The notes beneath the pieces were generated by a model. That model was not told where the DNA came from, did no database searches, and was given only the letters and a program-made list of their open reading frames with translations. Made by a program: the position numbers and the translations under genes. From positions 135,819 through 199,818 of the forward strand of contig CAZADR010000001.1 in assembly GCA_964484005.1 (NCBI GenBank): a stretch of 64,000 nt of DNA. The letters are read 5' to 3'. Source of the DNA: an uncultured Candidatus Saccharibacteria bacterium (GTDB lineage: Bacteria; Patescibacteriota; Minisyncoccia; Phycocordibacterales; UBA9973). Of the stretch, positions 1-64,000 are shown one piece after another (the first letter of the stretch is position 1; the number at the start of each line of letters is the position of its first letter).

Positions 1-1
1 A

Positions 2-988
2 GACTCAGATTCATATACAGTAACTCCGCCTACTATATCTGGAGCATATGAGGGGACAGAAGGTACATATAAAATTGTGATTGATAAAAAAAATATATCA
101 GATGCTGACTTTCAACTTAGAACATATAATCTTGAGAGATTAGACAATGTAAAAGTTGAAGAGAGTGAACCAACTCGACTCGGAACATACGGACTTTTTG
201 TTTCATTTCCGGACGACATGGAAGGATATAATAATACACAATGGTATGTGACAATTCCTAATACAAAAAGTGTTTCGTATTTACTAAACTATAATGCCTA
301 TCAACAAGCTCTCAAGGCTCAAGAAAAAGCTGTTGCCGATGCAGAGGCCAATGTAGGGTTTGCTGATTCATCATCGGTCGTCGATGCACAGATTGCACAA
401 GCACAAGCAACAGTGGATAGTATTATTGCGAAAATTAAAAACACCAGAATTGTTGCTCCTATGGGTGGGACAATTACAGAGGTGGATATAAAAGTTGGAG
501 AATTAGCTCAAGCTTCCGCAGAAGTGATGAAATTGTTGAATGTGGAAGATTTGCACACAGAAGCTTTGATAAGCGAATCAGATATTGCTTCTGTTGTTGT
601 GGGGCAGGTTATTGATAATACCTTTGATGCTCTTGGACCAGATAAACATTTTGAAACTACCGTACTTACAGTAAATCCCGCTTCGACGGTTATTTCAGGT
701 GTAGTAAATTATAAAATAACTGGAAGTTTGGAAAAAATTCTTGAAGTGAAACCTGGTATGACTGCAAACATGACTATAAAAGTTGCAGAAAAGCAAAATG
801 TTTTGGTTGTACAATCAAGTGCAGTTATAAACAAAGACGGCAAACATTTTGTGAGAGTGATAGATGATCCTAAAAAGAAAACTTATACTGAAGTGGAGGT
901 GACGATTGGGCTCGATGCGGATGGTGGTTTAATGGAGATTACTTCCGGACTAAGTGAGGGACAAGAGATAGTAACTTATATAAAATAG
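2..988 (+). CDS. HlyD/MacA-family periplasmic adaptor subunit of an efflux transporter; 5' end cut by the window edge
   Basis: The reading frame is open from position 2 with no stop; the first in-window alternative start is a GTG at 77. The protein has an adaptor-like beta-barrel/lipoyl-like segment (RIVAPMGGTITEVDIKVGE...). It sits directly upstream of an ABC ATPase and two FtsX permeases, the MacAB arrangement. Confidence 0.7.
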   Translation, partial: DSDSYTVTPPTISGAYEGTEGTYKIVIDKKNISDADFQLRTYNLERLDNVKVEESEPTRLGTYGLFVSFPDDMEGYNNTQWYVTIPNTKSVSYLLNYNAYQQALKAQEKAVADAEANVGFADSSSVVDAQIAQAQATVDSIIAKIKNTRIVAPMGGTITEVDIKVGELAQASAEVMKLLNVEDLHTEALISESDIASVVVGQVIDNTFDALGPDKHFETTVLTVNPASTVISGVVNYKITGSLEKILEVKPGMTANMTIKVAEKQNVLVVQSSAVINKDGKHFVRVIDDPKKKTYTEVEVTIGLDADGGLMEITSGLSEGQEIVTYIK

Positions 989-1002
989 TTAACTTTTGTG
1001 TT

Positions 1003-1719
1003 GTGCCTATAATTAAAATAGAAAATTTAACAAAAGATTACATCAACGAAGGAGTAATTACTTCTGTCCTTCATGGTGTAGATTTTAGTATGGAGCAAGG
1101 AGAATTTGTAGCAATTATGGGACCATCTGGGTCTGGTAAATCAACTCTGATGCATATCTTGAGTTTTTTAGACAAGGCGAGTTCTGGTTTGTATGAGTTT
1201 GAAGGACAAGATACAAAAGATTTTGATAAAGATTATTTGGCAAAATTAAGAAATGAGCGTATCGGATTTGTTTTTCAATCATTCAATCTTTTGGCGCGCA
1301 CTACAGTCTTGGACAATGTAAAATTACCACTTACATATAGCAACAAGACAGACCATGATAGCTTGGCCAAAAAAGCTTTGGCAGATGTGGGTCTTTCTCA
1401 TCGTCTTGATTTTTTTACAAATCAAATTTCTGGAGGAGAAAAGCAACGTGTCGCGATAGCAAGGGCCTTGGTTTGTGATCCCGCTGTTATTTTTGCCGAT
1501 GAGCCAACTGGTAATCTTGATTCCAAATCCGGAAATGCCGTTTTGGAGATTTTACAAAGACTAAACGAAAGGGGACACACAATTATTTTAGTGACCCATG
1601 AGATGGATACCGCAAATCATGCAAAAAGGATAATCCATATCAAAGATGGCATGATTGTTGGGGATGAAAAAGTCCTAAAGCGAACGATCGCAAATGAAGA
1701 TGGAGTACTGAAAAAATAG
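1003..1719 (+). CDS. ABC transporter ATP-binding protein (MacB/LolD type)
   Basis: GTG start. Walker A is GPSGSGKST, the ABC signature is [15 protein letters not shown] and Walker B is [12 protein letters not shown]. Confidence 0.9.
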
Positions 1720-1720
1720 C

Positions 1721-2992
1721 ATGAATTTTTTTTCAACTATAAAAATGACTATTCGTAGTTTACTTTCTAGGAAAGGAAGGTCTTTTTTGACCATGCTTGG
1801 AATTATTATCGGAGTTGCTGGTGTAATCGTGATAATTTCGCTTGGTGCAGGAGCACAATCTTTGGTCTTAGGTCAGGTCAACAAACTTGGCTCTAATCTT
1901 CTTTCTATTCAGCCTGGTAAAAGTGATCCCAAGGGTCCACCTGCACAAGTGTTTGGTGTTGTGGTGACTAGTCTGATAGAGCTTGATGCTGAAGCTTTGC
2001 GCTCTTCTGCTCAAGTTCCACATGCTGTCGCTGTGAATTCTTTGGTTCGCGGAGTGGGAACAGTCGTTTGGCAAAACAAAAGTACAGATACAAGCTTTAC
2101 TGGCACAGATTATGGATATGCAGATGTGGTTAATTTTACGATGGAGTCTGGAGAATTTATCAGCGAAGAAGCAAATAAGGGTGGAACAAAAGTGGTAGTT
2201 TTGGGTTCTAAGGTTGCGGAAGCTTTGTTTGGTGGTACGGGAGTAAATCCAGTAGGACAAGTTATAAAAGTTAGGAGTAATTCTCAAGCAGATGCTTTTG
2301 GTGTTCCTTTGCGGGTGGTGGGAGTCATAGAAAAAAGAGGTAGTGCTTTTTTCCAAGATCAAGATGATCAGATATTTATTCCACTTTCTATTGCGCAAGG
2401 GCAGCTTTTGGGTATTCATTATTTGCAAGCAATAAACATAAAAGTAGATTCTGCCGATAATATTGAACAAACTATAAATGATGTAACTAATACATTAAAA
2501 CAGAGACATCGTATTTTAACAGATGATGATATTGATTTTACAGTAAGAAACCAAGCCGCGGCTGTAGATATTTTAAAGACCATTACCAATGCTCTCAGTT
2601 TGTTTTTAACATCCATGGCGGCGATTGCTTTGGCTGTCGGTGGTATTGGTATTTTGAATATTATGCTTGCGACAGTAGCAGAAAGAACTCGTGAGATAGG
2701 ATTACGCAAGGCAGTAGGGGCGACCAATAGCATGATTATGAGACAGTTTTTACTTGAAGCTGGAACCCTTACTTTTATAGGTGGATTAATTGGGATTGTC
2801 GTTGGTGTCATAATGTCTTATTTGATGGCAGTTTTAATGAAATATATGGGTTTTGATTGGGCTTTTGTTATTTCTATTACTTCTGTATTTCTCGCTGTCG
2901 GTGTGTCTGTTTTGACTGGTGTTATTTTTGGTCTTTATCCTTCGTTTAAAGCATCTAAGTTGAATCCGATTGATGCTCTTCGGTATGAATAA
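1721..2992 (+). CDS. ABC transporter permease, FtsX/MacB-like
   Basis: ATG at 1721 follows the stop of the ATPase gene. There is an N-terminal TM helix, a large periplasmic domain and a C-terminal FtsX-like four-helix bundle (ERTREIGLRKAVGA...). Confidence 0.85.
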   Translation: MNFFSTIKMTIRSLLSRKGRSFLTMLGIIIGVAGVIVIISLGAGAQSLVLGQVNKLGSNLLSIQPGKSDPKGPPAQVFGVVVTSLIELDAEALRSSAQVPHAVAVNSLVRGVGTVVWQNKSTDTSFTGTDYGYADVVNFTMESGEFISEEANKGGTKVVVLGSKVAEALFGGTGVNPVGQVIKVRSNSQADAFGVPLRVVGVIEKRGSAFFQDQDDQIFIPLSIAQGQLLGIHYLQAINIKVDSADNIEQTINDVTNTLKQRHRILTDDDIDFTVRNQAAAVDILKTITNALSLFLTSMAAIALAVGGIGILNIMLATVAERTREIGLRKAVGATNSMIMRQFLLEAGTLTFIGGLIGIVVGVIMSYLMAVLMKYMGFDWAFVISITSVFLAVGVSVLTGVIFGLYPSFKASKLNPIDALRYE

Positions 2993-3010
2993 TTTTTCAA
3001 AATTTAACTT

Positions 3011-4255
3011 ATGACAAAAGCACTCAAACAATCTATCAAAGCACTGAAAGCCAATAAAGGTAGGACTTTTCTAACTATGCTTGGGATTATTATCGGTATT
3101 GGTACGGTTGTTTTGGTATTGTCTGCTGGGGCTGGTTTTCGTTCATTGATTGATTCACAAGTTGCTACTCTTGGGAGTAATACTTTATTTGTGCAGACGC
3201 ATATTCCTTCTGCTACTAAAAAAAGAAGTGAGGCAACAGATGGTCCAGGAGGAGCTATTGCTGGTGTTGTAATAACTAGTTTTAAACAAAGAGATTTAAA
3301 TAGTATAAATAAATTACAAAACGTAGCTGGAAGTTACGGTATTATTACGGGCCAAGCTGTTGCTGTTTATAGAAATAATAAAAAAAGTTCTATATATTAT
3401 GGGGTTGGAGCGGAGAGGTTTGATATAGACAAGACTACATTGTCTTTTGGCAGATTTTTTACAAAAACTGAAGACAATGGTGGAGCGCAAGTAGCTATAC
3501 TTGGGTCTAGTATTGCTGAAGATCTCTTTGGGCAAGACAACCCTATTGGGAAATTATTTAGATTGGGTTCATTAAACTTTCAAGTAATAGGTGTTTACAC
3601 TCCACAGGGAGCACTTTCTGAAAACGATGGAATTGTTTTTGTGCCACTCAATACGGCTCAGAAAAAATTGCTTGGGGTAGACTATATCACCGTCGGAGTG
3701 GTGGCTTTAAATGATATAGATAAAGCTGATTCTACGGCTGAACAAATAAAAATGGTTATGCGAGATAATCACAATATAACTGATGAGGCTAAGGATGATT
3801 TTATTGTTCAAACACAGGCACAGGCCTTGGAAACTTTTAACGTAATTTTTGATGGAATTACATATTTACTTATTGCCATTGCTGCAATTTCTCTTTTGGT
3901 GGGGGGGGTTGGAATTATGAATATTATGTATGTCGTCGTGACAGAAAGAACCGCGGAAATTGGACTTAAAAAAGCTCTTGGGGCGAGAGAGGCAGATATA
4001 TTAAAAGAGTTTTTGGTTGAGGCCGTTATTGTGACTGTTTTGGGAGGGGTAATAGGAATAGGCCTCGGTGCGTTTTTGGGTTTTGTTGTATCTCTTGTCG
4101 CCAAAGGTGCCAACTTAGCTTGGACATTTTCTGTTCCTGTTTACGCAATTGTTCTTAGCTTTGGTGTCTCTGCTATTATTGGAATTTCTTTTGGAGTTTT
4201 TCCAGCTAGATCAGCGGCAAAAATGGATCCCATAGAGGCACTAAGATATGAATAA
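3011..4255 (+). CDS. ABC transporter permease, FtsX/MacB-like (second paralog)
   Basis: It is a paralog of the preceding gene and shares the same LTMLGIIIG... N-terminus and ERT.EIGL.KA.GA motif. Confidence 0.85.
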   Translation: MTKALKQSIKALKANKGRTFLTMLGIIIGIGTVVLVLSAGAGFRSLIDSQVATLGSNTLFVQTHIPSATKKRSEATDGPGGAIAGVVITSFKQRDLNSINKLQNVAGSYGIITGQAVAVYRNNKKSSIYYGVGAERFDIDKTTLSFGRFFTKTEDNGGAQVAILGSSIAEDLFGQDNPIGKLFRLGSLNFQVIGVYTPQGALSENDGIVFVPLNTAQKKLLGVDYITVGVVALNDIDKADSTAEQIKMVMRDNHNITDEAKDDFIVQTQAQALETFNVIFDGITYLLIAIAAISLLVGGVGIMNIMYVVVTERTAEIGLKKALGAREADILKEFLVEAVIVTVLGGVIGIGLGAFLGFVVSLVAKGANLAWTFSVPVYAIVLSFGVSAIIGISFGVFPARSAAKMDPIEALRYE

Positions 4256-4277
4256 TATTGTGCTATAATCTTGTTAT

Positions 4278-4493
4278 ATGTTTCAAAATTTTTTACTTAA
4301 AAAAATGCTTCGAACTCAAGGTGTACCAGAAGCACAGATAGATATGTTTATAAAAATGATGGAGAAAAATCCGGAATTATTTAAGAAAATTGCTTCTGAA
4401 GTTCAAGAAAAAATAAAAGGGGGCGCAGATCAGCAAGAAGCTTCTATGGAAATAATGAAAAAGTATGAAGAAGAACTGAAAAAGTTAATCTAA
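4278..4493 (+). CDS. hypothetical small helical protein (71 aa)
   Basis: The ORF lies in an intergenic gap and has host-like AT-rich codon usage. I recognised no motif. Confidence 0.3.
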   Translation: MFQNFLLKKMLRTQGVPEAQIDMFIKMMEKNPELFKKIASEVQEKIKGGADQQEASMEIMKKYEEELKKLI

Positions 4494-4601
4494 TTAGCTT
4501 GCTAAATAATCCTTATTTTTAAGACAAATATGTTATTTATCTTCTTGTGGATAACTTTTTTGGTGTTTTTGGGTTTATAATATAAAGAATTATGTAAGTT
4601 T

Positions 4602-6500
4602 ATGAGTAAGACTTTAAAGAAAAAACTAAATAAAAAACTGATTGAAAAATGTTCACCAAATAAGACACCTGAGGGTGAAGAGAAGTTTCGTGTCTTGTTT
4701 GAAAATGCTAAAGCAGGAATTTTCTTAATGTCTCTCGGGGGTGATATTTTAGAGTTGAATAAATCTTTTGCTAAAATGCACGGCTACACAGTGAGTGAAA
4801 TGAAAAGAATGAACTTGAAAGACTTGGATACTCCAGAAACTTCTAAGCTTAGACTTATGCGAATGAAAAAAGTATTAGCAGGCGAAGGGGTTAATTTTGA
4901 GGTGGAACAATATTGTAAAAATGGTAAGATTATTCCAATTGAGGTGTCTACAAATCTTGTAAAAATCGGAGGTCAAAAATATATTCTAGCTTTCCATCAC
5001 AATATTGCTGAAAGAAGAAAAATTGAAAATGCGTTAAAAGAAAGTGAAAGAAAATACAAAGAATTATTTAATGATGCTAATGATGCGATTTGGTTGTTGG
5101 ATGGAAATATGTTTGTTGAGTGCAATAAAGGAGCTGTAAGATTGTTTGATTGCAAAAACCTTAATGAGATTGTTGGTCATTCTCCAATAGATTTTTCTCC
5201 GAAGAGGCAACCAGACGGACAAGAGTCAAAAAAGAAAGCTCTTAAGGTAATAAAATTAGCCTTAGCTGGGCGCCCGCAAAGATTTTATTGGCAACACTTT
5301 ACCAAGAATGGAAAATTAATTGATGCTGAAATCTCTTTAAGTAGAATTAATTTAAAGAATAAGTTTTTTGTTCAAGCAATAGGGAGAGATATAACAGAAA
5401 GAAAAAGAGCTGAAGAAAAATTTAAAGAAAGCGAATATTTCTTCAAAGAATCTCAAAAAGCTGCACTCATTGGTTCTTATAAAACAGACTTTATTAAAGG
5501 TGTCTGGGAGTCTTCCGAAGTTTTGGACGATATATTTGGTATTCAAAAAAACTATAAAAGAAACGTACAAGGTTGGCTAGATTTAATTTATCTTGAAGAT
5601 CAAAAGATGATGGATAAATATTTGAGCGAAGATGTGATAAAAAAACACAATTTGTTTAATAAAGAATATAGAATTGTGCGAAAGTCAGACGGGCAAGTCA
5701 GATGGGTGCTTGGTTTGGGTAAAATATCTTTAAATAAAAAGCATCAAGTCGTCTCAATGACTGGAACAATTCAAGACATAAACGACAGAGTAGAAAAAGA
5801 AAAGAAATTAGAACAAGCCAAGAATGATTTTTTGTCATTGGCTTCACATCAATTTAGAACTCCCTTGTCAGCAACCAAGTGGGTTTTGGAATCCTTAGAA
5901 GATGATGAAAATTTTACACTTAAACAAAAAGATAAATTAAATTCTTTGGTAATTTCTAACGAAAGATTGATAAATCTTGTAAATGACATGTTGGATGTCA
6001 CAAAGATTGAGTCAGGAAAATTAACTATCAATAAAAAACAAGTTGATCTCAAGGTTCTAATTAATGATTTGATTGTGTTATTGAAACCTTTAATAAATAA
6101 ATATAAAAAAGATATAAAAACAATACTGCCTTTAAATATTAAAAATGTATATTGTGATCCTGTTTTAATGAGTGAAGCGTTAAAAAACCTTTTAACTAAT
6201 GCTATAATTTATTCACTAGAGGGTTCTCAAGATATAATATTAGAGGTTAAAAATCGCACAAAAGATTATTTAATTTCAGTTCATAATGATGGTTTTATTA
6301 AAAAAACATCACTTGGAGATATTAAGAAATTTGAGAAATTTGTACGAGGACAAGGAGCTTCTGATAGACAACCAGAGGGGAGTGGTCTTGGTTTGTATAT
6401 TACCAACAATATCTTAAAAGCTAGTGGTGAATCTTTTTGGTGTGAGTCGAACACCAAATTTGGCACAAGTTTTTACTTAACAATAACCAAAAAGAATTAA
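4602..6500 (+). CDS. PAS-domain sensor histidine kinase
   Basis: There are repeated PAS-like segments. The HisKA H-box is LASHQFRTPL, and a C-terminal HATPase_c region carries N, G1 (DGFI) and G2 (GSGLGL) boxes. Confidence 0.85.
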   Translation: MSKTLKKKLNKKLIEKCSPNKTPEGEEKFRVLFENAKAGIFLMSLGGDILELNKSFAKMHGYTVSEMKRMNLKDLDTPETSKLRLMRMKKVLAGEGVNFEVEQYCKNGKIIPIEVSTNLVKIGGQKYILAFHHNIAERRKIENALKESERKYKELFNDANDAIWLLDGNMFVECNKGAVRLFDCKNLNEIVGHSPIDFSPKRQPDGQESKKKALKVIKLALAGRPQRFYWQHFTKNGKLIDAEISLSRINLKNKFFVQAIGRDITERKRAEEKFKESEYFFKESQKAALIGSYKTDFIKGVWESSEVLDDIFGIQKNYKRNVQGWLDLIYLEDQKMMDKYLSEDVIKKHNLFNKEYRIVRKSDGQVRWVLGLGKISLNKKHQVVSMTGTIQDINDRVEKEKKLEQAKNDFLSLASHQFRTPLSATKWVLESLEDDENFTLKQKDKLNSLVISNERLINLVNDMLDVTKIESGKLTINKKQVDLKVLINDLIVLLKPLINKYKKDIKTILPLNIKNVYCDPVLMSEALKNLLTNAIIYSLEGSQDIILEVKNRTKDYLISVHNDGFIKKTSLGDIKKFEKFVRGQGASDRQPEGSGLGLYITNNILKASGESFWCESNTKFGTSFYLTITKKN

Positions 6501-6525
6501 AAAATTATTAAACTAATATATATTT

Positions 6526-6927
6526 ATGACAAAAGAAGACTTAAACATTTTGATTTTAGTGGTTGAAGATGAAAAGATATTAGCAGATACTCTTGAAGAG
6601 AAATTGGTTTCAGAGGGTTTTAATGTAACGAAAGCATATGATGGTGAGGAGGGCTTGAAGTTGGCAATGTCCAAGCATCCAAATTTAATTTTGCTGGATC
6701 TTCTGATGCCCAAAATGGATGGGATGGCTTTTTTGAAAGAATTACGAAAAGATGCCAGTTGGGGAAAAAATGTTCCCGTAATTATTTTAACAAATCTTTC
6801 TTCGCACGATGAACAAAGAAATAAAGACATAGTAGAGTTAGAACCCTCATATTATTTTATGAAAACCGACAAAAGTACAGAAGAAATTGTAGAAAAGATA
6901 AAAGAAAGATTAAATATTCCGAACTAA
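6526..6927 (+). CDS. response regulator, stand-alone receiver (CheY-like) domain
   Basis: It has the VVEDE acidic pocket, a phospho-acceptor Asp in LILLDLLMP, and a conserved T/K downstream. No output domain is present. It sits immediately after the kinase gene. Confidence 0.85.
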   Translation: MTKEDLNILILVVEDEKILADTLEEKLVSEGFNVTKAYDGEEGLKLAMSKHPNLILLDLLMPKMDGMAFLKELRKDASWGKNVPVIILTNLSSHDEQRNKDIVELEPSYYFMKTDKSTEEIVEKIKERLNIPN

Positions 6928-7023
6928 AACAACTCCAACGTAAACACTAGGTTTAAGGGTATTGTTTATGTTTATCCGATAAAACTTGAAAAGCCCGAAA
7001 ATGGAAGACTACTTTTAACTGAC

Positions 7024-7323
7024 ATGCTGACAACAATGAATGAATTAGTTTCCACAAAGGCGGCTTGGTATAACACTATTTTTGCAAATTGTACTTCGAG
7101 CATTGCCAAACACGTAAACAACATTTCTCCTGGTCGTATTTCTAAGTTTTCTTGGCAGTTATGGTTGACAGCCTCGGCTGATAAGCTTGCTCTTAAACAC
7201 GGACTTTTGGACACTACTCTTTCCATAGAACAAGCCAGAGAAAAATACTCTATTAATGAGTCTTCAGAGCGAGCAGGAGATGTGCCAAGTTATTCAGCTG
7301 AAATTAGGAAATTTAAAGATTGA
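7024..7323 (+). CDS. hypothetical protein (very uncertain; the region may be non-coding)
   Basis: A 99-codon ORF with no Shine-Dalgarno. It overlaps an 84-codon ORF on the opposite strand (6972..7226). GC here is somewhat above the local background. Confidence 0.2.
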   Translation: MLTTMNELVSTKAAWYNTIFANCTSSIAKHVNNISPGRISKFSWQLWLTASADKLALKHGLLDTTLSIEQAREKYSINESSERAGDVPSYSAEIRKFKD

Positions 7324-7385
7324 ATATTACAACAAGCATGATAATTGTGTTATTATATATACCATATTAGCTAATCATAAATTAT

Positions 7386-10300
7386 ATGTTTGATATTATA
7401 GTAATTGGGTTTATCATTTTTTTAGTAATTAGACAAAGTGGTCGTATTTCCCGAATTGAAAAACTACTTGAAGGAAAGGTTCAAAATAAGACTGTAGAAA
7501 ACAAGGAAGGAGTAGCTTCGGAGCCGCTTGTAGTTGCTACCACACCTCAAACTAGTGCTAGGGAGACATTGGTAGAGCAAAAGATAGAGCCTGTCCCCGA
7601 TATAAAAATTAAATTAGATGAAGAAGCTTCTGGGCGCTTTCTTGGTAAGGTTGGCATTGGCGCTGTTCTTGTAGGCGTGGCTTTCTTTTTGAAATATGCT
7701 TTTGATAATAATTGGGTTGGTCCCACCGGGCGAGTGATGATTGGTATTTTGACTGGAGTCATATTTCTCATAATTGGACAGATATTACGAAAAAAATATC
7801 TTCGTTACTCCGACATGCTCATGGGTGGTGGTATCGCTATTCTTTATTTGTCAGTTTACTCTGCGCAGGCTTTTTATCACCTTATTGACCCGCTTATGGC
7901 CGGTTTTTTCATGTTGATTGTGACTGTGCTTGCTTTTGCTATTAGTATTGCGAATGCTACGATGACTCTCGCTTTTGTGGGAATTATTGGTGGTTTTGCA
8001 ACACCTTTCCTTTCCGGGGTAAAAGAAAATAACATGATGATGCTCTTTGGGTATCTTATGCTTTTGAACGTAGGCGTTCTCGGAGTGTCATTTTTCAAAA
8101 AGTGGCCACAAATCATAGTTGTTGCGTTTATTGGTACAGCGATTAATTTCCTTTCATGGTACTTTTCTTTTTATACGGAAAGTGTACTTGCTTCGACGTT
8201 ATTTTTCTTATTTATTTCTTTTGTTATTTTTCTTGTTGCAAGCATTGCCCGCGTCGTTAACGCTGGCCTAAAAGCAGATGAAGGTGATTATTTTTTACTT
8301 GGCATGGATGCATTTGGATTTGCGGTAATGAGTTATATATTACTTGCGCCCAACCACGATGAGGTGCTTGGTTTTGGGGCTGTGTTTATTGCTTTCATTT
8401 ATATGCTGATTGCTTACACTGCTAATAAGTTTAATCCTTCCGATCGAGCACTCAATATTTTTCTTCCGGGACTTGCGGTGACTTTTCTTTCGATTGCTGT
8501 TCCGCTTCAATTTGATGGTCCATGGATTGCGGTTGCTTGGCTCGTTGAAGCATGCATGCTTTACTTTATCTCTTCCATGATTAGCAACCGAGGTTTTCAG
8601 ATTATGGGTATTGTTGTTTATTGTCTCGGAATTATTGATTTCTTTATATGGTATATATCTCATGGACTTGAGAGAATAACAGATTTTGTCCCTATCTTTA
8701 ATACTACTTTTGCTATCTCTATTGTTGCTGTTGTTGTGGCTTATCTCATCGCGTATATGTATGTGAAATACGGAAGCATTACCGAGGAAATTCGGGATCG
8801 AGGAATTGTTGTGTTTATAATTGTAGCTAATGTTCTCACTATTTTTGCTTTTACTACGCAAGTTATAGAGTATCACGGTGCGAAGTCCGCTGTGTTAAGA
8901 GAACAATACGAATTGACTATTCGTGATGCTAGTTTGTATAACACGGGATACGATTATTCTGATACTCAAAGTAATAATGCAAACAATTTTTATGAGGAAA
9001 ATGAAAGTATTCAAAATCAGTCCAACACCATAGTGTCAATTTTATGGGCTCTCTACGCTGCATTATTGACTGGTATTGGTTTTGCCAAGCGATATGCCGG
9101 CATACGACGCCTCGGTTTAATTTTGTTTGTAGTTACTGGAGTAAAAGTTGTAATGGATGTGTGGAGTCTAGGTCAGCTTTATCGAATCATCTCGTTTATA
9201 GTCTTTGGAATCATTGCACTCATTGCATCATTTGCATACGCGAAATACAAAGATCGCCTGAAGGCTATCATCGTTTTGGTTCTGCTCCTCGTGTCTGGTT
9301 TTTCATTTTCAGTAACTCATGCAAGGTTTAATCTTGAAGCATGGCAGTATCTTCGTACACTTTCCGTGCCGATGACATCTGATTTTGCAAAAATAGTATT
9401 ACCTTTAGATATCTCGCGAACAAGTTCAAACTTTAGTGATATCCGCATTATCGACCAGAACGGAAACGAATCGCCGTATTTAATTACAAGAAATACATCG
9501 GTTAAAGGAGGAGTTGTAACTGCGCAAGTGCTCAACGAGACTACATTAAATGGTAGTACACAATTTATTGTTGATAGCGGGGAAGATGCTGTTGTGCGAA
9601 CACGTATTGCTCTTTCTACTAGTACAAATAATTTTAAACGTCAGGTGGGCATATATTCATCGCACACGATGTTGCCGATAAACAGTCCTCTCTGGGCGCT
9701 CGTAACTGACAAAGGATATATATTTAAATTTACTGATACAGTGACGGGCTTTAGTTCTGGCAAAAGTGAAATTGATTTTAGCGCAAATACTGCGCGATAT
9801 TTTAAAGTGGTGATTGGCGGAGGCGAAGAAGGAGCTGTGGATGTTACAGGGGCGGTGCTTTATGGTGATATAGCACTAATTACTCCTACGTATGTAAAAA
9901 CTGTTCCTGCCACGGTATACAACAATCCATCAAACAGAACTACTGAAGTTACAATTGATCTCGGTGTTTCAGGATATCTTACCCACGCAATCAATTTAAT
10001 TTCTTCCGATCGAAATTACAGTCGAAAAGTTATATTGGAATCATCAAATGACAATGTGACATTTTCGCGTATCGGAGAGGGGTATATTTCAAATATTTCC
10101 ACATCCCTATTTACGGGTTCTTCAAATCGGGTATCGTATCCTGAACAAAAGACACGTTACATTCGAGCTTCTATAGTGAATGATGACAACATGCCAATTA
10201 TGATTAATGGGAATTTGGAAATTGAAGGCCCAGTAGTTTCCGCAATTTTTGAAATGAAACAAGGAGGAACATACACGCTTTACTACGGTAATCCAGCAGC

Positions 10301-10547
10301 AGAATCATCGGTGTACGACATCGGAAGAATATCCTCATATATAGAAGAGAATGCAATTCCAGTTGTTTCCCTCGGGGAAGAGTCATTGAATTCTGCATAT
10401 GTCGCACCCAAAGGGCCCGTTGTTCCGTTTACCGAGTCAAATAAGTGGCTTTTAAATACGCTGTTGGTTCTTGTCGTACTTATACTAGGAGCGGGTATCG
10501 GTATGTATCTCCGGAATTTTAAAAAGACTAATAATGGTTTCGAATAA
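7386..10547 (+). CDS. large polytopic membrane protein (possibly DUF2339-like) fused to a ~400-aa extracytoplasmic domain ending in a TM anchor
   Basis: There are about 20 predicted hydrophobic helices in the first ~630 aa. A hydrophilic Ser/Thr/Asn-rich domain follows, then a final helix LLNTLLVLVVLILGAGIGMYL. The family assignment is from memory only. Confidence 0.6.
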   Translation: MFDIIVIGFIIFLVIRQSGRISRIEKLLEGKVQNKTVENKEGVASEPLVVATTPQTSARETLVEQKIEPVPDIKIKLDEEASGRFLGKVGIGAVLVGVAFFLKYAFDNNWVGPTGRVMIGILTGVIFLIIGQILRKKYLRYSDMLMGGGIAILYLSVYSAQAFYHLIDPLMAGFFMLIVTVLAFAISIANATMTLAFVGIIGGFATPFLSGVKENNMMMLFGYLMLLNVGVLGVSFFKKWPQIIVVAFIGTAINFLSWYFSFYTESVLASTLFFLFISFVIFLVASIARVVNAGLKADEGDYFLLGMDAFGFAVMSYILLAPNHDEVLGFGAVFIAFIYMLIAYTANKFNPSDRALNIFLPGLAVTFLSIAVPLQFDGPWIAVAWLVEACMLYFISSMISNRGFQIMGIVVYCLGIIDFFIWYISHGLERITDFVPIFNTTFAISIVAVVVAYLIAYMYVKYGSITEEIRDRGIVVFIIVANVLTIFAFTTQVIEYHGAKSAVLREQYELTIRDASLYNTGYDYSDTQSNNANNFYEENESIQNQSNTIVSILWALYAALLTGIGFAKRYAGIRRLGLILFVVTGVKVVMDVWSLGQLYRIISFIVFGIIALIASFAYAKYKDRLKAIIVLVLLLVSGFSFSVTHARFNLEAWQYLRTLSVPMTSDFAKIVLPLDISRTSSNFSDIRIIDQNGNESPYLITRNTSVKGGVVTAQVLNETTLNGSTQFIVDSGEDAVVRTRIALSTSTNNFKRQVGIYSSHTMLPINSPLWALVTDKGYIFKFTDTVTGFSSGKSEIDFSANTARYFKVVIGGGEEGAVDVTGAVLYGDIALITPTYVKTVPATVYNNPSNRTTEVTIDLGVSGYLTHAINLISSDRNYSRKVILESSNDNVTFSRIGEGYISNISTSLFTGSSNRVSYPEQKTRYIRASIVNDDNMPIMINGNLEIEGPVVSAIFEMKQGGTYTLYYGNPAAESSVYDIGRISSYIEENAIPVVSLGEESLNSAYVAPKGPVVPFTESNKWLLNTLLVLVVLILGAGIGMYLRNFKKTNNGFE

Positions 10548-10553
10548 ACAGCA

Positions 10554-11375
10554 ATGCCTTCACTATCAATAGGAATTGTTGGTTTGCCAAATGTGGGAAA
10601 GTCCACGCTTTTTAACGCACTTACCAAAAAGGGAGTGCCGGCAGAGAATTATCCTTTTTGTACAATTGACCCGTCTGTGGGTATCGTGCCGGTGCCAGAC
10701 GAGCGCCTGACCAAGCTAACAGAGATATCAAAATCTAAAAAAACTATTCCCGCAGTGGTGGAGTTTGTAGATATTGCTGGTCTTGTAAAAGGTGCGTCAG
10801 AGGGTGCAGGTCTCGGTAATAAGTTTTTGTCACACATTCGTGAAGTAGATGCTATTATTGAAGTCGTTCGAATTTTTGAAGATCCAAACACTATTCATGT
10901 ACACGACAAAGTGGACCCTCTTTTTGATATAGAAGTTATAAACTTTGAACTTGAACAAGCGGGGATAAAAAAACCTACACTTTATGTATTAAATAAATCC
11001 GAGGCGGCAGAAAATATTAAGAATGATTTTGTGTCAAAACTTCCGGGTCCTCACATTGAAGTCGATCCAGTTTTTGGTACTGGTCTGGATAATCTGATTG
11101 TCGCTAGTTATGATTTACTAAATTTGATTACTTTCTTTACTACAGGTGAAGATGAGTCTAGGGCTTGGACTACTCTTCGGGGTGCAACGGCACCATTTGC
11201 TGGTCGTTCAATACATACAGATTTTCAACAAAAGTTTATAAGAGCCGAAGTTGTCTCTTATGATCAACTTATTGAGGCGGGGAGTTTTGCTAAGGCGCGA
11301 GAAAAAGGTTGGGTCCGTACCGAAGGCAAAGAATATATAGTCCAAGATGGAGATGTTGTAGAATTTTTAATCTAA
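10554..11375 (+). CDS. ychF: ribosome-binding ATPase YchF (Obg-family), short form lacking the coiled-coil insertion
   Basis: G1 is GLPNVGKST and G3 is [10 protein letters not shown]. The YchF-specific G4 NxxE is present as NKSE. A C-terminal TGS/DUF933 domain (…[29 protein letters not shown]…) is present. The protein is 273 aa versus roughly 363 aa typical. Confidence 0.8.
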
Positions 11376-11406
11376 TTTAAAAACTATTTTAGGGTATAAT
11401 ATAAGG

Positions 11407-12978
11407 ATGTCAGGCAATGCTTTAAATAAAGTTATACTAATAGTCTTGGATGGTTTTGGCCTAGCTCCTAGGGCTCCCGGGAACCCCATTACAGCCAAAA
11501 ACATGCCGTTTTTAGATAATTTAATTTCTACCTATAAATCTCAAAATTTAGTGGCGTCAGGCCTCGTGGTAGGACTTGAGTGGGGGACTTATGGTAATAG
11601 TGAAGTCGGCCACGGTGCTATGGGTACTGGACGAGTGGTGGTACAGAGCTTGGCTAGAATTAATTCTGAAATAAAAGATAGAAAATTTTTCAAGAACGAA
11701 GTTTTCTTGAAAGTTTTGGAGCATGCAAAAAATAATAATTCAAAAGTTCATCTTGTGGGCTGTGTTAGTCCTGGGGGCATACATTCGCACGAGGGTCACT
11801 TGATTGGATTATTAGATTTCTTTGCTGAAAATAACTTTTCAAAAGTTTGCGTGCACATGATAACTGATGGAGAAGACAGTATTTTGGAAGAAGGAATAAA
11901 GAGTTTAAAAAGAATCAATGGAGCTTTAGTAAAATCAGGAGCCAAGATAGTTTCTATTGGTGGCCGAAATTTTACGATGGACAGAGTTAAAAATTGGCCT
12001 TTAATAAAAAAAGCTTGGGATGTCATGGTGCATGGAGAGGGTAAGAAATTTAAAATTGCTGAAGACTATATAAATGACTCTTATAAAAAAGAAGTATATG
12101 ATCCTGACATTGAGCCAGCTTCTTTTGATTACAATAAAGAAAATGTCACCATAAAAGATGGAGATGGAATTATTTTTTTTAATTTTCGCAACGACAGAAT
12201 GAGGCAAATTGTGGCGCCATTCATCTTTCCTGATTTTAAAGATTTTAGCCGAGGTCATGTTTTTAAGGATTTGATGGTTGCTACGATGACAGACTACGAT
12301 AAGACTTTCAAGGTGCTTGTCGCTTATCCTCCAGACATACTTTCAAACACTCTCGGAGAAGTCGTAAGTAAACAAGGCAAAAAACAATTACGCGTAGCTG
12401 AAGGAGAAAAAGAAGCTCATGTTACCAACTTTTTTAATGGGGGCAAGCTCGACCCATACGAAGGCGAAGACAGAGAGATAGCTCATTCTAGAATCTTAGT
12501 TGGTAATGGATATTTAGAGCACCCAGAAATGTCGGCTATGGGTATAACAGAAAGTGTTGTAAAATCAGCTGATAAAGATTATGTTTTGACTGTGGTTAAT
12601 TTTGCGAATAGTGACATGGTGGCGCACACAGGCAATCTTGTTGCTATAGAAAAAGCTTTACAGGTCGTAGATAAATCTCTTGAAAAAATAGTAAAAGCAA
12701 ATGACTTATCAAAGACAACAATCATCATTACCGCTGATCATGGAAATGCAGAAGAGATGATTGACCCAAATACAGACAAAGCTGATAGCCAGCATTCTAC
12801 TGCCAATGTCCCTGTGATTTTTATAGGTGAACAGTTTAAGGAAAAGAGTGAAAAGAATTTAGATAATTTATATAAAGAAGTTCCAATAGGGTCGCTTATT
12901 GATATAGCTCCGACGATTTTACATCTTTTAGGTTTTGAACAGCCAAAAGAAATGTCGGGAAGTAAATTAATTAATTAA
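11407..12978 (+). CDS. gpmI: 2,3-bisphosphoglycerate-independent phosphoglycerate mutase
   Basis: The N-terminus is VILIVLDGFGLA and the metal-site motif ITADHGNAE is present. The length is 523 aa. Confidence 0.9.
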   Translation: MSGNALNKVILIVLDGFGLAPRAPGNPITAKNMPFLDNLISTYKSQNLVASGLVVGLEWGTYGNSEVGHGAMGTGRVVVQSLARINSEIKDRKFFKNEVFLKVLEHAKNNNSKVHLVGCVSPGGIHSHEGHLIGLLDFFAENNFSKVCVHMITDGEDSILEEGIKSLKRINGALVKSGAKIVSIGGRNFTMDRVKNWPLIKKAWDVMVHGEGKKFKIAEDYINDSYKKEVYDPDIEPASFDYNKENVTIKDGDGIIFFNFRNDRMRQIVAPFIFPDFKDFSRGHVFKDLMVATMTDYDKTFKVLVAYPPDILSNTLGEVVSKQGKKQLRVAEGEKEAHVTNFFNGGKLDPYEGEDREIAHSRILVGNGYLEHPEMSAMGITESVVKSADKDYVLTVVNFANSDMVAHTGNLVAIEKALQVVDKSLEKIVKANDLSKTTIIITADHGNAEEMIDPNTDKADSQHSTANVPVIFIGEQFKEKSEKNLDNLYKEVPIGSLIDIAPTILHLLGFEQPKEMSGSKLIN

Positions 12979-12982
12979 AAAA

Positions 12983-13882
12983 ATGCAAAATAAACAAGAA
13001 CACAATATTAAGATTTTTTATTCAAAAGACTGGGGAGACTATGAGCTTTTAGATACGGGTCTTGGGGAAAAATTGGAGAGATTTGGTTCGCACTCTTTTG
13101 TGCGTCCTTGTGAAGATGCTGTCTGGCCCAAGACTTTAGGAAAAGCTGATTGGACTAAAATAGATGGAAAGTTTTGGAGCTCAAAAGCTGGGGCCAAAGC
13201 AGGCTGGACGTTTGATAAGAAAATTAAAGCCAAGTGGCAAATGGAACACAAAGGCATAAAGTTCTTAGCAGAGCCGACACCTTTTAGACATTTAGGATTC
13301 TTTCCAGAGCAAGCTAGCCATTGGGATTTTATAGAAGATACAATCAAAAATTCAGGCAGAAAAATAAAGTTTTTAAATTTATTTGGCTATACAGGAGTGG
13401 CGAGCCTTTTTGCACTTCGTGCAGGCGCGGAAGTGACACACTTGGATGCGTCCAAGCAGACACTGAATTGGGCCAAAGAAAACCAAAATTTGAATACTGA
13501 TTTAATCAATGCACCGATGCGTATCATAGAAGATGATGTTTTAAAATTTCTAGAAAGAGAGGAAAAAAGAGGCAATAAATATGATGCGATAATTATGGAC
13601 CCACCAAAATTTGGCAGGGGACCCAAAGGAGAAGTTTGGAAAATAGAAGAAATGTTACCCAAGCTTCTCACTCAAGTAAGAAAAGTTTTGAGCGATAAGC
13701 CTCTTTTTGTGATTCTTACTTCTTATGCGATAGATTCTTCTTCACTTTCTCTCGGCTATGCACTAGCAGAAACAATGAAAGATTTTGGAGGCAGAGTAGA
13801 ACAAGGTGAGCTCTGTGTGCTAGAAAAATCTAATGATAGACTAATTCCATTAGCCAATACTGCAGTGTGGAGTAATAAATAA
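12983..13882 (+). CDS. class I SAM-dependent methyltransferase (RlmI/RlmK-like rRNA methyltransferase fold)
   Basis: SAM motif I is LNLFGYTGVAS and motif post-II is IIMDPP. Confidence 0.6.
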   Translation: MQNKQEHNIKIFYSKDWGDYELLDTGLGEKLERFGSHSFVRPCEDAVWPKTLGKADWTKIDGKFWSSKAGAKAGWTFDKKIKAKWQMEHKGIKFLAEPTPFRHLGFFPEQASHWDFIEDTIKNSGRKIKFLNLFGYTGVASLFALRAGAEVTHLDASKQTLNWAKENQNLNTDLINAPMRIIEDDVLKFLEREEKRGNKYDAIIMDPPKFGRGPKGEVWKIEEMLPKLLTQVRKVLSDKPLFVILTSYAIDSSSLSLGYALAETMKDFGGRVEQGELCVLEKSNDRLIPLANTAVWSNK

Positions 13883-13887
13883 AAATC

Positions 13888-14250
13888 TTATTTCTCTTTG
13901 ACTTCTTCTTGGATTTCTTCGACGTCTTCTTGAATCTCGTCGACATCTTTTTGGATTTCGTCCACATCTTCTTGAATCTCGTCCACATCTTCTTGTATTT
14001 CATTAATATCTTCAGACACTTCTTCGAGTTCTTCTCCTTGTTTATTTACAGTCATTTGTATGAAGATAGAGAGATATATTGCCTCTAAAGAAACTATAGT
14101 AGTAAGAATTAACAATATGTCCGAAGAAGCTATTCCAAAGAACCTTAACGAAAAAATACCCATAAAAAATATGGTGTGCACTAAAATGGATTGGGGAGAA
14201 CCAATCCAATGAGTTAATTTCTTTGAGAATTCTTCAAATTTCTTGTCCAT
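13888..14250 (-). CDS. DUF1003-like small membrane protein with a C-terminal acidic heptad-repeat tail
   Basis: Motifs THWIGS, SLEAIYLS and Q..NKQ are recognised from memory as DUF1003. The C-terminus is five repeats of EDVDEIQ. The ORF track begins at a TTG at 14310; the ATG at 14250 (MDKKFEEF...) is preferred. Confidence 0.6.
   Translation of the reverse strand: MDKKFEEFSKKLTHWIGSPQSILVHTIFFMGIFSLRFFGIASSDILLILTTIVSLEAIYLSIFIQMTVNKQGEELEEVSEDINEIQEDVDEIQEDVDEIQKDVDEIQEDVEEIQEEVKEK
13909..14013. repeat. imperfect 21-bp tandem repeat (about 5 copies) encoding the EDVDEIQ heptads
   Basis: The + strand reads tcttcttgaatctcgtcgaca / tctttttggatttcgtccaca / tcttcttgaatctcgtccaca ... Confidence 0.6.
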
Positions 14251-14294
14251 AAGGCTATCTTGTAGGTTAACAATTCTATGATATAATATATAGC

Positions 14295-15311
14295 ATGGAA
14301 ACACAAACAAATATTACAAATAAGTTTGGTATAGGATACTTTTTCCTATGCTTGGGCGCATTAATAACATTAATAACTTCAGTCGTATCATTTTTAAATC
14401 TTGTTTTCGAAACATTAAACAAGCGTTTTCCTGATGTTTTAAATTCTTCTTATCAATATGGATATTCTACTTATGAATATGAAGGTATTCGTATGGCACT
14501 AGCCACATTGATTATATTCTTTCCAATATTTATAGTTGTATCTTATTTTTGGAATAAGTATTCTAAAACAACTCTTGGATACATAAACGAAATATTTAAG
14601 AAGTGGTTGATCTATATTATTTTGTTCTTATCTTCTGTTATCGTAGTGGTGGATCTCGTAACCTTAATTAAATTCTTTATTTCTGGAGAAATTACCTACA
14701 GGTTTATACTAAAAGTTGTGACAGTCTTGGTGGTCGCAGGCTTGGTTGGTTTCTATTATGTATTTTTACTTAGAGAAGAAGAAGGTTCTAATTCTAAAAA
14801 AGGTTTGATTTTCGGAGGAGTAGGTTCTGTGCTTGTTTTATCAGCCATCATTTACAGCTTTATGATTATCGGTAGTCCGATGACCCAGAGAGCTCTCCGT
14901 TTAGACGACAGAAGAGTAAACGATCTTCAAACTATTCAATATCAAATAATTAATTATTGGCAGCAAAAAGAAAAGTTGCCAGTAGATTTAAAAGAACTTG
15001 CAAATCCACTTTCTGGTTTTTCTTTGCCAACAGAGCCTGAGTTTGAAAAAGGAAAAGTATATGAGTATATAGTAAAAGATAAGCTTACCTTTGAGCTTTG
15101 TGCTACATTTTCCTTACCAATTCAAAAAGGTTGGCGTGAATATAGCGGTGGGGGAATAATGATGCCAGCGTATGATAAAGAATTTTCAAATGTTTCTTAT
15201 CCTTACCCTGGTTCTGGAATAAACGAATCTTGGGATCATCAAGAAGGACGAACTTGTTTTGAGCGAACGATAGATAAAGATCTATATCCTCCGTATCCAA
15301 AAACATACTAA
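14295..15311 (+). CDS. hypothetical integral membrane protein (4-5 TM helices plus a C-terminal soluble domain)
   Basis: Hydrophobic helices occur in the first ~200 aa. No motif was recognised. Confidence 0.5.
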   Translation: METQTNITNKFGIGYFFLCLGALITLITSVVSFLNLVFETLNKRFPDVLNSSYQYGYSTYEYEGIRMALATLIIFFPIFIVVSYFWNKYSKTTLGYINEIFKKWLIYIILFLSSVIVVVDLVTLIKFFISGEITYRFILKVVTVLVVAGLVGFYYVFLLREEEGSNSKKGLIFGGVGSVLVLSAIIYSFMIIGSPMTQRALRLDDRRVNDLQTIQYQIINYWQQKEKLPVDLKELANPLSGFSLPTEPEFEKGKVYEYIVKDKLTFELCATFSLPIQKGWREYSGGGIMMPAYDKEFSNVSYPYPGSGINESWDHQEGRTCFERTIDKDLYPPYPKTY

Positions 15312-15338
15312 GGTAAGTTTTGGACACTCTAAATAAAC

Positions 15339-15369
15339 AAAAAACCGCTTTGCATAAAGGCGGTTTTTT
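15339..15369 (+). terminator. rho-independent terminator
   Basis: Hairpin aaccgcttt gcat aaaggcggtt followed by tttttg. Confidence 0.6.
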
Positions 15370-15386
15370 GTTTATGATGTAAATAT

Positions 15387-17615
15387 ATGAAAGAATATGA
15401 CCATTCAAAGTTAGAAAAAAAGTGGCAGACTATTTGGGAGAAAAAGGGAATCTATCACGCCAAAGACAAGTCTCCAAAACCAAAATATTTTAGTCTTATT
15501 GAATTTCCTTACCCATCCGGAGATGGGTTACATGTAGGGCATCCTAGGTCTTATGTGGGCATGGATATTGTTTCCAGAAAAAGAAGACTGGAAGGTTTTA
15601 ATGTCTTATACCCAATCGGTTGGGATGCTTTTGGTTTACCGACAGAAAATTATGCCATCAAGACTGGCAAGGATCCTAGGATTGTCACCAAGAAAAATAG
15701 TGATGTTTTTCGAAAACAGATAAAAGCACTTGGTATTTCTTTTGATTGGTCTCGAGAAATAAATACTACTGACCCAAAATATTATAAATGGACACAATGG
15801 ATATTTTTACAATTCTTGAAAAAGGGTTTGGCTTATAAAACAAAGACAGAGATAAATTGGTGTCCAAAAGACAAAATTGGATTGGCTAATGAAGAAGTGA
15901 TAGCCGGAAATTGTGAAAGATGTGGTACTCCGGTGGAGAAGAAAGAAAAAGAGCAATGGATGCTCGCCATTACTAAATATGCTGACAGGCTCGATAAAGA
16001 TTTGGATGATGTTGACTATTTGCCTCAAATCAAATTAGCCCAGAGAAACTGGATAGGAAAAAAGCATGGCGCAGTAATAAAGTTTGATGATATTGAGGTT
16101 TTCACCACTAGGCCTGACACTATTTTCGGTGCTACTTTTGTGGTTATTGCAGGGGAGAAAGATAAGTTTACTGGGCGTTATGTGACCAACCCAGCGACCA
16201 AAGAAAAGATACCTGTTTGGGAAGCAGAGTATGTCATGGCCGAAGTTGGTACGGGAGCCATAATGGCTGTGCCTGCAGACGACGAGAGAGATATGGCATT
16301 TGCCAAACAGCACGATTTGCCTATTGTTGAAAATTATAAAAAAGCTGGTTTTGAAGATTTTGGAAAGAAGGTTGTTCACTTTAAACTTCGAGATTGGGTT
16401 TTTTCTAGACAGCGATATTGGGGTGAGCCTATACCAGTAATTTTTTGTGAAAAGTGTGGAGCTGTACCAGTACCAGAAAAAGATCTACCCGTAGAGCTTC
16501 CCAAGGTAAAGAATTATCAGCCGACTGATAGCGGTGAATCTCCTCTCGCGAATATTTCAAAATGGGTAAATACAAAATGTCCCAAGTGTAAGGGAAAAGC
16601 TAAAAGAGAAACCGATACCATGCCAAACTGGGCGGGCTCTAGTTGGTATTATTTGAGATATGCTGATTCAAAAAATAAGAAAGAATTTGCAAGTAAGAAG
16701 AATTTAAAATACTGGACACCGGTGGATTGGTATAATGGGGGAAATGAGCACACAACCCTTCACCTTCTGTATTCTCGTTTTTGGCACAAGTTCCTTTTTG
16801 ACTTGGGCTTAGTTCCTACTTCTGAACCTTACAAGAAACGAACTTCCCATGGGCTTATTTTGGCTGAAGGGGGAGAGAAGATGTCTAAATCAAGAGGAAA
16901 TGTGGTAAATCCAGATGAGATAGTAAAGCTCTATGGTGCAGATACCTTGCGTGTGTATGAGATGTTTATGGGTCCATTTAGCCAAGCTGTATCTTGGTCC
17001 ACCGAAAGTATTATTGGCTCTAGAAGATTTATCGAAAAAGTTTGGAGGATAAAAGAAAAAGTTTTGAAACAGAAGAATTCTTCCGGCTTGACCCTTCCCG
17101 GAGTACCGGGTGGGACCCACACCGCTCAGAATTCTTCTGTTTCAAAACTGTTAAACAAAACTATTAAAAAAGTTTCTGAAGACATAGAAGAGATGCGTTT
17201 TAATACAGCTATTTCTTCTTTGATGATTTTGGCGACAGAGATGGAAAAAACAGAAAACATTTCTATCGAAGATTATAAAATGTTTTTGATTATTCTTTCT
17301 CCATTTGCCCCGCATGTCGCAGAAGAATTGTGGAGCATGTTTGGAGACCTGTCTGCCGACAAGGCAGGAAAGAAATCCATTAATCTTTCTTCTTGGCCAA
17401 AGTGGGATGAGGGCCTTCTTGAGGAAGATGAAATTAAAATAGTTGTTCAAATAAATGGAAAGGTAAGAGCTGAAATGATGATAAAATCTGGTGAAAATGA
17501 AGAAAAGGTAAAAGAAGATGCTTTGAAGAATGAAGATGTGTTAAAATACATTACAAGCAAGGATATTAAAAAAGTAATTTATGTGAAGGGTAGACTTATT
17601 AATATAGTTTTGTAG
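15387..17615 (+). CDS. leuS: leucine--tRNA ligase (short form)
   Basis: HIGH-region is HVGHPRSYVGMD and KMSKS is present. The editing domain and the LeuS-specific anticodon-binding region are recognisable. The protein is 742 aa. Confidence 0.95.
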   Translation: MKEYDHSKLEKKWQTIWEKKGIYHAKDKSPKPKYFSLIEFPYPSGDGLHVGHPRSYVGMDIVSRKRRLEGFNVLYPIGWDAFGLPTENYAIKTGKDPRIVTKKNSDVFRKQIKALGISFDWSREINTTDPKYYKWTQWIFLQFLKKGLAYKTKTEINWCPKDKIGLANEEVIAGNCERCGTPVEKKEKEQWMLAITKYADRLDKDLDDVDYLPQIKLAQRNWIGKKHGAVIKFDDIEVFTTRPDTIFGATFVVIAGEKDKFTGRYVTNPATKEKIPVWEAEYVMAEVGTGAIMAVPADDERDMAFAKQHDLPIVENYKKAGFEDFGKKVVHFKLRDWVFSRQRYWGEPIPVIFCEKCGAVPVPEKDLPVELPKVKNYQPTDSGESPLANISKWVNTKCPKCKGKAKRETDTMPNWAGSSWYYLRYADSKNKKEFASKKNLKYWTPVDWYNGGNEHTTLHLLYSRFWHKFLFDLGLVPTSEPYKKRTSHGLILAEGGEKMSKSRGNVVNPDEIVKLYGADTLRVYEMFMGPFSQAVSWSTESIIGSRRFIEKVWRIKEKVLKQKNSSGLTLPGVPGGTHTAQNSSVSKLLNKTIKKVSEDIEEMRFNTAISSLMILATEMEKTENISIEDYKMFLIILSPFAPHVAEELWSMFGDLSADKAGKKSINLSSWPKWDEGLLEEDEIKIVVQINGKVRAEMMIKSGENEEKVKEDALKNEDVLKYITSKDIKKVIYVKGRLINIVL

Positions 17616-17661
17616 TTTATTTAATTGCTTTATATTATTAACATATAGTATAATAAAACCC

Positions 17662-19731
17662 ATGAGTTCAAATATATTTGATAGGCTTTCTTTTTTAGCA
17701 TTATTTTTAGTAATAATATTATTACCTCTCTTTAGTATGCCTTTCACGAGTATTCCGATTGAGGCTTCAAAGGGTTTGCTTTTGGTTTCCGGTTTAGCTA
17801 TTTGTGTCGTTTTTTGGGCGATAGCTAGATTTCTGGATGGAAACATAGTTTTACCAAAATCTTGGCTTTTAGCTTCTGGATTTTTTGTATCTTTGGCCTT
17901 TTTGCTTTCTGCTCTATTCTCTGCAACTCCAGAGATATCTCTATTTGGTACTTTGTTTGATGTTGGTAGTTTCTGGTTTATTTTTTCTGCTTTTGTTTTA
18001 ATGATGATGTCTTCTATTGTTTTTAGAAATACAAAGCGTGCCAAGGTGGTTTTACTGGGAGCAATACTGTCTTCTGCTCTTGTTCTAGTATTTCAAATTT
18101 TACACTTATTCTTGCCTGACATGCTTTCTCTTGGGATTTTATCTGGGAAGACTGGTAATGTCCTCGGTTCTTGGAATGCCCTAGGTCTATTTTCAGGATT
18201 TGCTGTATTGATGTTTCTTCTAGTTATAGAATTTTTTCCAATCTCTAAGCTGGAAAAGATTTTGCTAGAAGTATTTATTTTACTTTCAATGTTTATGGTA
18301 GCTGCTGTAAATTTCCCATTAGTCTGGACCTTGGTTGGGATTTCAAGCTTAATTATTTTCGTCTATAAAATATCTGTAACTTTTCAAGCAAATGAAGAAG
18401 AGAAAAGGAAAAGCTTCCCATTGGTTTCCTTTGCGGTGGTCATAATGTCTCTCTTGTTCTTTATTTCTGGTCAATTTATAGGTAACCTTTTACCAAATCG
18501 TTTACAGATATCAAACACTGAAGTCGGTCCTTCTCTAGGAGCTACTTTGACTGTTACCAAGGGAGTATTGATGAAAGATCCTATTTTTGGTATCGGCCCT
18601 AATAGATTTGGAGAAGCTTGGTCTTCTTTCAAGCCAGCTGTAATAAACAATACTCAATTCTGGGATGTTTCTTTTGATTCAGGCTCAGGCTTACTTCCTA
18701 CTCTTATGGTTACTACTGGAGGTATTGGTATCCTTGCTTGGATTATCTTTCTTGTTTTATTCTTGTTTGCTGGAGCTAAGTCTGTATTTTCTGGAATTAA
18801 AAATGGCATAAACTGGGAGATGATGGCTTTCTTTGTATTGTCATTATATTTGTTTATATCTTCATTCTTTTATTCTACCGGTACAGTCATATTCTTATTG
18901 GCTCTCGCTTTTACTGGAATATTTGTTGGATTAGCATCTTCCTCTTCAGGAAAAGAAATAACAATTTCTTTCTTAAATGATCATAGAAAAAGCTTCTTCT
19001 CTATCCTTGCCCTTATTATCCTTATAATTATTTCCGTTGCTCTTTCATTCAAGTATATAGAGCGCTTTGTTTCAGTTTCTTATTTTGGAAAAGCCCTAAC
19101 AGCAGAAACAATTCCATTAGCACAAGACTATATAAACAAAGCTCTTTCTCTTCACACCAATGATCTTTATTTGAGAACTTATGCTCAGATACACCTTGTT
19201 AAATTAAGTTCTCTTGTAAATAAAGGAGATGCCTTGACTGAAGAGGAAAAAGCAGAGTTACAAGTTAGTTTTGAGCAGGCAATAAATGGCGCCCAAATGG
19301 CAGTAGTTTATAATCCTGCAAATTATCTAAATCATCAGCTCCTTGGTTCGATTTATCAAGCAGTAGGTTCAATAGGAGTAAAAGATTCGTATGTTAAGGC
19401 TCTAGAGGCTTTCCAGGGTGCTTCAAATATAAATCCATTAAATCCTGGACTCAAATTAGCTATGGCAAATGCATCGTTTGCTGATGGAAAGAAAAAAGAA
19501 GCTAAAGAATATGCCCTAGAAGCTTTGACTCTAAAAGAAGATTATATTGATGCATTACTTACCTTAGCTCAGATATATAGAGACGAAGGAAACAGGAGTG
19601 AAGCTCTTTCTTATGCACAGAAAGCTCTTTCCTTAAATCCAACCAATAAAGACTTAATCGAATACGTGAACTCACTCCGTTCATCCAGCTCTTCTTCTTC
19701 AGACACTACAACTGACACAGAGAGTGAATAA
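17662..19731 (+). CDS. O-antigen ligase (Wzy_C)-like polytopic membrane protein with C-terminal TPR repeats
   Basis: More than 10 TM helices are followed by TPR-like repeats (ALSLHTNDLYLRTYAQI..., ALSLNPTNKDL) and a Ser-rich tail. Confidence 0.6.
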   Translation: MSSNIFDRLSFLALFLVIILLPLFSMPFTSIPIEASKGLLLVSGLAICVVFWAIARFLDGNIVLPKSWLLASGFFVSLAFLLSALFSATPEISLFGTLFDVGSFWFIFSAFVLMMMSSIVFRNTKRAKVVLLGAILSSALVLVFQILHLFLPDMLSLGILSGKTGNVLGSWNALGLFSGFAVLMFLLVIEFFPISKLEKILLEVFILLSMFMVAAVNFPLVWTLVGISSLIIFVYKISVTFQANEEEKRKSFPLVSFAVVIMSLLFFISGQFIGNLLPNRLQISNTEVGPSLGATLTVTKGVLMKDPIFGIGPNRFGEAWSSFKPAVINNTQFWDVSFDSGSGLLPTLMVTTGGIGILAWIIFLVLFLFAGAKSVFSGIKNGINWEMMAFFVLSLYLFISSFFYSTGTVIFLLALAFTGIFVGLASSSSGKEITISFLNDHRKSFFSILALIILIIISVALSFKYIERFVSVSYFGKALTAETIPLAQDYINKALSLHTNDLYLRTYAQIHLVKLSSLVNKGDALTEEEKAELQVSFEQAINGAQMAVVYNPANYLNHQLLGSIYQAVGSIGVKDSYVKALEAFQGASNINPLNPGLKLAMANASFADGKKKEAKEYALEALTLKEDYIDALLTLAQIYRDEGNRSEALSYAQKALSLNPTNKDLIEYVNSLRSSSSSSSDTTTDTESE

Positions 19732-19742
19732 CCCCACAAAGA

Positions 19743-21422
19743 ATGGAGAAGATTCTGAGAATTTTTACTAAAGAATCTGGAAGCATAAATCAGGCTGCTC
19801 TTCTTTTAGGTTCTTTCACTTTACTTTCTCAAATTCTGGCATTGTTCCGAGATAGGTCCATTGCTCACTTTGTCGGCCCTTCGTCTTCACTCGATGCTTA
19901 CTATGCAGCTTTTCGAGTGCCTGATCTTATATTTATTTGTGTTGCTTCTTTGGCATCTATCACCGTGCTTATTCCATTTGTTGTTTCTAAAATGGAAGGG
20001 GACAAGGTTACTGACACTGCCCGTAAATTCTTGAATGATATTTTTACGGTTTTCTTTTCTCTGATGGTGTTGATATCTGTCTTTGCTTTTTTCCTGATGC
20101 CGTATCTGGTTTATTTTATAGCACCCGGGTTTAGCTCGGAACTTCAAAATGAAGTAATCATGCTTTCTAGAATTATGCTTCTTTCTCCTATATTTATGGG
20201 TCTCTCCAATCTATTTGGTACTGTTACTCAGCTTTTCCGAAAGTTCTTTATTTATTCCTTAAGCCCAATTTTTTACAATGTTGGGATTATTATTGGAGTT
20301 ATTTTTTTCTATCCAATATGGGGGATATACGGGATGGCAGGTGGGGTAGCACTTGGTGCCTTGATGCATTTTGGTATACAGGCTTTTGCGGCGCACAGCT
20401 CTGGCTTTACTCCCAAGTTTTCTTTTAAAATTAATTTTAAAGATATAAAAGAGGCAGCTATTACTTCGCTCCCTAGAACCCTAGGGCTTGCTTTCAACAA
20501 CATTGCTCTCATCAGTATCATTGCGCTTGCTTCATTTTTAGAAAGTGGTTCTATCTCTGTGTTTAATTTTGCTTTCAATTTACAGTCTGTACCGCTCAAC
20601 ATTATCGGTATTTCTTATGCGGTAGCAGCTTTTCCGACTTTGGCAAAATCTTTTGGCAACGGAAAAAAAGAAGAATTTAATAAACACTTAAAAGAAGCAG
20701 CGAGAGCTATAGTCTTTTGGTCTTTACCAGTGATATTTCTTTTTGTTGTGCTTCGGGCACAGATTGTGCGTGTCATTCTCGGCTCTGGTTCATTTTCTTG
20801 GGACAATACACGTCTCGTGGCTGCAGCGCTCGCCATCTTTTCTGTGTCGGTCATGGCGCAAGGTTTGATCACCTTACTTTCTCGTTCTTATTATGCGACA
20901 GGGAATACCAAGCGTCCGTTTTTAATAAACTTATCTTCATCTGTTTTTATAATTTTTCTTTCTTTTGTGCTTTTAAAGTTTTTCGAAAATGTTCCGATGT
21001 TTCGCTATTTTATAGAATCCCTACTCAAGGTGAGTGATATTTCTGGTACAGAAATACTGATGTTACCACTCGCGTATTCTATGGGAACAATTTTGAATTT
21101 TATTTTATATTGGGTTTTTGTGAAGAAAGATTTTATGCCCAAAGAATCTTTTATTACCAAGACTTTTTTCCAGAGCCTAGGGGCTTCATTCTTCTTAGGG
21201 CTCGTCAGCTATTTGAGCCTAAACATTCTTTCTCCAATTTTTGGAACGACCACTTTTTGGGGAGTGTTCTTCCAAGGTTTTATTTCTGGAATTATGGGCA
21301 TAGCTACTGCAGCTATAGTGTTACATTTGCTAAAAAATGAAGAGTTTAAAGACTTAATCAAGACTTTAAAGACCAAGTTCTGGCGTGCAAAGATTATCGT
21401 ACCCGGAGGGGAAGAGCTCTAG
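19743..21422 (+). CDS. murJ: lipid II flippase MurJ
   Basis: The N-terminus has MurJ motifs (LLLGSFTLLSQILALFRDRSIAHFVG, DAYYAAFRVPDL). There are 14 TM helices. Confidence 0.85.
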   Translation: MEKILRIFTKESGSINQAALLLGSFTLLSQILALFRDRSIAHFVGPSSSLDAYYAAFRVPDLIFICVASLASITVLIPFVVSKMEGDKVTDTARKFLNDIFTVFFSLMVLISVFAFFLMPYLVYFIAPGFSSELQNEVIMLSRIMLLSPIFMGLSNLFGTVTQLFRKFFIYSLSPIFYNVGIIIGVIFFYPIWGIYGMAGGVALGALMHFGIQAFAAHSSGFTPKFSFKINFKDIKEAAITSLPRTLGLAFNNIALISIIALASFLESGSISVFNFAFNLQSVPLNIIGISYAVAAFPTLAKSFGNGKKEEFNKHLKEAARAIVFWSLPVIFLFVVLRAQIVRVILGSGSFSWDNTRLVAAALAIFSVSVMAQGLITLLSRSYYATGNTKRPFLINLSSSVFIIFLSFVLLKFFENVPMFRYFIESLLKVSDISGTEILMLPLAYSMGTILNFILYWVFVKKDFMPKESFITKTFFQSLGASFFLGLVSYLSLNILSPIFGTTTFWGVFFQGFISGIMGIATAAIVLHLLKNEEFKDLIKTLKTKFWRAKIIVPGGEEL

Positions 21423-21461
21423 AAGCTTTGAAACATAGGCTTTTTCTGTTAGAATAAAAAA

Positions 21462-23219
21462 ATGTTCGTAAAAAAGATTTTTCAACATGTCTGGCCACAA
21501 ATAATGAAATATAAGTGGTCATTTTATTTTACCTTTGTATTTTTTACACTTAGGTTGTTTTTTGCATATATTTTAAGCGTAGTCTATTTTAAGAAGCTAG
21601 TAGACATAATGTCAGATTCTCCTCTTTCTAAAGAGGCGGTAGCACCAGAGCTTATTTTTCTGGTATTTATAAATATTTTAATAATGGTAGGAGGCAATGT
21701 TTTTTCTCGCTTGGGATCTGTTTCTATTGTTTACTTTCAAAACAATGTCTTGAAAGAGCTTGCAGATTATTCTTTCGGAAAAATTATAAAAAATTCTTAC
21801 GGTTTTTTCTCCAATCGCTTCACCGGAAGCCTAGTCACCAAGTCTAGGCGCTTTGTTCGTGCTTTTGAAGTGATGCATGACACAATTGTGTTTAATTTTT
21901 GGGGCACTTTTGTCGTTTTAGTTGGTACTTTTGTGGTTATATTTAGACAAACTTTTTCTATTGGTTTGATATTTTTAGGTTGGGTTTTTATCTATATTAT
22001 TATTATTTCTTTTTTTATAAAGAAAAGAATGGAATATGATATAGCCAAAGCAGAAGCTGACTCGGCGGTGAGTGGTAGGTTGGCAGATGTTTTTTCCAAT
22101 ATCTTTGCCTTGAAAGTTTTTTCTGCTTCTAGTTATGAGAAAGATTCTTTTAATGAAGTGACAGACAATGAAAAGAAACACCGAGGTAAGGCTTGGAACT
22201 TTGGAAATATCCAAGATGCATTACAGGCAACCTTGATGATGGTGGTACAAGCAGTCGTCTTGTATTTTATAGTAAAAAACTGGATAGCAGGCACCATGAC
22301 CACAGGTACTTTGGTCTTAATTCAGACTTATATGATTGTTATTTTTGAAAGATTGTGGGACTTAGGTAAAGCCACGACCAAGTTTATGGAGTCCACAGCT
22401 GACATGAAAGAGGTGATAGATATTTTTGAAATTGTGCCAGACATCCTAGACCCAGAAAATCCTGAAGCTTTAAAAACAAAAGAAGGAGAAATTGAATTTA
22501 AAAATGTTTCTTTTGTATACGATTCTGGACAAAAAGTTTTTACTGATTTTAGTCTAAAGATAAAGCCTGGAGAAAGAATAGGTCTTGTGGGTCACTCTGG
22601 AGCAGGCAAGTCGACGATTACCAAATTACTTTTGAGATTTGTGGATGTTTCTTCAGGAGAAATCTTGATTGACGGGCAAGACATCCGCCTTGTTTTACAA
22701 GAAGATTTGAGGCAAGTTATTTCATATGTACCCCAAGAGCCTGTGTTATTTCACAGAAGCGTCAAAGAAAATATTTCTTATAGTAGGAGGGATGCAAGCG
22801 ATGAAATGGTAATAGAATCTGCAAAAAAAGCTCACGCTCATGAATTTATTTTAAAACTCAAACAAGGTTATGACACCTTGGTAGGAGAGCGAGGAGTAAA
22901 GTTGTCAGGAGGTGAAAGACAGAGGGTCGCTATCGCTCGAGCGATGCTCAAAGATTCCCCAATTCTTATTTTAGATGAGGCCACAAGCTCACTAGACAGT
23001 ATCAGTGAGTCTTTAATTCAAGATGCCTTCAATGAGCTTATGAAGGGAAAGACCACGATAGTCATCGCACATAGACTCTCTACGGTTCAAAAGATGGACA
23101 GAATTATTGTTCTAGAAAATGGAAGCATAAAAGAGGATGGAACACACAAAGAATTGTTAGAAAAAAATGGTACTTATGCAGACTTGTGGAATCACCAAAC
23201 TGGTGGATTTTTGGATTAA
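21462..23219 (+). CDS. ABC exporter, fused TMD-NBD (MsbA/lipid A-exporter-like)
   Basis: A 6-TM N-terminal domain is present. Walker A is GHSGAGKST, the signature is [15 protein letters not shown] and Walker B is ILILDEATS. Confidence 0.9.
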   Translation: MFVKKIFQHVWPQIMKYKWSFYFTFVFFTLRLFFAYILSVVYFKKLVDIMSDSPLSKEAVAPELIFLVFINILIMVGGNVFSRLGSVSIVYFQNNVLKELADYSFGKIIKNSYGFFSNRFTGSLVTKSRRFVRAFEVMHDTIVFNFWGTFVVLVGTFVVIFRQTFSIGLIFLGWVFIYIIIISFFIKKRMEYDIAKAEADSAVSGRLADVFSNIFALKVFSASSYEKDSFNEVTDNEKKHRGKAWNFGNIQDALQATLMMVVQAVVLYFIVKNWIAGTMTTGTLVLIQTYMIVIFERLWDLGKATTKFMESTADMKEVIDIFEIVPDILDPENPEALKTKEGEIEFKNVSFVYDSGQKVFTDFSLKIKPGERIGLVGHSGAGKSTITKLLLRFVDVSSGEILIDGQDIRLVLQEDLRQVISYVPQEPVLFHRSVKENISYSRRDASDEMVIESAKKAHAHEFILKLKQGYDTLVGERGVKLSGGERQRVAIARAMLKDSPILILDEATSSLDSISESLIQDAFNELMKGKTTIVIAHRLSTVQKMDRIIVLENGSIKEDGTHKELLEKNGTYADLWNHQTGGFLD

Positions 23220-23272
23220 TTTTTAGATTTTTTCAAATTGACCAAATACCCTCCATTTGTTATTCTATAAAG

Positions 23273-24259
23273 GTGAAAATAGCAATTGTGGGGGCGACCG
23301 GTCTCGTCGGTAGGACCATGCTCAAGGTTTTACAAGAAAGAAATTTTCCTGTTACTAAATTACTTTTTGTCGCTTCAGAAAAATCAGTCGGTAAGAAGAT
23401 TTTATTTAAAGGAAAATATCATAAAATAATTGGTCTTGAAGAGGCGCTAAAAGAAAAGCCAGAAATAGCGCTTTTTTCTGCTGGGGGTAAGGTTTCATTA
23501 GAGTGGGCTCCAAAGTTTGCTAAAGCTGGTACGACGGTGATAGACAATTCTTCAGCTTGGCGTATGGATAAAAATACCAAGCTCGTTGTGCCAGAGATAA
23601 ATGCTAATACATTAAATTCAAAAGATAAAATAATTTCCAATCCAAACTGTTCTACTATACAGATGGTAGTAGCTTTATATCCGCTTCATAAAGTTTTTAA
23701 AATAAAGAGAATCGTTGTTTCTACTTATCAGAGTGTTACTGGTACGGGCAATAAAGCAGTAAAGCAACTTGAGAATGAAAGAAAAGGAAAAAAGGGTGAG
23801 ATGGCTTATTCATACCCGATAGATTTAAATTGTATTCCCCAGATAGATGTTTTCTTGCCGAATGACTATACTAAAGAAGAGATGAAGATGGTCAACGAGA
23901 CCAGAAAGATAATTGGAGATAAAAATATCCAAGTTACCGCTACGGCCGTCAGGGTGCCCACTATCGGTGGTCACGCTGAATCTGTAAACATAGAGTTCAG
24001 GAAAGGTTTTTCTGTAAAAAAGATAAAAGATATACTCTCCAAAGCACCTGGGGTAAAAATATTAGATGATGTAAAAAAACAAATATATCCGATGCCAATA
24101 TATGCCCATGGCTCTGATTTGGTATTTGTCGGTAGGATTCGCAAAGATGAATCAAATAAGAATTCTCTTAATTTGTGGATAGTGTCGGATAATTTAAGAA
24201 AAGGTGCCGCTACTAATGCAGTGCAAATAGCAGAATATGTCAATAAAAAATTTAAGTAA
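23273..24259 (+). CDS. asd: aspartate-semialdehyde dehydrogenase
   Basis: The NAD-binding N-terminus is KIAIVGATGLVGR, with a GTG start preceded by aaagg. The ORF-track start at 23186 overlaps the upstream gene and is rejected. The Cys-containing active-site region is present. Confidence 0.85.
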   Translation: MKIAIVGATGLVGRTMLKVLQERNFPVTKLLFVASEKSVGKKILFKGKYHKIIGLEEALKEKPEIALFSAGGKVSLEWAPKFAKAGTTVIDNSSAWRMDKNTKLVVPEINANTLNSKDKIISNPNCSTIQMVVALYPLHKVFKIKRIVVSTYQSVTGTGNKAVKQLENERKGKKGEMAYSYPIDLNCIPQIDVFLPNDYTKEEMKMVNETRKIIGDKNIQVTATAVRVPTIGGHAESVNIEFRKGFSVKKIKDILSKAPGVKILDDVKKQIYPMPIYAHGSDLVFVGRIRKDESNKNSLNLWIVSDNLRKGAATNAVQIAEYVNKKFK

Positions 24260-25610
24260 AAATTCTAAAAAAGAAATACTCATAACTGCTAAATTTGGTG
24301 GTTCTTCTTTATCCAACAAGGAGCGTATTTTGAATGTAAAGAATATCATTTTATCTGACAGAAGGCGCAGATTTATTGTAGTCTCTGCTCCAGGCAAGGA
24401 TGACCAGTCAAATCAAAAAATCACTGATACTCTTTATGAAATAGCCAAACTTGTCTCTTTAAAGAAATCATTTGAAAAAGAATGGAGTAAGATAGTTTTT
24501 AGATTTTCTAATATTATTTCTTCTCTTAGGTTAGAGTCTCGTCTAAGTCATCTTCTCCCAGAAGTTTTAAGTTCTATTAAGAAAAATCCATACATTGATT
24601 TTATTGTTAGTCGAGGTGAATACATGCAAGCTAAAGTCGTGGCTGAACTTTTAAAAAGTCTTGGTGAAAAAGCTAATTTTATAGATGCAGCAGAAATAAT
24701 AGTTTTTAATGCTAAAGGATTTTTGGACTATGAAAAGACCCAAAAAGCTGTAAATAAAAAATGTTCTTCAAAAGGAATTTTTATTATTCCAGGTTTTTAT
24801 GGAAAAACAGTAGATGGGAAAATTAAAACTTTTACACGAGGAGGTTCTGATATTACAGGAGCATTAGTTGCTTATGCTCTACATACTCCTTTATATGAAA
24901 ACTGGACCGATGTTTCAGGATTTTTTACCGCAGATCCTAGGATAGTAAAAGAAGCAAAGACAATCAAAGAGATGACATACAGAGAAGCCAGGGCTCTTTC
25001 TTATGCGGGATCTACTGTTCTACACGAGGAAACGGTTGGGCATCTCATCAAAGGAGGGATTACTCTCGTCGTTCGAAATACAAATGACCCAAAAGATTCA
25101 GGGACCTTTATCTTGCCTAGTTCGCCTAAATCAGATAAAGTGACAGGGATTGCGGGCAAGAAGGGGTTTTCTATATTTACTATTGAAAAGACGATGACCA
25201 ACGAGGTTGTCGGTTTCGGAAGAAAGTTGCTTGAAATTTTTGAAAAAATGCAAATTTCTTATGACCATGAAGTGACGGGCATAGACACCACTTCGATTAT
25301 AGTAGATCAGTCAAAGATTTCCTTGGATTCAAATAAATATAATGAAGTTATAAAAAACTTAATTTCTAAAATAAAAAAGGAATTACAGCCTGATAAAATA
25401 ACTTTAACACCCGATGTTGGTATTATCGCAGTAGTCAGTAGGTCAAATTATGATTCAAAAGCTTTTGTTGATTTGTCTAATAAATTGATAAAGAAAAATA
25501 TTAAAATAATAATGCAAAGCATGGAGCCAACAGGACAAATAATAGTAGCTGTCCCAAACGATTCTTTTTCTTCTGCACTTAAAATAATTCACAATGCTCT
25601 ATTTAGATAA
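24237..25610 (+). CDS. lysC: aspartate kinase
   Basis: KFGGSSL is present near the N-terminus, with an amino-acid-kinase fold and C-terminal ACT-like region. The gene is adjacent to asd. Confidence 0.8.
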   Translation: MSIKNLSKNSKKEILITAKFGGSSLSNKERILNVKNIILSDRRRRFIVVSAPGKDDQSNQKITDTLYEIAKLVSLKKSFEKEWSKIVFRFSNIISSLRLESRLSHLLPEVLSSIKKNPYIDFIVSRGEYMQAKVVAELLKSLGEKANFIDAAEIIVFNAKGFLDYEKTQKAVNKKCSSKGIFIIPGFYGKTVDGKIKTFTRGGSDITGALVAYALHTPLYENWTDVSGFFTADPRIVKEAKTIKEMTYREARALSYAGSTVLHEETVGHLIKGGITLVVRNTNDPKDSGTFILPSSPKSDKVTGIAGKKGFSIFTIEKTMTNEVVGFGRKLLEIFEKMQISYDHEVTGIDTTSIIVDQSKISLDSNKYNEVIKNLISKIKKELQPDKITLTPDVGIIAVVSRSNYDSKAFVDLSNKLIKKNIKIIMQSMEPTGQIIVAVPNDSFSSALKIIHNALFR

Positions 25611-25616
25611 AAAAAT

Positions 25617-27422
25617 ATGAATTTAAAAAATATTAGAAATTTTTCAATAATAGCGCATATTGACCACGGTAAAAGTACCTTGGCTGATAGAATGCTTGAA
25701 ATAACTCACACCATTGAAGTTCGTAAAATGCGTGACCAGGTACTAGACTCTATGGACTTAGAGCGAGAGAGGGGAATCACCATAAAGATGCAACCAGTCA
25801 GGATGGAATATAAAAGTCCTGCAGGTGAAAATTATGTTTTAAACCTTATTGATACTCCAGGACATATAGATTTCTCTTATGAAGTTTCTCGTGCCCTAAA
25901 GGCCGTAGAGGGCTCTATTTTATTAATAGACTCGACACAGGGAGTGCAGGCTCAAACCTTGACCACGCTTGCCTTGGCGCGTGAGGGAGGCCTTAAGATT
26001 ATACCTGTACTGTCCAAAATTGATTCTCCATTATCTAGAGTGGACGATATAAAAGAGGAAGTAGTAAAGCTTTTAAAATGCCCACCTGAGGAGATATTGC
26101 TTGTTTCTGGACGCACAGGTGAAGGAGTAGAAAATCTTTTACAAGAAGTTATAAAACGTATACCAGAACCAAAAGAAAGTTATCATGAGGAAAATGCATT
26201 ACGAGCCTTGGTTTTTGATTTTAAGTATTCAAATCATCGCGGGGTGATAGTTTTTGTTCGAGTACTAGACGGTAAGGTCAGAAAGGGTGACACTTTGCTT
26301 TTTGCTGTTTCTGGAGAAAAGTTTATTGCGCTTGAGGTGGGTACTTTTTCTCCCGAAGAGACCCCGAGAGATTCTCTCTCTAGTGGTGACACGGGATATA
26401 TTGTCACTGGTATTAAAAAGCCAGGTATAGCTTCAGTTGGAGACACAATAACTTTATCAAAGAATCCATTACCTGCTTTTCCTGGATACATGAAACCAAT
26501 GCCTGTAGTCTGGGCTTCGGTTTTTCCAGAAGATGCCGACGATTTTGCTGAGTTAAAGTTGTCTTTAGGAAAATTAAAACTTTCCGATTCTGCTTTTTCA
26601 TATGAAGAAGAAGCTTCGGGCTCCTTGGGTAAAGGTTTTCGTTGTGGGTTTCTCGGAATGTTGCATTTGGAAATAATTACAGAGAGGCTCAAGCGTGAAT
26701 TTAATTTGAAATTAGTGATAACTACACCCTCTATTACCTATGAAGTAATAATGAAGACTGGAAAAAGAGAAAAGATTTATTCACCTTATTTCTTTCCTGA
26801 CGATGGACTCATTGAGACAGTCTTAGAGCCTTGGGTTGATTTAAAAATAATTACTCCCGTAGATTATGTGGGTAATATTATGCAGCTTTTATTTGACCAT
26901 GAAGGAGAAGTAGGTGAGACGGATAACTTTGGAGACAACCGTGGTTCCATCTCTGTCAAAATGCCTCTCCGAGAATTGATGAGAAATTTCTTTGATGAAT
27001 TAAAGAGTACTTCTTCAGGTTATGGTTCTATCTCTTATGAAATAGGAGAGATGAGAGAAGCCAATGTCACCAGGCTCGATCTTTTGGTGGCAGACGAAGT
27101 GGTGCCTGCTTTTTCTAGAGTGGTTGCTAAAAAGAGAGCAGAAGAAGAAGCTGAAAAAGCAGTGATAAAACTTGCAGATTTATTGCCTAGGCAAATGTTT
27201 TCCATGAAAATCCAAGGGCGAGCCTTGGGTCGCATTATTTCTTCTCGTTCTCTTTCTGGAATGAAAAAAGATGTCACTCAGCATATGTACGGGGGGGACA
27301 TAACGCGTAAAATGAAACTTCGAGAAAAACAGAAAAAAGGAAAAAAGAAAATGAAAGAAAGAGGACGAGTAAATATTCCTCAGGAGGTATTTCTGAAAAT
27401 GATGCGTACGGGAGAAAATTAA
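25617..27422 (+). CDS. lepA: elongation factor 4 (LepA)
   Basis: The G-domain motif is IAHIDHGKSTLADR. The LepA C-terminal domain is present. The protein is 601 aa. Confidence 0.95.
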   Translation: MNLKNIRNFSIIAHIDHGKSTLADRMLEITHTIEVRKMRDQVLDSMDLERERGITIKMQPVRMEYKSPAGENYVLNLIDTPGHIDFSYEVSRALKAVEGSILLIDSTQGVQAQTLTTLALAREGGLKIIPVLSKIDSPLSRVDDIKEEVVKLLKCPPEEILLVSGRTGEGVENLLQEVIKRIPEPKESYHEENALRALVFDFKYSNHRGVIVFVRVLDGKVRKGDTLLFAVSGEKFIALEVGTFSPEETPRDSLSSGDTGYIVTGIKKPGIASVGDTITLSKNPLPAFPGYMKPMPVVWASVFPEDADDFAELKLSLGKLKLSDSAFSYEEEASGSLGKGFRCGFLGMLHLEIITERLKREFNLKLVITTPSITYEVIMKTGKREKIYSPYFFPDDGLIETVLEPWVDLKIITPVDYVGNIMQLLFDHEGEVGETDNFGDNRGSISVKMPLRELMRNFFDELKSTSSGYGSISYEIGEMREANVTRLDLLVADEVVPAFSRVVAKKRAEEEAEKAVIKLADLLPRQMFSMKIQGRALGRIISSRSLSGMKKDVTQHMYGGDITRKMKLREKQKKGKKKMKERGRVNIPQEVFLKMMRTGEN

Positions 27423-27452
27423 AAACCCATCACTATAGTGATGGGTTTTTAA
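27423..27452. terminator. rho-independent terminator (perfect hairpin)
   Basis: aaacccatcacta tagtgatgggttttt. Confidence 0.7.
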
Positions 27453-27586
27453 TTAGAATTTATCTAAAGAATGGAGAATAGAGCAATACCATGCTTATGA
27501 TTATAAGGATACTGACTCCCGCCCAGGCTACCTGTATTTTCTTTTGATGTTTTTTATTGAAAAGCATATAATCAGTATAGCACATT

Positions 27587-27973
27587 ATGAGAAATTTTCA
27601 ACAAAAGAAAGTATGGAGAAATGTTTTCCAATCGACGCCTGTTTTGGTAGTTTTGGGAATTATCATACTGGTATTTGCTTGGAGTGTCCTTGGTTTTTGG
27701 AATAAAATGAGAGAAACAACACGAAACAAAGAAATGATAGAAGAAAAAGCTGTAGCCTTGCGGGAGCAAAAAGAGAAACTACTGATAGACATAGATAGCT
27801 TAAACACCGAAGAAGGTAAGGAGAGGGTGTTTAGAGAAAATTTCGGTTTAGCCAAAGAGGGGGAGGAAATGATAATAGTGGTAGAGGACAAAAATGCCGC
27901 CAGTAACCTAAAAACTGATTCTTCTTCAGGGTTTTTCTCATCTTTGATGTTTTGGAAGGGTTGGTTTAAGTAA
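27587..27973 (+). CDS. septum-formation initiator family protein (FtsB/DivIC-like)
   Basis: It has one N-terminal TM helix and a coiled coil (KEMIEEKAVALREQKEKLLIDIDSL). Confidence 0.5.
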   Translation: MRNFQQKKVWRNVFQSTPVLVVLGIIILVFAWSVLGFWNKMRETTRNKEMIEEKAVALREQKEKLLIDIDSLNTEEGKERVFRENFGLAKEGEEMIIVVEDKNAASNLKTDSSSGFFSSLMFWKGWFK

Positions 27974-27998
27974 TAATATTATATGATATAATAGGGGC

Positions 27999-29006
27999 AT
28001 GAAAATTATATTTTTTGGTATAGAAAAGGTGAAACAGTCTGTTTTATTAGATTCATTCAGTAACGGAGAAGTTTCTTTTTTTGATGATAAATTAGATGAA
28101 AAGACTGCGATAAAGGCCAAGGATGCCGAAGTGCTTTGTGTCTTTGTCAATTCAGCGGTCAGTAAAAATATTATTGATATGATGCCTGACTTGAAGCTTA
28201 TAGTCACTCGTTCGACTGGTTTTGATCACATAGACTGCGATTATGCGCATTCAAAAGGAATAAAAATAGCCTATGTTCCGTCTTACGGTTCTCATACGGT
28301 AGCAGAGTTTACCTTTGGTTTGATTTTAAATTTATCTAGGAATATAATCACGGCTAATAATTATGTAAAGCAATCAGAAGATTTTAATTATTTTCCAACA
28401 ATGGAAGGTTTTGATTTGTTTGGCAAGACTTTAGGAATTATAGGTACGGGAAAAATTGGAAAGAATGTAATAAAAATAGCTAAAGGTTTTGGTCTAAATA
28501 TTTTGGCTTATGACTTGTACAGAGATACAGCTTTTGCTAAGGAGAATAATTTTGAATATCAGAGCTTGGAAGAAGTATTAAAAAATGCAGACATTGTGAC
28601 TTTGCACACGCCTTATACCAAAGAAAATCATCATTTACTAAACAAAGAAAATATTTCCCAAATGAAAAAAGGGGTCTATTTGATAAATACAGCTCGTGGA
28701 GAGCTCGTTGATACTGAGGCTTTGATTTGGGGTCTAAAGGAAGGCATTCTTGCTGGCGTAGGTTTGGATGTATTAGAAGAAGAGAGACATTTGAAAGACG
28801 AAAAGAATTTTATGGCAAGTGGCAAAGCCACAGAAGAAGAAAAGAAGATTATTGCCTTGAACCAAGAATTGATGGAGATGCCAAATGTTACGATTACCCC
28901 TCATGTAGCTTTTTACACCAAAGAGGCGGTTGAAGAAATATTTAAGACAACGATTGATAATATTAAAGGATTTGTCGAAAATAAACCAATAAATTTAATA
29001 AAATAA
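27999..29006 (+). CDS. D-isomer-specific 2-hydroxyacid dehydrogenase (glycerate/hydroxypyruvate or phosphoglycerate dehydrogenase family)
   Basis: The NAD Rossmann motif is GIIGTGKIGKNV. A catalytic His region is present near the C-terminus. Confidence 0.8.
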   Translation: MKIIFFGIEKVKQSVLLDSFSNGEVSFFDDKLDEKTAIKAKDAEVLCVFVNSAVSKNIIDMMPDLKLIVTRSTGFDHIDCDYAHSKGIKIAYVPSYGSHTVAEFTFGLILNLSRNIITANNYVKQSEDFNYFPTMEGFDLFGKTLGIIGTGKIGKNVIKIAKGFGLNILAYDLYRDTAFAKENNFEYQSLEEVLKNADIVTLHTPYTKENHHLLNKENISQMKKGVYLINTARGELVDTEALIWGLKEGILAGVGLDVLEEERHLKDEKNFMASGKATEEEKKIIALNQELMEMPNVTITPHVAFYTKEAVEEIFKTTIDNIKGFVENKPINLIK

Positions 29007-29007
29007 A

Positions 29008-30291
29008 ATGACCGAAAGACTGATAGAAAATCTAGAAGAATTAGAAATAAGTTCAAATCGAAAATTGGCACTTTCCGTAGCCACAGCTGGACTAAATGCC
29101 ATCAACACCGAAGAGGCAATTTTTCGTTCTATTAAGCTAGAAGCAAATACTTTAAACATAATGGGGGAAAGTTTTGACTTGTCTAAGTTTAAAAACATAA
29201 AAGTTGTTGGCTTTGGCAAATCTTCTTCTTCGGCTGCTTTGGCCCTGGAAAAGATTTTGGGTTCTAAGATTAGTGAAGGTGCGGTGATAGGAATAAATAA
29301 AGTAGATAGTAATTATATTGAAACTTTTGTTGGTACTCATCCTAGGCCAAGTGATACAAATATCAATGCTGGAAATAAAATATATGAAATAGCAAAGAAT
29401 TCAAGTGAAGATGATTTGATTATTGCACTAGTCTCTGGTGGAGGCTCTGCTTTATTGTGTTATGGAGAAAATGAATGTAATCAAGGAATCAAGCTTTACG
29501 ATTCTTTTTTAAAAACCGGACAAACCATAACCGAGATAAACACAGTAAGAAAACATTTATCTGTGTTGAAAGGAGGAGGTTTGGCGAAAATAGCTTATCC
29601 TGCAACAGTCGTTGGTCTTATTTTTTCAGATATTCCAGGAGATACTTTTGAAAATGTAGCTTCTGGTCCTACTTATAAAGATGAATCAACCATAGATGAC
29701 GCCAAGAGAATAATTACTGAAAACAACTTGGGTGATTTTATCTTAGTAGAAACACCCAAAGAAGATAAATATTTTGAAAAAGTTCACAATTTTGTTTTGG
29801 TTTCAAATAAAATAGCTGTGGAGGCTATGGCTCAAAAGGTAAAAGAACTCGGGCTTAATTCTAAAATTATTTCGACAGAGCTTTACGATGAGACAAACGA
29901 AGCACTCTTAAAGATATTTTCTGCCAAAGAAGACAATTCTGTCGTCTTGGCTGCAGGAGAACCAAGAATAGAAGTTATAGATAAAGGGGGAAAGGGAGGT
30001 AGAAATCTACATATGAGTCTTTTGGCTGTAAGGGATAAGTTGATAGATGATGATTGTGTTTTTATTTCTTTGGCCTCTGATGGTATAGACAACAGCGATG
30101 TGGCAGGTGCAGTAGTGGACAAACATACTTTGGAAAAAGTAGAGAAACTCGGCTTAAACACTGAAGATTATTTAAATCGTTTTGATTCGTATAATTTTTT
30201 TAAACAAACAGGGGACTCTATTGTCACAGGTCCGACTGGTGCCAATGTTTCAGATATTATGATTTTATTAAATAAAAAAAATGATGAATAA
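29008..30291 (+). CDS. glycerate 2-kinase (MOFRL family)
   Basis: It has an N-terminal DUF4147-like domain with VSGGGSALL and a C-terminal MOFRL motif GGKGGRN. Confidence 0.7.
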   Translation: MTERLIENLEELEISSNRKLALSVATAGLNAINTEEAIFRSIKLEANTLNIMGESFDLSKFKNIKVVGFGKSSSSAALALEKILGSKISEGAVIGINKVDSNYIETFVGTHPRPSDTNINAGNKIYEIAKNSSEDDLIIALVSGGGSALLCYGENECNQGIKLYDSFLKTGQTITEINTVRKHLSVLKGGGLAKIAYPATVVGLIFSDIPGDTFENVASGPTYKDESTIDDAKRIITENNLGDFILVETPKEDKYFEKVHNFVLVSNKIAVEAMAQKVKELGLNSKIISTELYDETNEALLKIFSAKEDNSVVLAAGEPRIEVIDKGGKGGRNLHMSLLAVRDKLIDDDCVFISLASDGIDNSDVAGAVVDKHTLEKVEKLGLNTEDYLNRFDSYNFFKQTGDSIVTGPTGANVSDIMILLNKKNDE

Positions 30292-31507
30292 AATTACAAA
30301 AATAATAGCAGAAGAAATAAAAGATTCACGGGGTAATCCTACGATAAAGGTCTCAGTTTTTGTGGACAACACATTCAACAATTTTTCAGTTCCAGCCGGA
30401 GCTTCTACTGGTGTTCACGAAGCACACGAATTGCGTGACGCTGACGGTATGGGGGTTAAAAACGCGATAGACAAAGTAAACAATACCATCGCCCCTATGT
30501 TATTAGGACAAGATGTTTTAAATCAAAAAGAGATAGACAGAATAATGATAGAGCTTGATGGTACTCCCAACAAGGATAATTTGGGAGGTAACTCCATGAT
30601 AGGTGTTTCTGTGGCTTGCGCAAAAACTGCAGCCAAGGTTTTGAATATAGAAGTTTTTCAGCATCTACGAACATTGGCTGAAATGAAACCATCACGAAAA
30701 GCTCCGTATTTATATATGAATTTAATTAATGGAGGAAAGCATGCCCAAAATGGTTTGGCTTTTCAGGAGTATCAAATTGTTCCAGACACAGAAGATATTG
30801 CCCTCGCCATAGACATAGGAGTTAAGATACAAAATACACTCAACGGGATTATCATTAGAGATTTTGATGAAAGGTCTCTCATCTTAGGTGATGAAGGAGG
30901 TTTTGCCCTGAGGACGGGTGACATAAAAAGGCCACTCTTGTCTCTGAGTGAGGCTATTAAACAGAACAATCTGGAAGGCAAAGTTCGCCTGTCTCTCGAT
31001 GTAGCCGCTTCTTCTTTTTACAAAGATGGCATATATACGATAGATGGTAAAAGTATTAGTAAAGAAGAGCTCTTGAGTATCTACGGCGAACTTTTTAAAG
31101 AATTTGATATTTTTTCCATAGAAGATCCTTTTCAAGAAGAAGATTTTGAAAGTTTTAAAAAATTAAAAAACAGTATTGAAAAATTAAAAATAGTAGGAGA
31201 TGACCTGACTGTTACCAATAAGGTTCTTTTGCAAAAGGCGATTACCGAAGACAGCATAAACACAATGATTATAAAGCCAAACCAAATAGGGACTCTTTCG
31301 GAAACGCTTGAAACGATGAAATTGGCTCGAGACAATAATATTGAGCTTATTGTAAGTCATAGGAGCGGAGAGACCGACGATGATTTCATTGCAGACTTGG
31401 CTTTTGCTTTTAATTGTTTCGGATTAAAGGCTGGTTCTCCCGCAAAGATTGAAAGAATGCTAAAATACAAGAGACTCACTAAGATTATTAATTTATTATT
31501 AAAGTAA
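30281..31507 (+). CDS. eno: enolase
   Basis: SRGNPT is at the N-terminus, with an enolase barrel and metal-binding acidic residues. Confidence 0.95.
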   Translation: MMNKITKIIAEEIKDSRGNPTIKVSVFVDNTFNNFSVPAGASTGVHEAHELRDADGMGVKNAIDKVNNTIAPMLLGQDVLNQKEIDRIMIELDGTPNKDNLGGNSMIGVSVACAKTAAKVLNIEVFQHLRTLAEMKPSRKAPYLYMNLINGGKHAQNGLAFQEYQIVPDTEDIALAIDIGVKIQNTLNGIIIRDFDERSLILGDEGGFALRTGDIKRPLLSLSEAIKQNNLEGKVRLSLDVAASSFYKDGIYTIDGKSISKEELLSIYGELFKEFDIFSIEDPFQEEDFESFKKLKNSIEKLKIVGDDLTVTNKVLLQKAITEDSINTMIIKPNQIGTLSETLETMKLARDNNIELIVSHRSGETDDDFIADLAFAFNCFGLKAGSPAKIERMLKYKRLTKIINLLLK

Positions 31508-31559
31508 ATAGCGTCGCGCTTTAATGGACGATTGCGCGACATGATTTCGTAAAATCAAT

Positions 31560-33986
31560 ATGACAGAAGAAAATAAAACAAATTTTGTAAAGTGGTACAG
31601 CGAGGTGGGTATTGCAGATGTTCCGTCTGTTGGTGGTAAAAATGCGGCTCTCGGAGAAATGTTTTCTAATTTAGTACCACTTGGAGTAAATATACCAGAT
31701 GGTTTTGCTCTTACTGCCGACGCTTATCGTCATTTTTTTAAAAAAACTGGTCTAGATGAAAAAATAAAAGAAATTTTAGCAGATTTAGATACGAGAAATA
31801 TTCGTAATCTACAAGTACGAGGTAAAAAGGTTCGTGAAGCAATAATAAAAGCTAGCTTGCCACAAGATTTACAAGATGCAGTGACACAGTCATATAAAGA
31901 GTTTGGAGAGAAATACGGAAAAAATACCGTGGTGGCTGTGCGTTCTTCGGCTACTGCTGAGGATCTACCAGGAGCTTCTTTTGCTGGACAACAGGAGACA
32001 TATCTAAATGTGCACGGTATTGAAAATATTTTAATTGCTACCAAGAAATGCATTGCTTCTCTTTTCACTGATAGAGCTATCTCCTATAGAGCTGATAAAG
32101 GATTTTCCCATTTTGACGCTGCGCTCTCTGTGGGTATCCAGAGGATGGTTCGTTCAGACCTCTCTGCCTCCGGAGTAGCATTTACCATTGATACCGAGAC
32201 TGGTTTTGATAAGGTTATTTTAATAAATGGTATTTATGGTCTTGGAGAATTTATTGTTCAAGGAAAAGTTATTCCCGATGAGTTTATTGTTTTTAAGCCT
32301 ACATTAGAAGATGAAAATAAAAATCCAATCATTGGTAAAAATATTGGTAAGAAAAATATCAAACTTGTATATGCAAAAGATGGAACCAAGCAAGAAAAAG
32401 TATCTCTTTCAGATGAACAAAAGTTTTGTATCACAGACGAAGAGACAAAAAAGCTTGCAGAGTGGTGCTTGCAGATAGAAAAATATTTCTCTAAAAAACA
32501 CGGACATTATCAACCGATGGATATAGAATGGGCCAAAGATGGTAAGACAGGTGAATTGTTTATTGTGCAAGCTCGCCCAGAGACGGTCATTTCTAGTCAA
32601 GATAAAAATGTTTTAAAAGAATATAAATTACAAAAAACAAGTAAAGTATTAGTGAGTGGTATTGCTGTCGGTTCAAAAATAGGAGCTGGCCAAGTTAGAG
32701 TTTTAAAGAATGCCAAAAACATTTCTCAATTTAAAAAAGGAGAAGTGTTGGTCACTGAGATTACAGATCCAGACTGGGAGCCAATTATGAAAATTGCTTC
32801 CGCTATTGTCACAGACAAGGGTGGGCGTACTTCGCATGCAGCTATTGTATCTCGAGAATTAGGTATCCCTTGTATTGTGGGCTCCAATAATGCTACTAAG
32901 GCCTTAAAAAATGGCCGGGAAGTCACTGTGGACTCTTCAGGGGGCCAGGTAGGCAATGTGCACGAAGGTATTCTTCCATTTGAGATATTAGAACATCACC
33001 TAGATAAAATACCTCAAGTTAAAACAAAGATTATGGTAAATATAGGCTCTCCTGATGATGCTTTCAAGAATCATTATTTGCCGGCACAAGGTGTGGGTCT
33101 AGGCAGATTGGAATTTATTATTGCTTCACATGTTCGTTTTCATCCAAATGCATTACTTGATTACCAAAAATTAAAAACAGGTAAAAAGACTCCTTATATA
33201 AAGACACTCATAAAAGAAATAGAAGAATTTACTCCTCTCTATAAAGATAAATCTCAGTTTTATGTAGAAAAGTTGGCTTTAGGTATCGCAAAGATTGCTG
33301 CTACTTTTTACCCGCACGATGTCATAATTCGTTTTTCTGATTTTAAAACAAACGAATACCGCACTCTGATGGGTGGGGAATTGTATGAACCCCATGAGGA
33401 AAATCCGATGCTGGGCTGGAGGGGTGCTTCTCGTTACTATGATCCAAAATTTAAAACTGCTTTTGGTCTTGAGTGTAAAGCAATGAAGATTGTTCGTGAA
33501 GAGATGGGATTTACAAATGTCATACCCATGATTCCGTTTTGTAGAACTCCAGAAGAAGGAAAACAAGTGATGGAAGTTATGAAAGAAAATGGACTTGACC
33601 GAGCGACAGACCCGAGCTTAAAAGTATATGTCATGTGTGAGATTCCTTCAAATATTCTACTAGCAGATGAATTTTTGGAAATCTTTGATGGTATGTCTAT
33701 CGGTTCAAATGATTTGACTCAGCTCACCCTTGGCTTGGATAGAGATTCTGGAATAGTGACTCATATCGCCAATGAAAATAATTCATCTGTAAAGAAACTC
33801 GTAGCACAGATAGTTCATAAATGTAGAGAAAAAGGGAAGTATATAGGTATTTGTGGACAAGCTCCTTCAGATTATCCAGAGTTTGCACAGTTTCTCGTAG
33901 ATGAGGGAATAGAGAGCATGTCTCTAAATCCTGACACAGTCATTAAGATAATCATGGCTCTCGGAAAGAATCAAAATAGCAACTAA
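31560..33986 (+). CDS. ppsA: phosphoenolpyruvate synthase (pyruvate, water dikinase)
   Basis: The ATP-grasp N-terminus is VGGKNAALGEM. The phospho-His domain is GGRTSHAAIVSRELGIPCIVG. A C-terminal PEP-utilising TIM barrel is present. The protein is 808 aa. Confidence 0.85.
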   Translation: MTEENKTNFVKWYSEVGIADVPSVGGKNAALGEMFSNLVPLGVNIPDGFALTADAYRHFFKKTGLDEKIKEILADLDTRNIRNLQVRGKKVREAIIKASLPQDLQDAVTQSYKEFGEKYGKNTVVAVRSSATAEDLPGASFAGQQETYLNVHGIENILIATKKCIASLFTDRAISYRADKGFSHFDAALSVGIQRMVRSDLSASGVAFTIDTETGFDKVILINGIYGLGEFIVQGKVIPDEFIVFKPTLEDENKNPIIGKNIGKKNIKLVYAKDGTKQEKVSLSDEQKFCITDEETKKLAEWCLQIEKYFSKKHGHYQPMDIEWAKDGKTGELFIVQARPETVISSQDKNVLKEYKLQKTSKVLVSGIAVGSKIGAGQVRVLKNAKNISQFKKGEVLVTEITDPDWEPIMKIASAIVTDKGGRTSHAAIVSRELGIPCIVGSNNATKALKNGREVTVDSSGGQVGNVHEGILPFEILEHHLDKIPQVKTKIMVNIGSPDDAFKNHYLPAQGVGLGRLEFIIASHVRFHPNALLDYQKLKTGKKTPYIKTLIKEIEEFTPLYKDKSQFYVEKLALGIAKIAATFYPHDVIIRFSDFKTNEYRTLMGGELYEPHEENPMLGWRGASRYYDPKFKTAFGLECKAMKIVREEMGFTNVIPMIPFCRTPEEGKQVMEVMKENGLDRATDPSLKVYVMCEIPSNILLADEFLEIFDGMSIGSNDLTQLTLGLDRDSGIVTHIANENNSSVKKLVAQIVHKCREKGKYIGICGQAPSDYPEFAQFLVDEGIESMSLNPDTVIKIIMALGKNQNSN

Positions 33987-33989
33987 ACT

Positions 33990-34063
33990 TGGTGCGGGAT
34001 GCGGGAATCGAACCCGCGTTTAATCCTTGGGAAGGACTCGTCATACCACTAAACTAATCCCGC
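33990..34063 (-). tRNA. tRNA-Gly (anticodon CCC), CCA encoded
   Basis: The reverse complement folds as a cloverleaf GCGGGAT..TTCCCAA..GCGGGTTCGATTCCCGCATCCCGCACCA with a 7-bp acceptor. Confidence 0.85.
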
Positions 34064-34141
34064 ATAAATAAAATATAGCTTTATTTTTTATGCTTGACAA
34101 GCATGCTATAATTAAGAAATTAATAGATAAATAAAAAAATT

Positions 34142-34375
34142 ATGAAAAATGTAACAATTTATTCGACCCCAACTTGTCACTTTTGTAACTTAGCCAAAGA
34201 CTTTTTTAAAGAAAATAATGTAGCTTTTACAGAATACAATGTAGCTACCGATCTTGAAAAAAGAAAGGAAATGATGGAAAAAAGCGGACAAATGGGGGTA
34301 CCTGTAATAATAATCGACAATGATATTACTGTAGGTTTTGATAAACCTAGAATCGCTACGCAATTGGGTCTTTAA
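34142..34375 (+). CDS. glutaredoxin-like protein (NrdH/YruB-like thioredoxin fold)
   Basis: The CHFC active site is near the N-terminus. The protein is 77 aa. Confidence 0.7.
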   Translation: MKNVTIYSTPTCHFCNLAKDFFKENNVAFTEYNVATDLEKRKEMMEKSGQMGVPVIIIDNDITVGFDKPRIATQLGL

Positions 34376-34379
34376 AATG

Positions 34380-34451
34380 TGCCCTCACTCCGAATCGAAC
34401 GGGGATCTATTCCTTAGGACGGAACTGTTCTATCCATTGAACTATGAGGGC
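34380..34451 (-). tRNA. tRNA-Arg (anticodon CCT), no encoded CCA
   Basis: The reverse complement is GCCCTCATAGTTCAATGGATAGAAC..GTCCTAA..TTCGATTCGGAGTGAGGGC. There is one C-A mismatch in the T stem. Confidence 0.8.
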
Positions 34452-34524
34452 GATGTTTATAATCTAACACATAAAAGGTTTATTTGGAATTGGTATTTTA
34501 TAAAAATTATGCTAAAATAGCACG

Positions 34525-34752
34525 ATGGATCCTGAATCCAAGAGATTATTAGAAGAGACTTTAGAGCTTACTCAAGAGAACAACAAGATGCTCCATAAGG
34601 TCAGAAGTATCCAACAATGGACTACTTTTTGGTCTTTGTTTAAAGTCTTTTTGATAATAGGTATTGCTTTGGGGTCTTTTTATTTCTTACAGCCATATAT
34701 AGATCAATTAATTAGTGTATATAGTGGCGCAATGGATATTTTCCAAAACTAA
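34525..34752 (+). CDS. hypothetical small membrane protein (1 TM)
   Basis: A 75-aa ORF with one hydrophobic helix, lying between two tRNA genes. Confidence 0.4.
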   Translation: MDPESKRLLEETLELTQENNKMLHKVRSIQQWTTFWSLFKVFLIIGIALGSFYFLQPYIDQLISVYSGAMDIFQN

Positions 34753-34839
34753 AATTTAAAAATAAGCCGCTGAGGTAGCTGTTTTGGTAGGTATACGCAA
34801 TTAGTAGAAGGAAAGAGGTTTTTATTTAAAACAGAAAAT

Positions 34840-34912
34840 GCCGAGGTAGCTCAGTTGGTAGAGCGCTCCCCTGAAGAGGGATAGGTCACCAGTTCGATTC
34901 TGGTCCTCGGCA
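34840..34912 (+). tRNA. tRNA-Phe (anticodon GAA), no encoded CCA
   Basis: GCCGAGGTAGCTCAGTTGGTAGAGC..CTGAAGA..ACCAGTTCGATTCTGGTCCTCGGCA. Position 37 reads as G in my parse. Confidence 0.8.
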
Positions 34913-34924
34913 CAGATATATTAG

Positions 34925-35404
34925 CTAGATTGATTTAACTTTTACAGTGTTCTTTTTATCTTTATCTACTTTTTTGATTTTTATTGTGACGAGGCCATGT
35001 CTTTCAGTGGCTTCGACTTCTTCGGGTTCTACTTCAGCTGGAAGGGAAATAGTGCGAGAAAATTTTCCCCAATAAAGCTCCTTGGTGAAATAATTATCTT
35101 CATCGATAGTTCTAGATTCTTCGCGTTCTCCGCGTACAGTGATGGTGTCTCTAGCCACTGAAATATCCAAGTCTTCAGGCCTTACTCCAGCTACCATTGT
35201 TTGTATTACGATATCTGTAGGAGTCTGGAAAACATCTACTGAAAGTTCAGCTTCTTCGTTTTCTTCTTCTATCCAGTTTACGCTACTTTTAGCATCTCCT
35301 TTTTGACCCCTTAGCATGTAATCTTTATTTGAGTCAGATTGCTCTTCTTCCAAATTCATACTTCCAGTTAGTCTTTCAAAAAAACTTCTTTTTTTATTTT
35401 CCAT
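34925..35404 (-). CDS. Hsp20/alpha-crystallin family small heat-shock protein
   Basis: The alpha-crystallin domain is present (…FTKELYWGKFSRTISLPAEVEPEEVEATERHGLVTIKIKK). Confidence 0.85.
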   Translation of the reverse strand: MENKKRSFFERLTGSMNLEEEQSDSNKDYMLRGQKGDAKSSVNWIEEENEEAELSVDVFQTPTDIVIQTMVAGVRPEDLDISVARDTITVRGEREESRTIDEDNYFTKELYWGKFSRTISLPAEVEPEEVEATERHGLVTIKIKKVDKDKKNTVKVKSI

Positions 35405-35437
35405 AATTTAAAATTTTAGGCTAAAATTAATAATTTT

Positions 35438-36136
35438 TTATATGCTCATTCTTCTAACCTTTTCAAAAAGTAGCATGATTACGATTGTGACGACCCACAA
35501 AAAAGCAAACACTTTTAAGAAATCATTTCCATCATTCTTAATTATAAAAAAATTAAAGGCAGTATGCAAGGAGGTTGCTACCAAGAACCCAATAATTAAA
35601 AAGAATTTTTTTACAAATCTGCCCATAAATAGAGACATGCCAATAGTGATACCTATCACTCCACTTGCAATAGTATGTAAAAGGGTAGACCCTAAAAACC
35701 TAAGGTGGCCAGTTAGTAAGGCCACAGTAGCCCCGTCTGCTAGCGAAATTGGTTTTATAAGGAATAAGGTGTTTTCTAGTGCTGCAAACCCCAGAGCGCA
35801 GGTTATGAGGTAAATAGGCCAATCTATAGGCTTGTTGGCATAGTTGGTTTTATAAAGGATTATTAAAACAGCCAAATATTTCATTATCTCTTCTGCACTA
35901 GCCCACAAAATGAGTTCAATATTATGTGAACCAATATGTGTCTGTATAAATTTTTGAATAGGTAATACGATAAGAACAGCGAGCATTCCCATCACAAATA
36001 CAACAGTGAGTAGTATTGTGGGTTCTGGATTTTCTTCATCTTCTTTTAACCAAAACCACAACCAAAAAAGAGAAGGAAGTATTCCCCCTAAAAATGCCAA
36101 AATTAAAACTCTTGGGTCGCTACTTATGATGGCCAT
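35438..36136 (-). CDS. PrsW-like intramembrane metalloprotease (CPBP/PrsW family)
   Basis: It is polytopic, with EExxK-like (EEIMKY), FxxxEN (FAALEN) and His (HTIASG, HTAFNF) motifs. Confidence 0.5.
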   Translation of the reverse strand: MAIISSDPRVLILAFLGGILPSLFWLWFWLKEDEENPEPTILLTVVFVMGMLAVLIVLPIQKFIQTHIGSHNIELILWASAEEIMKYLAVLIILYKTNYANKPIDWPIYLITCALGFAALENTLFLIKPISLADGATVALLTGHLRFLGSTLLHTIASGVIGITIGMSLFMGRFVKKFFLIIGFLVATSLHTAFNFFIIKNDGNDFLKVFAFLWVVTIVIMLLFEKVRRMSI

Positions 36137-38295
36137 TCTTCTGTCATCAACATATTTTTATTATTAAATACTGTCGACCAGATTTCTTCGGTAACAAAAG
36201 GTATAAAGGGGTGTAGGGCTTTCAATAGTGTGATTAATTGTGAGTATAAAATAGCCTTAGCAGAATCTGTATTTTTATTTTCCAAGATTTTCTTTTTTGA
36301 GCGTTCTAAAATAACATCTGCAAAAGTGTGCCAGAAATAATGATAGAGTTTTTCAGAAACAATATAAAACTTGTATTCATCCATCTCTTTTGTGATTTCT
36401 TTTATCAAGGTTTCTAGTTCTTCGTCAGACTTTTGATCTTCTTCATCAAATTTTATCTCTGATAATTTGGAAATATCCAAATCTTTTGTATTATCCAAGA
36501 CAAAGCGAGTAACATTCCATATTTTATTGGCGAAATTTTTGTATCCTTTTATTTTATCTTCAGAAACCTTACTGTCAGTTCCTGGGGCTGTGCCAGTGAT
36601 GAGGGCCATGCGTCCAGCATCAGCTCCGTATTTATCTGCTATTTCTAGTGGGTCTATGCCGTTGCCCAAAGATTTGGACATTCTCATGCCTTTTCCATCT
36701 CTAACAGTTCCATGTAAGAAAACATTTTTGAAAGGTATTTCTCCGAGAGCGTATTCTGACATCAAGACCATTCTCGCCACCCAAAAGAAAAGTATTTCAT
36801 AGCCAGTTTCAAGCATGTCCGTAGGGTGAAAGTTTTTTAAATCTTTTGTTTTTTCTGGCCAGCCGAGAGTTGAGAAAGTCCAAAGTCCAGATGAAAACCA
36901 GGTGTCCAGGGTATCAGGATCTTGTTCGAAGCCTTCTCCCTCTGGGGCTTTTATCCCGACAAACATTTCAGTACCTTTGTACCAAACAGGAATCCTGTGA
37001 CCATACCATATTTGTCTAGAAATACACCAATCTCGCAAGTTTTCTATCCAGTGAAAATAAGTTTTTATAAAATAATCTGGAATTATTTTTATTTCTTCTT
37101 TTTCAAAAGGCTCACGCATCAAATCTTTTAAAGTTTTATTTTCTCTTTCTTTGATTGGTTTATTTACATCTATCCACCATTGTAATTTTGGTAAAGGCTC
37201 TATTATTCCACCGGTGCGCTCCGCCGTGGCCACATTTTGTTTTATTTCCTCTTCTTTTTCTAAAAGGTTTTGAGAGCGGAGCCACTCCACTATTACAACT
37301 CTCGCTTCTGTGGTTTTTTTACCCAAAAGATTTTCTCCTCCGACTGACATCTTTGCGTACTCGTTTATTACTTGTGTATTTGGTAGATCGTGTCGTGCTG
37401 CCATTTCCCAGTCAATCATTGAATGGGCTGGGGTGACACCCAGTGCACCTGTACCAAAAGCCGGGTCCACTTCTTTATCAGCTATTATTTTTATGTGAAT
37501 CGGTACTCCACAAAATTCCAAGTCGTATTCTTTGCCAACAAATTCTTCATATCTTTTGTCGTCTGGATGCACCGCCACAGCTACATCTCCGACTTTTGTC
37601 TCAGGTCGGCTGGTTGAAATTGAAATAGGGAAGTCTGCGCTGTATTTAAAAGTGTAAAGTTTTGAAGTTCGTTCTTCGTAGACTATCTCATCGTCTGAGA
37701 TCGTGGTCTGTCCTTTTGGGTCCCAGTTTACGATTCTATTTTTGCGATAGATTAATCCGTCATCATACATTGTTTTAAACATTGTATTTACCGCCAAGTT
37801 TCTTTTTTCATCGAAGGTAAAAGCTTCTCGAGACCAATCACAAGAAGCTCCCATAACTTTTATTTGTGAGACGATGGTGTCGTGACTTTGTTGAGCAAAT
37901 TCTTTTATTCTTTTTAGCATTTCTTCGCGTCCTAAATCATGCCTAGATTTTCCTTCTTTTTTGTAGATTTCTTTTTCAACTTTTGATTGGGTTGCTATGG
38001 CTGCATGATCTGTACCAGGGAGCCACAAGGTTTTGAATCCTTGCATTCTTTTGTATCTAATCATGATGTCTTCGAGGGTAATCATGAGAGCGTGTCCCAT
38101 ATGGAGAACCCCCGTCACATTTGGTGGAGGCATCATTATGGTATAAGTTTCTTTTCTTTCTCCAGGTAAGTTGTCAGGATTAAAAAAACCGCTCTCTTCC
38201 CAGAGCTTATATATTCTACCTTCTGTGTTTTTGGGGTCGTAAGGCTTTAGAAGCTTTTCCGGCAGACTCTCGTTCATATAATCAAATAATATCAT
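36124..38295 (-). CDS. valS: valine--tRNA ligase (short form without C-terminal coiled coil)
   Basis: PPPNVTGVLHMGHA (HIGH) and KMSKSLGN motifs are present. The protein is 723 aa. Confidence 0.95.
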   Translation of the reverse strand: MILFDYMNESLPEKLLKPYDPKNTEGRIYKLWEESGFFNPDNLPGERKETYTIMMPPPNVTGVLHMGHALMITLEDIMIRYKRMQGFKTLWLPGTDHAAIATQSKVEKEIYKKEGKSRHDLGREEMLKRIKEFAQQSHDTIVSQIKVMGASCDWSREAFTFDEKRNLAVNTMFKTMYDDGLIYRKNRIVNWDPKGQTTISDDEIVYEERTSKLYTFKYSADFPISISTSRPETKVGDVAVAVHPDDKRYEEFVGKEYDLEFCGVPIHIKIIADKEVDPAFGTGALGVTPAHSMIDWEMAARHDLPNTQVINEYAKMSVGGENLLGKKTTEARVVIVEWLRSQNLLEKEEEIKQNVATAERTGGIIEPLPKLQWWIDVNKPIKERENKTLKDLMREPFEKEEIKIIPDYFIKTYFHWIENLRDWCISRQIWYGHRIPVWYKGTEMFVGIKAPEGEGFEQDPDTLDTWFSSGLWTFSTLGWPEKTKDLKNFHPTDMLETGYEILFFWVARMVLMSEYALGEIPFKNVFLHGTVRDGKGMRMSKSLGNGIDPLEIADKYGADAGRMALITGTAPGTDSKVSEDKIKGYKNFANKIWNVTRFVLDNTKDLDISKLSEIKFDEEDQKSDEELETLIKEITKEMDEYKFYIVSEKLYHYFWHTFADVILERSKKKILENKNTDSAKAILYSQLITLLKALHPFIPFVTEEIWSTVFNNKNMLMTEEWPS

Positions 38296-38317
38296 ATTTA
38301 CCTGCCCTTTGGCGAGG

Positions 38318-39469
38318 TTAGAGCCTTAAATTACCGACTGCTTTTATGCTACTTAGTCTAGGTACTTTCTTTTTGTTTTTTATGTAATTTATGTATCCAG
38401 TTATGCCTATCATTAGAGAATTATCAGTCGAAAGTTCTTTTCCAGGGAAAAATAGTTTAATCTTTTTTCCTGTAATCTTTTTCATTTCATTTCTTAGGTG
38501 TTTATTGGCAGCGACTCCACCTGCTACGATGACTGTGTTTATTTTATATTTCTCTATAGCCTTTTTGGTTTTATGAGTCAAGCTTTCAATGGCGGCATTT
38601 TCAAACTCCAAAGCTATCTCTGATTTTGTTTTTTCATTCAGTTTTCCTTCTGGGCTAATTTTTTTTATTAGATAAAGTACTGCAGTTTTTAACCCTGAAA
38701 AAGAAAAATCAAAGTTTTTGCTATGGAGCATGGGCCTAGGCAAAGTAATAGGAAATAAACTTTGAGGGGATTCCGCAGGGCGACGGCCCGAGGACTGAGC
38801 TAATTTTTTAGTAGAAAAAATGCGACCCTGAACAGCTTCGTTTTCTGTTGTTCTTAAACCTTCTGCTAATTTAGAAATCTGTGGACCACCAGGATAGGGA
38901 AGCCCGAGCATTCTTGCCACTTTATCAAAAGCCTCACCCACTGCGTCGTCTAATGTCTGCCCTATTATTTTATAATCCATCCATTTGTTTACAAGAACTA
39001 ATTCTGTGTGTCCACCAGAGACCAAGAGGGAAAGAGTAGGATTTTTTGTTTTTGTAATTTTAAAACCTCCTTTGTTTTTTCCAAAAACTGAAAGGATGTG
39101 TCCCTCCATATGGTTCACGGGGATTACCGGCACTTTCCACTTCTTTGAAAGTTCTTTTGCAAAGACAATTCCTGTCCAGAGAGCAGGCTCCAGTCCTGGA
39201 CCACAAGTCACTGCAATCAAATCTACTGGTTTTTTATCTTTGTCTAATTTTGCTTGCTTGAGAGTTTTTTCCAAGACTATGGGTAGATTTTTTATATGTT
39301 CTCTTTTAGCTAAAGCAGGGAAGACTCCACCATAGGGAATATGCACTTTTATCTGTGAGGCCACATTGTCACCCAATACCTTAAAAGAAGGGTTTGTGAC
39401 CCCGCCTTTAGCTTCCAATATACTTATGCCTGTTTCATCACAGGATGTCTCTATACTTAAAATTTTCAT
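38318..39469 (-). CDS. tsaD: tRNA N6-adenosine threonylcarbamoyltransferase TsaD (Kae1/YgjD family)
   Basis: The N-terminus is MKILSIETSCDETGISI, with metal-binding His pairs and a C-terminal extension. Confidence 0.9.
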   Translation of the reverse strand: MKILSIETSCDETGISILEAKGGVTNPSFKVLGDNVASQIKVHIPYGGVFPALAKREHIKNLPIVLEKTLKQAKLDKDKKPVDLIAVTCGPGLEPALWTGIVFAKELSKKWKVPVIPVNHMEGHILSVFGKNKGGFKITKTKNPTLSLLVSGGHTELVLVNKWMDYKIIGQTLDDAVGEAFDKVARMLGLPYPGGPQISKLAEGLRTTENEAVQGRIFSTKKLAQSSGRRPAESPQSLFPITLPRPMLHSKNFDFSFSGLKTAVLYLIKKISPEGKLNEKTKSEIALEFENAAIESLTHKTKKAIEKYKINTVIVAGGVAANKHLRNEMKKITGKKIKLFFPGKELSTDNSLMIGITGYINYIKNKKKVPRLSSIKAVGNLRL

Positions 39470-39501
39470 AACAATATACTCTGTAATAATATTGTTTGGA
39501 G

Positions 39502-39768
39502 CTACAAACTTTTTCTAGCAACCAAAGGTAGCCACCCTAAAAATAGGATTACTGTTGTCGAGGATGAATTTTTTAGAGACAGCCTATTAGTACAATTAAT
39601 GGAGGGAGTTTGAGAGGTTTTGCTATTAAAAGTGGTTAAGATGCTTCCATCTGATTGAAGACACTCAAATGTCTTTGACTCTGAATATAAATAATTACCG
39701 GCAAAAAATGAGCCTATAAATAAATAAACTATTACACATACCAATATTATTTTTGTTGTCTTACTCAT
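39502..39768 (-). CDS. hypothetical small secreted or membrane protein
   Basis: There is an N-terminal hydrophobic helix and four Cys residues. Confidence 0.35.
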   Translation of the reverse strand: MSKTTKIILVCVIVYLFIGSFFAGNYLYSESKTFECLQSDGSILTTFNSKTSQTPSINCTNRLSLKNSSSTTVILFLGWLPLVARKSL

Positions 39769-39824
39769 ATATTTGAATATACTTAAATGTTAAAAAGTAA
39801 TAAAATTATTATAGCTTTTTATTG

Positions 39825-39896
39825 TGCGCGGTGAGGGGATTGAACCCCCGGCCCTCGTCACGTCAAGACGATGCTCTACCACTGAGCTAACCGCGC
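39825..39896 (-). tRNA. tRNA-Val (anticodon GAC), no encoded CCA
   Basis: The reverse complement is GCGCGGTTAGCTCAGTGGTAGAGCATCGTCTTGACGTGACGAGGGCCGGGGGTTCAATCCCCTCACCGCGCA. Confidence 0.85.
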
Positions 39897-40582
39897 ATAT
39901 TTTCTAATGTTTTTTCACAAAACTTCCTTCCAATATATACCAGTTTTCTTTGTATCGCAATGTTACCACAATCAATAACACAAACACCTTTATAGTCCGA
40001 GTATGTAGATATCCCTACAGTTCTTTTGTCAACAGATATAGACTTAAACCTGTGAAGTGGGGCGTTTAGTTCTTTAGCCCAATAATTTTTAATTAATTCA
40101 GGATTTTGATCAGCTCGAATGTGTAAATCAAATCTGATTTTTTCTATGTTTACTTTATATATCTCAAGCATTATTCTTAAAAAGAATTTCATTATTAAAG
40201 GGTCAGAATTTCCCATGCCTGTTTTTGGAGATTTTTTAAACCCTTCACCTAAATATAAAAGAGCAAGAGCTAATTCAATGGTTTCTTGTTTGTTGTTTAT
40301 TTTTAACAATGTTTTTTCAGCTTCATTTTCTGCTATTTTTAATCTATGTCTTTTTTGTTCGTTATGCCAAACTACAGCTATTTTTCTTGCATTGATGAGA
40401 GCTTTCTTGTGTTTGGTATCTAGTGATTTATATTGGGAGTTAGTGAGTTTTATGTTTTTAAACCAGCCACTAAGTGTTGAACGGGGAATACCCAAAAATG
40501 TCTCTATGTGTCTGATAGATTTTCCCTGTTTTCTAAAATATATTGCTTTTGATTTTAACTGGAACCATTTAGATTGCACCAC
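39887..40582 (-). CDS. HTH-domain protein with a degenerate LAGLIDADG-like motif (possible homing-endonuclease-like ORF)
   Basis: An N-terminal HTH (IRHIETFLGIPRSTLSGWFKNIK) is present. LALALLYLGEGFK resembles a LAGLIDADG block. The stop overlaps the 5' end of tRNA-Val by about 10 nt. Confidence 0.4.
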   Translation of the reverse strand: MVQSKWFQLKSKAIYFRKQGKSIRHIETFLGIPRSTLSGWFKNIKLTNSQYKSLDTKHKKALINARKIAVVWHNEQKRHRLKIAENEAEKTLLKINNKQETIELALALLYLGEGFKKSPKTGMGNSDPLIMKFFLRIMLEIYKVNIEKIRFDLHIRADQNPELIKNYWAKELNAPLHRFKSISVDKRTVGISTYSDYKGVCVIDCGNIAIQRKLVYIGRKFCEKTLENMRG

Positions 40583-40651
40583 TTAATTATAATATCAATG
40601 GTTCCAATAAGCAACCCATTTTATACCATTTTCAAAAGGTTTTTATCTTTT

Positions 40652-41401
40652 TTATACTATTAATTTCTCTAAAATTTCAAGCTCCTCTTTAGAGTTTGCA
40701 CCTAATGCTTCATGTGGATCTATTTTTATTGTTTCAACTTTCTCTCCATTCTCTCCAGCAATTTGCCATAAATCAGTAAGATAATATTCATTTTGAGCAC
40801 TTTTGCTTCTGTCTATCTTTTTGAAATTATCCCATAGCCACTTTGCGTTGAAGGCATACAGGGATACATTTACTTCTGTTATTTTTTTTTCTTCTTTACT
40901 AGCATCTTTAAATTCTCGGTCTATGATTTTCCCATCTTTTCTCAAGACTCTTCCAAATCTCCAAAATGCTTTGCGCCAATCTTCAAAATCTGCGACTTCT
41001 GTGGTAGTAATCGTTATCTTGGCGTTTGAAGCCAAGTGTTTTGCAAGTAGATTTTTTATTGTTTCAGTTTTTATGAAAGGCTGGTCTCCCGAAATAACAA
41101 TAATGTTTTCTATGCCCTCACAGGCATCTTTTGTTACATAAACTGCGTGCCCTGTGCCCAATTGTTCTTCCTGAGTTACGTACTGATATTTATCTCCGAG
41201 TTCTTTTTTTACTAAATCTTTTTCATATCCCACTACAATTATAGGCTTGTTATCAATACCGGATTCTTCAACTGATTCCAGTAAATGCCTGATCATGTGT
41301 TGGCCTTTTAATTGAGCCAAAACTTTTGGTAGGGGACTCTCCATGCGGGTGCCTTTACCAGCCGCCAATATTATGATTTTTATTTTCTCTTCTTTCTCCA
41401 T
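40652..41401 (-). CDS. sugar-1-phosphate nucleotidyltransferase resembling the GlmU N-terminal (uridyltransferase) domain only
   Basis: The motifs are ILAAGKGTRM, QEEQLGTGHA, VISGDQP and EYYLTD. There is no left-handed beta-helix acetyltransferase domain. Confidence 0.75.
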   Translation of the reverse strand: MEKEEKIKIIILAAGKGTRMESPLPKVLAQLKGQHMIRHLLESVEESGIDNKPIIVVGYEKDLVKKELGDKYQYVTQEEQLGTGHAVYVTKDACEGIENIIVISGDQPFIKTETIKNLLAKHLASNAKITITTTEVADFEDWRKAFWRFGRVLRKDGKIIDREFKDASKEEKKITEVNVSLYAFNAKWLWDNFKKIDRSKSAQNEYYLTDLWQIAGENGEKVETIKIDPHEALGANSKEELEILEKLIV

Positions 41402-41445
41402 TTATAAGCAATTGTAGCATAGATTTATAGCAGGATAGAACCCTA

Positions 41446-41473
41446 TTGACTTTTACTAAAAATATGATACAAT
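41446..41473 (+). promoter_or_regulatory. sigma70-like promoter (TTGACT-N16-TACAAT) for the GC-rich gene
   Basis: ttgact at 41446 and tacaat at 41468. A strong Shine-Dalgarno aaggagag lies 4-11 nt before the ATG at 41556. Confidence 0.45.
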
Positions 41474-41555
41474 ACTACTAGAGCTACTGGTTAGTGGCCT
41501 GCCAAGCAGACCGCCAGAGCAAATTGTTGTTTTAATTTTTACTTAAGGAGAGATT

Positions 41556-42134
41556 ATGTCCAAGAAGTTTAAGGTTCCGACCCTCAGCGAGACCCAGGAA
41601 GAGCTCAAGTCGCTTCTCGAGCTCGCGAGCAAGTTCGAAGGTTTCAGGATTCGTCCGAACCTCAAGGACGAGTTTCAGCTCGCATCCAAGCTCCTCGAGG
41701 AGGGCAAGGACATGGAGGCAGTGAAGGCACTCCATGCTCTCATGGGTGGCATCAAGGCCACTCTCACCGGATTCTTCCGGGGATGTGGCAAGCACTTCGA
41801 CCACATGCGTGGTCAGCTCGAGGCAGAAGCCCCGTTCGAGAAAGACATCGCGAGTCGCGTCAAAAAGTCCCTCGATGAGGTGGAGGTCTACTCCAAGCTT
41901 CAGCTTGGGATGGACCTCAACAAGGCCCAAGAGCTCTACGCTTCTACGCTCGAAGTTCTCCGTTCTGCGGAGAAAGAGCAGAAGGAGAGGAGCACCATTC
42001 GCCGGCAGAGGCGAGAGGAAGAGAACCGGCTGCTGGAAGCCCAGCACGCCGAAGAGAACAAGGAGAGAGAGGCTCAGCGTCGGCAGAAGAACGCCGAAGG
42101 ACTTCGTAGTCTCGCGAATCTCATCAACATTTGA
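41556..42134 (+). CDS. hypothetical alpha-helical, charged protein (192 aa) with foreign GC3-rich codon usage
   Basis: Local GC is about 52-55% against an AT-rich background. Codons are dominated by AAG, GAG, CTC and TTC. It has its own promoter, a strong Shine-Dalgarno and a terminator. The other long ORFs over the same DNA (41532..42197 minus strand, and the 5' part of 41734..43404) are stop-free artefacts of GC3 bias. Confidence 0.6.
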   Translation: MSKKFKVPTLSETQEELKSLLELASKFEGFRIRPNLKDEFQLASKLLEEGKDMEAVKALHALMGGIKATLTGFFRGCGKHFDHMRGQLEAEAPFEKDIASRVKKSLDEVEVYSKLQLGMDLNKAQELYASTLEVLRSAEKEQKERSTIRRQRREEENRLLEAQHAEENKEREAQRRQKNAEGLRSLANLINI

Positions 42135-42157
42135 CCTGCGAATAGAACCGCAAGTCA

Positions 42158-42195
42158 AAAGCCCCGACAGAACATCGTCGGGGCTTTTTATTTTC
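42158..42195 (+). terminator. rho-independent terminator
   Basis: aaagccccgacag aacat cgtcggggcttttta tttt. Confidence 0.7.
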
Positions 42196-42255
42196 AATTT
42201 AAAAATATCTTATATAGGATATTGTAAAAAATATTTTTTGTGTTATAATATAAAA

Positions 42256-43404
42256 ATGAAGATAGCTACAAATGTAACAAGAGAATATCTTGGTGGAATA
42301 ACTAGATCTAACTTTAATTTTATTGATTCTATAAATGAAAAAGATAGAGGAATAATTGGTATCGAATTAAATGGAAGAAGGTATATGGAAGGTCCTACGA
42401 TCTTTAGACATTTTTCACCTGATTGGTTTAAACATCATATTGTAAATATTCACGATATTCCTATTCGTGAAGCTGTAAATTCGTCTAAAAATTTAAAAGA
42501 TCTGGAAAAAAAATATAGACCCATTATTAAAATAATTAAAGGAATCTTGTTAAAAGATAAGCCAGATGTTGTTTTTCTTAGTGGAACTTACTATGTCCCT
42601 TGGATTATTTCAATAGCTGCTTTTGAATTAAAAATACCGATTGTTTTAAGATATGCTGGCGTTTACTCAAAAGAAACTGAGAGTGCCAAGCCAAAAGCAA
42701 GAAAATTCTTTAATGAAATAGAAAAATCTTTTCAGAAAAGAGTTAGTCATTTTATTTTTCCATCACGACTATGTCTAGATGTGGTAGAAAAAGAAGTTTT
42801 AAAAAAACAGATTAAGAATGCTTTTATTGTTCCAAATTCCTTTAAAGTACCTGAGAATAAATCTATTTTTAATAGTGTAGAAAGGAGAATAGCCGCTGTA
42901 GGTAGATGGGATAAAATAAAAAACTTTGAAAGTTATTTTGAGATTCATAATATTTTAAAAAAAGAAGGTTGGAAGCATGAAGCTTCATTTGTTACAGGTG
43001 ATTCAAAAATAAAAAGTATTCCAAAAACAATAAATAGATTTACTTCTATGACGCACGATGAATTGTTGAAATTTTATTCATCCCAGGGGTTGATCATATG
43101 TCCATCATTATTTGAAACATTTGGTAATGTTCCAATGGAGGCAGTTTGTATGGGTATACCTGTTCTTGTTAGTGATAATATGGGGTGTGCAGAAGTTTTA
43201 CAAACAGCGGGACTTAGTAATATGGTTATGTCTTTTGAAAATTCTAAAAAAGTAGCAGAAAGGGTAAAAGAATTATGTGGTCAGCAAATACTTCCTAGGC
43301 AAATAAACAACCTAAGAAAAATATTAGACCCCAAGGCAACAAATGCTAAAATAATGTCTATTTTAAGAAATGCGATAGATAGTTCAGTTCGTGATTTGTT
43401 GTAG
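42256..43404 (+). CDS. glycosyltransferase family 4 (GT-B, group 1)
   Basis: The ATG is at 42256 (MKIATN...). The ORF-track start at 41734 is an artefact. The GT1 signature is LICPSLFETFGNVPMEAVCMGIPVLVSD. Confidence 0.8.
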   Translation: MKIATNVTREYLGGITRSNFNFIDSINEKDRGIIGIELNGRRYMEGPTIFRHFSPDWFKHHIVNIHDIPIREAVNSSKNLKDLEKKYRPIIKIIKGILLKDKPDVVFLSGTYYVPWIISIAAFELKIPIVLRYAGVYSKETESAKPKARKFFNEIEKSFQKRVSHFIFPSRLCLDVVEKEVLKKQIKNAFIVPNSFKVPENKSIFNSVERRIAAVGRWDKIKNFESYFEIHNILKKEGWKHEASFVTGDSKIKSIPKTINRFTSMTHDELLKFYSSQGLIICPSLFETFGNVPMEAVCMGIPVLVSDNMGCAEVLQTAGLSNMVMSFENSKKVAERVKELCGQQILPRQINNLRKILDPKATNAKIMSILRNAIDSSVRDLL

Positions 43405-43430
43405 GCATGCTCTTTGTGCTAAATCCCAAA

Positions 43431-43505
43431 TGGTGACCCTACCGGGAATCGAACCCGGATTACCGGCTTGAAAAGCCGATGTCCTAACCGTTAGACGATA
43501 GGGCC
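43431..43505 (-). tRNA. tRNA-Glu (anticodon TTC), CCA encoded
   Basis: The reverse complement is GGCCCTATCGTCTAACGGTTAGGACATCGGCTTTTCAAGCCGGTAATCCGGGTTCGATTCCCGGTAGGGTCACCA. Confidence 0.85.
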
Positions 43506-43551
43506 AATACTATGTAAAACAACATTATAACCTTAAACAACTTTTGGGTTT

Positions 43552-43599
43552 TTGAAAAGCCGATGTCCACTATATTCTAATTGGTTAGACGATAGGGCC
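43552..43599 (-). pseudogene. truncated tRNA-Glu copy (5' half only: acceptor, variant D-arm, anticodon stem-loop)
   Basis: The reverse complement is GGCCCTATCGTCTAAC[CAATTAGAATATAGTG]GACATCGGCTTTTCAA, then unrelated sequence. The flanks are identical to the intact gene 50 nt away, and the D-loop is divergent or expanded. Confidence 0.6.
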
Positions 43600-43673
43600 A
43601 TATAGCAGAAACAAAAACATAAACATCATAACATTTTTTGAAAAAATCGCAAAAAATGCTAGATTAAAACAAC

Positions 43674-43758
43674 GGAGATGTGGCAGAGAGGCTGAATGCA
43701 CCGGTTTCGAAAACCGGCATGCCGTAAGGCATCGGAGGTTCGAATCCTCCCATCTCCG
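43674..43758 (+). tRNA. tRNA-Ser (anticodon CGA), long variable arm
   Basis: GGAGATGTGGCAGAGAGGCTGAATGCACCGGTTTCGAAAACCGGCATGCCGTAAGGCATCGGAGGTTCGAATCCTCCCATCTCCG. Confidence 0.85.
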
Positions 43759-43766
43759 CACCCTTT

Positions 43767-45011
43767 TTATAGATAACCTATTTGCTTTAGTTTTGATATC
43801 CTATTCTTTTCAAACGGTCGGAGGTTTTTATTATCGAGAGATAAAACAAAAGTAGCTATTATTTCTGTGGGTATACCTTTTTCTTCACGGGCAAGGTGGA
43901 GCATAATTAAAAATTGTTCAAATTTAGCATCATCTCCTTTGGAGAGGGCAAATTCTCTTTCTAATATTTCAATTCCTTTTTCTTTTACATTTTTTATAAA
44001 AAGATCAAAATGTTCTCTTTGTTTAGTGTTGGCTAGGAGTCTTTCTTGTGTATTGTTAATTTGTGTAAGTTCTTGGGTATTATTTTGTTTTTTCTCATCT
44101 TCTTCAGAAACACTCAAACCTTTCCATTTTGTCGATAACAGCATATCACTTAGGCCGTCCTTTCTTTTTTCACCACCAGCCCGTCCAAAGTCGATGACAT
44201 AAACTTCTCCATTTTTGTCTAGCATTACATTTTGTTTGTGTAAATCATTGTGGTAGATTCCATTCTGATTTAATATACGCATTGTATTTTCTATTTTTTC
44301 AAAGACACTAGGCTCAAATTGAAAACCTTCTTTTTTGAGATATTTAAAAAGTTTCTCTTCGTTTCTATCAAAAGCAATAGCTTGGATTGATTTTATTTCT
44401 TCATGGCTTTCGGCACCCTCAGTATCTGCCCTTTCAAAGCCAATCTTTTCACCAACAATTTGTTCTTTTTGCGCATATTCTAAATCAGCAATGTATTCGT
44501 CTTCATAATCCATGTTTTTCAATGCAAAGTCATACATTATGGTTCCCAAGTCTTTACCGTCGATATAATCCATAATTATTATTTCTGCTCTGTCCTCTAG
44601 GTGTGCTCCGCGTATATTGAGTCGAGTTTTGGTTTTTTCACCAATTTCTTGGTCTCTAGCTGTGGTGGTATCTGGTATTTGGGCTGCATTTTTTTCTTTG
44701 GAAATAATTTCTCGCGCTTTCTTTTGCATCCTAAACTCGTAATCACCAAGGAGGGGGTTGTAAATTTTGAGTATCTTGATCGCCATTGCGTCTACTTCTT
44801 CGTTGGAAGAAATGACTCCATCTTCTACGAGAAGATGTCTCTCTTCTGGAGAGAGAGCACTTAAGTCTATTTTAAAAACAATACCATCCTTGCCCGCTCC
44901 GAGTTCTTTACTCTCAGCTAGCATGTGTTCTAGGATTTTATCCAATTTTTCGAGCGGTGTTTCTTCCTCTATTTTTTTAGGTTTCCTGTTGAAGTTAAAT
45001 TTTTCTTTCAT
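43767..45011 (-). CDS. protein-kinase-like fold phosphotransferase (ePK/APH/choline-kinase superfamily)
   Basis: The Gly-rich loop is GAGKDG, an AIK-like Lys is in AMAIKILK, the catalytic loop is HNDLHKQN and DFG is in VIDFGRA. The C-terminal ~120 aa are of unknown function. Confidence 0.6.
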
Positions 45012-45938
45012 TTATTTTGCATTTAAGGCTAGGTAAATATCTTCAAGAGCGCGCACAGCGTCACCAGCGGCGATATTGTTTTGGTGGTAGAGCACATCAG
45101 TGCAGTCTCCTGCAGCCCAGATGCCGTGAGTTTCTGTTTTTTGGCTTTTGGCATCAATTTTTACTCTGCCTATTTGGTCTAGTGGAACCAAGTCTTTCAA
45201 GAATTCAGTATTAGGTATTTGTCCAATTTCCACAAATATTCCAGAGACTTTTAATTCTTTTTGTTCACCACTTATTTTGTCTTTATAGATTAATCCTTCA
45301 ACAAATTTGTCTCCCAATATTTCTAAAATATCAACATTTTTTATAGCTGACATTTTTGGGTTTTTCAATACTTTTTCTACAGTTACCTCATCAGCTCTAA
45401 AAGAATCACTTCTATTTAGAAGAGTTACAGATTTACAATAAGCGAGGAGCTGGGAGGCACTCTCAAATCCTGCATTACCTCCACCGATGACTGCTACATC
45501 CATACCGTCAAAAAGAGGTCCATCACAGGAGGCACAGTAGGTGAGTCCTTTGTGCTCGAGCCTGTCTGCACCTTTTGCGGTGAGTTTTCTCCTGCCACTA
45601 CCTGTGGCTATCAAAACTGTTTTTGATTCAAATTCTTTTCCAGATTCTGTTTTTATATTAAAATTTTCACCATTCTTTGAGACATTTGTTACTTTTTCTC
45701 CTTCCTTTACCTCGAGGCTGTCTCCGACATTTGCCATCACATGTTTTTTAAAGCCTTGCGCGAGCGCACTGCCTGAGATGGAAGTAGTTCCAATCCAGTT
45801 GTATATTTGCTCAGATACAATGCTCTGCCCACCCCATTCTGAGGTTATAAATAAAGTTTTAAGCCTTTTTCTAGCAGCATATACAGCCGCTGCACTGCCA
45901 GCGGGTCCACCGCCGACGATTATTAAATCATAAGTCAT
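45012..45938 (-). CDS. trxB: thioredoxin-disulfide reductase
   Basis: FAD GGGPAG is present, with the redox-active CASCDG and an NADPH GxGxxA motif. Confidence 0.9.
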   Translation of the reverse strand: MTYDLIIVGGGPAGSAAAVYAARKRLKTLFITSEWGGQSIVSEQIYNWIGTTSISGSALAQGFKKHVMANVGDSLEVKEGEKVTNVSKNGENFNIKTESGKEFESKTVLIATGSGRRKLTAKGADRLEHKGLTYCASCDGPLFDGMDVAVIGGGNAGFESASQLLAYCKSVTLLNRSDSFRADEVTVEKVLKNPKMSAIKNVDILEILGDKFVEGLIYKDKISGEQKELKVSGIFVEIGQIPNTEFLKDLVPLDQIGRVKIDAKSQKTETHGIWAAGDCTDVLYHQNNIAAGDAVRALEDIYLALNAK

Positions 45939-45977
45939 ATATTCTATTATACACTAGGCGTCAAGTTTTTGAATATT

Positions 45978-47180
45978 CTATTTTTTATTGCGTCTTAGGA
46001 AGGCTGGAACAGCGCTCCAGTCATCTCCATCATCTTCGATGATGTCTTCTTTCACTTCTTTTTTTTCTACTTTTTTAAAGTAATCATTGTTGTTGTTTAC
46101 AGCTGTATTTCCATTTTGGATGCTGTTATGAATTTCTTTTTTAATTACAGCGGGAGCTTCATCTTTTACTAGAGTTTGAGGGGCACTTGCAGGTGTGGTA
46201 TTAAATAAAGTTTTTCTAGGCATGTCAGCAGGGAAGCTGGTTGCGATGACAGTGACCTTGAGTTCTCCTTTTTTCAATTTTTCATCATGAATAGTTCCAA
46301 AAATAACTTTTGCATCTTTGTCTATTGATTCAGTAATTATTTTTGCTGCTTCTTGGATTTCGTTGATAGTTAGATCGTCTCCGCCAGAAATAGCAAAGAG
46401 GACACCCTTGGCACCGTGAATTGATACTTCAAGTAGGGGTGAGTTGATGGCAGCGAGTGCTGCTTTCTCTGCTCGTTTTTCTCCTGAAGCTCCTCCTATA
46501 CCCATGAGGGCTGAGCCAGCGTTGGACATGACGGCTTTTATATCGGCAAAGTCTACGTTTATTACTCCCGGAGTGGTTATAAGGTCAGAAATACCTTCTA
46601 CGGCTTGGCGTAATACATCGTCACATTTTACGAAAGCGTCTCTAAAATTAGTTGTATTTTCAGATAATTGAAGTAATTTGTCGTTTGGAATAATGATTAT
46701 TGCATCCACTTCTTTAGCCAATTCCTCTATTCCTTTTTCAGCTATTTTCATTCGGTGGTTTCCTTCAAAGAAGAATGGCTTGGTGACCACAGCTACAGTG
46801 AGTATGCCTTGCTCTCTTGCAGCTCGAGCGACGATAGGGGCAGCACCTGTTCCAGTACCTCCTCCCATTCCGCAAGCGAGGAAAATCATGTCCGCACCTT
46901 TGATAGTATCTTGAATTTCAGATTTTGTTTCTTCAGCTGCTTTTTTTCCTATCTCTGGATCCATGCCGGCACCGAGACCCTTGGTCAGATTCTTTCCGAT
47001 GTGAATTTTCTTTTCTGCCAAAGAGTGATGCAAATCTTGAGTATCTGTATTCATACAGATAAAAGAGACGCCTCTCACTTTGGAATTTATCATGTGGTTT
47101 ACAGCATTCTTTCCAGACCCTCCGATTCCGACAACCATAATGCGAGCGAAGCTCTCTATCTCTTGATTTATTTTTGGCAT
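45978..47180 (-). CDS. ftsZ: cell division GTPase FtsZ
   Basis: The tubulin signature GGGTGTG is present, with the T7 loop and a C-terminal conserved peptide. Confidence 0.95.
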   Translation of the reverse strand: MPKINQEIESFARIMVVGIGGSGKNAVNHMINSKVRGVSFICMNTDTQDLHHSLAEKKIHIGKNLTKGLGAGMDPEIGKKAAEETKSEIQDTIKGADMIFLACGMGGGTGTGAAPIVARAAREQGILTVAVVTKPFFFEGNHRMKIAEKGIEELAKEVDAIIIIPNDKLLQLSENTTNFRDAFVKCDDVLRQAVEGISDLITTPGVINVDFADIKAVMSNAGSALMGIGGASGEKRAEKAALAAINSPLLEVSIHGAKGVLFAISGGDDLTINEIQEAAKIITESIDKDAKVIFGTIHDEKLKKGELKVTVIATSFPADMPRKTLFNTTPASAPQTLVKDEAPAVIKKEIHNSIQNGNTAVNNNNDYFKKVEKKEVKEDIIEDDGDDWSAVPAFLRRNKK

Positions 47181-47339
47181 AATTTTACTTATTCTTTTGG
47201 TTAAATCCCGACGAGCTTTGCTGTCGGGATCCCGACTTTACGTCGGGACTTGTATGGAATCATACTATCACTAGAGCAAAAAAAAGCAAAGTTTTCACTT
47301 TTTTAGGTTAAAATCTATAAACTAAAAGTTACAAGCTAG

Positions 47340-48503
47340 CTACGGCATTAATTGTTTTATACCTGATTTTAAAGAGTTTTTGAGGTCTTTTAAAAGATTT
47401 GCAAAAGAACTTTCTCCATAGGTTCCGCCATCTTTGCCCGCTTGGAGTAGGCCCAAGACTGCAAAATAAGATGGGTCACGAAGTTTTGTTTTTACATTAC
47501 CAAAAATATCAGTTGTGCCGATGCTCGAAGGAAGTTTTAAAATTGATTTAGATACTTCTGCTAATCCAGCGGTATTTGCTCCTCCACCGACAAAAACAAT
47601 TCCGGCCGGCAAGAGCTCCGATCTTTTTATTTTTTTCAAATTATTTTCTATCAATTCAAAGATGTCGCAAAGTCGTGCTTCTACCACCTCATCAAATTTT
47701 TTCTTTGGGAATTCTTCATTTAGATTTCCAAGTTTTAAATCTTCTGCTTTGGAGAGTGAAATTTTAAATACGATAGCGAGGTCGTTGGTTATGTCAGTTG
47801 AACCAATTGAAAAAGTGTGAATCGAGACCAATGAACCATTTTCAAAAACTGAAAGGGAAGTAGTCTCTGCACCGATGTCTACCAGGGCCACCCCGACGAT
47901 CTTTTGTCTTTCGGATAAGACTATGTTGTTTATGGCCATGGGGGTAGCTATCACATCTATGGTCTCGACTCCTGCTTCAGCTACAGCTCCCAATAAGTCT
48001 TCTAAGTGCTGGATAGAATAGGTGACAAAGAGTGCCTTAGCCTCGAGCTTGGTGCCTCGCATGCCTTCTAGGCGCCCCAAAACCTCTCTGCCATCAAGCT
48101 TGAAAGAGATAGGGTAGACATGGATTATTTTTTTATTTCCTAGGTTTAGGTTGTCTTCACAATCTTGTAAGGCTTTATTTACATCTAAATTTGTTACTTC
48201 ACCGTCAGCTTTGGAGACGATGGTTCCACCAGTGCTCATCTCACCTTTTAAGGTTGTGCCAGAGAGGGAGACAAAGGCGCGTTTGATTTTTATATTTGAA
48301 GATTTTTCCGCGAGAGCTACGGCATTTTTTATGGAAGTAGTAGCTTGGTCAGAGTTTACGACATAGCCGTGCCTCATGCCGAGCGTGGCACTTTCGCCTA
48401 CACCAATAATTTTAGGATTTTTTTCTCCTTTTAAGAATTCTCCCACTACTACTTTTGTTGTAGAGGAGCCCACGTCTATTCCCACTGAAATATTTCTTAT
48501 CAT
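47340..48503 (-). CDS. ftsA: cell division protein FtsA
   Basis: It has an actin-like ATPase fold with IDVGSSTTKVVVG at the N-terminus and DIGAETT phosphate 2. Confidence 0.9.
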   Translation of the reverse strand: MIRNISVGIDVGSSTTKVVVGEFLKGEKNPKIIGVGESATLGMRHGYVVNSDQATTSIKNAVALAEKSSNIKIKRAFVSLSGTTLKGEMSTGGTIVSKADGEVTNLDVNKALQDCEDNLNLGNKKIIHVYPISFKLDGREVLGRLEGMRGTKLEAKALFVTYSIQHLEDLLGAVAEAGVETIDVIATPMAINNIVLSERQKIVGVALVDIGAETTSLSVFENGSLVSIHTFSIGSTDITNDLAIVFKISLSKAEDLKLGNLNEEFPKKKFDEVVEARLCDIFELIENNLKKIKRSELLPAGIVFVGGGANTAGLAEVSKSILKLPSSIGTTDIFGNVKTKLRDPSYFAVLGLLQAGKDGGTYGESSFANLLKDLKNSLKSGIKQLMP

Positions 48504-48825
48504 ATTTTTCTTCTAGTTTCTCCATTGTACTACTATGTTCGAGACCTTTCAAATGAAGCATTCCGTGGATAACTAAAAATCCTACTAATTTGTCAAAATC
48601 TCTACCGTATTTTTTTGAGTCAGCTTCTTTTTTTATCACATCCGAACAAAGTATGAGTTCTCCCATACCCTTGCGCAAAGCAAAAGATAAGACATTTGTA
48701 GCCTTATCTTTATTTCTATATTTTTTATTAAGTTCTCTAGATTTTTTTTTATCTACAAAAGCGATAGAGAGGGTGTAGTCTTTACCCAAAATATCGTTTT
48801 TAATATTTAGAAATTTTTTCTCCAT
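48412..48825 (-). CDS. ybeY: rRNA maturation endoribonuclease YbeY
   Basis: The motif is HGMLHLKGLEH. The N-terminus is LSIAFVDKKKSRELNKKYRNKDKATNVLSF. The 3' end overlaps the ftsA start by about 92 nt. Confidence 0.85.
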   Translation of the reverse strand: MEKKFLNIKNDILGKDYTLSIAFVDKKKSRELNKKYRNKDKATNVLSFALRKGMGELILCSDVIKKEADSKKYGRDFDKLVGFLVIHGMLHLKGLEHSSTMEKLEEKYDKKYFSGNRRGLLYNKSSSGRILKRRKKS

Positions 48826-48827
48826 TT

Positions 48828-49061
48828 CTACTTAGTTACCATTTTTCCGAGTTTTTTGAGTTTCTCTATTTCTAGTCTTCGGCTTTTTCTTTTTAGAGCA
48901 CTTTTCTTGATTTTAAGTTTGGATTCTTTTCTTTCGTTATAGCGAGCACCTTTAACCTTTCGGATAATGCCCGACTCCTGAATCCTACGAGAAAATCTTC
49001 GCAAAATGCTTGAATTGTTTTCGTTTGGGTTTTTCTTAACCTCTATTACTGTTTTTGCCAT
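48828..49061 (-). CDS. rpsU: 30S ribosomal protein S21
   Basis: It is a basic 77-aa protein with the pattern LRRFSRRIQESGII..ARYNERK...ALKRKSRR. Confidence 0.75.
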   Translation of the reverse strand: MAKTVIEVKKNPNENNSSILRRFSRRIQESGIIRKVKGARYNERKESKLKIKKSALKRKSRRLEIEKLKKLGKMVTK

Positions 49062-49150
49062 ATAGCCCTAAGGTTACCATAAAAAATATTTTTAGCAAGT
49101 TTTTAGGCCTTTTTTATTGACTTTTTGAAGAAAAAATATAATATACATAT

Positions 49151-49618
49151 ATGAATCAAGCTGAAGACTATATAACTGAAGAAAAAAGGGTAGCCCTGAT
49201 TGCAGAATTAGAAGATTTGAAGGGTCCTAAAAGAAAAGAAATCTTGGAAAACTTGGAATATGCAAAATCCCTTGGTGATCTTTCTGAAAATGCGGAGTAT
49301 CACCAGACTCGTGAAGAACAAGGTAAGCTAGAGGCGCGTATTAAAAAAATAGAACAAATTTTACAATCTTCAAAAACCGTAAAAGGTGGTGGTGGAGATA
49401 TTATTGAAATTGGCTCAAAAGCTATTGTTCAAAATGTAGACACAAAAGAAGAGAAAAATTATGTTATAGTAGGAAGTGAAGAAGCAGACATGGCCAAAGG
49501 GAAAATTTCAAATCGTTCTCCTCTCGGAGTGGCGTTGTTTGGAAAAAAGAAAGGCGAAAGTGTTTCTTTTAAAACTCCCAAAGGTGTAGTCAATTATAAA
49601 ATCATAAATGTATCATAA
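49151..49618 (+). CDS. greA: transcription elongation factor GreA
   Basis: It has an N-terminal coiled coil with conserved acidic tip residues, and a C-terminal FKBP-like domain (GDLSENAEYH). Confidence 0.9.
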   Translation: MNQAEDYITEEKRVALIAELEDLKGPKRKEILENLEYAKSLGDLSENAEYHQTREEQGKLEARIKKIEQILQSSKTVKGGGGDIIEIGSKAIVQNVDTKEEKNYVIVGSEEADMAKGKISNRSPLGVALFGKKKGESVSFKTPKGVVNYKIINVS

Positions 49619-49673
49619 TCGTTTTCTTAACAGCTAATTTCCGCCAGAGGCGGATCAGCTAAAGCTGAAAATT

Positions 49674-51137
49674 ATGTCTTCAATTGATGAAATTAGGGAC
49701 GCTAGAATAAAGAAACTGGAACTCTTAAAGGCTAAGGGAATAAATCCGTATCCCGCAGAGTCAAAAAGAGAGCTTACTTTAAAAGAGGCAGTTCTCAATT
49801 TTGAAAACTTAGAAAAAAATAAAGAAATAAAATGGATTTCGGGTAGAATCATGTCTATTCGTGGCCAAGGTGCTATCGTCTTTATCACCTTAAATGACGG
49901 CACAGGCACCTTTCAAGGACTTTTAAAGAAAGATATTCTTGGAGATGAGAAATTTGATTTTTGGAATGAAGTAGTAGACATAGGGGACTTTGTAGAAGCA
50001 CAAGGTTCATTTTTTGTGACCAACAGAGGAGAAAAGACTCTTGAAACGAAAGATTGGCACATGCTCGGAAAAAGTCTACGTCCTTTGCCAGAAAAATGGC
50101 ATGGCTTGGTGGACATTGAAGAGAGATTTAGAAAAAGATATTTGGATATTTTAATGAATCCTGAAATTAAAGATATTTTTGAAAAGAAGGCAAAGTTTTG
50201 GGATTCAGTTCGAAATTTTTTGAAAAAAGAAAATTTTTTAGAAGTAGAGACTCCGACCATCGAAGTCACGACTGGTGGCGCCGAAGCTAGGCCATTTAAG
50301 ACTCATCACAATGATTTTGATATAGATGTATATATGCGTATCTCCGTAGGGGAACTTTGGCAAAAGAGACTTCTAGCTGCTGGCTTTTCTAGAGTCTTTG
50401 AGATAGGTAGAGTTTATAGAAATGAAGGCTCAAGTCCAGAGCATACCCAAGAGTTTACAAACTTGGAGTTTTACGCTGGCTATATGGATTATAGACAAGG
50501 CATGGATTTTACCGAGAGGATGATAAAAGAAATCATCCAAGAGACTTTTGGTAAATTAGATTTTGAAATACATGGAAACAAAATAGATTTTTCTAAAAAA
50601 TGGGAAGAAGTCCCTTATGTCGAGACTATAAAGAAAATGCTAGACATAGATGTGCTCTCTGCGACTGAAAAAGAGATGGAAAAAAAGCTAGATGAGCTCG
50701 GAGTAAAGTACGAAGGTAGCAACAAGGAGCGCTTGACTGATTCTCTTTGGAAACATTGCAGGAAGCAAATAGTGGGCCCAGCTTGGCTCGTGGATGTGCC
50801 CAAGCTTGTCTCTCCGCTTTCAAAAGTTAAGCCAGAAAATCCTCTTTTGACTGAGAGAGTACAGCTTCTCTTGGCGGGTGCCGAGATGACCAATGGCTTT
50901 TCTGAATTAAATGATCCGATAGATCAAGCCGAAAGATTTGAAGTTCAAAAGAAACTTATTGCGAAAGGGGACGAAGAAGCGATGATGCCAGATGATGAAT
51001 TTGTGGAGATGCTCGAGCATGGCATGCCTCCAGCTTTTGGTTTTGGTATGGGAGAGAGATTTTTCACTTTTTTAGTAGATAAGCCTCTGCGTGAGACTCA
51101 ACTTTTTCCATTAATGCGACCTAAAAAAACAGATTAA
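49674..51137 (+). CDS. lysS: lysine--tRNA ligase (class II)
   Basis: It has an OB anticodon-binding N-domain and class II motifs 1-3 (…FRNEGSSPEHTQEFTNLEFY…, GFGMGERF). Confidence 0.95.
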   Translation: MSSIDEIRDARIKKLELLKAKGINPYPAESKRELTLKEAVLNFENLEKNKEIKWISGRIMSIRGQGAIVFITLNDGTGTFQGLLKKDILGDEKFDFWNEVVDIGDFVEAQGSFFVTNRGEKTLETKDWHMLGKSLRPLPEKWHGLVDIEERFRKRYLDILMNPEIKDIFEKKAKFWDSVRNFLKKENFLEVETPTIEVTTGGAEARPFKTHHNDFDIDVYMRISVGELWQKRLLAAGFSRVFEIGRVYRNEGSSPEHTQEFTNLEFYAGYMDYRQGMDFTERMIKEIIQETFGKLDFEIHGNKIDFSKKWEEVPYVETIKKMLDIDVLSATEKEMEKKLDELGVKYEGSNKERLTDSLWKHCRKQIVGPAWLVDVPKLVSPLSKVKPENPLLTERVQLLLAGAEMTNGFSELNDPIDQAERFEVQKKLIAKGDEEAMMPDDEFVEMLEHGMPPAFGFGMGERFFTFLVDKPLRETQLFPLMRPKKTD

Positions 51138-51140
51138 AAA

Positions 51141-51167
51141 AATCCCAGTGTTTACTGGGATTTTTTT
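51141..51167. terminator. bidirectional rho-independent terminator
   Basis: aatcccagtg ttt actgggatttttttaat. Confidence 0.7.
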
Positions 51168-51174
51168 AATTAAT

Positions 51175-51507
51175 CTAATCTAATTTAAAACGTTTAAAAA
51201 TTATCTCTCTGTCCTTTTTATCATTACCAGTAGGCGCCCATTCTTTTTCTGGTACGCTGGTAAACGTTTGAAGTTCTAGAAAATGTTTTCTATAGAAGGA
51301 AACTATTTCTTCATCTGAAGCATCCTTTGGAAGTTTTGGACCTAAAGGAGAAACTGGTTCTTGATTTAAAACATCGATAGCCCTTCTTTTAATATCTGCT
51401 GGTAGTGTTGGTAAGTTTTCTACATCAGGAAAGACCTGTTCTTCACTTTCATCTTCTTTATGATTAAAATCACCCTTTCTTAAATTGTCCATGTTGTTAT
51501 TTTCCAT
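51175..51507 (-). CDS. hypothetical protein (110 aa)
   Basis: An ORF with host-like codon usage. No motif was recognised. Confidence 0.4.
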   Translation of the reverse strand: MENNNMDNLRKGDFNHKEDESEEQVFPDVENLPTLPADIKRRAIDVLNQEPVSPLGPKLPKDASDEEIVSFYRKHFLELQTFTSVPEKEWAPTGNDKKDREIIFKRFKLD

Positions 51508-51545
51508 AAATCTAATTATATTACCTATTTTAATAATAGCAATCT

Positions 51546-51575
51546 ATAAAAAAATAGCCCCAGCTTTCGCTGGGG
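51546..51575 (-). terminator. rho-independent terminator on the minus strand
   Basis: The minus strand reads ccccagc gaaa gctgggg ctattttttt. Confidence 0.6.
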
Positions 51576-51597
51576 CAGGGTGGGCGATAGCCCGATA

Positions 51598-51870
51598 CTA
51601 GAGATCAGAGCTGATTCTTCGCGCTTCTTCTGTGATGGGAATCAGGTGCGATGCGTCGCTCCTGAAAAACCCAATTGCAGACTCCCTTCTACCGTCTACA
51701 ATCCTTTGAAACAGGACATAGACGGTATTCGGGTCTATGGACCTTGTGAACACATCGATGATTATCGCAATGTCCATTCCGGCTTGGGTGTACTGCCCTA
51801 CTCGGATTTGGTCCATCCGAGTCAGGGTGTATTTTACTCCGTAGCTTTGATGTTCGCTTATTTTTCTCAA
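51598..51870 (-). CDS. hypothetical 90-aa protein in a GC-elevated segment (alternative reading: structured ncRNA)
   Basis: There is a TTG start 6 nt after a perfect Shine-Dalgarno AGGAGGTG. The ORF ends just before the terminator. GC is about 48% against a ~33% background. A 107-codon ORF on the + strand overlaps it. Confidence 0.4.
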   Translation of the reverse strand: MRKISEHQSYGVKYTLTRMDQIRVGQYTQAGMDIAIIIDVFTRSIDPNTVYVLFQRIVDGRRESAIGFFRSDASHLIPITEEARRISSDL

Positions 51871-51988
51871 ATTACACCTCCTAACTTTCTACTGGTAGTA
51901 TAGCATACTTGAGGCTAAAAGTCAAGGAACAAATGGGCACATTTAACTTAAGAGTTATCCACAGTTTAGAGCTGGTGCTATTTAATTG

Positions 51989-52024
51989 GTGGAATATAAT
52001 GTATACGAAGTGGGAAAAAGTGGG
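51989..52024 (+). promoter_or_regulatory. putative MraZ operator: direct GTGG(G) repeats at 10-11-bp periodicity upstream of mraZ, overlapping a TATAAT box
   Basis: GTGGAATATAATGTATACGAAGTGGGAAAAAGTGGGAAA. The repeats lie at 51989, 52010 and 52020, and tataat at 51995. Confidence 0.45.
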
Positions 52025-52187
52025 AAACCTGTTTAAAAGTAATTTGTTTAGAAAATTAATGAACAAAGTGAATATAATTTTCTTTACCCCAGTTAAGTAA
52101 TTTTTTGCTTAGCAAAAAATAAAATCTAAAAGATTTTTACTTAACAGGGTGATGATTTTCTAATCACTTTGCTCAAGAAAATCAATC

Positions 52188-52628
52188 ATGTTAATCGGCG
52201 AATACATACACACCATAGATGAAAAAAACAGAGTTTCCTTACCCGTAAAATTTCGAAAAGAGATGGGTAAGAAAATTATTATTACCCCTGGTCTCGATAA
52301 ATGTTTATTCATTTTTACCCTCAAAGAATGGGCCAAGGTTAGTAAGAGACTTTCTGATTCAGACTCCGATTTATCTTTCTTAAAAGCAGACAAGAGAAGT
52401 TTTAATAGATTTATGTTTGGCCGTGCGACGGATGTAGAAGTAGATTCTATCGGTAGGATTTTAATACCAGATTTCTTAAAAGACAGGATAGGGCTCAAAG
52501 ACAAAGCAGCCATCATCGGAGTTGAAGACAGAGTAGAAGTTTGGAATGAAAAAGCATGGTCGCAGTATAAAGATGTCGTGGAAAAGCAGGCAGATGAGTT
52601 GGCAGAAAAGCTTGGAAACGAAAAATAA
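52188..52628 (+). CDS. mraZ: transcriptional regulator MraZ
   Basis: It has tandem MraZ/SpoVT-AbrB-like halves (DEKNRVSLPVKFR and DSIGRILIPDFLK). Confidence 0.9.
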   Translation: MLIGEYIHTIDEKNRVSLPVKFRKEMGKKIIITPGLDKCLFIFTLKEWAKVSKRLSDSDSDLSFLKADKRSFNRFMFGRATDVEVDSIGRILIPDFLKDRIGLKDKAAIIGVEDRVEVWNEKAWSQYKDVVEKQADELAEKLGNEK

Positions 52629-52633
52629 TACAG

Positions 52634-53584
52634 ATGAAGAGACAGATAGAAAGCGTGCACAAGACAGTTCTTTTAAATGAAACAATAGACGGTTTGAATT
52701 TGAACTCAGGGTCACTCGTAGTTGATTGTACTTTTGGCGGAGGCGGACACAGTGCCGAGATTTGTAAAAGGTATAAGGGGGTAAAGATTATCGCACTAGA
52801 TCAAGACAAAAGTGCCTTTAAAAAAGCCAAAGCTAAATTTGAAAAACTAGATTGCGACATTTCTTTCATCAATACCAACTTTGCAGACTTGGATAAAGTG
52901 TTTTCCCAAAAGAAGGACTTCGGGGAAAAAGTAAACGGGATGATTTTTGACTTAGGGTTGAGTTCGGATCAATTAGAAAATTCTGGACGAGGATTTTCTT
53001 TTATGAAAGATGAGCCCTTGCTCATGACTATGAAAGAACCTGCCCGCCCTCACGATGAGGGAGCAGGCGGGAATCCTTCTGAATATTTATTAACTGCTAG
53101 AGATATCGTAAATACTTGGGCGGAGACAAGCTTGGCAGATATTATTTTCGGTTATGGTGAAGAGAAATTAAGTAGAAGGATAGCTAGGGCAATAGTAGAT
53201 GCTAGAGAGCAGGCCGAAATCAAAACTACTTTTGATTTAGTAAAGATTATCGAAGGGGCGGTGGGCAGAGCTTACAAAAAGCAAAAGGTTCACTGTGCCA
53301 CGAGAACCTTTCAAGCCTTGAGGATAGCCGTAAACGATGAATTGGGAGTTTTGGAAAGAGGGTTAAGTAAAGGGTTTGAAATTTTAGGAGAAAGGGGACG
53401 CATGGCAGTGATTTCATTTCATAGTTTGGAAGACAGAATCACAAAAAAGTTTTTTAAGAAATTAGAAAAAGAAAAGAGAGCCATATTAATAAACAAAAAA
53501 CCAATCTTAGCAACAGTAGAAGAAATTAAAAATAATCCAAGGTCGAGGAGTGCAAAGTTGAGAGTTTTAGAAAAAGTTAATTAA
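52634..53584 (+). CDS. rsmH: 16S rRNA (cytosine1402-N4)-methyltransferase RsmH (MraW)
   Basis: VVDCTFGGGGHS is present, with the SAM-dependent methyltransferase fold. Confidence 0.9.
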   Translation: MKRQIESVHKTVLLNETIDGLNLNSGSLVVDCTFGGGGHSAEICKRYKGVKIIALDQDKSAFKKAKAKFEKLDCDISFINTNFADLDKVFSQKKDFGEKVNGMIFDLGLSSDQLENSGRGFSFMKDEPLLMTMKEPARPHDEGAGGNPSEYLLTARDIVNTWAETSLADIIFGYGEEKLSRRIARAIVDAREQAEIKTTFDLVKIIEGAVGRAYKKQKVHCATRTFQALRIAVNDELGVLERGLSKGFEILGERGRMAVISFHSLEDRITKKFFKKLEKEKRAILINKKPILATVEEIKNNPRSRSAKLRVLEKVN

Positions 53585-53587
53585 AAA

Positions 53588-53971
53588 ATGAGACAAGCAA
53601 CCTTACAACTAAAGAATCGAGTACAGAATGTAAATATTTTAAGTAACAATATTGAAGTAAAGAGAATCATTTTAAATACAATGTTGTCTATTTTGGCCGC
53701 CTTAGCTATTTGGTATGTATTTATTGTGGGGAATATGGTTTTTAATATTGTAGAGAGGAAAGCTATGGAAAAAGAGGTGAATGTTTTGGTAAACGAAGTT
53801 GGGGAATTGGAACTTTCCTACCTTGCTCTTTCAAATAGCGTAGATATGAATCTTTCACAAACTATGGGCTTCAAAGAGGCCAAGGCCACTTTTGCGACTC
53901 GTAAATCTCTAGGCTATAGCTCTACTACAGAGAATCTTGGAAACATAAATTTGGCGAAAAATGAAATCTAG
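53588..53971 (+). CDS. FtsL-like cell-division protein (single TM plus coiled coil)
   Basis: It occupies the position between rsmH and ftsI. It has one TM helix followed by a coiled coil. Confidence 0.5.
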   Translation: MRQATLQLKNRVQNVNILSNNIEVKRIILNTMLSILAALAIWYVFIVGNMVFNIVERKAMEKEVNVLVNEVGELELSYLALSNSVDMNLSQTMGFKEAKATFATRKSLGYSSTTENLGNINLAKNEI

Positions 53972-55679
53972 TTTTCTTTTTAGAGGAAGGCTCGTTCTGT
54001 TTGCATTTATTCTTTTTGCTTTGGTCTTGGTGACCAGGCTTTTTTTTGTTCAGGTTATTCATCGAAATGCTTATTTAGAAAGAGCTGATCGCCAATATGT
54101 CACTCCTTCTTCTGACATTTACGAAAGAGGTACGGTTTATTTTGAGCACAAAGATGGAAGCCTCGTATCTGCTGTCACTCAGATATCTGGATTTAAATTG
54201 ACGATTGCTCCAAATAAAATCACTGATGTTGAGGGGACTTACAAAAAATTATCTGAAATCGTAGAGATAGACTATGATTCTTTTATTGCGAAAGCTTCAC
54301 AGAAAAAAGATCCCTATGAAGAGATAGCCCATCGTGTTTCCAAAGAAGAGTCTGCTCTTATTACAAAATTAAAATTACCCGGGGTGAGTGTTTTCAAAGA
54401 AAAATGGCGCTTTTATCCAGGAGGAAATTTGGCTTCTCACACCTTAGGCTTTGTGGGCTACAAGGGAGATGAGCTCGGGGGGCGTTATGGGCTTGAGCGT
54501 CAATATGAAAATATTCTTACTCGTGATGTAGACAACCCTTATGTCAATTTCTTTGCTGAAGTTTTTTCAAATATAAATGAAACTTTGTTTGAAGGAAAAG
54601 AGCCCGAAGGAGATATCGTGACTACTATAGAGCCTCAAGTGCAAGGATTTTTAGAAAAGAAGCTTAGTGAAGTGAGTAAAAAATATCCCACAGATTCTAT
54701 CGGTGGAATAATTATGAATCCACAGGATGGTTCTATTTATGCTCTTAGCGTCAAGCCAGATTTTGACCCAAATACTTTTTCCGAAGTAAAGAATGTCGCA
54801 GTGTTTTCAAATCCCTTGGTTGAAAATGTTTTTGAATTTGGTTCGGTGATAAAGCCTCTGGTCATGGCGGGAGCTTTAAATGAAGGAGTGGTCACCGCAG
54901 ACACTACATACAATGATAAGGGCTCTGTAATCGTTGAGAAAAAAGAAATTTTTAATTTTGATAAAAAGGCGAGAGGCCCAGGTACTAGCATGCAAGAAGT
55001 CTTAAATCAATCCTTAAACACGGGAATGGTTTTTGTAGAGCAGAAATTGGGCAAAGAAAAGCTTCGAGACTATTTACTTTCTTTTGGAATAAAAGAAAAG
55101 ACCGGAATAGACTTACCAAATGAAACTTCTGGCCTCGTTTCAAATATTTTAATAAAAGCGAACCGTGAAATAGAGTTTGCCAATGCTGCCTTTGGTCAGG
55201 GTATAGCCCTTACTCCAGTAGAAGTAGTGAGAGCACTCGCTTCACTTGGGAATGGGGGGAATTTGGTGGTGCCTCATGTGGTCAAAGAAATAAAATATAA
55301 TAATGGCACAAAAAAAGTGATGACTTATGAGACTGTTCCTACAAAAATATCAAAAGAAACGAGCACTGAAATAAGTAGAATGCTCGTAAATGTGATGGAC
55401 AAATCTATCAAAGGAGGACAGGGTAAGCTTGATCATTTTAGCGTAGCGGTAAAGACGGGTACGGCGCAAGTTGCGAATCGGGCGACTGGAGGTTATTATG
55501 AAGACAGGCACACGCATTCATTTTTTGGTTATTTCCCTGCCTATGAACCGAAATTTATAATTTTTCTTTATGCAGTAAATCCTAAGGGTGTGGAATATGC
55601 TGCTACGACTTGGTCAGATCCGTTTTTAGACATGACTAAGTTTTTATTAAATTATTATAATGTTCCGCCTGACAGATAA
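53961..55679 (+). CDS. ftsI: peptidoglycan D,D-transpeptidase (class B PBP, FtsI/PBP2-like)
   Basis: There is an N-terminal TM, and the SxxK (SVIKP), SxN (SLNTG) and KTG(T) motifs are present. Confidence 0.9.
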   Translation: MKSSFLFRGRLVLFAFILFALVLVTRLFFVQVIHRNAYLERADRQYVTPSSDIYERGTVYFEHKDGSLVSAVTQISGFKLTIAPNKITDVEGTYKKLSEIVEIDYDSFIAKASQKKDPYEEIAHRVSKEESALITKLKLPGVSVFKEKWRFYPGGNLASHTLGFVGYKGDELGGRYGLERQYENILTRDVDNPYVNFFAEVFSNINETLFEGKEPEGDIVTTIEPQVQGFLEKKLSEVSKKYPTDSIGGIIMNPQDGSIYALSVKPDFDPNTFSEVKNVAVFSNPLVENVFEFGSVIKPLVMAGALNEGVVTADTTYNDKGSVIVEKKEIFNFDKKARGPGTSMQEVLNQSLNTGMVFVEQKLGKEKLRDYLLSFGIKEKTGIDLPNETSGLVSNILIKANREIEFANAAFGQGIALTPVEVVRALASLGNGGNLVVPHVVKEIKYNNGTKKVMTYETVPTKISKETSTEISRMLVNVMDKSIKGGQGKLDHFSVAVKTGTAQVANRATGGYYEDRHTHSFFGYFPAYEPKFIIFLYAVNPKGVEYAATTWSDPFLDMTKFLLNYYNVPPDR

Positions 55680-55681
55680 AT

Positions 55682-56977
55682 ATGAAAGAATTTTTCAAAA
55701 AAGTTATAGCTAATATTTTAAAAACAGAGTCTGTGTTGGTTCTTTGGAAATACAAACCCAAAGTCATAGCCATCACTGGCTCGGTGGGCAAGACTTCTAC
55801 AAAGGACGCAGTATATGCAGTCTTGTCCAAAGTTGCTTATGTTCGAAAAAGTGAAAAGAGTTTTAATAGTGAAATAGGATTACCTCTTACTATTTTAGGT
55901 GTGCCAAATGGCTGGAGTAGCCCTACAGCTTGGATTCAAAATGTTCTCATTGGTCTGTGGCTCTTTTTATGGCCTCATAAATATCCTGAGTGGCTGGTGT
56001 TGGAGGTGGGTGTAGGTAAGCCTGGAGATATGAAGAAGACAGCTTCTTGGCTCTCAACTGATGCAGTTATCATCACAGCCATAGGAGAGACTCCTTCACA
56101 TATTGAATTTTTCAATTCTCGCAAACATTTAATAGAAGAAAAAAGTCAGCTTATAAAAACTTTAAAGAAAGACGGGCTTTTGGTTTTAAATGCTGACGAC
56201 GAAGCAGTATTTGAAATGAAAGAAAAAACAAAAAATATTATCGTCACTTATGGTTTTAAAGAAGGGGTAAATATTTTGGGCTCGAGCGACAGTATTCTTT
56301 ATAAAGAAAATGGGGAACCAGAAGGAATTATTTTTCGGGCAGATGATGAGGGAAAAAGTCTGCCTGTCACTATCGATGGAGTATTTGGTAGAAACCATGT
56401 TTATGCCTCTTTGTCTGCCTTGGCTTTGTCCTCTGGGTTAAAATTAAACATGCTCGGTGCTATCGATGCATTGAAAAATTATGATGTTTCTCCAGGGCGA
56501 ATGAGACTTTTAAAAGGAATAAATGAAAGTTTGATTATTGACGACACTTACAATTCCTCTCCTTTTGCTTGTGAGTCTGCGCTGAAGACACTTGGGGAAG
56601 TGAAGAACCGAACACGGAAGATTGCTGTTTTGGGCGATATGCTAGAGCTCGGCAAGCATACAGTAGAGGCACATAAAAATATTGGAAAAATTACCAAAGA
56701 AAACACAGACATATTGATTGTAGTAGGCCCTAGAGCAAAATCTATAAAAGAAGGTGCACTGGAGGCGGGAATGAATTCCGAGAACATTTTTGAATTTTTA
56801 GAATCAAAAGAAGTGGGGGATTTTATAAAAACTTTACTACAAGCTGGAGATATCGTTTTAGTCAAAGGTTCTCAGGGTATGAGGATGGAGCGGGTAGTGG
56901 AAGCCATTTTACTTGATCAAAAGAATAAAAAGAATCTTCTCGTTCGCCAAGAAAAAGAGTGGAAGAATAAGAAATAA
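55682..56977 (+). CDS. murF: Mur ligase, most likely UDP-MurNAc-tripeptide--D-Ala-D-Ala ligase (MurF), with a short N-terminal domain
   Basis: The P-loop is AITGSVGKTSTKD, with Mur ligase middle and C-terminal domains. It follows ftsI in the dcw cluster. Confidence 0.7.
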   Translation: MKEFFKKVIANILKTESVLVLWKYKPKVIAITGSVGKTSTKDAVYAVLSKVAYVRKSEKSFNSEIGLPLTILGVPNGWSSPTAWIQNVLIGLWLFLWPHKYPEWLVLEVGVGKPGDMKKTASWLSTDAVIITAIGETPSHIEFFNSRKHLIEEKSQLIKTLKKDGLLVLNADDEAVFEMKEKTKNIIVTYGFKEGVNILGSSDSILYKENGEPEGIIFRADDEGKSLPVTIDGVFGRNHVYASLSALALSSGLKLNMLGAIDALKNYDVSPGRMRLLKGINESLIIDDTYNSSPFACESALKTLGEVKNRTRKIAVLGDMLELGKHTVEAHKNIGKITKENTDILIVVGPRAKSIKEGALEAGMNSENIFEFLESKEVGDFIKTLLQAGDIVLVKGSQGMRMERVVEAILLDQKNKKNLLVRQEKEWKNKK

Positions 56978-56979
56978 AA

Positions 56980-57321
56980 TTATATTTTAAAATAATTTTT
57001 TAACACTTTTTTTACTTTTGCAATAATTTCATTATCTAACTCTCCAATTTTTCCGAGAATGACAGATTTATCTAAGGTAGCAATTTTAGCTGTTTTAATA
57101 ACAGATTTTAATTTTAAACCAGTCTTTTTGAAATCTTTATCTTTGGAATCAATTAAAATATCAAATTTATAAAGTTTATTTTTTGCAACAGAAGAAATAA
57201 AGCAAACAGTGACATCTTCACTCCTATCTTCCGTCGCAAGAATAAGGGCTGGACGAACTTTATTGTTTGATAGGTCTGTAAACGGAAAAGGAGTAAGAAC
57301 TATATGTCCGACTTTATGCAT
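56980..57321 (-). CDS. mazF: type II toxin, MazF/PemK family endoribonuclease
   Basis: GHIVLTPFPFTDLSNNKVRPALIL is a PemK signature. The protein is 113 aa. Confidence 0.8.
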   Translation of the reverse strand: MHKVGHIVLTPFPFTDLSNNKVRPALILATEDRSEDVTVCFISSVAKNKLYKFDILIDSKDKDFKKTGLKLKSVIKTAKIATLDKSVILGKIGELDNEIIAKVKKVLKNYFKI

Positions 57322-57568
57322 ATCTATGTTTTATGTCTTTAGTTGAGTAAATTTCGGGCTCATTTTCTAAAAAGTCAAAACTTTTAGAGTAGGTGTTGAT
57401 ATTTGTAATCAAGGAGAGTTTACCGTTCCAAAATGATGGAAAGGGAATAAGTACAACCTCCGGAACATTTCTGCGTCCAATGACGATAGGCTTGCGACTC
57501 GTGGCCACGATATTCACAATATCGCTTATTCTCTCCCTTGCTTCTGTTGTTGAAAGTGTTTTTATCAT
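57314..57568 (-). CDS. type II antitoxin, Phd/YefM family
   Basis: IKTLSTTEARERISDIVNIVATSRKPIVIGRRNVPEVVLIPF. The ATG (MIKTL) at 57568 is preferred over the upstream TTG. It overlaps the toxin gene by 8 nt. Confidence 0.7.
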   Translation of the reverse strand: MIKTLSTTEARERISDIVNIVATSRKPIVIGRRNVPEVVLIPFPSFWNGKLSLITNINTYSKSFDFLENEPEIYSTKDIKHRYA

Positions 57569-57671
57569 AGCAATTATATTGTACAAAATGTACAAATTAA
57601 AAGCAAGGTCCATTCTTAGAATAAGTGTGGATAACCCCCACACCTTTCATTTTATACCTTCAGATCATATA

Positions 57672-57935
57672 ATGGCTGTAATGTATTATGTATATGTTCT
57701 AAAAAGTCTCAAAGATGAAAAATTATATGTGGGTTCGACTAATGACCTGAAGCGAAGACTTTCGGAACACAACAACGGACTTAATCGTTCAACAAAAGCA
57801 AGACGTCCATTTGAACTTCGATATTATGAAGCTTGCACTAATGAAAGTGACGCCCGAACTAGAGAATATAACCTCAAGAAAGATGGAAAAGCACTTGGAC
57901 AACTAAAAAGAAGAATTTTCGAAAGTCTTAAATAA
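57672..57935 (+). CDS. GIY-YIG nuclease-family small protein (YhbQ/UPF0213-like)
   Basis: MYYVYVLKS...LYVGSTNDLKRRLSEHN...YNLK. The ORF-track N-terminal extension from 57393 is rejected because it overlaps the antitoxin gene. Confidence 0.75.
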   Translation: MAVMYYVYVLKSLKDEKLYVGSTNDLKRRLSEHNNGLNRSTKARRPFELRYYEACTNESDARTREYNLKKDGKALGQLKRRIFESLK

Positions 57936-57960
57936 AACGAAAGGTGTTGGGGATAACTTT

Positions 57961-57989
57961 TTCTTGCGGGGGGGGTTATATGTTAAAAT
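57961..57989 (+). promoter_or_regulatory. candidate promoter of the giant surface-protein gene, with a G8 homopolymer in the 17-nt spacer
   Basis: ttcttg (-35-like) at 57961, c-GGGGGGGG-ttatatgt, taaaat (-10) at 57984. The ATG is at 58023. Confidence 0.45.
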
Positions 57990-58022
57990 ATAAAGGCAAA
58001 GCAAGAGGCAAGAAAATAAATT

Positions 58023-61000
58023 ATGTTCAAGAAATTCTTTCTAAAAAAATTACTTATTTCAGGATTTTTTGTTTTCCTGCTTTTTGGTGTTTCTACTGCT
58101 TTTGCACAACAAATATCTATATTAGATTTATTCACTGCTTATAGAAATTATGTAGTCCAAGTTCCGACGCCTGAAAGGGTCGGAATCCCGACTTCAGAGA
58201 ACGTCGGGACTCCTCCCGTGGTAGTCATTGGTAATCAACCAGCTTCTGTCATCTACAGTCAAGGCCCTAGAGGTCCACAAGGAATCCAAGGCCTCACTGG
58301 CCCTACTGGGCCCCGTGGTCCATCTGGAAGTGATAGCTCCGGTGGAATCTCTCAAACTTTTTTTGATAATCAAGTAAATGCTATTCTAAACTCTATTGAA
58401 AATGGTTTATCCAATTTATCTAGTTCCATCTCTGAAAGTATCTCTACTGATTTACTCACAGTTTCAGGCAATACCACCGTCGGAGGCAATCTTACGGTAA
58501 CTGGCAACATCACAGGCAATGTCATCGGTACTATCAATCCTTCCTTTACCCTAGGTTCCATTCCTTTTCAAGGAGCCACTGGACTTGACGAAGACAATGC
58601 TAATTTATTTTGGGATGATACGAACAAGAGGTTGGGAATTGGTACGGCGACGCCGGCGAACCTTCTAGATCTCTATGGGCCAGTTACTGGAAGAGCACAG
58701 ATTCTTTTAAGAAATATAAATCCAAGCAACAGAGCACAGCTTGCTGTGCAGAACGATACAGGAAATAGTTTTATTGCACTTGAGTCTCATGGTAGTACTG
58801 AAGTCGGTACTATCTTTGGTAGCTTACAATTGGCTAATTCTATTTGGTTAAAAGGTCAAGTTGTAGATGTAAATGGTGTCATGGCTTTTGGTACTGCTAA
58901 TGGCATACCACTGGTTTTTGGAACTACTAATTTAGAACGCATGAGAATTACATCTGCCGGCAATGTTGGTATTGGGACGACGACGCCGGGTGGTATTCTT
59001 CATATTTTAAAAACAACTGGTTCTGCTATAATTGATCCCAAAATAACCTTGGATAATTTGTTCGATGGTGCTGGCACTGGTTCATCTTTAGATTTTTATC
59101 ACTATAGTGGTAGCACTCGTACTGCATCGGGTCGGCTGGGTTTCAAACGTTGGGCCTCGGGAGGGAATTTCGGTGAATTTTTCTTGGATATTGGCAGCAA
59201 TGGCACATTCGCTAATGTTGTAACAGCTGATGTAAATGGTAATTTTAATGTTCCCACCCTGAACACATCAAGTGGTGGAGTAAACTCTTCCAAAAATGAT
59301 GCAACAACGGATACCGTAGTAGATTTGTTAACTCTTACAAAAACCACGTCTGGTACGCCCGCCGCGGGACTCGGAAGTGCAATTCTCTTTAAGGGGGAAG
59401 TGAGCAACGGCCTAAGTTCTAATATGGCTCGCATCTCATCGGCGTGGATAAGTACTACTGCAGGCGTACCCAGTTCTTATCTTACATTTAGCACTTCAAA
59501 CTCTGGCACTGTTGCAGAAAAAGTCAGAATCGATAATGCCGGCAACGTCGGGATTGGGACGACGGGGCCAGACACCAAACTTTCTGTCGTAGGGAGTGTC
59601 ACTGTCAGTTCAAATCTTTTAATTGCCCCCACCGCCGCAACGACATTCACTTTAAGTTCTGATCCTATAAGAGTTCCAACAATTCCAGTTGCAGTATTTC
59701 AACCGACTAGTTCATTGACGGAAACTCGTTCAGCTATTCTTGATCTAATGCCTACATCGATAGATGGCAATCGTGCTGATAATCGTTTAGGTACAGGGGA
59801 ATCATGGATTGACTTAGTCGATAGGGATCTTCGCAATTCAGCAGACCCAAGCAGTTGGGCAGTTGGAAGAATGTCTATGTCTGCAGGTTCTGGTGGTCCT
59901 GGAACTAAGGGTGTATTTCAAGTTGGAGGTATTAAGAGTGGTACAGCTATTCAGCCACAACTAACTTTGACTGGAAATCAAATATGGTTTGACCCAGGAA
60001 CTTCTGGAGGATTCATGTGGGATGGGGACTTTTATTGGGGGTCTAGTTCATCTTTGTTGACTTACGGTAGCAGTCTTCTCAAAGCTAATGGAAATATATT
60101 AACCGCAGGTTCCGTCGGCATCGGGACGACGAGTCCGGGAAATCAATTAGATATTACAAATGGTTCAGGGTCTACCCAAATAAATGGCTCAGGTATTACA
60201 CAACTTAGAACAGCGGGAGAATCCATAACTGTTTCTGGTGGTATAAATATTACTTCTGCTGCAGGTATCGCTTTAACTGCACAAACTGGTCCATCACCTA
60301 GAATTAGATTTTTAACTAACTTTGGTGGTGCTGGGATTGAAAGAATGAGAATTGATGAAAACGGCAAAGTCGGGATAGGGACGGCGACGCCAAGAACTTT
60401 ATTAGAACTTGGCGGTGATGGAGCTATTTTAGCAACTGGAACCTTAAGTTTTGGTTGGACAGAACCAAACCTTGGCGCGGGAGTAAGAATGATGTGGTAT
60501 CCAAGAAAAGCGGCGTTTAGAGCTGGAAGACAAACTTTAACAGACTGGGATGATGCAAATATTGGTTATTATTCAACAGCATTTGGAAATACGACAAAAG
60601 CCAGTGGTCAGGGTTCCTTCGTAGTAGGACAAAGCACAATCGCCAGTGGTACTAATTCCACCGCAATGGGAAATACCACAACAGCCAGCGGTAGTGCTTC
60701 CACCGCAATGGGAGATGGCACAATCGCCAGTGGTGCTCAATCCACCGCGATGGGAATTTATACAACAGCCAGTGGTAGCTATTCCACCGCGATGGGAATT
60801 TATACAACAGCCAGTGGTGATATGTCCACCGCAATGGGCTATTTCACAACTGCGGCAAGCTACTTGTCGGTTGCGTTAGGTACATATAATGTCGGCGGAG
60901 GAACAGCCGCAAGCTGGGTAGCCACAGACCCATTATTTGAAATTGGAATAGGGACAGGCGCGGGAGCTAAAGCAAACGCCTTAACTGTATTAAAAAATGG

Positions 61001-62156
61001 AAGTGTCGGAGTTCAGACAGCGACCCCCACCGCCAACCTCCAAGTCGCTCAAGGCACAGCAGGTGCAGGCACAGTTTCAACTCCTGGAAGTTCTACTACT
61101 TTAACTGGTGTAGGAACACAATTTACAAATACATTTAAGGTTGGTGATACACTTACAGTAACAGGAGAAACCAGCAGAACTATTGCCACCATTACCAGTG
61201 ATACAGTCTTGGATGTTACGGTTGCTTTTTCAGCCACTGCTCGTTCAGCAGTAATTTATACGCTAGCAGGCGGAACAAGATTTTCTGTATTGGGGAATGG
61301 GAATGTGGGGATTGGCAGAACAGCTCCTGCTTACGCTCTGGATGTCCTAGCCTCTGGCACAGGAGTCATCGCTCGCTTCAATAGCACCAATGCTACTGGT
61401 TGTACTCTCGCAGATGGAGGAACCATCACTTGTACTTCAGATGAAAGAATGAAAAAAAATATAGAAGATATCACTTATGGTTTAGATACTCTAAGAGGTT
61501 TAAGACCCGTATTATTCAACTGGAAATATGAAGATGATACAACATCTAAAAACCTAGGTTTCATCGCTCAAGAAGTGGAAGCTTTAGTGCCTAAACTAAT
61601 AGCCACTGATGAAAACGGCATGAAGTCTCTAAACACTACTGCCATGGTGCCTATTTTAACAAAAGCGATCCAAGAGATGGACTTACAGATTACTGAAATT
61701 TCTAATCTTGAAAAACCTAATACTTGGAGGGATAGTATTGTGGCTTGGTTTGCAAATGCAGAAAATAGTATCACTCGTATATTTACTGGAGAAGTTTGTC
61801 TCACAGAGGCAGGGCAGGAGACAGTATGTTTAAATCGCACAGAATTACAATCCCTGAAAGCGTTAATTTCCTCTCCTCCTTCCGGAGGAGGTGGCACTAT
61901 GACAACCCCAACCTGTACACTTCCGCAAGTATTGGTAAATAATGTTTGCACCGATCCAGCGCCTGTAGTTCCAACTTGTGTTCTCCCTCAAACTTTAGTA
62001 AATAATGTTTGTACAGACCCGGTAGTAGAACCACCGACTTGTATCGCTCCGCAAACTTTAGTAAACAATGTTTGTACGGATCCGACTCCTCCAGTGCCAG
62101 TTGTAGAGCCAATAGTAGAACCTGCCCCTGCGCCAATTTCTGAACCAGTAATTTAA
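58023..62156 (+). CDS. giant secreted surface protein (1377 aa) with a C-terminal Peptidase_S74 intramolecular-chaperone domain and three kinds of internal repeat
   Basis: The signal peptide is LLFGVSTAFAQQ. A collagen Gly-X-Y run is at nt 58262-58330. There are at least five GIGT(T/A)(T/S)P repeats. An adhesin-head-like (STAMGxxTTASGx)x6 block is present. The S74 motif TSDERMKKNIEDITYGLDTLRGLRPVLFNWK starts near nt 61438. There are three copies of a C-terminal Cys repeat PTC.LPQ.LVNNVCTDP. Confidence 0.8.
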   Translation: MFKKFFLKKLLISGFFVFLLFGVSTAFAQQISILDLFTAYRNYVVQVPTPERVGIPTSENVGTPPVVVIGNQPASVIYSQGPRGPQGIQGLTGPTGPRGPSGSDSSGGISQTFFDNQVNAILNSIENGLSNLSSSISESISTDLLTVSGNTTVGGNLTVTGNITGNVIGTINPSFTLGSIPFQGATGLDEDNANLFWDDTNKRLGIGTATPANLLDLYGPVTGRAQILLRNINPSNRAQLAVQNDTGNSFIALESHGSTEVGTIFGSLQLANSIWLKGQVVDVNGVMAFGTANGIPLVFGTTNLERMRITSAGNVGIGTTTPGGILHILKTTGSAIIDPKITLDNLFDGAGTGSSLDFYHYSGSTRTASGRLGFKRWASGGNFGEFFLDIGSNGTFANVVTADVNGNFNVPTLNTSSGGVNSSKNDATTDTVVDLLTLTKTTSGTPAAGLGSAILFKGEVSNGLSSNMARISSAWISTTAGVPSSYLTFSTSNSGTVAEKVRIDNAGNVGIGTTGPDTKLSVVGSVTVSSNLLIAPTAATTFTLSSDPIRVPTIPVAVFQPTSSLTETRSAILDLMPTSIDGNRADNRLGTGESWIDLVDRDLRNSADPSSWAVGRMSMSAGSGGPGTKGVFQVGGIKSGTAIQPQLTLTGNQIWFDPGTSGGFMWDGDFYWGSSSSLLTYGSSLLKANGNILTAGSVGIGTTSPGNQLDITNGSGSTQINGSGITQLRTAGESITVSGGINITSAAGIALTAQTGPSPRIRFLTNFGGAGIERMRIDENGKVGIGTATPRTLLELGGDGAILATGTLSFGWTEPNLGAGVRMMWYPRKAAFRAGRQTLTDWDDANIGYYSTAFGNTTKASGQGSFVVGQSTIASGTNSTAMGNTTTASGSASTAMGDGTIASGAQSTAMGIYTTASGSYSTAMGIYTTASGDMSTAMGYFTTAASYLSVALGTYNVGGGTAASWVATDPLFEIGIGTGAGAKANALTVLKNGSVGVQTATPTANLQVAQGTAGAGTVSTPGSSTTLTGVGTQFTNTFKVGDTLTVTGETSRTIATITSDTVLDVTVAFSATARSAVIYTLAGGTRFSVLGNGNVGIGRTAPAYALDVLASGTGVIARFNSTNATGCTLADGGTITCTSDERMKKNIEDITYGLDTLRGLRPVLFNWKYEDDTTSKNLGFIAQEVEALVPKLIATDENGMKSLNTTAMVPILTKAIQEMDLQITEISNLEKPNTWRDSIVAWFANAENSITRIFTGEVCLTEAGQETVCLNRTELQSLKALISSPPSGGGGTMTTPTCTLPQVLVNNVCTDPAPVVPTCVLPQTLVNNVCTDPVVEPPTCIAPQTLVNNVCTDPTPPVPVVEPIVEPAPAPISEPVI
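60657..60860 (+). repeat. about six tandem 30-bp repeats (tccaccgcaatggg...acaacagccagtggt...) inside the giant gene
   Basis: The repeated coding units are STAMGNTTTASGSA / STAMGDGTIASGAQ / STAMGIYTTASGSY / STAMGIYTTASGDM / STAMGYFTTAASY. Confidence 0.6.
61908..62087 (+). repeat. three tandem ~57-bp repeats at the 3' end of the giant gene (Cys-containing peptide repeats)
   Basis: ccaacctgtacacttccgcaagtattggtaaataatgtttgcaccgatcca... is repeated with small variations. Confidence 0.6.
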
Positions 62157-62401
62157 ATTTCTCCTATAATCTTTTTGAGCCAGTTTTCTATTCTTTTTAT
62201 TACTTTATGTAAATGGGGGTATTTTTCTGTGTGTTTATCTGCCCAAAGTTGAGCTTTTGGAAATCTGGAAAATAAAAGTAGAAATCCTACAGCCAGAAAA
62301 ATAATTCCTTGTAAAAAGGGAAGTACCAAGCCCAAAAGTCCAAAAATTATAAAAATAATACCAATAGATAAAACAAGAATTTTTTTCATTTTCTTTTTCA
62401 T
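62153..62401 (-). CDS. small inner-membrane protein (YbaN/DUF454-like)
   Basis: Two TM helices (GLLGLVLPFLQGIIFLAVGFLLLFSRFPKAQ), then a basic tail. Confidence 0.45.
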   Translation of the reverse strand: MKKKMKKILVLSIGIIFIIFGLLGLVLPFLQGIIFLAVGFLLLFSRFPKAQLWADKHTEKYPHLHKVIKRIENWLKKIIGEI

Positions 62402-62429
62402 TTATATATTAAATATATTTTAAAATATA

Positions 62430-62909
62430 TTATTCAAACAAGACTGGAATAGTGAGTGCATCGTCATGTTCAGGTAGGCCAGACGCATTGTCTTTTCTTA
62501 ATATTAGAGTACCAGATTTCATGCCTGCTGGTATTTCAAAATTGAGGGTGGTGGTAAAAGGTACAAATTCTTCTGTCATCCATTCTCCCTCTGCTGTGGC
62601 ATACCACTCGGCTATTTTTACTCCATTTACATCTTGTAGTTCGACGGGGAAGCTAGCTTCAAAATACCAGTTACCTCTCGCTTCCCCTTTTATCACGAGT
62701 GGGCTTTTTATAACTTCATTTGGCCTAGGTGTAGTAAGGCGAATAAGATTTGCTTTTTCCAATTCATTTCCCTGGTCTACTACTTTAACATCTTCTATGA
62801 TTTCTTCTTTAATTATTAACTTCCCTGTTTTTGTTTTAAAATAAAGTACAACAAAGACCAAACTAATAATAGTAATAATGATTATGATTATAGGTAATGT
62901 TTTTCTCAT
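62430..62909 (-). CDS. membrane-anchored Gmad2-type immunoglobulin-like domain protein
   Basis: An N-terminal TM is present, and SPLVIKGEARGNWYFEASFPVELQDVNGVKIAEWYATAEGEWMTEEFVPF matches the Gmad2 Ig-like pattern (from memory). Confidence 0.55.
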   Translation of the reverse strand: MRKTLPIIIIIITIISLVFVVLYFKTKTGKLIIKEEIIEDVKVVDQGNELEKANLIRLTTPRPNEVIKSPLVIKGEARGNWYFEASFPVELQDVNGVKIAEWYATAEGEWMTEEFVPFTTTLNFEIPAGMKSGTLILRKDNASGLPEHDDALTIPVLFE

Positions 62910-62952
62910 ATATTTATTTTACCACGAATAGACTTTTATGGTAAAATAAAGT

Positions 62953-64000
62953 ATGGAAGAAAAAATAAAGCTACAGACACCCTGGTTTTTTACACCTGAT
63001 GAAGTTATAAAAAGATTAGATACAAAAACTAGTGGGCTAACTGAAGAGGAGGCAAAAAAAAGATTAAAACATTTCGGCGAGAACGACTTTAAGAAAAAAA
63101 AGAATTTTAGTGTTCTAGAATTAGCGTTTAAGCAAATGAAAAGCCCCCTTATCTTTATTTTGGTGGGGGCAGCTTTTTTGACTGGGCTCTTGAAAGAATG
63201 GACCAACATGTATGTCATCATCGGAGCTATTTTATTAAATGCTGGATTGGGTCTTTATCGTGAATATCAAGCAGAAAATACCTTGGAGAAACTCGTCACC
63301 TATATCAAAGATCGTTCTCGGGTGATAAGAAATGGCAATGAGGAAGAGTTAGAGTCCACCTTATTAGTTCCAGGAGATATTATTAGATTGTCTTATGGCT
63401 CCAGGGTACCAGCCGACGCCAGATTGATTTCAATAAATAATTTTAAAGTAGATGAAGCAATACTCACGGGGGAGTCTGTTCCTGAGGCAAAAACTTTAGA
63501 AGTATTAGGAGAGTCCACCTTGATGGCTGACCGTACAAATATGGTCTACGCAGGTACCTTGGTGATAGAGGGTTTTGCCACTGCGGTAGTAACCGACACT
63601 GGAAACAAAACAGAGATAGGAAAGATTGCAGATATTGTATCTGGGGCTATCAGAGCTGTCACTCCTATTCAAAAAGGAATCAACCAGCTATCTTGGTATA
63701 TTTTTGTGCTTACAATGTTTATCATTGTGGGGATATTTATACTTGGAGTTTTTCGGGGAGAAGATATATTTCATATGTTGATATTGTCTGCGGCTGTCGC
63801 TGTCGGTGCTGTGCCTGAGGCTTTGCCGATAGCTCTCACTGTCATTCTATCCGTCGGAGCAGAGCGCATAGCTTCAAAAAAAGGAGTTGTGAGAAATCTT
63901 GGAGCAGCCGAAACACTTGGTTCAGCTACTTTGGTGATGACAGACAAGACAGGTACTCTCACTAAAGCACAGATGCAGCTCGTTGGAGTGCATACCTTTC
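62953..64000 (+). CDS. P-type cation-transporting ATPase (P2-like), 3' end beyond the window
   Basis: The ATG is at 62953. TGES is in the actuator domain and MTDKTGTLT is the phosphorylation motif. The ORF is open to the end of the window and is not in the ORF track because there is no stop. Confidence 0.85.
   Translation, partial: MEEKIKLQTPWFFTPDEVIKRLDTKTSGLTEEEAKKRLKHFGENDFKKKKNFSVLELAFKQMKSPLIFILVGAAFLTGLLKEWTNMYVIIGAILLNAGLGLYREYQAENTLEKLVTYIKDRSRVIRNGNEEELESTLLVPGDIIRLSYGSRVPADARLISINNFKVDEAILTGESVPEAKTLEVLGESTLMADRTNMVYAGTLVIEGFATAVVTDTGNKTEIGKIADIVSGAIRAVTPIQKGINQLSWYIFVLTMFIIVGIFILGVFRGEDIFHMLILSAAVAVGAVPEALPIALTVILSVGAERIASKKGVVRNLGAAETLGSATLVMTDKTGTLTKAQMQLVGVHTF

Follow-up and report, generated by a model that had tools for sequence, protein, structure and literature searches.

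The gap between lysS and mraZ in the analysed DNA (a stretch of 64,000 nucleotides, referred to below as the window) contains what reads as a complete minus-strand mini-gene. Promoter, Shine-Dalgarno (SD) sequence, start codon, an open reading frame of 90 codons (ORF90), stop codon and terminator follow one another in a single orientation at 51925-51548, as established by direct reading, the ORF list and a signal scan (Table 1). This unit is probably an orphan, strain-specific, SD-led small-protein gene, occupying a hypervariable slot between lysS and mraZ in which the layout of the expression signals is conserved. To judge from sequence, the window genome is that of a member of Candidatus Nomurabacteria (Paceibacterota, candidate phyla radiation, CPR).

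Anatomy of the ORF90 unit

The preliminary description of this DNA had placed an SD, a TTG start, a 90-codon ORF and a terminator hairpin with a T-run on the minus strand, and all of them are present where it had put them. The promoter was absent from that description. The AGGAGG core of the SD lies 6 nt from the TTG start, and the terminator hairpin begins 21 nt past the stop codon of ORF90. Since the stem is followed by no T-run on the plus strand, the terminator reads as such on the minus strand only. ORF90 starts with TTG; nearly all other genes of the window start with ATG. The unit had been located between lysS and the mraZ promoter. It does lie in that gap, albeit not directly beside lysS, from which it is separated by another small reading frame, ORF110.

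Table 1. Positions of the features of the ORF90 unit and of the neighbouring reading frames (position 1 is the first letter of the window)
Feature	Position	Strand	Basis and details
Sigma-70-type promoter	51925-51897	-	Consensus scan; 10/12 matches, TG precedes the -10 element
-35 element, TTGACT	51925-51920	-	17-nt spacer to the -10 element
-10 element, TATACT	51902-51897	-	TG at 51905-51904, one base upstream (TGcTATACT)
Putative transcription start	~51890	-	
SD, AGGAGGTG	51882-51875	-	Read directly; spacer TAAT (4 nt), then TTG
ORF90	51598..51870	-	ORF list; TTG start 51870-51868, 90 codons, stop TAG 51600-51598
UAUC followed by a 4-bp GC hairpin	51582..51597	-	Read directly; hairpin GGGC-UAUC-GCCC (51593-51582), between stop codon and terminator
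Intrinsic terminator, stem-loop	51576-51557	-	Terminator scan; 8-bp stem GCCCCAGC/GCTGGGGC (7 G-C pairs), GAAA loop
Terminator in total, with U7 run after the stem	51576-51548	-	TATTTTTTT, UAUUUUUUU
ORF110	51175-51507	-	110 codons, ATG start; own promoter-like site
Antisense ORF	51580-51903	+	ORF list; 107 codons, GTG start within the minus-strand terminator; codon-aligned with ORF90

An elevated GC content had been noted for this segment. The elevation is real (0.47 for ORF90, and 0.44-0.49 in 200-nt windows, vs 0.37 for the whole window) but modest: when the window is scanned in 150-nt windows, 47% GC is reached by 37 stretches, nearly all of them within genes. What is unusual about the GC-raised stretch of the ORF90 unit is its location between annotated genes, not its level.

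SD-like motifs are rare in the window. They precede only 2 of the 49 ORFs that were taken as genes, namely ORF90 and a 192-codon ORF at 41556-42134, and a -10-like box is found 4-12 nt before the start, as in a leaderless layout, in 16 of the 49. Judged by these sequence features, the other genes of the genome appear SD-less or leaderless. The 192-aa product is a conserved protein with homologues at 59-61% identity, and its gene has a GC3 of 0.73. That both GC-rich units carry a strong SD had been remarked upon before, and the parallel turns out to be stronger than was then stated; the occurrence of an SD in just these two of 49 ORFs implies that their pairing reflects a real shared trait. The further suggestion that the two units share an origin is unsupported, because no sequence similarity was found between the ORF90 unit and 41556-42134. 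They also differ in GC3 (0.73 vs about 0.55), and homologues were found for the 192-aa ORF only.

Coding signals in ORF90

As a chance model for ORF length, the 314-nt body of the unit was shuffled 20,000 times with its dinucleotides preserved. Of the resulting sequences, 0.4% contained an ORF of 90 codons or more (P=0.004) and 2.7% an antisense open frame of 104 codons or more; the two occurred jointly in none of the 20,000. ORF90 also displays three-base periodicity (codon-position chi-square 16.5, P=0.014), similar to that of 270-nt pieces of mraZ (14.1, P 0.017) and lysS (12.8, P 0.029) in the same test, the length and periodicity measures being partly dependent on each other. Both strands had been noted as open, and indeed the plus strand carries the antisense ORF of 107 codons listed in Table 1. 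The periodicity statistic is identical for the two codon-aligned frames. Length and periodicity therefore indicate that one of these frames is coding, and the orientation signals all indicate the minus strand. An SD core 6 nt from the start, within the 5-10 nt expected of a bacterial SD-led gene, and the remaining signals share one orientation with a reading frame whose length and periodicity are both beyond chance.

Base and amino-acid composition also differ between the two frames. At the first codon position ORF90 is rich in purines and poor in T (A.38, G.30, T.14, purine 0.68), as host genes are, whereas the plus-strand frame is not. GC1/2/3 amount to.48/.40/.54 in ORF90 and to.56/.39/.46 in the plus-strand ORF. 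The values for ORF90, together with its first-position purine content, fall within the range of 13 small ORFs found at the same slot in relatives, while its GC3 of about 0.55 contrasts with 0.2-0.37 in host genes. Amino-acid composition log-odds are neutral for ORF90 (-0.8) and un-protein-like for the plus-strand ORF (-15.5); real genes of this DNA score about +0.1 per residue. The ORF90 product is predicted to be soluble, slightly basic, beta-rich and not hydrophobic. Its single-sequence AlphaFold2 model has a pLDDT of 48, too low for a fold search.

Homology searches

Database searches yielded little beyond ORF90 itself. A word-indexed search against 5.8 billion clustered proteins returned only the ORF90 product, from a 700-nt ENA contig, and with HMMER a full scan of 1.84 billion representatives contributed no more than two weak matches (P0002 and P0003). 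The latter were rejected as relatives: their scores are inflated by five or six copies of an Ig-like repeat, all paired with the same 30-residue stretch, none of these pairings is significant on its own, and Pfam detects no Ig-like domain in ORF90. No family match was obtained in Pfam, PHROGs, PADLOC, NCBIfam or the PDB sequences, and peptide-pattern scans of metagenome and viral contigs retrieved nothing. The plus-strand ORF likewise returned no homologues. The DNA of the element matched none of 80 syntenic loci (see below) in blastn and nhmmer searches, ORF90 and the plus-strand ORF having no match in these loci either, and gave no match in phage and plasmid collections.

The DNA of the ORF90 unit is present in six other contigs (L081-L086), five of which were found through exact MraZ and ORF110 look-ups. 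The assemblies ERZ27247820/28/30/37 and the runs ERR3094294/ERR3094302 contain it. Within 51100-52200, the part that each of the six contigs shares with the window is 100% identical. Because the identity is complete, no substitution pattern, dN/dS or covariation can be read from them. On four longer contigs with identical DNA the gene callers left ORF90 uncalled; it is on record only from the 700-nt contig. Thus, neither homologues nor substitution patterns indicating selection on the ORF90 protein were found in these searches. The preliminary description had proposed a coding reading and had named a lack of periodicity and a lack of homologues as arguments against it; only the second of these was encountered, and the reading gains from the periodicity and the length of the frame.

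The lysS-mraZ slot in related genomes

Among species representatives, the best matches to LysS share 78-87% identity with the window protein, and nearly all of these records are CPR metagenome bins. The bins are labelled Nomurabacteria, Paceibacterota or Saccharibacteria; about 30 name a candidate lineage other than Saccharibacteria, and in all but one of these it is Nomurabacteria. Eighty loci were fetched through LysS, 62 of which keep the order greA-lysS-[gap]-mraZ-rsmH. Across these 62 relatives the gap between lysS and mraZ measures 138-2680 nt and varies in content from one genome to the next, only about 100 nt upstream of mraZ being conserved. In the window this upstream block holds a perfect DnaA-box-like sequence, TTATCCACA (51955-51963), and two GTGGGAAA repeats (52010-52027). 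Beside the mraZ promoter, 57 of the 62 relatives carry the conserved box CTGTGGATAAC, and in about one third of the box-keeping relatives an SD-led ORF of 25-200 aa stands directly behind it.

Read on the minus strand from the box, the gaps contain two kinds of elements, often together: SD-led small ORFs and SD-less, GC-rich hairpin RNAs. The small ORFs typically encode 40-90 aa (201 aa in one case), and their promoters lie about 28 nt from the box. Eight of them form a family conserved at the amino-acid level (about 65-75 aa), with the motif ...wP.k...Lgk.v.P...rPe.i.i..g..kD...L..aGF.fe...; this conservation implies that SD-led small proteins really are made from the slot. The family has no match in Pfam or among the PDB sequences. 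The remaining small ORFs of the gaps include small membrane peptides and Cys-rich proteins.

The window and its relatives have a layout in common, in which the box is followed, after about 28 nt, by TTGACT, a 17-nt spacer, a -10 element, an SD and a start codon (alignment A5). The columns of the box and of TTGAC are invariant in this alignment, and the TTGAC of the window occupies the same column as that of seven loci (L011, L012, L024, L025, L036, L003 and L040). The -10 element, the SD and the start are co-linear, with a 5' UTR that is 7-9 nt longer in the window. The window unit therefore displays the expression layout of the local small ORFs, and a layout that drives small ORFs in relatives favours the coding reading.

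The content of the slot, in turn, is specific to the genome. In the closest relative, L011 (LysS 87% identical), the SD AGGAGGTGgtaacTTG precedes an ORF of 88 codons; ORF90 is not similar to this first ORF, and the gap content as a whole differs from that of the window. Membership of ORF90 in the eight-member family was rejected, as neither an iterated hmmsearch (E<=10) nor hhalign (probability 0.2%) gave a match. Taken together, a common expression layout and genome-specific content suggest that ORF90 is one of the many small genes that can be exchanged for one another at this slot.

The hairpin RNAs of the relatives are 100-170 nt long, and they either have promoters 5-6 nt from the box or follow the ORFs. 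Ahead of the terminator they end in a covarying AUC-GGCG...CGCC-AAAA hairpin. A covariance model of this module (R1), built from 24 relatives with the window left out, recovers 15 copies among the relatives (E 0.002-0.06); each lies on the minus strand, immediately downstream of lysS. The hairpin at 51582-51597 of the window resembles the module in layout only, and R1 does not match it at E<=10; its membership, claimed by eye, was therefore dropped.

Predicted RNA structure of the unit

The predicted transcript, 51890-51548, folds at -123.4 kcal/mol, with a z score of -5.75 relative to shuffles, and ORF90 alone reaches z scores of -5.1 to -5.9. Helices are predicted at 51818-51787, 51726-51691 and 51683-51629. 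For comparison, 237 windows of 270 nt across the whole window average a z score of -0.48 (sd 1.36), and the scores of the 13 small ORFs of relatives lie between +0.5 and -3.6, all of them weaker than that of ORF90. The plus strand of the unit folds equally well, so that the folding energy does not single out one strand. Strong RNA structure of the ORF90 unit is predicted and, as far as folding models can tell, real; we assign no role to it. A possible role in which a repeated UACACCC motif sequesters the SD was rejected: the pairing is predicted (P about 0.6), yet a shuffled coding region occludes the SD to the same extent. The unpaired probability of the SD is 0.287, vs 0.273 +/- 0.115 with the coding region shuffled, and the 6-nt complement is not unusual (P=0.55).

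Known RNA families do not account for the unit. At the gathering thresholds of Rfam, the whole window contains six tRNAs only; a permissive scan (E<=10) of 51400-52200 gave nothing above 25 bits, every match being far below its threshold. No tmRNA was found by ARAGORN, and 16 and a further 7 loci of relatives had no Rfam match. RNase P, tmRNA, SRP, 6S RNA and riboswitches were accordingly rejected as the identity of the unit, as were the leaders and large ornate RNAs of Rfam. This agrees with the preliminary description, in which no match to RNase P, tmRNA or SRP had been recognized by eye.

The unusually good fold keeps a non-coding or dual reading alive as a minority view. The main alternative to a small-protein gene is a stand-alone structured RNA of about 340 nt, in which the ORF and the SD-like sequence would be incidental or part of the RNA function; we regard it as unlikely, although it is the best of the rival explanations. 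It had been put forward from the outset, and the fold, far beyond that of shuffled sequences and of any of the 13 small ORFs of relatives, speaks in its favour, as do the presence of a dedicated promoter and terminator, the lack of protein homologues, the low confidence of the structure model, the omission of the ORF by gene callers on four contigs and the existence, in the corresponding gap of relatives, of SD-less, GC-rich hairpin RNAs whose 3' hairpin covaries. Yet the failure to match Rfam even at E<=10 weakens it, and the equal folding of both strands does the same. Moreover, chance is very unlikely to yield a 90-codon ORF beginning 6 nt downstream of a perfect SD core and finishing 21 nt short of a terminator hairpin, and the three-base periodicity has no reason to exist in a non-coding RNA. 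Finally, the promoter of the window unit is spaced from the box as in the SD-led units, at about 28 nt, rather than at the 5-6 nt of the hairpin-RNA units, and the 3' hairpin of the window fails the covariance model of the RNA module.

Other explanations

The unit might also be a decaying or functionless remnant, that is, young acquired or rearranged DNA behind a native promoter, with an ORF that is intact only through its youth. We consider this improbable. The turnover of the slot is fast, given that even the closest relative has other content, and an orphan ORF with host-atypical GC3 and neutral amino-acid composition would suit such an origin. However, promoter, SD, start, ORF and terminator are intact and coherent, seven contigs (the six mentioned above and the window) carry the DNA without a single difference, and its composition matches that of the conserved small ORFs of the slot.

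It is very improbable that the segment is a cis-acting leader or riboswitch acting through its terminator on ORF110 (51507-51175). The ATG of ORF110 follows on the same strand, 41 nt past the end of the terminator, and the segment is long and structured, as such a leader might be. On the other hand, no riboswitch or leader family is matched, an SD with a 90-codon ORF would be needless in a leader, and an alternative antiterminator pairing is not apparent in the predicted folds. ORF110 moreover has its own promoter-like site, TTGCTA-16-TATAAT, located after the terminator and ending 7 nt before the ATG in a leaderless layout.

That the plus-strand ORF is the real gene and ORF90 its shadow is hardly credible: this frame is the longer of the two, shares the periodicity statistic and has a canonical-looking GC1 > GC3 > GC2, but the signal scan found neither promoter, SD nor terminator in its orientation, its GTG start falls within the minus-strand terminator, and with no homologues and un-protein-like log-odds it is a frame that we read as a shadow and not as a gene.

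Proposed expression and significance

As an SD-led small-protein gene, the unit would be expressed as follows. The sigma-70-type promoter, TTGACT-17-TGcTATACT, would fire divergently from mraZ, with transcription starting near 51890. Ribosomes would bind AGGAGGUG and initiate at the UUG at 51870, giving a soluble protein of 90 residues, and the hairpin and U7 run at 51576-51548 would end transcription to leave an RNA of about 343 nt. By analogy with the other small proteins of the slot, we would guess that ORF90 performs an accessory function of the same kind.

There is also a small chance that the ORF90 unit acts mainly as an RNA, or as RNA and mRNA at once, and that the gap is an undescribed exchange slot. 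Such a slot may have a fixed divergent promoter, adjacent to the DnaA-box-like site and the MraZ boxes, that expresses interchangeable SD-led mini-genes in otherwise SD-less genomes. It may further harbour, in the same gap, GC-rich hairpin RNAs forming a family that Rfam does not contain, some of which may pair, through CCUCC-containing loops, with the SD of neighbouring small ORFs; this pairing is convincing in L040 only, where the match spans 11 nt. The excess structure of the ORF90 RNA may then serve a purpose such as stability, processing or regulation.

Considered alone, ORF90 is ordinary, one more orphan small gene. Its interest lies in its being a marker of a slot beside the cell-division (mraZ) operon of CPR bacteria, where hypervariable content is combined with a conserved expression layout. 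Should translation from the slot be confirmed, it would provide a handle on the expression and exchange of accessory small proteins in reduced genomes, and would show that SD pairing is still used by the ribosomes of these genomes wherever an SD is present. The hairpin RNAs of the relatives, GC-rich and without an Rfam entry, could represent a lineage-specific small-RNA family worth a separate description.

Comparison with known systems

In dual-function RNAs, such as SgrS/SgrT, RNAIII/hld and SR1/SR1P, the ORF makes up a minor part of the molecule, and a base-pairing region with known targets is present. The ORF90 unit is like them in being independently transcribed, highly structured and a few hundred nucleotides long, with a small ORF preceded by an SD. 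In contrast to these RNAs, ORF90 fills about 80% of its transcript, for which no target or seed is known.

The mRNAs of type I toxins (hok, tisB, fst) are heavily folded and are encoded by strain-variable, self-contained small genes. The ORF90 unit shares all three properties. A type I toxin-antitoxin system was nevertheless rejected as its identity: the 90-aa product is soluble and not hydrophobic, occlusion of the SD equals that in shuffled controls, and neither an antisense promoter or terminator nor an antisense RNA gene was found.

The hairpin RNAs of the relatives are GC-rich and strongly folded like the ORF90 unit, have their own sigma-70-type promoter and terminator, and lie on the minus strand behind the same box. 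They differ from it in their length of 100-170 nt, in having no SD or long ORF, in the distance of the promoter from the box (5-6 nt) and in their covarying 3' hairpin.

TIGR arrays, which belong to RNA-guided systems with Tas/Nop-domain proteins and are known from CPR bacteria, consist of two alternating repeats of 8-12 nt and 9-nt spacers in units of about 36 nt, usually in 5-15 copies (PMC12045711). In an alternative form, tandem stem-loops with box C/D motifs make up the array, and a Nop-domain protein is encoded beside arrays of either form (PMC12045711). The ORF90 unit was rejected as such an array, as no tandem repeat was found in it and the adjacent ORFs have no Pfam domain. Its sole internal repeat consists of two imperfect 21-nt copies 39 nt apart. 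A miniature inverted-repeat or IS-type mobile element was also considered and rejected, there being no second copy in the window and no phage or plasmid match. The sole flanking inverted repeat has arms of 14 nt (51552-51565 / 51970-51983), which coincide in part with the terminator and with the conserved block upstream of mraZ.

A closer parallel is offered by ORFans, small accessory genes located in intergenic hot spots that are variable. Like ORF90, they are short ORFs with full expression signals, no detectable homologues and a composition atypical of the host, and their hot spots, like the ORF90 slot, lie between conserved core genes, with spacing and content that vary among close relatives. 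Unlike ORFan hot spots in general, the ORF90 slot re-uses a conserved layout of box, promoter, SD and start with different ORFs, and its genes use a strong SD in a genome that otherwise appears SD-less.

The small proteins encoded in the same gap of other Nomurabacteria show no sequence or profile similarity to the ORF90 product. Their genes nonetheless resemble ORF90 in position, strand, promoter spacing, strong SD, size (about 60-90 aa), raised GC content and codon-position composition.

Hairpin RNAs and small proteins in the lysS–mraZ gap

Several relatives carry GC-rich hairpin RNAs of 100–170 nt on the minus strand of the lysS–mraZ gap, the interval that in the window holds ORF90. Each is preceded by its own promoter (TTGACTT-17-TATACT) and ends in a covarying AUC-GGCG..CGCC-AAAA hairpin followed by a terminator. 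Model R1, a covariance model of this 3' hairpin module built without the window sequence, retrieved 15 copies, all in the same gap position and on the same strand. No match to these RNAs was found in Rfam, and they look like an undescribed, lineage-specific family of small RNAs.

In the bodies of 25 hairpin RNAs the motif CCUCC was counted 13 times versus 4.4 expected. At one locus (L040) a perfect 11-nt complementarity links the 5'-terminal segment of the hairpin RNA, CCUCCUUUCCG, to CGGAAAGGAGG, the Shine–Dalgarno (SD) region of the small ORF that comes first in this gap, both segments lying on the minus strand; none of 500 shuffles reached this length. Comparable complementarity between hairpin RNA and SD was found in none of seven other loci. 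In another relative (L005) the conserved box, promoter and hairpin RNA are present twice in tandem on the minus strand of the gap, with the second copy, ctgtggacaactttctttacttttt, located ∼370 nt past the first, which suggests that the lysS–mraZ slot grows by duplication of such units.

The gaps of relatives also encode a family of small proteins of ∼65–75 aa, with the pattern wP.k...Lgk.v.P...rPe.i.i..g..kD...L..aGF.fe, which matched neither Pfam families nor PDB sequences. Small membrane peptides often share an operon with its members.

Features of the window and of the corresponding loci in relatives. Window features are numbered on the 64,000-nt stretch.
Feature	Locus	Coordinates	Strand
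tRNA-Val	window	39824–39896	minus
231-codon ORF	window	39887–40582	minus
192-codon ORF	window	41556–42134	plus
17-bp hairpin, perfect, ATTAAAAAAATCCCAGT / ACTGGGATTTTTTTAAT	window	51133–51170	
lysS stop codon	window	51135–51137	
110-codon acidic ORF	window	51175–51507	minus
DnaA-box-like site, perfect, TTATCCACA	window	51955–51963	
Direct repeats AAGTGGGAAA, two	window	52008–52027	
Gap segment with hairpin RNA	L004	5462–5801	minus
Gap segment with hairpin RNA	L008	5456–5770	minus
Further hairpin RNAs (examples)	L047, L029, L015, L009, L050, L061, L037, L040		minus
Complementary segments, counted from conserved box CTGTGGATAAC	L040 gap	64–74 and 529–539	minus
Small-protein family (gap ORFs)	L024, L036, L037, L052 (2 copies), L025, L012, L011		

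The 110-codon ORF and the end of lysS

Between lysS and ORF90 the window encodes a 110-codon ORF, the start of which is placed five codons later by some gene callers (105 aa). Its promoter is of the leaderless type (TTGCTA-16-TATAAT), with 7 nt between its end and the ATG. Searches for a protein-family match to this ORF returned none; a weak relative (blastp 3e-4, 24% identity) is encoded in the same gap of L006 and groups it into one cluster with an ORF of L003. The 17-bp hairpin overlaps the final bases of lysS and is flanked by A-runs and T-runs; it looks like a bidirectional terminator common to lysS and the 110-codon ORF.

Translation signals and other features of the window

An SD-like motif precedes only two of the 49 ORFs in the window, and judging by these upstream regions the genes of this genome look SD-less. 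A TATAAT-like box ends 4–12 nt before the start codon of 16/49 ORFs, suggesting that leaderless mRNAs are widespread in this genome.

The 192-codon ORF, which like ORF90 is GC-rich (GC 0.565, GC3 0.73) and SD-bearing (AAGGAG), has its own terminator and encodes a charged product rich in Glu, Leu and Lys. Its homologues, all unnamed, are 193 aa long, share 59–61% identity and come from JGI and Logan assemblies; profile matches were marginal only, to PD-Lambda-1 (E 0.0012) and tape-measure profiles.

When the window was scanned in 270-nt segments, the most negative folding z-scores, both for the minus strand, were −8.6 at 42121–42390, an interval that takes in an AT-rich intergenic stretch as well as the 192-codon ORF's terminator, and −5.6 at 17011–17280, in the interior of a long gene. 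The 231-codon ORF and tRNA-Val share 10 nt, where the stop of the ORF runs into the 5' end of the tRNA. Pfam gave a single signal for this ORF, a weak helix-turn-helix match at the N terminus (HTH_23, E 0.0045), and a putative LAGLIDADG-like stretch, LLYLGEGFK, was recognized in it by eye.

Conserved block upstream of mraZ

The sole conserved portion of the lysS–mraZ gap is a block of ∼100 nt upstream of mraZ. It contains the DnaA-box-like site TTATCCACA, whose distance to mraZ is ∼230 nt in the window versus 83–200 nt in relatives; a −10-like TATAAT and a pair of AAGTGGGAAA direct repeats, spaced 10 nt, follow. The block is also present in 57 of the 62 loci of relatives. The GTGGG repeats belong to the type recognized by MraZ of E. 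coli.

Follow-up and report, generated by a model that had tools for sequence, protein, structure and literature searches.

A poly-G tract in a conserved promoter cassette of Patescibacteria fibre genes: a candidate for homopolymer promoter phase variation

Does a run of eight G residues upstream of a giant surface-protein gene act as a phase-variation switch in a bacterium of the Patescibacteria? The locus that raises this question lies in a stretch of 64,000 nucleotides of an uncultured bacterium (here called the window), and in a first-pass annotation the run was proposed to sit in a 17-nt spacer between a -35-like hexamer and a -10 hexamer, where gain or loss of a G by slipped-strand mispairing would alter promoter strength. 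The CPR/Patescibacteria are tiny, mostly uncultured bacteria that are thought to be host-attached and have few transcription factors, and variation of their surfaces is poorly understood. Homopolymer-based bet-hedging is used by Neisseria, Bordetella, Campylobacter and Mycoplasma; a full-text literature search for phase variation in Patescibacteria brought up one unrelated paper and no such case.

The G tract and the gene downstream of it

Read directly from the window, positions 57961-57989 have the arrangement TTCTTG-C-GGGGGGGG-TTATATGT-TAAAAT, and both the letters and the coordinates of the arrangement and its G8 run, as previously described, were borne out. The tract lies 47 nt upstream of the ATG at 58023, and the -10 hexamer ends 33 nt before the same ATG. 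The features of the locus are the following:

56979-62153: strain-specific island of about 5.2 kb with a PemK/Phd pair, a GIY-YIG gene and the fibre gene
57632-57655 and 57932-57955: 24-nt inverted repeats flanking the GIY-YIG gene, matching at 21 of 24 positions
57672-57935, plus strand: small GIY-YIG gene, immediately 5' of the fibre promoter
57940-57957, plus strand: upstream box AAAGGTGTTGGGGATAAC, overlapping the right arm of the GIY-YIG inverted repeat
57961-57966, plus strand: TTCTTG, the '-35-like' hexamer of the first-pass annotation, matching TTGACA at two of six positions and unconserved among the cassette copies
57964-57967, plus strand: TTGC directly before the tract, conserved between the two paralogues of this genome and a candidate partial -35 (TTGCGG)
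57968-57975, plus strand: G8 homopolymer, the length-variable part of the cassette, roughly -28 to -21 from the predicted transcription start
57976-57992, plus strand: invariant, nearly palindromic 17-mer TTATATGTTAAAATATA, the same in all three cassette copies and holding the extended -10
57995-57997, plus strand: predicted transcription start, 6-8 nt past the -10
58003-58008, plus strand: Shine-Dalgarno-like AAGAGG, 14 nt before the ATG
58023-62156, plus strand: fibre gene, 1377 aa

Besides the promoter tract, the window holds these G runs of at least six:

3901-3908: G8, encoding VGGV in a MacB_PCD/FtsX ABC permease
27291-27297: G7, encoding YGGD in LepA
within a PBP gene: two G6 runs

Thus five G runs of at least six are present, four of them coding, and no C run exceeds five; the tract at 57968-57975 is the only non-coding G or C run of at least six in the 64-kb window. 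The earlier remark that other long G runs are found inside genes was confirmed, as all remaining runs of at least six fall in open reading frames, VGGV and YGGD among them. Under a first-order Markov model, 0.43 G runs of at least eight are expected in the whole window and about 0.04 G plus C runs of this length in its approximately 5.3 kb (8%) of non-coding DNA, and with a GC content of 37% in the window the G8 tract is indeed conspicuous, as had been noted for an AT-rich genome. The tract is real and non-random, and its origin by chance is unlikely. The coding G8 at 3901-3908, equal in length to the promoter tract, is a potential frameshift hotspot and is usable as an internal control for slippage or sequencing error.

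The product of the downstream gene carries a Sec-type signal peptide (MFKKFFLKKLLISGFFVFLLFGVSTAFA before QQ), a short collagen GXY stretch (collagen-like neck), many 'GNVGIGTT'-type beta-repeats, YadA_head repeats (E = 2.6e-13), a Peptidase_S74 intramolecular-chaperone domain (E = 9.8e-15) and a Cys-repeat tail, and is, by these predicted features, a secreted, trimeric-fibre-like protein. No orthologue was found for it among 5.8 billion proteins. A paralogue of 1333 aa (P0003) is recorded on the same 218,504-bp contig as the fibre gene of the window. The two fibres have the N-terminal region in common (signal peptide, collagen, neck) and are near-identical in the S74 region over about 120 aa, while their middles are divergent; conserved ends with a divergent middle are the architecture expected of exchangeable receptor-binding proteins. 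The placement of the tract 5' of a giant surface gene stands, a secreted fibre with a paralogue being a surface multigene target.

Copies of the promoter cassette

The region 5' of the paralogue (locus L005) reads ...CCCTTTGC-GGGGGGGGG-TTATATGTTAAAATATATAGG..., with the ATG 23 nt after the -10, and a G9 run (2297-2305 of L005) occupies the same place in the cassette as the G8 run of the window. In short form the cassette, of about 30 nt, is (TTGC)-Gn-TTATATG-TTAAAAT-ATA, following the pattern Gn-TTATATGTTAAAAT. Across TTGC-Gn-TTATATGTTAAAATATA a single-G indel is the only difference between the window and the paralogue, whereas outside the cassette the two sequences agree at 35% of positions in the 5' flank and at 23% in the 5'UTR; over their first 88 coding nt the two fibre genes are 66% identical. 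A difference of one G between identical flanks implies that the tract has slipped at least once (8 vs 9), and the perfect conservation of the block amid such dissimilar surroundings points to selection on it. Moreover, a single-G indel between paralogues is the mark that a slippage-prone tract leaves in a multigene family of surface proteins, and the retention of an uninterrupted G8 and G9 at 37% GC argues for selection. Tracts of G8-G9 are at the low end of the lengths known for high-rate switching.

A third copy was found 5' of P0008 (1402 aa) in the MAG GCA_964553015.1 (locus L015), where P0008 is the positional orthologue of the second fibre in the arrangement TGT-fibre-OrnDC-DUF192. The upstream region there is AAAGGTGTTGTGTATAAC-TTTC-T9-G5-TTATATGTTAAAATATAT. 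The tract lengths of the three copies differ (G8 in the window, G9 in the paralogue, G5 in L015) and the 17-mer is shared, so that GGGGG-TTATATGTTAAAATATA is invariant in three of three copies, including the one from another genome. The conserved part of the upstream box, AAAGGTGTTGKGKATAAC, is located 18 nt from TTATATG in both the window and L015, part of the G run having been replaced by substitution with the total spacing preserved, which points to a constraint on spacing and not to free length variation. No TTG is present at any -35 position in L015. The 10-mer TGGGGATAAC is inverted in L005 and lies at a different distance from the promoter. Taken together, the sequence comparisons argue for the tract as part of a conserved promoter module of the fibre genes that is seemingly under selection.

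The same comparisons bear on the main rival explanation, namely that the G run serves as an unchanging contact or structural spacer in a static promoter/operator element under conventional regulation, with 8, 9 and 5 as fixed evolutionary differences; in a variant of it, a regulator could contact the near-palindromic GGGGG-TTATATGTTAAAATATA block. We consider this a serious alternative, though a somewhat doubtful one. It would account for the invariance of GGGGG plus the 17-mer in all three copies and across genomes, for the near self-complementarity of the 17-mer (two mismatches to its own reverse strand) and for the 18-nt spacing to the upstream box that the window and L015 maintain despite substitutions; a consensus tract length that is stable in every assembly and an extended -10 that makes a spacer-length switch less necessary are also in line with it. 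It fits less well with in-genome copies that differ by exactly one G between two identical flanks, as expected of a tract that has slipped at least once, and an operator would not obviously need eight to nine uninterrupted Gs at this GC content; furthermore, no regulator gene adjoins either fibre locus.

Exact scans with GGGGGGTTATATGTTAAAAT gave two matches in GTDB genomes, both unrelated (Clostridium and a Bacteroidales MAG), one unrelated 1.2-kb contig in JGI metagenomes and zero matches in IMG/VR, where the shorter pattern GGGGTTATATGTTAAAATA matched once, within a coding region; with exact patterns, these collections yielded no related cassette beyond the three copies. The more distant fibre homologues P0004, P0012 and P0015 are preceded by neither the cassette nor a promoter homopolymer. 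P0007, which is cut at a contig start, and P0002, for which no DNA is on file, were left out of the promoter comparison.

Some sequences resemble the cassette elsewhere. In two unrelated gut MAGs, a Clostridium and a Bacteroidales (L009 1517-1545, minus strand, and L010 3140-3175) a run of six to nine Gs is followed by TTATATGTTAAAATAATGC; the stretch common to both amounts to 25 nt counting the common G6 and is probably a coincidence. The Clostridium copy has a textbook promoter, TTGACG-16-TAAAAT, with eight of the nine Gs in the spacer. In the window, a perfect 18-nt AT palindrome (ATATATTTTAAAATATAT, 62413-62430) between the 82-aa and Gmad2 genes resembles the cassette 17-mer with two mismatches.

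Tract length and promoter geometry

The exact fibre protein was present in the assemblies of four ENA samples, and over up to 9 kb these match the window with 100% identity. The tract of the first fibre gene was G8, as in the window, in three of three assemblies that reach it (L001-L003), and that of the second was G9 in two of two (L005 and L006). Length heterogeneity at the locus, which a switch would predict, was thus not borne out: no same-locus polymorphism was detected at the consensus level of these clonal assemblies, in which minority alleles would be invisible. As the assemblies are 100% identical representatives of one clone, this test of length invariance has little power.

The recurrence of the tract in independent assemblies was the reason to reject an artefact of sequencing or assembly, such as poly-G produced by two-colour Illumina chemistry, which we consider highly improbable: the window aside, the identical G8 with identical flanks is found in the assemblies of three independent samples, the G9 of the paralogue was reproduced in two, and the tract is internal to long contigs. 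A point in favour of an artefact is that one further contig (L004, ERZ27247830) begins at 57995, 20 nt 3' of the tract. The beginning of this contig coincides with the predicted transcription start, and the contig breaks again at 62215, about 60 nt beyond the right edge of the island; low coverage or strain heterogeneity could be responsible for these breaks.

With regard to the promoter elements, the -10 hexamer TAAAAT (57984-57989) is preceded by TGT (TG at 57981-57982, T at 57983) and therefore belongs to an extended -10 (TGnTAAAAT, TGTTAAAAT), the TGn of which had been left unmentioned in the first-pass annotation. The TG is positioned one base 5' of the hexamer, at -15/-14, and the hexamer, with A at position 2 and T at position 6, matches the consensus at five of six positions. 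TGnTAnAAT occurs 5-9 nt 5' of the ATG in many window genes, and TTATATGTTAAAATATA with at most three mismatches was counted 11 times in the window against 1.3 expected. The good -10 box that had been recognized just 3' of the tract is conserved and fits the promoter idiom of the genome itself. Extended -10 elements that end 5-9 nt before the ATG make the mRNAs look leaderless, a trait that appears widespread in this genome. Examples are at 14279, 21447, 27984, 34510, 42241, 62939, 62924 (minus strand) and 41419 (minus strand); the fibre genes, with 23-33 nt from the -10 to the ATG, are exceptions to the short leaders.

The proposed -35 fared worse. Apart from its poor match to the consensus, TTCTTG corresponds to CTTTGC in the paralogue and to Ts only in L015, and from this comparison it appears to be outside the conserved cassette design. 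A consensus promoter scan made no call at the fibre promoter. The spacer of 17 nt is correct when counted from TTCTTG, but counting from the conserved TTG gives 14 nt with G8 and 15 nt with G9, these being the distances from TTGCGG to the -10 here and in the paralogue, respectively. In the other extended -10 promoters of the window a TTG at the -35 position, where present, is located at 16 nt (six sites) or 17 nt (two sites); the fibre promoter is the only gene-proximal promoter of the window with TTG at 14 nt, and none has it at 15 nt. Additionally, a long homopolymer is missing from the upstream spacer of every other window promoter. With a TGn extended -10, a -35 is usually dispensable. Since extended -10 promoters are generally functional without a -35, spacer length may matter little.

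The dinucleotide GG at 57995-57996, at the predicted start, is common to the window and the in-genome paralogue. A translational or frameshift switch was rejected on the basis of an in-frame TAA (58017-58019) between tract and ATG, which leaves the tract without a translational role. Other candidate functions were likewise dismissed: the prediction of intrinsic terminators placed none for the GIY-YIG gene at the tract, comparison with known RNA families (Rfam) gave only a sub-threshold chance match, and as DNA structure the 371-nt fold was no better than shuffles. The intergenic RNA folds modestly (z = -2.5) via pairing of TTTTCTTGC with GCAAGAAAA, which was not found in the upstream region of the paralogue. 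These sequences form a 9-nt inverted repeat (57959-57967/58009-58017) that encloses the G tract, the -10 and AAGAGG, and the pairing could form only in read-through transcripts from the GIY-YIG gene.

Our preferred explanation, held tentatively and with slightly less than even confidence, is a contingency promoter in which the G run is the slippage-prone, variable part of the fibre-gene cassette. Following this, we propose that a small family of secreted, trimeric-fibre-like surface proteins is expressed from the cassette, that the most likely transcription start is some 7 nt past the extended -10 (TGTTAAAAT), so that the G run would span roughly -28 to -21, and that the extended -10 supplies basal transcription. 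Slipped-strand mispairing would add or remove Gs and thereby shift upstream contacts, i.e., the TTGC half-site and/or the box AAAGGTGTTGGGGATAAC, relative to the -10, so that transcription of one fibre gene may go up or down without the other. If TTGC is used as a -35 half-site, its TTG at 14 nt (G8) and 15 nt (G9), as compared to the 16 nt usual in this genome, predicts sub-optimal, basal expression of both genes, and G10 would restore the consensus geometry of 16 nt. The phase-variation switch as first proposed is therefore upheld in part: a tract in a conserved promoter, a one-G difference between paralogues and a surface target speak for it, while the lack of same-locus variation in the consensus assemblies, the poor -35 and the extended -10 speak against it.

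Among known systems, the closest analogue is the fim family of Bordetella (fim2, fim3, fimX, fimN), in which a conserved 'fim box' is combined with a C-stretch. The lengths of the C-stretches are paralogue-specific within the conserved promoter element, and in fimX C7 as compared to C8 changes the transcript 3.8-fold (PMC1891110). As in fim, paralogous surface-appendage genes are preceded here by a G/C homopolymer just 5' of the -10 with lengths specific to each paralogue (G8, G9 and G5); the tract is shorter than those of fim2 and fim3 (C12-C22) and similar to that of fimX (C7-C8). The differences from fim are that no BvgA-like activator or mapped binding site is known at this locus, that no within-locus polymorphism was seen in the consensus assemblies, and that S74-capped fibres of a Patescibacteria MAG take the place of chaperone-usher fimbriae.

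Next in similarity, together with the vlp genes described below, are porA (poly-G) and opc (poly-C) of Neisseria meningitidis, where a G/C homopolymer is found in the promoter of a surface-protein gene and where one-base steps of the spacer between -35 and -10 reportedly grade expression. These promoters have a recognizable -35 and a mapped start, whereas here the -35 is doubtful (TTG at 14-15 nt), the start is predicted, and the -10 is of the extended type that may not need a -35. The vlp genes of Mycoplasma hyorhinis are said to have a poly-A promoter spacer of gene-specific length within near-identical promoter and signal-peptide regions. The present locus resembles them in a variable surface-protein family of a small-genome, host-dependent bacterium with a conserved cassette and 5' coding end, and is unlike them in its poly-G instead of poly-A, in having only two family members seen in the genome and in its unrelated proteins. 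Finally, the fibre promoter shares its idiom with the ordinary extended -10 (TGn) sigma-70 promoters in front of many window genes, and these lack a long homopolymer in the upstream spacer. Features of phase variation found at the locus are the tract length (G8/G9), the length differences between copies and the surface multigene target, and by analogy it is a candidate, as yet unproven, for a system that works like homopolymer promoter phase variation.

More speculatively still, Patescibacteria (CPR) episymbionts might carry attachment fibres on islands, each behind a portable cassette whose poly-G serves as an independent stochastic switch or volume control, a generalization that we regard as doubtful but worth stating. 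If true, the CPR radiation would have its first described contingency-locus (phase-variation) system and, with it, a route to rapid change of host-attachment specificity despite minimal regulatory capacity, and swappable CPR fibre genes would have gained the bet-hedging device known from Neisseria, Bordetella, Campylobacter and Mycoplasma. Even a static tract would leave CPR fibre genes with a promoter/operator motif that is conserved and well defined.

G-rich spacers beside the -10 may be a wider habit of the lineage. The motif GTGTGGGGGT(T)AT recurs at about 9745-9775 of L005, at about 6235-6265 of L015 and at 57631-57643 (minus strand) of the window. In two genomes it forms the spacer of the promoter of the decarboxylase gene (TTGACT-17-TATACT), and on the minus strand 5' of the GIY-YIG gene it forms a hairpin (GTGTGG/CCACAC).

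Islands, the GIY-YIG gene and fibre repeats

In relatives with MurF proteins 92% and 83% identical, murF is directly followed by the 82-aa gene and the Gmad2 gene, which identifies about 56979-62153 of the window as a strain-specific island. Similarly, TGT abuts OrnDC (ornithine/arginine decarboxylase) in a relative whose TGT is 91% identical, so that the second fibre gene also lies in an island, of about 7.9 kb (about 1815-9720 of L005). As the nearest relatives lack both fibre islands, an orthologous comparison of the tract is impossible. The nearest MurF and TGT homologues carry the names Nomurabacteria, Paceibacterota or Minisyncoccia, by which the organism is assigned to Patescibacteria/CPR, with a Paceibacteria/Nomurabacteria-like genome. 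The PemK/Phd pair of the window island, a toxin-antitoxin pair, is encoded 5' of the tract on the minus strand, and the island of L005 also bears PDDEXK, Cas4/RNase_H-like and small phage-scaffold-like genes.

This setting raises the possibility that the tract is a neutral by-product that has no effect on expression, either a remnant of duplication or gene conversion or a scar beside the GIY-YIG element. A distance of 12 nt separates the tract from the right inverted-repeat arm at the GIY-YIG gene, the islands that carry the fibre genes look mobile, and only three copies are known, all of which would be in accordance with this explanation. We nevertheless judge it unlikely: perfect conservation of the cassette between flanks of 23-35% identity speaks for selection on the block, a GIY-YIG gene is absent beside the copies in L005 and L015, and under AT-biased mutation a G8 or G9 free of selection should decay.

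An invertible promoter of the fimS/hin type was also considered and rejected, given that the 24-nt inverted repeat brackets the GIY-YIG gene and not the promoter, that the neighbours are PemK, Phd and GIY-YIG only, and that a single orientation was present in all assemblies.

The GIY-YIG gene has a counterpart of 61% identity that adjoins another fibre gene on an unrelated metagenome contig (L018) and is also bracketed by inverted repeats (6665-6694/6924-6953, 30 nt, 80% complementary). The GIY-YIG unit may thus be a small selfish element, bounded by inverted repeats, that associates with giant surface-protein genes.

The sequence TGTGGATAAC, which contains a perfect DnaA-box complement (TTATCCACA), was noticed in three intergenic regions, i.e., 5' of a PAS histidine kinase gene, near the mraZ operon and 5' of the GIY-YIG gene. 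It or its variant is found at 4546-4555, 51954-51963 (minus strand), 57626-57635 and 57948-57957 of the window and at 2263-2272 (minus strand) of L005; the number of such sites in the window is by itself insignificant (6 vs 3 expected). The variant TGGGGATAAC precedes both fibre promoters in opposite orientations.

Within the fibre gene, the YadA_head region (60635-60838) contains tandem repeats with a 42-nt offset that are 80% self-identical, and three tandem Cys repeats (TC.LPQ.LVNNVCTDP), which are also present in the paralogue, are encoded at the C-terminus (about 61900-62150).

Follow-up and report, generated by a model that had tools for sequence, protein, structure and literature searches.

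The gene at positions 58023..62156 (+ strand) of the window, by which we mean the whole 64,000-nucleotide stretch of DNA analysed, is best explained as a chromosomal gene of a Patescibacterium that encodes a Sec-exported, homotrimeric, self-processing surface fibre, the CPR counterpart of the prey-recognition fibres of the mosaic adhesive trimer (MAT) S74 type (rough probability 0.65). The closest known kind of protein is the MAT S74 fibre of Bdellovibrio. The reading frame is complete, with 1377 aa plus stop, exactly as the first-pass annotation had given it. Its product (P0001) is found as identical copies in five independent assemblies, and a second paralogue, P0003, lies at a different chromosomal locus.

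Module composition of the fibre protein

The first-pass annotation had described a mosaic of five modules including an S74 domain, which profile and structure searches upheld: S74, YadA_head and fibre-like matches were found; the Pfam Collagen threshold was not reached. The modules are no chance pattern, because two of them exceed curated Pfam thresholds. Judged from its sequence, the protein has the architecture of cellular trimeric fibres. The coordinates of protein modules below refer to the + strand.

The N-terminus (aa 1-28, 58023..58106) is a Sec-type signal peptide or signal anchor by sequence inspection and hydropathy, in line with the signal peptide noticed before. It consists of a basic n-region (MFKKFFLKK), a 19-aa hydrophobic core and the site AFA(26-28)/QQ. 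In the relatives P0005, P0014, P0112 and P0245, an HTH_17 domain and one transmembrane (TM) segment are located ahead of the fibre part. The signal would guide export of the chain through the membrane and probably hold the N-terminus at the cell; in close relatives it is replaced by a cytoplasmic HTH domain together with a TM anchor.

A collagen-like run of 8 G-X-Y triplets follows at aa 81-104 (58263..58334), with the sequence GPRGPQGIQGLTGPTGPRGPSGSD, and accounts for the short collagen run described earlier. It has weak matches to phrog_10972 and PDB 6x3m. Collagen-like surface filaments such as Streptococcus Scl and Bacillus BclA likewise contain a short triple-helical stretch of G-X-Y repeats, but the run found here has just the 8 triplets. 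Corresponding runs precede the same module in P0003, P0005, P0008 and P0016. This conserved post-collagen module (aa 105-210, 58335..58652), which ends in ...LFWDDTNKRLGIGTATP, is 58-71% identical to the module at the same position in P0016, P0013, P0005 and P0111.

At least five NVGIGTTTP-type repeats had been noted in the first pass, and we located seven motifs of the form (L/V)G(I/V)(G/Q)(T/R)xxPxxxL, at aa 204, 315, 509, 698, 783, 995 and 1095. The shaft, a region of beta-helix-type fibre repeats (aa 211-514, 58653..59564), contains those at 315 and 509. In a PDB sequence search, aa 297-552 matched the Bdellovibrio MAT Bd2133 (8ond, E 1.3e-5), and the shaft also matched 8oml/8ojn; its monomer model is of low confidence (pLDDT <50). 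A further shaft segment (aa 706-848, 60138..60566) contains the motif at 783.

Between the two shaft segments lies a near-orphan module (aa 515-705, 59565..60137), a candidate specificity determinant. It has no match among the 120 best homologues and a single homologue among 5.8 billion proteins, the 308-aa secreted protein P0393 (66% identity).

The YadA-head (Hep_Hag) repeats occupy aa 849-960 (60567..60902). Where six copies had been counted before, there are eight 14-aa repeats, 6/8 of them with STAMG or STAFG, and the underlying DNA is a 42/84-nt tandem array (60634-60850). The block exceeds the Pfam YadA_head cut-off of 25 (E 2.6e-13, 50.4 bits) and matches the BpaC head in the PDB (7o23, E 6e-15). 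Residues 781-1011 are 44% identical to the Pseudobdellovibrio protein P0039, which also combines YadA_head with S74.

The distal shaft and tip of the predicted mature fibre (aa 961-1138, 60903..61436) contain the motifs at 995 and 1095 and share 66-72% identity with modules inside P0014, P0009 and P0058. A Cys pair, C1127/C1137, immediately precedes the predicted cleavage site and is invariant in alignment A1. The final 40 aa ahead of this site are nearly identical in the paralogues P0003 and P0008, and therefore the extreme tip is not the variable, specificity-determining part, in contrast to many phage fibres, in which it is.

The 14-residue head repeats are shared with the trimeric autotransporter adhesins YadA, BpaC and EibD, and similarity to the heads of BpaC, EibD and CbpF could suggest secretion by the type Vc route. 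However, no YadA_anchor beta-barrel and no stalk or neck domains were found in the Pfam search, the C-terminus is an S74 domain instead, through which the chains presumably trimerise, and the signal is N-terminal only. We know of no outer membrane in Patescibacteria. With the translocator domain absent, we rejected the type Vc reading, which has next to no probability.

The S74 chaperone domain

The Peptidase_S74 intramolecular-chaperone domain (aa 1139-1235, 61437..61727) was assigned by Pfam, alignment and structure model. The Pfam match covers aa 1139-1192 (E 9.8e-15, 55 bits; cut-off 22), with SDERMK at aa 1139, and S1139, R1142 and K1144 are invariant in alignment A2 of 26 diverse homologues. 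The core is modelled with an AF2 pLDDT of 89-96, and the top Foldseek match of this model is the intramolecular chaperone (ICA) domain of myelin regulatory factor (MyRF; 7dc3, probability 1.0, TM 0.56). The earlier S74 claim thus stands on Pfam, catalytic residues and fold alike. Self-cleavage is predicted before Ser1139, with Lys1144 as partner.

Searching with the C-x-SDxRxK pattern mainly retrieved Patescibacteria and the predators Bdellovibrio, Peredibacter, Halobacteriovorax and Micavibrio. Homologues without an export signal have short tails of ~100 aa beyond the S74 serine; the fibre protein belongs to the other group.

The post-chaperone extension

Downstream of the chaperone follows a module (aa 1236-1285, 61728..61877) with the pattern W..NAxNxITRIFTGExCLT...C.N..EL..LK, predicted to form a two-Cys beta-hairpin plus helix. 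A Pro-rich linker leads to three 21-aa Cys repeats (aa 1296-1358, 61908..62096; PTCxxPQxLVNNVCTDP), each a predicted beta-hairpin, which are the three Cys-containing repeats seen in the first pass. They are mutually 71-76% identical in amino acids and 63-70% in nucleotides, and the higher amino-acid identity indicates selection rather than recent duplication. The Cys repeat also builds tandem arrays in unrelated secreted proteins. The chain ends in a Pro/Val/Glu-rich tail evident from the sequence (aa 1359-1377, 62097..62153), and P0003, P0008, P0005 and P0013 likewise have Pro-rich tails.

The extension was seen in more than 100 protein clusters. In 87 of 95 proteins it lies downstream of the S74 core, separated from it by a median of 10 aa. 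It is associated with a hydrophobic segment at the N-terminus (odds ratio 12.6, p 5e-15). Sixteen of the 80 GTDB loci have it, all of Patescibacteria type, while it is absent from 80 of 80 viral loci and from all predator (Bdellovibrionota) loci examined; viral-contig matches end at the S74 core. On this sequence evidence, the region after the chaperone is a conserved extension of the S74 domain that typifies the exported fibres of Patescibacteria. The C-terminal Cys repeats had been called unusual, which holds in comparison with phage proteins but not among exported Patescibacteria fibres, where the post-chaperone Cys region is conserved. Because self-cleavage would remove the extension together with the chaperone, the mature fibre would lack it. 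A removable, Cys-containing C-terminal trimerisation piece, as proposed here, would resemble the procollagen C-propeptide in logic, but there is no sequence relationship to procollagen propeptides.

The extension could also have a different role: with the signal cut, it may hold the precursor in the cell wall until S74 cleavage frees a soluble trimer, which could diffuse and work as a lectin, resemble a depolymerase in action or serve as a decoy. The AFA/QQ site suits signal peptidase I, a MAT-type N-terminal retention domain is missing, and the extension ends in Pro-rich stretches like those spanning Gram-positive walls. In MyRF, whose ICA matches the S74 core best in structure, this domain releases an N-terminal trimer from the membrane-bound C-terminal part. 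MyRF is, like the fibre, cellular and non-viral, with sequence following the chaperone, but it is a eukaryotic membrane-bound transcription factor with a TM helix and a luminal domain after the ICA and no Cys hairpins, and its release logic differs. The clear N-terminal TM anchor and cytoplasmic HTH of close relatives place the N-terminus at the cell, profile searches detected no enzyme domain, and sequence inspection of the C-terminus showed no sortase or other wall-anchoring signal. We therefore regard a released trimer as unlikely.

Genomic context

The genome is that of a Paceibacteria/Parcubacteria-type Patescibacterium; the best named LepA matches (87-91% identity) are from Paceibacterota, Nomurabacteria and Minisyncoccia. 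Compared with related genomes, the fibre gene lies in a 5.2-kb insertion (56978..62152) together with MazF (56980-57321, - strand), Phd (57314-57568, - strand) and a GIY-YIG gene (57678-57935, + strand). In at least nine related genomes without the insertion, the PGPGW gene follows 8-134 bp after the Mur ligase gene. An insertion with a toxin-antitoxin pair and a GIY-YIG gene is also compatible with mobile-element cargo of a different function.

Because of its place in this inserted segment, its matches to 17 PHROG families (mostly tail fibres) and its tblastn matches to tail fibres of cyanophages, pelagiphages and jumbo phages, the gene might encode a phage tail fibre located in the chromosome, as a prophage remnant, a tailocin or a component of a phage-like particle. 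The phage K1F endosialidase (3GW6), T5 pb1 (4UW8) and S16 gp37 (6F45) share with it the S74 domain, the catalytic motif and beta-helical repeats, and 6f45 was matched in the PDB sequence search. However, the phage matches stay under 31% identity, and none extends over more than 18% of the protein. Virion fibres are assembled in the cytoplasm without an export signal, end ~90-105 aa past the serine and are encoded in virion modules, whereas the protein found here has a signal and 239 aa beyond the serine, and its gene lies among housekeeping genes. Within 58 kb on the upstream side and 10 kb on the downstream side, no phage genes were found, be it for capsid, portal, terminase, tail or baseplate, which extends the earlier statement that no prophage structural genes were seen in the window. 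The GC3 of 0.30 is native, within the genome range, with the GC excess located in codon position 2. A phage origin of this kind is very improbable.

Comparison with the MAT fibres of Bdellovibrio

Surface display and self-cleavage at the SDxxxK serine have been shown experimentally for MAT S74 fibres (Caulton et al. 2024, PMC10769870). The MAT S74 subgroup (e.g. Bd3182) and the fibre described here are both encoded by chromosomal, non-phage genes; the MAT bacterium lives on other cells, as the Patescibacterium probably does. They share a signal peptide, a mosaic chain of ~1000 aa or longer, beta-helix shaft repeats with VG..P...L-type loops (the sequence matches to 8ond, 8oml and 8ojn), a C-terminal S74 domain with SDxxxK and several paralogues per genome. 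The YadA_head and S74 combination is in common with Pseudobdellovibrio P0039.

A conserved N-terminal domain of ~130 aa is present in 21 of 21 MATs and is thought to retain the fibre on the cell (PMC10769870). This domain was not found in the fibre protein, which is therefore a variant and not a strict MAT member; its position is taken by a short Pro/Val linker, the collagen-like run and another conserved module. If the signal were cleaved at AFA/QQ, the missing retention domain would count against a cell-attached fibre. Further differences are the ~140-aa S74 extension and the organism, a presumably monoderm Patescibacterium; the MAT-bearing lineages listed in PMC10769870 do not include Patescibacteria.

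Proposed assembly and function

For the Sec-exported surface fibre, we infer trimer state, cleavage, anchoring, disulfides, the part played by the extension and binding to a host as follows. After export, the C-terminal S74 chaperone would align three chains in register. The fibre, once folded, would comprise the collagen-like segment, a beta-helical shaft bearing VGIGTxxPxxxL loops, the 190-aa orphan module, the YadA-type head and, at the distal end, a tip that Cys1127 and Cys1137 close as a pair. Once folded, S74 would cut before Ser1139 via the Ser1139/Lys1144 dyad and release a 239-aa pro-piece made of the chaperone and the lineage-specific extension (two-Cys hairpin/helix, three Cys hairpins and Pro-rich tail), the latter possibly fitting the chaperone for extracytoplasmic assembly. 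The mature fibre of ~1110 aa would project from the cell and bind a surface structure, probably a host-cell glycan or protein, with the orphan module, the YadA-like head and the tip as candidate binding sites.

Architecture and taxonomic distribution suggest that the fibre serves to attach to a host, in keeping with the first-pass view of it as a prime candidate for a host-attachment organelle. In other bacteria, however, general adhesion and autoagglutination are further functions of YadA-type heads and collagen-like segments, and an episymbiotic way of life may not apply to all Parcubacteria. The fibre might accordingly bind abiotic surfaces, biofilm matrix or own-kind cells, or serve against phages as a decoy or shield, rather than recognise a host. 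We consider this quite unlikely, given a distribution strongly biased to Patescibacteria and to predatory bacteria that attach to other cells, and a mosaic make-up, an orphan module and a strain-variable insertion that suit partner-specific recognition better than general stickiness. The fibre combines parts of phage tail fibres and of adhesins in one long protein, encoded in the chromosome of an ultrasmall, probably host-dependent bacterium of the Patescibacteria/CPR.

Domain composition of the fibre protein

The open reading frame at 58023..62156 (+) encodes 1377 aa, as the first-pass annotation had it. The identical fibre protein was assembled independently in five metagenome samples, which excludes an assembly artefact. 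That annotation had read the protein as a secreted mosaic fibre, and judged by sequence this is essentially right, with all of the modules it listed being present. The N-terminus consists of a basic n-region, a 19-residue hydrophobic core and AFA/QQ, and is predicted to be a signal peptide, in agreement with the earlier proposal. The proposed collagen-like run is there as eight G-X-Y triplets (aa 81-104), yet despite these triplets the Pfam Collagen family (Pfam: PF01391) was not matched in the fibre at E-values up to 1. Among the relatives, the paralogue P0003 has a sub-threshold Pfam collagen match and the two homologues P0016 and P0058 carry PF01391.

At least five NVGIGTTTP-type repeats had been reported and we counted seven copies of the motif (L/V)G(I/V)(G/Q)(T/R)xxPxxxL, at aa 204, 315, 509, 698, 783, 995 and 1095. 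The suspected YadA-like head was recovered as eight repeats of 14 residues (aa 849-960), which score 50.4 bits against the Hep_Hag family (Pfam: PF05658; cut-off 25) and match the solved head of BpaC (PDB: 7o23) with an E-value of 6e-15. In the AlphaFold2 monomer model the shaft upstream of the C-terminal chaperone domain has a pLDDT below 50, and the model is unreliable for beta-helix or trimer geometry. The fibre protein has no match in NCBIfam. Promoter scans around the gene performed no better than on shuffled sequence, and no convincing terminator was detected downstream of it.

The Peptidase_S74 chaperone domain

The C-terminal intramolecular-chaperone domain could be verified both by sequence and by structure prediction. 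Peptidase_S74 (Pfam: PF13884) matches aa 1139-1192 (55 bits, cut-off 22, E-value 9.8e-15), and the catalytic S-D-x-x-x-K motif is present as S1139-D-E-R-M-K1144 (SDERMK). Ser1139, Arg1142 and Lys1144 are invariant in an alignment of 26 sequences from diverse homologues. The AlphaFold2 model of aa 1001-1377 reaches a pLDDT of 89-96 across aa 1140-1230, and its best Foldseek match is the ICA domain of MyRF (PDB: 7dc3; probability 1.0, target TM-score 0.56), with the endosialidase chaperone (PDB: 3gw6) matched weakly.

Members of the S74 family, such as those of the K1F endosialidase, T5 pb1 and MyRF, drive the folding of the trimer and then cut the chain at the serine of the motif. The same order of events, trimer folding followed by cleavage at the motif serine, is described for the S74 domain of Bd3182 of Bdellovibrio (PMC10769870). 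By analogy, the fibre is predicted to cleave itself at Ser1139, which would leave Thr1138 as the last residue of the mature fibre and set a pro-piece free. The domain is not the end of the protein: 239 aa, all belonging to the putative pro-piece, follow Ser1139, where about 90-150 aa would be expected.

Relatives of the fibre and their distribution

A database search returned 1214 relatives of the fibre protein. Relatives that have no export signal and carry N-termini of the phage-fibre type end 83-134 aa past the serine. Those with a signal peptide or a transmembrane anchor, many of them named from CPR bins, extend 150-330 aa past it, and the fibre belongs to this group. Four of the relatives (P0005, P0014, P0112 and P0245) have one or two cytoplasmic HTH_17-like domains and a single transmembrane helix instead of the signal peptide, which indicates the topology of the group, with the N-terminus at the membrane and the fibre outside. 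It is odd that in these four proteins a giant surface fibre should carry a fold of DNA-binding type at its cytoplasmic end.

We searched one genome per species with a degenerate pattern of the cleavage site and obtained 106 loci, which are dominated by Patescibacteria and predatory bacteria. The former comprise Paceibacteria, Nomurabacteria, Moraniibacteriota, WWE3, Roizmanbacteria, Levyibacteriota, Microgenomates and bins labelled Saccharibacteria, the latter Bdellovibrio, Pseudobdellovibrionaceae, Peredibacter, Halobacteriovorax, Bacteriovorax and Micavibrio.

The fibre is a mosaic, since its best relatives differ from segment to segment, in protein and in position. It has the signal peptide, the module after the collagen-like run, the S74 region and the 40 residues before the cleavage site in common with P0003 and the homologue P0008; the middle of the fibre is not in common with these two proteins. 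The pair Cys1127/Cys1137, which lies in this 40-residue stretch next to the cleavage site, is invariant. A near-orphan module (aa 515-705) has no match in the 120 best homologues. Its sole homologue in a collection of 5.8 billion proteins is P0393, a secreted protein of 308 aa on a 3-kb JGI contig, with 66% identity, and an AlphaFold2 prediction for aa 500-720 with this single homologue gave no usable fold (mean pLDDT 34). Together with the YadA-like head, the near-orphan module is the most likely candidate for the site of specific binding.

The paralogue P0003, with 1333 aa, is a second fibre protein from the same sample set (L005 2343-6344 / L006 478-4479). It has a signal peptide of the same type, a collagen run, S74, the module that follows S74 and two Cys repeats, with a different shaft. 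Its gene adjoins a tRNA-guanine transglycosylase gene and PD-(D/E)XK/Cas4-like genes.

The post-chaperone extension and the Cys repeats

With aa 1236-1356 as the query, 205 clusters of two kinds were obtained from 1.84 billion cluster representatives. The first is a module, made up of the first 50 residues of this region, with the consensus RDSLVAWLANAENKITRIFTGEICLT...C.N..ELKSLKALL and two invariant cysteines. Of the 95 proteins that allow the test, 87 carry it behind an S74 core, and the gap between the two has a median of 10 residues. The module is strongly associated with an N-terminal hydrophobic segment (66/80 vs 33/121, odds ratio 12.6, p 5e-15). The short extension query was too insensitive for tblastn and therefore an HMM search was used instead. 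Among the 80 species-genome loci the HMM, built from the module, matched 16. No locus of Bdellovibrionota or Micavibrio is among these, and most of the records of these 16 are titled Patescibacteria, CPR or 'bacterium'. None of the 80 viral loci were matched, and on viral contigs the similarity to the fibre ends at the S74 core.

One of the 16 loci, which carries S74 together with the extension region, is a contig of 3 kb from a bin labelled 'Candidatus Nanoarchaeia archaeon' (L013, DATDXK010000115.1). Its identity, coverage and E-value against the query are equal to those of a Parcubacteria locus (L010), and the archaeal label is most likely a binning error. Two Patescibacteria loci, L016 and L018, each contain two neighbouring ORFs that both have the extension module and look like tandem fibre genes.

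The second kind of cluster consists of the Cys repeat on its own. In the fibre, three copies of a Cys-containing repeat had been annotated, and these correspond to three 21-residue units, PTCxxPQxLVNNVCTDP (aa 1296-1358). Their protein identity of 71-76% among themselves is above their DNA identity of 63-70%, which indicates that the repeats are old and have been kept by selection. Elsewhere, unrelated secreted proteins, some of them lipoproteins, contain the repeat in tandem arrays of 3-8 copies, together with polysaccharide deacetylase, fn3, Big_5, DUF4214 or CarboxypepD_reg domains. In our representative library an 18-21-aa repeat with the pattern C..PQ.L....C is carried by P0247, P0250, P0253, P0279, P0287, P0295, P0324, P0359 and P0367. 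It matches no Pfam family and looks like a general extracellular spacer.

The extension module is modelled as a beta-hairpin plus helix with a pLDDT of about 76, and each Cys repeat as a beta-hairpin with a pLDDT of 81-86. The Cys pairs of the module and of the repeats are spaced 10-11 residues apart in every case, a spacing that would permit a disulfide closing the hairpin. As the extension lies wholly after Ser1139, it would depart together with the chaperone. One may speculate that it is a removable, disulfide-stabilised pro-domain, which would adapt the chaperone to assembling the trimer after Sec export.

Genomic setting

The best named relatives of LepA in the window have 87-91% identity and belong to Candidatus Paceibacterota, Nomurabacteria, Minisyncoccia and the Parcubacteria group, which places the window in a Patescibacterium (CPR). 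Upstream of the fibre gene are tRNA synthetases, MurJ, LepA, FtsA and the division and cell-wall (dcw) cluster (MraZ, MraW, PBP, Mur ligase); downstream, past the end of the window, follow a P-type ATPase, RmuC and an exonuclease. The window also encodes a predicted DUF2339 membrane protein of 1053 aa (7386-10547, +; E-value 1.3e-76), which is large for a small genome.

The fibre gene has a GC content of 43-44% against about 37%, and foreign DNA would be one explanation for this. The excess lies wholly in codon position 2 (0.53) and GC3 is 0.30, as in the neighbouring genes. We therefore rejected a foreign origin as the cause and attribute the raised position-2 GC to a protein composition rich in Gly, Thr, Ala, Ser and Pro.

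The locus was compared with related genomes, whose Mur ligase has 67-80% identity. In at least nine of them a small PGPGW membrane-protein gene starts 8-134 bp after the stop of the Mur ligase gene. In the window, an insertion of 5.2 kb (56978-62152) lies between these two genes and holds a MazF/Phd pair, a GIY-YIG gene and the fibre gene. Of the related loci, 47 have 3 kb or more of sequence downstream, and none of these shows any similarity to the fibre; the cargo between Mur ligase and RmuC differs from genome to genome. The fibre gene is thus accessory cargo in a variable region. Inspection of the insertion boundaries by eye gave no convincing flanking direct repeats.

Next after the Mur ligase gene comes the MazF/Phd pair, a type II toxin-antitoxin system (56980-57568, -) of a PemK/MazF protein of 113 aa and a Phd/YefM protein of 84 aa, whose genes overlap by 8 nt. 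The gene for the GIY-YIG protein of 85 aa (57678-57935, +) is separated by 88 bp from the fibre gene, which lies downstream of it. In three further loci of Patescibacteria, homologues with 39-64% identity are found 0.2-3.5 kb from the fibre genes (L008 6701-6901, L015 7503-7706 and L029 9922-10173). This proximity could be due to chance, such genes being common in CPR genomes, or could reflect a mobile cassette.

Comparison with phage fibres and autotransporters

The fibre matches phrog_9942 (E-value 8.5e-28) and 16 other PHROG families, for the most part those of tail fibres, which raises the question of a virion protein. The matches to individual phage proteins are below 31% identity and cover at most 18% of the fibre length. 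No phage structural proteins were detected among the window ORFs scanned with Pfam or in the downstream neighbours. The earlier remark had been that none were seen in the window; beyond the window end the neighbours are again housekeeping genes. This genomic context led us to reject a prophage. With its export signal, the lack of a phage context and only weak and short phage matches, the fibre is not a virion tail fibre either.

The head repeats of YadA type are shared with trimeric autotransporter adhesins (type Vc). The YadA_anchor beta-barrel translocator has no Pfam match in the fibre at E-values up to 1, and where a type Vc adhesin has its translocator, the fibre has S74 and the extension. 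Lacking an anchor domain, it was rejected as a trimeric autotransporter.

Comparison with the mosaic adhesive trimer fibres of Bdellovibrio

The closest described family is the superfamily of mosaic adhesive trimers (MATs) of Bdellovibrio, which consists of trimeric fibres that are mosaic and beta-helical, have a signal peptide and measure about 1000 aa (Caulton et al. 2024, PMC10769870). MATs are displayed on the surface of the predator; 13 of the 21 end in S74, and self-cleavage was shown for Bd3182 (PMC10769870). MAT-like proteins of other lineages, among them Omnitrophica, are described in the same work, with no Patescibacteria (PMC10769870).

Like the MATs, the fibre has a predicted N-terminal signal peptide and S74 as the variable C-terminal tip. 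Its sequence matches the MAT structures 8ond (aa 297-552, E-value 1.3e-5), 8oml and 8ojn, and over aa 781-1011 it has 44% identity to the Pseudobdellovibrio fibre P0039, which also has YadA_head and S74 domains. Its seven VGIGTxxPxxxL motifs are one residue longer than the MAT capping-loop consensus V-G-G/N-pi-x-x-P-x-x-x-L.

All MATs have a beta-rich domain that is conserved, ~130 aa long and placed right after the signal peptide (PMC10769870). We recognised this domain by its conservation and the description in the paper rather than from HD100 sequences, and derived an HMM for it from seven N-termini, namely those of five fibre ORFs of Bdellovibrionota, of P0039 and of the homologue P0004. 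The HMM detects P0039, P0041, P0061, P0004, P0119 and P0022; in the fibre, the domain as defined without HD100 sequences was not found (E-value above 10). Strict membership was therefore not accepted, and with one defining feature missing we regard the fibre as a MAT variant. Three features of its predicted domain architecture set the fibre apart from MATs: it lacks their N-domain, it has a collagen-like segment, and its chaperone carries a lineage-specific extension. By analogy with the MATs, it is a putative functional counterpart of these prey-recognition fibres. From the 55-nm model of Bd3182, which has 922 aa (PMC10769870), a length of very roughly 50-60 nm may be estimated for the fibre.

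A possible role in host attachment

Taken together, the best explanation for the protein is a putative surface fibre of a CPR bacterium, which would be exported by Sec, assembled into a trimer by S74 and released from its chaperone by self-cleavage. It is a good candidate for a host-recognition protein. The experimental work that we could find on host attachment in CPR points to type IV pili, and for cultured Paceibacteria only undefined extracellular material is described in it at the attachment site (PMC10936435). In full-text literature searches combining S74 or endosialidase chaperone with CPR terms we found no description of such fibres in CPR. The conserved extension after the chaperone is a newly defined sequence module.

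A broader reading, which we put forward tentatively and hold to be rather unlikely, is that Patescibacteria turned the combination of phage tail fibre and S74 into a class of Sec-exported, self-processing host-recognition fibres of their own. The lineage-specific pro-domain of the chaperone, with its disulfide hairpins and Pro-rich spacer, would allow a trimer-assembly device that is normally cytoplasmic to work extracellularly. Small insertions, in this case also bearing a toxin-antitoxin pair and GIY-YIG, would carry the genes about and exchange host specificity among strains. If this is true, such fibres, besides type IV pili, would set the host range of CPR episymbionts.

The fibre's relatives are concentrated in Patescibacteria and in predatory bacteria. 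This pattern suggests that cell-on-cell lifestyles recruited the receptor-binding hardware of phages on separate occasions. The fibre gene is a concrete candidate for how the ultrasmall CPR/Patescibacteria find and hold their hosts.
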